Source: Octopus sinensis (Eukaryota). From it: DNA of 9,032 bases. The notes below the pieces were generated by a model, which did not search any database, was not told where the DNA came from, and was given only the letters and a program-made list of their open reading frames with translations. Below are positions 1 through 9,032 of the stretch, in pieces; the first letter of the stretch is position 1, and each line of letters starts with the position of its first letter. The stretch covers positions 1 through 9,032 of the forward strand of contig NW_021828244.1 in the NCBI RefSeq assembly GCF_006345805.1, written 5' to 3'. The position numbers and the translations under genes are program-made.

Positions 1-246
1 GAGGTTATTTTGCCTTTTATCATCGCAGAGTCGATAAATACTGTCCTAGCCCACGGGAATAGATTAGAAGAATTGCTAGTACGTTGGAAGATTACTTTGA
101 GATATCTGTCTTGCATATAGCGCTTTTATGGGAACACCAGCAATGGCACTGGTGCTCGGTTATATTGGGCTTAGATTCCAGTGAACAGCATCGGTAGCTT
201 AGAGAGGGGAGATTTCATTGCATAGAAAACCACTATAGTGAGGAAA

Positions 247-644
247 TCTTTATATATAAAAGAGAGGTTGTGTGCTGTCTGTCTCCTACGATTTAGATTC
301 CTAACTACTCCCACATTTTGCGGTGCAGTTTAACCAAAACCGGGTATCTTATAGTCGTGATTCATATCAAGCCCTTCTGGGTACTAGCGCGCGTCTACGA
401 TGAGTCTACGATTTAAAAAAAATTTACCATCAATTTTTCACATTTTTAATGCATTTTTGGCATATATAAGGGAAGTAACTCTCTAAAAATTTATTATTAA
501 ATCTCAGAACGTAAAAAGCTACAGTAACACCCACCCCCCTTTGTGGTTAGCCATATTGAGATGGCTATTATACTTGACAACTCTAAAAATGCTCATATAG
601 TTATTTCCCTTACAAACCCGAGCAACGCCAGGCGATACTGTTAG
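247..644 (+). mobile_element. Non-autonomous Helitron (~400 bp)
   Basis: 5' end A|TCTTTATATATAAAA (TC at 247). Subterminal GC-rich hairpin CCCGAGCAACGCCAGG (617-632) followed 8 nt later by TTAG|T (641-644, one mismatch from CTAG). Sits between A and T with no TSD, and has no ORF. Confidence 0.75.
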
Positions 645-665
645 TTTACAATAAAGATCGTTAAC

Positions 666-790
666 ATACACTCACGTGCACACACACACACACAAACACA
701 TACACGCACGCACGCACACAATCATAAACAGACTTAGAAACAAACACATACACGTACATATAAATTTATGAATGTATGTATATATATATT
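666..790. repeat. Compound (CA)n/(CACG)n/(TA)n microsatellite region
   Basis: Directly visible dinucleotide and tetranucleotide runs. Confidence 0.85.
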
Positions 791-995
791 AAGTTAATCC
801 AAACATGAAAACACAAAGAGAAAACACAACAACGCGAGGACGTGGAAAAAATATAGTATTATTGGACGCTCAGGAAGGAAGGAAGAAGGAGGGTTTTACG
901 TTTCGAGCGGAGCTCTTCGTCAGAAACATAGGAAAAGGAAAGATCCAGAGAAGGGAAGACGGAGGAAAAAAAATCGCCAACGGTACACACGCGGT
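791..995 (-). mobile_element. Penelope-like pseudo-LTR or non-autonomous derivative carrying a hammerhead
   Basis: Pyrimidine-rich minus strand with a minimal hammerhead, the type known from Penelope-like element pLTRs. Shares GAAGAGC..GCTCGAAACGT and TTCCYGAGCGTC with 5681-5855. Boundaries are approximate. Confidence 0.6.
893..927 (-). ncRNA. Minimal type I hammerhead ribozyme (HHR1)
   Basis: Minus strand reads GUUU-CUGACGA-A-GAGC(UCC)GCUC-GAAA-CGUA-AAAC. Intact CUGANGA and GAAA cores, 4-bp stem II, 4-bp stem I, palindromic ACGU in place of stem III. Predicted cleavage after GUA (897). Confidence 0.8.
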
Positions 996-1041
996 ATAAG
1001 CGTGAGTCCGTATGAAGACCTTTCATTATTTAAGAAATCTT

Positions 1042-1190
1042 ACTTTATTTACATTTACAGTTGACGGATATATGTCCTTATCTTGTTTGTTGTCAACACA
1101 ACGTTTCGGCTGATATACCCTCCAGCCTTCATCAGGTGTCTTGGGGAATTTTCGAACCTGGGTTCTCATTCCTAAGGTATTTTTCGATGT
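1042..1190 (-). mobile_element. 3' part of a short retroposon (SINE-like) carrying a hammerhead
   Basis: On the minus strand: (TAA)n, then a B-box-like GGTTCGAAA (1150-1158), then the hammerhead, then an A-rich end near 1042-1055. No 5' head is visible in the window. Confidence 0.55.
1095..1140 (-). ncRNA. Minimal type I hammerhead ribozyme (HHR2)
   Basis: Minus strand reads GACAC-CUGAUGA-A-GGCUG(GAGGGUAUAU)CAGCC-GAAA-CGUU-GUGUU. Perfect core, 5-bp stem II, 5-bp stem I (one G-U), palindromic AACGUU. Predicted cleavage after GUU (1100). Confidence 0.85.
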
Positions 1191-1212
1191 TATTATTATT
1201 ATGTATCAAGGC

Positions 1213-1245
<33 letters not shown>

Positions 1246-1255
1246 GTATCAAGCA

Positions 1256-1313
<58 letters not shown>

Positions 1314-1384
1314 TATTATTATTAATATTATTATTATTATTCTTATATTATATTATTATTATTATTATTATATTATTATTGTTG

Positions 1385-1420
<36 letters not shown>

Positions 1421-1474
1421 GTTATTATTATTATTATTATTATATTATTATTATTATTAATATTATTATATTAA

Positions 1475-1519
<45 letters not shown>

Positions 1520-1552
1520 TATTATTTCTTATTATTATTATTATTATTTATT
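1190..1552. repeat. Long imperfect (TTA/TAA)n microsatellite
   Basis: About 360 bp of TTA units with interruptions, abutting the 3' end of the LINE. Confidence 0.97.
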
Positions 1553-1767
1553 AGTCTCTTTCCATTTCTTGCTGCCGAATGTCTTCCTGACACTTAGAGC
1601 ACATACTGTACATACACATTGGTAGGCCATTAAAACAAACACACCATATTGTTCGTTTACAGAGTCATGTGACAGAGAAAATGTGGGAAGGCAGAGAGAA
1701 AAAGGAAAAAAAATGAAAAATAGAAGGGTATACAGATAAAATGAAGAAGGAAAAAAGGAAAGAAAAT

Positions 1768-4383
1768 TCACAGCGACAATGTTCTTCTCAATACGTGTGA
1801 CGTACTAGACAATCTTTTGCACTTCCTGCATGGATGGAAGTTAGACAAATTTCAGTTCCTTTTTTGATAATTCCAAGTGCTCCTACAATCACTGGTATTG
1901 TAACTGTTTTGAGATGCCACATCATTTCGATTTCCATTAGAAGATCTTTATATTCTCTCAGTTTATCAAATTCTTTTGCCGAGATATTATGGTCACAGGC
2001 TCTGCTCATGTCAATCAATTAGCAGACATTGTTGTTTTTGTCTTTTTCAATTGTTCGAGCGCATTTTGCTTTGCTATTTATCTCACCTTCTTTGCAACTA
2101 CAGTTGCTGCACTTCCCTCATGCTGTTCAACCTGGGTATTATGCATAAACTCACTTGAAAATTATTTGCTCTCCTTCATAACAGAACGAAGCTTCTTACG
2201 TCTTTCATGGTTTTTAACGATCTTTAGTATCCAATAGTTAGATTTGCAAGATAATTTGCCAGTCCAATTGTGGTGGTTTTGTAGGAGATTTCAAATTGGA
2301 TAAAGACGACCTGCGTCTGTGGTGGTGCATCTTATTGTAAGTCAGCAGCTTACGGATTTTCCTGTCAATCTTCCTTATTTTGTTCATATTCCAGTTCAAC
2401 ACATTGAAACTGTAAATAACAACAGGAGCTGCTACCGAATTTATAGCTAACACCTTGTTACGTGCATTTAACTCGGATATTAGGACTGCTTGAACTCTTC
2501 TGTAACACTCCCTCCTGATCTTCTCTTTCATACTTGCATGTTGAATGCCAGAGTCCTCATTCATTCCGAGGTATTTGTAAGTTTGCTCCTGCTCGAGTTC
2601 TTTTACGACTGTGTCAACATCCAACACCACTGATCATGCGGTCTCCAGTTTCCTTTTCTGGAAAGTGACCAAATTCCATCCCAAGACCAAATTCTATCCC
2701 AAGACCAAATTCTATCCCAATGTCATTACCGAATGCTTTCACAGTACGTAGTAGTCCTTCAAGCTCATTATCGTCTTTGCCATAAGAGTTTTAAGTCATC
2801 CATATAAAATAGATTACTTATTTTCACGTCGCCAATTTTATATCCATACCCTATTCTGTTGAGTTCACTTATTAGGAGTATTAAGACTATGCAGAAAATT
2901 AAAGGTGAAAGTGAGTCACCTTAGAAAATGCCGCCGTTGATACTAATATTTTCTGTGGTCAGTACTCCATTAGAGTGGTATAATTGGGGATTTGTATTCC
3001 ACATTGACATATTGTGCTTCAGGAAGCTTAAAATCACAGGAGAAATTTTGAAGATATCCATCGATTTCTAGATCCATGAATGCGGTATGCTGTCGAAGGC
3101 CTTTTTATAATCAATCCATGCAGAACTGAGATTTCTGCGTTTGATATGATAGTTCTCAAGGATCGTGCGATTGATTAAGAATTAGTCTATTTATCCATAT
3201 GAACTTCGTCGGCACCTTTTTCTTTTTTTTCAGTGGGGAAAATATCGTTCTGTTCCATAAATTTGTATGTTTTCTCCACGAGGATGGATGTTAAAATTTT
3301 ATACGTGGTAGATAGACATGTTATGGGCCGTTAGTTCGGGGGGGAAAGTTGGTTTCATTATTCTTCGGGGGTAGGGATATAATACCTCTTGCTAACCAAT
3401 CGGGTGTTTTCGCAAGATCGCTCATAATTTCATTGAATAACTAGACTAACTTTTCGTGTGCGCACGGGAACGAGGTAAGCCAGAAATTTGGCATCCTATC
3501 ATTACTAGGAGATTTCCACTTATGAGCCTTCATGAGTGCCATCCGTAGGTCTGCTTTTGTGATGTCTTCTCCTGCTTGTTCTGGTAAGTTTTGGTAGGAT
3601 CCTTCTGTGTGTCTAATCCAGTCCGCATTTTCATTGTAAGTCTTTTCATTATTACAGATATTTTCCCCAGAAGTTTTCAACTTTTTCCATGGCAGTGGGG
3701 CGGGGGGTCTTCAATGATTATTTTCTCCTTCCCTATTTCTCTGTAGAATGTTTTCGCTTTGGATGCGAACAGCGGATTTTGTTTGTAAAATTTGCTTCTT
3801 CTAAAATCTTCGTATTTTTTTAGATTTTGCTTAGACTTTTTGTTGCAGTGTTTCTTTTGATGAAAGCAGTTATTCTCTTGGTGAGAATCTATGGTTTCTC
3901 TTCATCTTTCTTCCTCTTCTGTTTTTTACATTGTTTCCACATGTGAGTTCATTCAATATTGATATTTCACCTCTCATTATTTCAATATCTTTTTCAATTT
4001 TACTTTCCTGTCTAGAATCTTTCTCAGATTTTTATTTCTTTCTCTTATCAGAGGCATACAACTGGTTTCAATTGTCTTAGCAGCTGCGTAAATAATTTCC
4101 TTTAATTCAATGACGTCTGGTTTTAGTTCTTGTATAATTTCCTTTGTTACATAGTTTCCAGCTTTAATTTGTTTTAATTTTGGATTGTATTTGAGAGTTT
4201 ATGAAGTAGTTCTCTATCATGCATATCAGTGCGTCTTACAACTGCAAGCTCATTCAGGATTTTCTGCTTCAGTTCTGTCATAGACTTTCTGGGTTCTTCA
4301 GTAAATGCGTAGTCTTCAAATATTGTTTCTTTACCACCTTCCTCTGTATCTTCTTCAAGTTCGCTACAATTTATGTCTCCAGA

Positions 4384-4386
<3 letters not shown>
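1768..4386 (-). pseudogene. Disrupted RT / restriction-like endonuclease ORF
   Basis: Minus-strand motifs in canonical order: IIYAAAK (~4080), KWKSPSNDRMPNFWL (~3480-3525), N*RPITCLSTTYKILTSI (~3283-3336), WIDYKKAFDSIPHSWI (~3071-3118), GIF*GDSLSPL (2900-2932), YMDD (2795-2806), GMEFG (~2670), YKYLG (~2570), LNARNKVLAINSVAAPVVIYSF, LIDMS..EFDKLREYKDL..IPVIVGALG (RLE), and HVLRRTLSL* with the stop at 1768-1770. Many stops, frameshifts and deletions. Confidence 0.92.
2667..2720. repeat. 3 x 18-bp tandem repeat inside RT
   Basis: GACCAAATTCCATCCCAA, GACCAAATTCTATCCCAA, GACCAAATTCTATCCCAA. The minus strand encodes GIEFGL-GIEFGL-GMEFG. Confidence 0.95.
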
Positions 4387-4454
<68 letters not shown>

Positions 4455-4464
4455 CATTGTTATT
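4386..4464. repeat. (TTA/TAA)n microsatellite
   Basis: TTA run abutting the 5' end of the LINE. Confidence 0.97.
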
Positions 4465-4467
4465 GAA

Positions 4468-4698
4468 AGCGTCGAGTTGACAGAGTAGTGATCACGACGG
4501 GCGAAGTACTTAGCAGAATTTCATCAGTCTTTACGTTCTGCATTCAAATTCCACCGAGGTCGACTTTGCCTTTCTTCCTTTGGGGGTCGATGAAATAAGT
4601 ACCAGGTGAGTATTGGCGTCGATGTATTCGACTCATCCCCTCGCCCGAAATTTCTGGCCTTGTGCTAAAATTTTTAAATCATTATTATTATCATTATT
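4468..4698 (+). mobile_element. tRNA-derived SINE family A, older diverged copy, tail type II
   Basis: Aligns by eye to 7867-8031 (head; TACGTTCTGCATTCAAATTCCACCGAGGTCGACTTTGCCTTTC; GTCGA-N5-TCGAC). Tail CCCCTCGCCCGAAATTTCTGGCCTTGTG followed by (ATT)n. Confidence 0.88.
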
Positions 4699-5163
4699 GA
4701 GTGAGAGAGCAGCACATGCCATCAAAGTGACACTCGAGTACAATTATACGAAGCCCATTACACCCATCATGGCTACCCGTATGATAAGGACACACCAAGC
4801 ACATACATCACAACCATATGTGCGCGACATGGTGATCTCATATCAAGATATACAGAGCATGACCCTGCAGGTGGGGCCCGGTTAGAATTTTCTTCATGTC
4901 GAGTAGCCCACCCCACCTTTCAACACATGGCTATAATGCTGCCCTCCCCCCACTACTCCTGCTCGTGATCAGAAATGCACATATCGTCAGCCACTAAGAG
5001 ACATACTTAACTGGTTAAGATCAAACAATTGACAAACAAATCTGTGATATTGAGAAGAATATTTGCGGTAGCCCATATTTTATACCAAGACAAAGCGTGT
5101 GCATGATAACACTTCCAGTCAGTTAAGATTGGAAGCCATGAGATCCAGTGCCTGATAATGCAC
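4699..5163. mobile_element. Unclassified non-coding interspersed repeat adjoining (ATT)n
   Basis: Starts sharply after an (ATT)n tract with GAGTGAGAGAGCAG and is more GC-rich than its flanks. I recall it as an abundant octopus repeat, but it is single-copy in this window, so this is unverified. Confidence 0.5.
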
Positions 5164-5310
5164 TACATTCTGAGTTCAAATCTCGTCGATGTCGACTTTG
5201 CCTTTCATCTTTTCGAGGTCGATAAATGAAGTACCAGTTGAACACCGGGGTCGATGTAATCGACTATGTCCTCCCCCAATTTTCAGGCCTTGTGCCTATA
5301 GTAGAAAGTA
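5164..5310 (+). mobile_element. 5'-truncated SINE family A, tail type II
   Basis: Begins at TACATTCTGAGTTCAAAT (B box), followed by the core GTCGACTTTGCCTTTCATC..GTCGATAAATGAAGTACCAG and tail TCCCCCAATTTTCAGGCCTTGTGCCTATAGTAGAAA. Confidence 0.9.
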
Positions 5311-5311
5311 C

Positions 5312-5382
5312 TGTTGTTGTTCGTGTTGGTGGTGGTGGTGGTGGTGTGTGGGGTGACGGTAGTAGTAGTAGTAGTAGTAGTA

Positions 5383-5414
<32 letters not shown>

Positions 5415-5433
5415 TAGTAGTAGTAGTAGTAGT
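5312..5433. repeat. Compound (GTT)n-(GGT)n-(AGT)n microsatellite
   Basis: Directly visible at the SINE 3' end. Confidence 0.95.
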
Positions 5434-5614
5434 GGGACTGCGTAAGGCATATATTATGCCTACTGGTTTATACCTTGGATTTACAAAGCGCTCCGTAACC
5501 AATATATCTTCGGTTATCTGAGTACTACGCTAGCCATGTTTCTAACTGAATTGCTGATAAGGCGATATCCAGGATTATGATTGTCCTCTCATTTATTTTA
5601 GTATATATACTACG

Positions 5615-5683
5615 TACGACAGGCTTTTTTCTGGTCTCGCTCGTCTACCAAATCCATTCACAAGACTTTGTTCGAACCAAGAT
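5615..5683 (-). mobile_element. Fragment of SINE family B
   Basis: CGTCTACCAAATCCATTCACAAGACTTTG is the near reverse complement of CAAAGCCTTGTGAGTGGATTTGGTAGACG at ~8623-8651. Confidence 0.85.
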
Positions 5684-5855
5684 CGCTAGCCACTACACAC
5701 ATTTTTTCCTCTCCGTGTTTCTTTCTGTGTTCCTTTCTGTGGAAGAGCTTAGGCTCGAAACGTTAAAGACTTTTCAATTCCCGAGCGTCTGTTTGTTTCT
5801 ACACCCCCTGCCTTCGTCTTTTGTTGTTCTTGTTTTTTTTTGTAAATTTTCTCTA
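5681..5855 (+). mobile_element. Penelope-like pLTR-type repeat with a variant hammerhead
   Basis: Same layout and shared motifs as the reverse complement of 791-995. Boundaries are approximate. Confidence 0.6.
5733..5768 (+). ncRNA. Minimal hammerhead-like motif with a variant core (HHR3)
   Basis: CUUU-CUGUGGA-A-GAGC(UUAG)GCUC-GAAA-CGUU-AAAG. All stems are intact, but the core is CUGUGGA (A6 to U) rather than CUGANGA. Confidence 0.65.
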
Positions 5856-5866
5856 GTAATACACAC

Positions 5867-5966
5867 TTGCTCAATATGCTGTGTACGCATAATTGCACAG
5901 ATGTCTATTGAGTTGTTCTGGTTTCTATTCTCAACTGTCGCCAGTGCATTCGTATCTTCATTGCAC
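5867..5966 (-). CDS. Candidate 100-nt internal exon of an unidentified host gene
   Basis: Acceptor GTTCTTTCAG|G and donor CAA|GTGTGT. Exactly one open frame (CNEDTNALATVENRNQNNSIDICAIMRTQHIEQ), in non-repetitive sequence. No protein family recognised. Confidence 0.3.
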
Positions 5967-5974
5967 CTGAAAGA

Positions 5975-5986
5975 ACACACACACAC

Positions 5987-6040
<54 letters not shown>

Positions 6041-6047
6041 CACACAT
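5975..6047. repeat. (CA)n microsatellite
   Basis: Directly visible. Confidence 0.97.
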
Positions 6048-6504
6048 GTATATATAAACATTTATATATGTTGTTCAAATCACACCCTGTCTTCTTGAAA
6101 ATAATGAAGGGCATATTGGAGAATATATTCCTAGATACAGTGCTTCTCGAAGAAAATAAGATGTGACTCGTATCGTTAGAATGCCGACGATCAATGATCA
6201 GATTTGACCTGGAATTACGCAAAACTAATAACAAGCACAAGCCAATACGCGAGTCTTCATGGAGCAATCTGACATAGCAACCAAATCTCTCCCCATATGG
6301 TATACTAGCGTCCTCGAAAAGTAACAGATTGAACATTGAGGTAGACAATTACTGAACCTGGTAAAAAGACTGGATGACCCCGCCTGGAATACTTTTTATC
6401 GTAGATGCATACCATCAGAGCTCATCTGAGTCTAAGCTACCTCTTTAGCTTATCAGCATCTGTGTATTTTGTTTGCTCTCTTTCTTTTATTACTAAGTGT
6501 AAAT

Positions 6505-7133
6505 CATGAAAGCATAATCTATTTCTTTACTACCCACAAGGGGCTAAACACAGAGAGGACAAACAAGGACAGACAAACGGATTAAGTCGATTACATCGAC
6601 CCCAGTGCGTAACTGGTACTTAATTATCGACCCCGAAAGGATGAAAGCAAAAGTCGACCTCGTCGGATTTGGACTCAGAACGTAACGGCAGACGAAATAC
6701 TTATTTCTTTACTACCACAAGGGGCTAAACACAGGAGGACAAACAAGGACGACAAACGGATTAAGTCGATTACATCGACCCCAGTGAGTAACTGGTACTT
6801 AATTTATCGACCCCGAAAGGATGAAAGGCAAAGTCGACCTCGGCGGAATTTGGACTTAGAACGTAGCGGCAGACGAAATACCTATTTCTTTACTACCCAC
6901 CAGGGGCTAAACACAGAGGGGACAAACAAGGACAGACAAACGGATTAAGTCGATTACATCGACCCCAGTGCGTAACTGGTACTTAATTTATCGACCCCGA
7001 AAGGATGAAAGGCAAAGTCGACCTCGGTGGAATTTGAACTCAGTACGTAGCGGCAGACGAAATACCGCTTAGCAACTCGCCCGGCGTGCTAACGTTTCTG
7101 CCAGCTCGCCGCCTTACATGAAAGCATAATCTA
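6505..7133. other. 17-bp target site duplication CATGAAAGCATAATCTA
   Basis: Identical copies at 6505-6521 and 7117-7133 bracket the SINE trimer. Confidence 0.95.
6520..7116 (-). mobile_element. Tandem trimer of SINE family A, tail type I
   Basis: One full unit at 6882-7116 (A box TGGCAGAAACG, B box GAGTTCAAATT), plus two ~181-bp headless units at 6701-6881 and 6520-6700 that both start at GTATTTCGTCTGCC. Confidence 0.95.
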
Positions 7134-7646
7134 CGAAACAATTCCTGCATCTAGTCATTTAGTGAGAAAATTGAGCAGATGGTTTACCTTATATTAATGT
7201 CGGTAAGTCAAAGTCATTTGCATATTAATACCTTAATATATAAATATAATAAATTCAGCCCCGAGTAATTTTAGAAGTAGTTAACATATCCTTTTGGCGC
7301 CAATGAAACCATTTATTTGTTACTCTTGGTGGTAGCTGTCGTCGAAATGTAACGTATAAGGTGAGTCTATTGTGTATCTGGTTCATGCACTTTAACTCAT
7401 ATCGCTGTTCTCGCTGTTGTTGATCAGATTTTTATGGTTGAAATATGTGTAGCTGCTAGTAGAATTGTTGTTGTAAGCATTTTATGGAATTTGGATTAGC
7501 TAAAATATTGTAACGCTGAAATAATATAGTACTTGGGGTATTCATTTATTATGAAATATGTTTGTACTTTGACTAAGTATTCAATAAGAATACTCTTGCT
7601 GATGAAGTGCGTTACCTCCCTATGTTTATAGTGAACATACTTCCAT

Positions 7647-7738
7647 CTATATGTGTATGTGTGTGAGTGTGTGTGAGTGTGTGAGTGTGTGTGAGTGTGT
7701 GAGTGTGTGTATGTATGTGTTAATGTATGTGTAAGTAC

Positions 7739-7778
<40 letters not shown>

Positions 7779-7783
7779 GTGTG

Positions 7784-7814
<31 letters not shown>

Positions 7815-7857
7815 TGTGTGTGTGTGTGTGTGTGTGTTGTGTGTGGTGTGTGTGTGT
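7647..7857. repeat. Compound (GT)n/(GAGTGT)n/(TA)n/(GT)n microsatellite
   Basis: Directly visible. Confidence 0.97.
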
Positions 7858-7866
7858 ACGTACGAG

Positions 7867-8100
7867 GGCGGCGAACTGGCAGAAACGTTAGCACGCCGGG
7901 CGAAATGCGTAGCCGTATTTCGTCTGCCGTTACGTTCTGAGTTCAAATTCCACCAAGGTCGACTTTGCCTTTCATCCTTTCGGGGTCGATAAATTATGTA
8001 CCAGTTACGCACTGGGGTCGATGTAATCGACTTAATCCGTTTGTCTGTCCTTGTTTAGCCCGTCTATGTTTAGACCCTTGTGGACAATATAAAAAATAAG
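7867..8100 (+). mobile_element. Full-length SINE family A, tail type I
   Basis: Highly similar reverse complement of 6882-7113, with Pol III A and B boxes and an A-rich end. Confidence 0.93.
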
Positions 8101-8254
8101 AAACCTCAGCACGCCGGGCGAAATACTTAGCGGTATTTGCCTTTCATCCTTTCGGGGTCGATAATTATAGAACCAGTTGCGTCCTGGAGTCGATCTAATC
8201 GACTGGCCCCCTCTCCCAAAATTTCGGACCTTGTGGCTAGAGTAGGAAACAAAA
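8099..8254 (+). mobile_element. Second SINE A monomer, internally deleted, tail type II
   Basis: AGCACGCCGGGCGAAATACTTAGCGGTATTT joins directly to GCCTTTCATCC, so the B-box segment is absent. Tail CCCCCTCTCCCAAAATTTCGGACCTTGTG. Confidence 0.9.
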
Positions 8255-8510
8255 ATTTTCTCATATAATATTTTCCCTTGCTTGGTTGCACATAGCATCT
8301 AACACGACACCTGAAAATTATTAGCTGTCATGAGCATATTCTAATTGTAATAGACTTGTATCCAAGCGAGACGAACATCTATTGCACTGACTCACAAAGC
8401 GCTGGTATCTGCGGAAGTTTAGTGGATTGCAGAAAACGTGGTTGCGCAACTGAAACAACATTAAACTACATTCACCAACTATATGTCATAAAAAATATAT
8501 ACACACTGTA

Positions 8511-8943
8511 GCGTAGGAGTGGCTGTGTGGTAAGTAGTTTGCTTACCAACCACATTGTTCCAGGTTCAGTCCCACTGCGTGGCACCTTGGGCAAGTGCCT
8601 TCTACTATAGCCTCGGGCTGACCAAAGCCTTGTGAGTGGATTTGGTAGACGGAAACTGAAAGAAGCCCGTTGTGTATATATAATATATATATATATATGT
8701 ATTATGTATGTATGTATGTATATATATGTGTGCGTGTGTTTGTCCCCCCCCCATAATCGCTTGACAACCGATGCTGGTGTGTTTATGTCCCAGTAACTTA
8801 GCGGTTCGGCAAAAGAGACCGATAGAATAAGTACTAGGCTTACAAAGAATAAGCCCTGGAGTCGATTTGCTCGACTAAAGGTGGTGCTCCAGCATGACCA
8901 CAGTTAAATTACTGAAAGAAATAAAAGAATAACAGAATAAAAA
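8511..8943 (+). mobile_element. tRNA-derived CORE-type SINE family B, full length
   Basis: A box TGGCTGTGTGG (8520-8530), B box GGTTCAGTCCC (8563-8573), CORE-like ACCTTGGGCAAGT, internal (TA)/(TG) tract at ~8671-8738, and an (AATAAAAG)-like tail. No TSD found. Confidence 0.88.
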
Positions 8944-9032
8944 GGACCGTTAGCAAACTTCCGCGACACAGTTAAAAGTTTAATTCACTGTCCCCTTATA
9001 TATATCAAGTCACGAATTTTGTTTTGAGTAGA

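Follow-up and report, generated by a model that had tools for sequence, protein, structure and literature searches.

A single 9-kb contig of the Octopus sinensis genome was predicted to hold three minimal hammerhead ribozymes in short mobile repeats, which raises the questions of what elements carry them, whether they are still ribozymes, and whose RNA they would cut. We refer to this stretch, the whole contig of 9,032 nt in a genome of 2.72 Gb, as the window. Metazoan Penelope-like elements (PLEs) carry minimal hammerheads in their pseudo-LTRs (pLTRs), and most of these motifs occur singly and dispersed, as remnants of PLEs that were truncated (Cervera & de la Pena 2014, PMC4209133); the purpose of PLE hammerheads is an open question in the field. 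We are confident in the following overall reading: two of the motifs (1 and 3) lie in truncated PLE ends, the third (motif 2) lies in a tRNA-headed element that is likely PLE-copied, and the hammerheads likely serve their source elements only.

Hammerhead motifs of the window

We scanned the window with a descriptor composed of stem I, CUGWNGA, an optional base, stem II, GAAA-palindrome-UH and stem I. The scan returned exactly three motifs, at 893-927 (-), 1095-1140 (-) and 5733-5768 (+), with the positions and stems that had been proposed and far above chance, since 3,000 dinucleotide shuffles gave three matches (0.001 per window); this control is generous because the descriptor was shaped on the finding. 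An Rfam search of the window gave no hammerhead at E ≤ 10. The motifs and the repeats around them are as follows.

772..995, - strand: family A repeat, a predicted 5'-truncated 3' end of a Neptune/Nematis-type PLE (family alignments, endonuclease-linked loci)
About 772-789, - strand: (TA)n junction of family A, at the end of the window's A copy
893..927, - strand: motif 1, minimal type I hammerhead (descriptor scan) with canonical core CUGACGA, an extra A, 4-bp stem II, CG palindrome and N17 = A; putative cut after 897
1040..1202, - strand: family B body, in a copy without tRNA-like head and 3' tail
1095..1140, - strand: motif 2, minimal type I hammerhead (descriptor scan) with canonical core CUGAUGA, 5-6-bp stem II, 5-bp stem I and N17 = U; putative cut after 1100
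1215..1553, - strand: (AAT)n microsatellite that borders the B body on its 5' side and is internal to full-length B
1554..4385, - strand: decayed RT-encoding LINE flanked by two (AAT)n arrays, from which its probable outer limits are taken
5680..5828, + strand: family C repeat, a predicted 5'-truncated 3' end of a Neptune/Nematis-type PLE lineage (copies and sister subfamilies)
5733..5768, + strand: motif 3, with the minimal hammerhead fold but a non-canonical core, CUGUGGA (A6U), and N17 = U; putative cut after 5764

Motifs 1 and 2 match the core C3 U4 G5 A6 N7 G8 A9 ... G12 A13 A14 A15.1 U16.1 H17. Motif 3 fails the canonical CUGANGA because position 6 is U, and it is lost from the scan once A6 is required; the proposed common frame CUGWNGA thus finds all three motifs, but one of them falls outside the canonical core. 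All three have an extra base after A9, a G10.1-C11.1 pair, paired stems I and II, and a palindromic CG in place of stem III. The hammerheads of PMC4209133 likewise lack stem III and show a palindromic 15.2-16.2, an extra base between 9 and 10.1, a G10.1-C11.1 pair, a 4-5-bp stem I and several consensus families per genome.

Around the motif, motifs 1 and 3 are 82% identical over 34 nt, and alignments reveal downstream blocks common to both. The two are homologous, so that their GAGC/GCUC stem II reflects descent without covariation. The original prediction had counted three distinct motifs whose stem differences were covariation rather than copying; for this stem of motifs 1 and 3 that reading fails, and by their sequences the three motifs represent two lineages, A/C (motifs 1 and 3) and B (motif 2).

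The LINE between the motifs, which is presumably Dong/R4-like, produced tblastn matches at 1839-3968 on the - strand. Its six short frames in the window had no significant Pfam match, and it was identified through a better-kept copy; it is unrelated to the hammerheads. No PLE protein matched the window by tblastn, in agreement with the predicted absence of a Penelope RT or GIY-YIG ORF here, though the decayed LINE does encode an RT.

Families A and C and the ends of Penelope-like elements

RT and GIY-YIG ORFs next to these repeats, which the original prediction had suggested looking for, were found beside A and C elsewhere in the genome: both domains lie on the same strand upstream of A- and C-type motifs, in broken frames. 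Locus L238 contains frames matching RVT_1 (E = 6.7e-8) and GIY-YIG (E = 0.0013, under cut-off), with a C-type motif about 550 nt onward, and C sister subfamilies stand behind RT/GIY-YIG frames in L238, L239, L235, L214 and L098. Of 21 C-type loci picked by pattern, 4 had a C-type endonuclease at most 1.5 kb upstream, as did one fixed-position sample. The subfamily of the window's own C copy (CUGUGGA) is tied to ORFs only via these sister subfamilies, sharing 78% identity over 102 nt with the ORF-linked L238.

For family A, a PLE related to that of L238 (82% identity over 79 RT residues) is followed by a 2.7-kb CA-rich spacer and then an A-type motif. Of 19 further loci picked by the A-linked endonuclease, 13 were followed at a distance of 1.9-4.1 kb by an A repeat on the same strand, compared with a chance expectation of about 0.07 per 5 kb and strand (sampled density); the other six had no downstream A inside the fetched stretch. 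In L322 the ORF is flanked by A at both sides, a tandem pLTR-ORF-pLTR arrangement, and in L325 a GIY-YIG fragment is followed after 1.8 kb by a motif identical to motif 1, as seen in 2 of 20 such loci. A CX2-5CxxC linker was found in L241 and L239 (the L238 frame is without the first Cys) and would mark the A/C PLEs as Neptune or Nematis. These EN+ PLEs (Craig et al. 2021, PMC8557442) similarly combine RT with a C-terminal GIY-YIG and this linker, and have a hammerhead near the 3' end, a microsatellite bias and tandem pLTRs; family A differs in its 2-4-kb CA-rich spacer from endonuclease to hammerhead.

Copies of both families have fixed 3' ends and ragged 5' ends. The 3' end is followed by (TA)n in 25/29 A and 17/29 C copies, and the window's C copy has a 13-nt deletion 3' of the motif. 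A and C are, as far as their alignments tell, mostly truncated 3' ends of autonomous EN+ PLEs. In keeping with known PLE biology, reverse transcription would begin at the endonuclease nick, close to the 3' end of the element's RNA, and usually stop after 150-250 nt, and this early stop would make the hammerhead-bearing end the most copied part. The first 40 GIY-YIG loci obtained (7 places duplicated) were rejected as sources of A and C, as they belong to other PLE families, one of them with its own U3-A8 hammerhead; we judged the A/C copies near them to be chance insertions. The 5' flank of L067 was single-copy, and no further element sequence could be traced in it.

The genome contains 27,961 matches to the exact A/C pattern and 3,540 to a B pattern that requires an intact core, each with 0 matches for the reversed-pattern control, which bears out the predicted very high copy number. 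Both counts together exceed the ~9,000 given for Xenopus in PMC4209133, a comparison across differing descriptors. Among the first 100 A/C matches listed, counted by hand and all from chromosome C1, 19 had CUGA, 29 CCGA (U4C) and 52 CUGU (A6U); 81 thus had U4C or A6U, with no double and no other variant. U4C and A6C have low activity (Perreault 2011, PMC3088659), and A6U probably lowers activity as well. In vitro work on one PLE found that its hammerhead required protein to cut and that catalytic mutants still inserted; the same study saw no RNA-seq ends at the hammerhead cut site (PMC11167929). Relaxed or deliberately weak catalysis in the A/C families would fit this result. As for novelty, the accessible text of PMC4209133 reports U3-A8 and includes no fixed U4C or A6U like those of octopus, though Lunse 2017 (PLE hammerhead dimers) may already list such cores.

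These cores raise the possibility that the A/C motifs are no longer ribozymes and retain the fold only as a protein-binding or priming signal, which we regard as rather unlikely. The fixation of U4C or A6U in the most numerous subfamilies, the presence of U4C in every motif (12/12) that could be read downstream at A loci picked by their endonuclease, and the dispensability of cleavage in vitro for another PLE (PMC11167929) all speak for such a loss. However, across A/C subfamilies G8, A9, G12-A14, the palindrome and H17 are fixed while N7 and N17 vary freely, U4C and A6U never occurred together in the 100 listed motifs, older relatives carry canonical cores, and in a viroid the activity left by U4C is enough (PMC3088659). 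On our preferred reading, by which the hammerheads act in the source elements, two same-family motifs of a tandem source element would pair via the ACGU palindrome and cut weakly, aided by the element's protein, and dispersed copies would likely be dead on arrival. Cleavage is probably dispensable for insertion, so that U4C and A6U cores could fix in prolific subfamilies with the fold kept. The sister subfamilies of this genome, whose cores are canonical, U4C or A6U and whose copy numbers differ greatly, offer a natural series on the role of cleavage in transposition.

A second alternative, that A and C spread mainly as short, fixed-length, non-autonomous elements of a SINE- or retrozyme-like kind, is in our view unlikely. 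It would account for the length of most copies (150-230 nt), for the narrow zone in which many 5' ends fall, and for the 97-98% identity of the top-scoring A copies. Against it, the 5' ends are ragged, longer copies continue into PLE coding sequence, no promoter-like head was seen in either family, and tandem neighbours within 1 kb are rare (1/30, 3/29 and 2/29 loci). Non-LTR retrozymes (bioRxiv 10.64898/2026.07.22.740005) share with the octopus families a non-coding nature, a type I hammerhead and PLE derivation, but they are defined as tandem repeats of hammerhead units, whereas A, B and C are rarely tandem and B pairs are mostly inverted. The original description of the carriers as non-autonomous retroelements therefore suits family B, which looks so, but not A and C, which appear to be mostly ends of autonomous PLEs.

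Family B, a tRNA-headed element

Full-length B is a non-coding element of ~300 nt. Its ~75-nt tRNA-like head is separated by (AAT)n from the body that bears the hammerhead, and a ~30-nt tail may follow. Either the head or just its end was found upstream in 30/48 B copies, and in 15 of 30 loci picked by their tail. The heads contained the A and B boxes of Pol III promoters, spaced as in a tRNA (B box: 37/45; A box: 44/45, the A box being part of the search anchor). ARAGORN called none of the heads in 10 loci by default and, at lowered thresholds run without a shuffle control, 2/45 at 80% and 12/45 at 70%; an Rfam search of B heads gave no tRNA match.

Within the 30 tail-picked loci, an inverted arm was joined at the 5' side in 17 and an inverted body in 11, and the tail was carried by none of these 11 inverted bodies, the loci having been picked by tail. 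Inversion points lie inside the head, which indicates that head and body were copied together. PLEs are known for inverted 5'-truncated copies with a 30-40-nt tail on one side (PMC8557442), the tail being attributed to two reverse-transcription start sites (PMC11167929). Inverted pairs with a one-sided tail would amount to a PLE signature, and we consider B likely to be PLE-driven. Neither tblastn on B loci nor a relaxed pattern, in a search that was not exhaustive, yielded an autonomous partner with a B-like 3' end. Two sets of candidates were set aside: same-strand B pairs a few kb apart, considered as pLTRs around an ORF, were separate insertions or local duplication, and PLE RT remnants beside B in L201, L278 and L304, considered as drivers, look like insertion targets (L201 inspected).

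B could instead be a chimera, in which an (AAT)n-tailed tRNA SINE moved by a LINE was joined at its (AAT)n by a PLE hammerhead end that inserts into such tails; we give this only a small chance. B bodies also come after (AAT)n tails that belong to other repeats, and the window is a case of this: there the LINE occupies the (AAT)n beside B. An (AAT)n-inserting LINE is present, and in L197 such a LINE separates the B head from its body. The head also stood without a body in 4/12 incidental cases. Yet the frequency of upstream heads and the joint copying of head and body implied by the inversion points argue against separate histories, and no B body was seen to continue upstream into PLE coding sequence.

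Returning to a PLE-driven B, the fuller scenario is that B, at ~36,000 copies, is a Pol III SINE and a parasite of a Penelope-type RT-endonuclease, which it exploits via a hammerhead and tail signal, beside prolific autonomous PLEs whose ribozyme has been tuned down by fixed U4C or A6U, which we advance tentatively, at close to even chances. If the driver of B were confirmed, a Penelope-type enzyme would be seen to mobilise a tRNA-headed SINE, and a minimal cis signal would be defined. Similar in design are the SINE-like elements Sm-alpha and Sj-alpha of Schistosoma (PMC6765202), in which a hammerhead likewise comes after a promoter of Pol III type; B differs in being dispersed singly or in inverted pairs, where theirs are tandem arrays, and in its minimal hammerhead, internal (AAT)n and PLE one-sided tail.

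Our literature search found no paper on octopus hammerheads or on a PLE-driven tRNA SINE, though A, B or C may already be named in Repbase, Dfam or the supplements of papers. The main text of a 2026 Octopus vulgaris repeat annotation, as far as accessible, contains 'ribozyme' and 'hammerhead' 0 times (PMC13282606), and the short-repeat load may largely stand as unclassified SINE in annotations. PLE minimal hammerheads as such are already known; less ordinary are the non-canonical cores of the most prolific families and the probable PLE-driven SINE.

Decay, trans-cleavage and copy number

We determined divergence in B on 28 copies chosen regardless of the hammerhead, with both arms of some pairs included and 3 of the 30 tail-picked loci removed as duplicates of one insertion. 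The hammerhead diverged like its flank at non-CpG sites (40/822 vs 121/2200, or 0.049 vs 0.055, p = 0.53) and at CpG sites (18/101 vs 28/166, or 0.178 vs 0.169, p = 0.87), and all core and palindrome letters were kept in 9/28 copies, as in 7/21 of a second set. Dispersed B copies decay neutrally, and the excess conservation across copies whose absence was named beforehand as evidence against the original prediction is absent in B. The measurement is clean for B only; in the mixed A and C subfamilies, motif divergence was 0.023 and 0.040 compared with about 0.11 in the flanks (8 and 14 copies).

A pattern excluding B's usual stem returned 153 motifs, most of them with other stems. Amongst the first 30, 24 were non-B motifs, and in these stem I pair 2 was Watson-Crick in 17 vs 9.5 after shuffling (p = 0.0002) and pair 10.3-11.3 in 21 vs 17.6 (p = 0.006), both with relatedness ignored; five other free stem columns were not significant, and N17 was U or C in 23/24. 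A fold kept between subfamilies, together with B copies that decay like their flanks, suggests that selection acts on source elements and not on inserted copies.

Each core of a double hammerhead cleaves the strand of its partner and depends on the partner's stem I. The swapped stem I has 4-5 bp between members of one family, 3 bp between A and C, and 0-1 bp between A and B or B and C, which leaves the adjacent motifs 1 and 2 unable to act for one another. Active homodimers lie about 6 kcal/mol above monomers by nearest-neighbour energies, which omit tertiary contacts and Mg2+, and a folding computation placed the pairing probability of stem I in context near 0. Neutral decay and variant cores would together make the cutting of host RNA improbable. 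Dimerisation of dispersed copies in trans, with cutting of host pre-mRNA, as had been feared, is thus unsupported and in our estimate very improbable: tens of thousands of motifs retain the pattern, and schistosome SINE hammerheads cleave in cis or in trans in vitro (PMC6765202), but B decays at the flank rate, most A/C cores listed are of the U4C or A6U type, with lower activity known for U4C and A6C (PMC3088659), swapped stem I barely pairs between B and A or C, and the homodimer energies are unfavourable.

We estimated copy number from 60 fixed-position 10-kb samples (599,800 bases), in which 17 A/C and 8 B copies spanned the motif, corresponding genome-wide to ~77,000 A/C and ~36,000 B copies, or an estimated 100,000 for all families together, with wide error from the small counts. 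Only 4 of the family motifs in these samples passed a strict descriptor. Motif 2 itself has 1,018 exact 40-nt copies in the genome (G000). Separately, A and B are both represented in contigs from four sequencing runs whose kind is uncertain; RNA ends are not visible in contigs. The density of motifs, from which the original prediction argued for very high copy number, is high, given a genome mean of 0.38 family copies per 9 kb and a Poisson P = 0.007 for three in 9 kb, but not extreme, as family copies cluster and 2 of the 60 fixed-position samples likewise held three.

Neighbouring hammerheads and stem I pairing

The minimal hammerhead motifs at 893-927(-) and 1095-1140(-) lie on the same strand with 203 nt between them (window 897-1100, measured between putative cut sites), and both carry the canonical core; when swapped stem I pairing was compared, their stem I arms were found to mismatch for a cis heterodimer. 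At two loci elsewhere in the genome, L079 and L086, the 3' ends of the related Penelope-like element (PLE) repeats C and A stand in direct tandem at a spacing of about 190 nt, the (TA)n tail of C being the insertion site of A, and here swapped stem I would give 3 bp.

Older relatives and a further PLE family

Motifs at L245-L274 are low-copy and strongly diverged; their cores are canonical, and their stem II loops vary. Several of them have downstream blocks in common with A and C and appear to be older subfamilies. A separate PLE family (L158, L167, L170, L171, L183, L190), with long open frames of 780-883 aa, carries its own hammerhead 3' of GIY-YIG, which combines a U3-A8 covariant core with a short palindromic stem III.

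Surroundings of B insertions

Units of B, the non-coding element bearing the 1095-1140(-) motif, lie within or adjoining PLE-like RT gene remnants at L201:1615-2037, L278 and L304; the L201 remnant appears Naiad-like by its motif. A single B insertion occurs four times with identical flanks (L297, L298, L300, L301), and these copies are a local segmental duplication on chromosome C1.

Other repeats

Further repeats were recorded as follows:

Window 1554-4385 (-), decayed RT-encoding LINE between (AAT)n arrays
Window 6519-7115 (-), SINE-like family
Window 7867-8095 (+), same family
Window 4466-4690 (+), same family
Window 5163-5300 (+), same family
Window 8110-8240 (+), same family
L244:129-2426 (+), broken frames like an LTR-retrotransposon pol gene, judged by eye

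The LINE is presumably Dong/R4-like; at L197, a LINE of the same kind splits a B element. The SINE-like family, a single family present in many copies that probably resembles octopus OK/OR SINEs, includes a tandem array of three 184-nt units and a 229-nt inverted pair (91%, spacing 753 nt).
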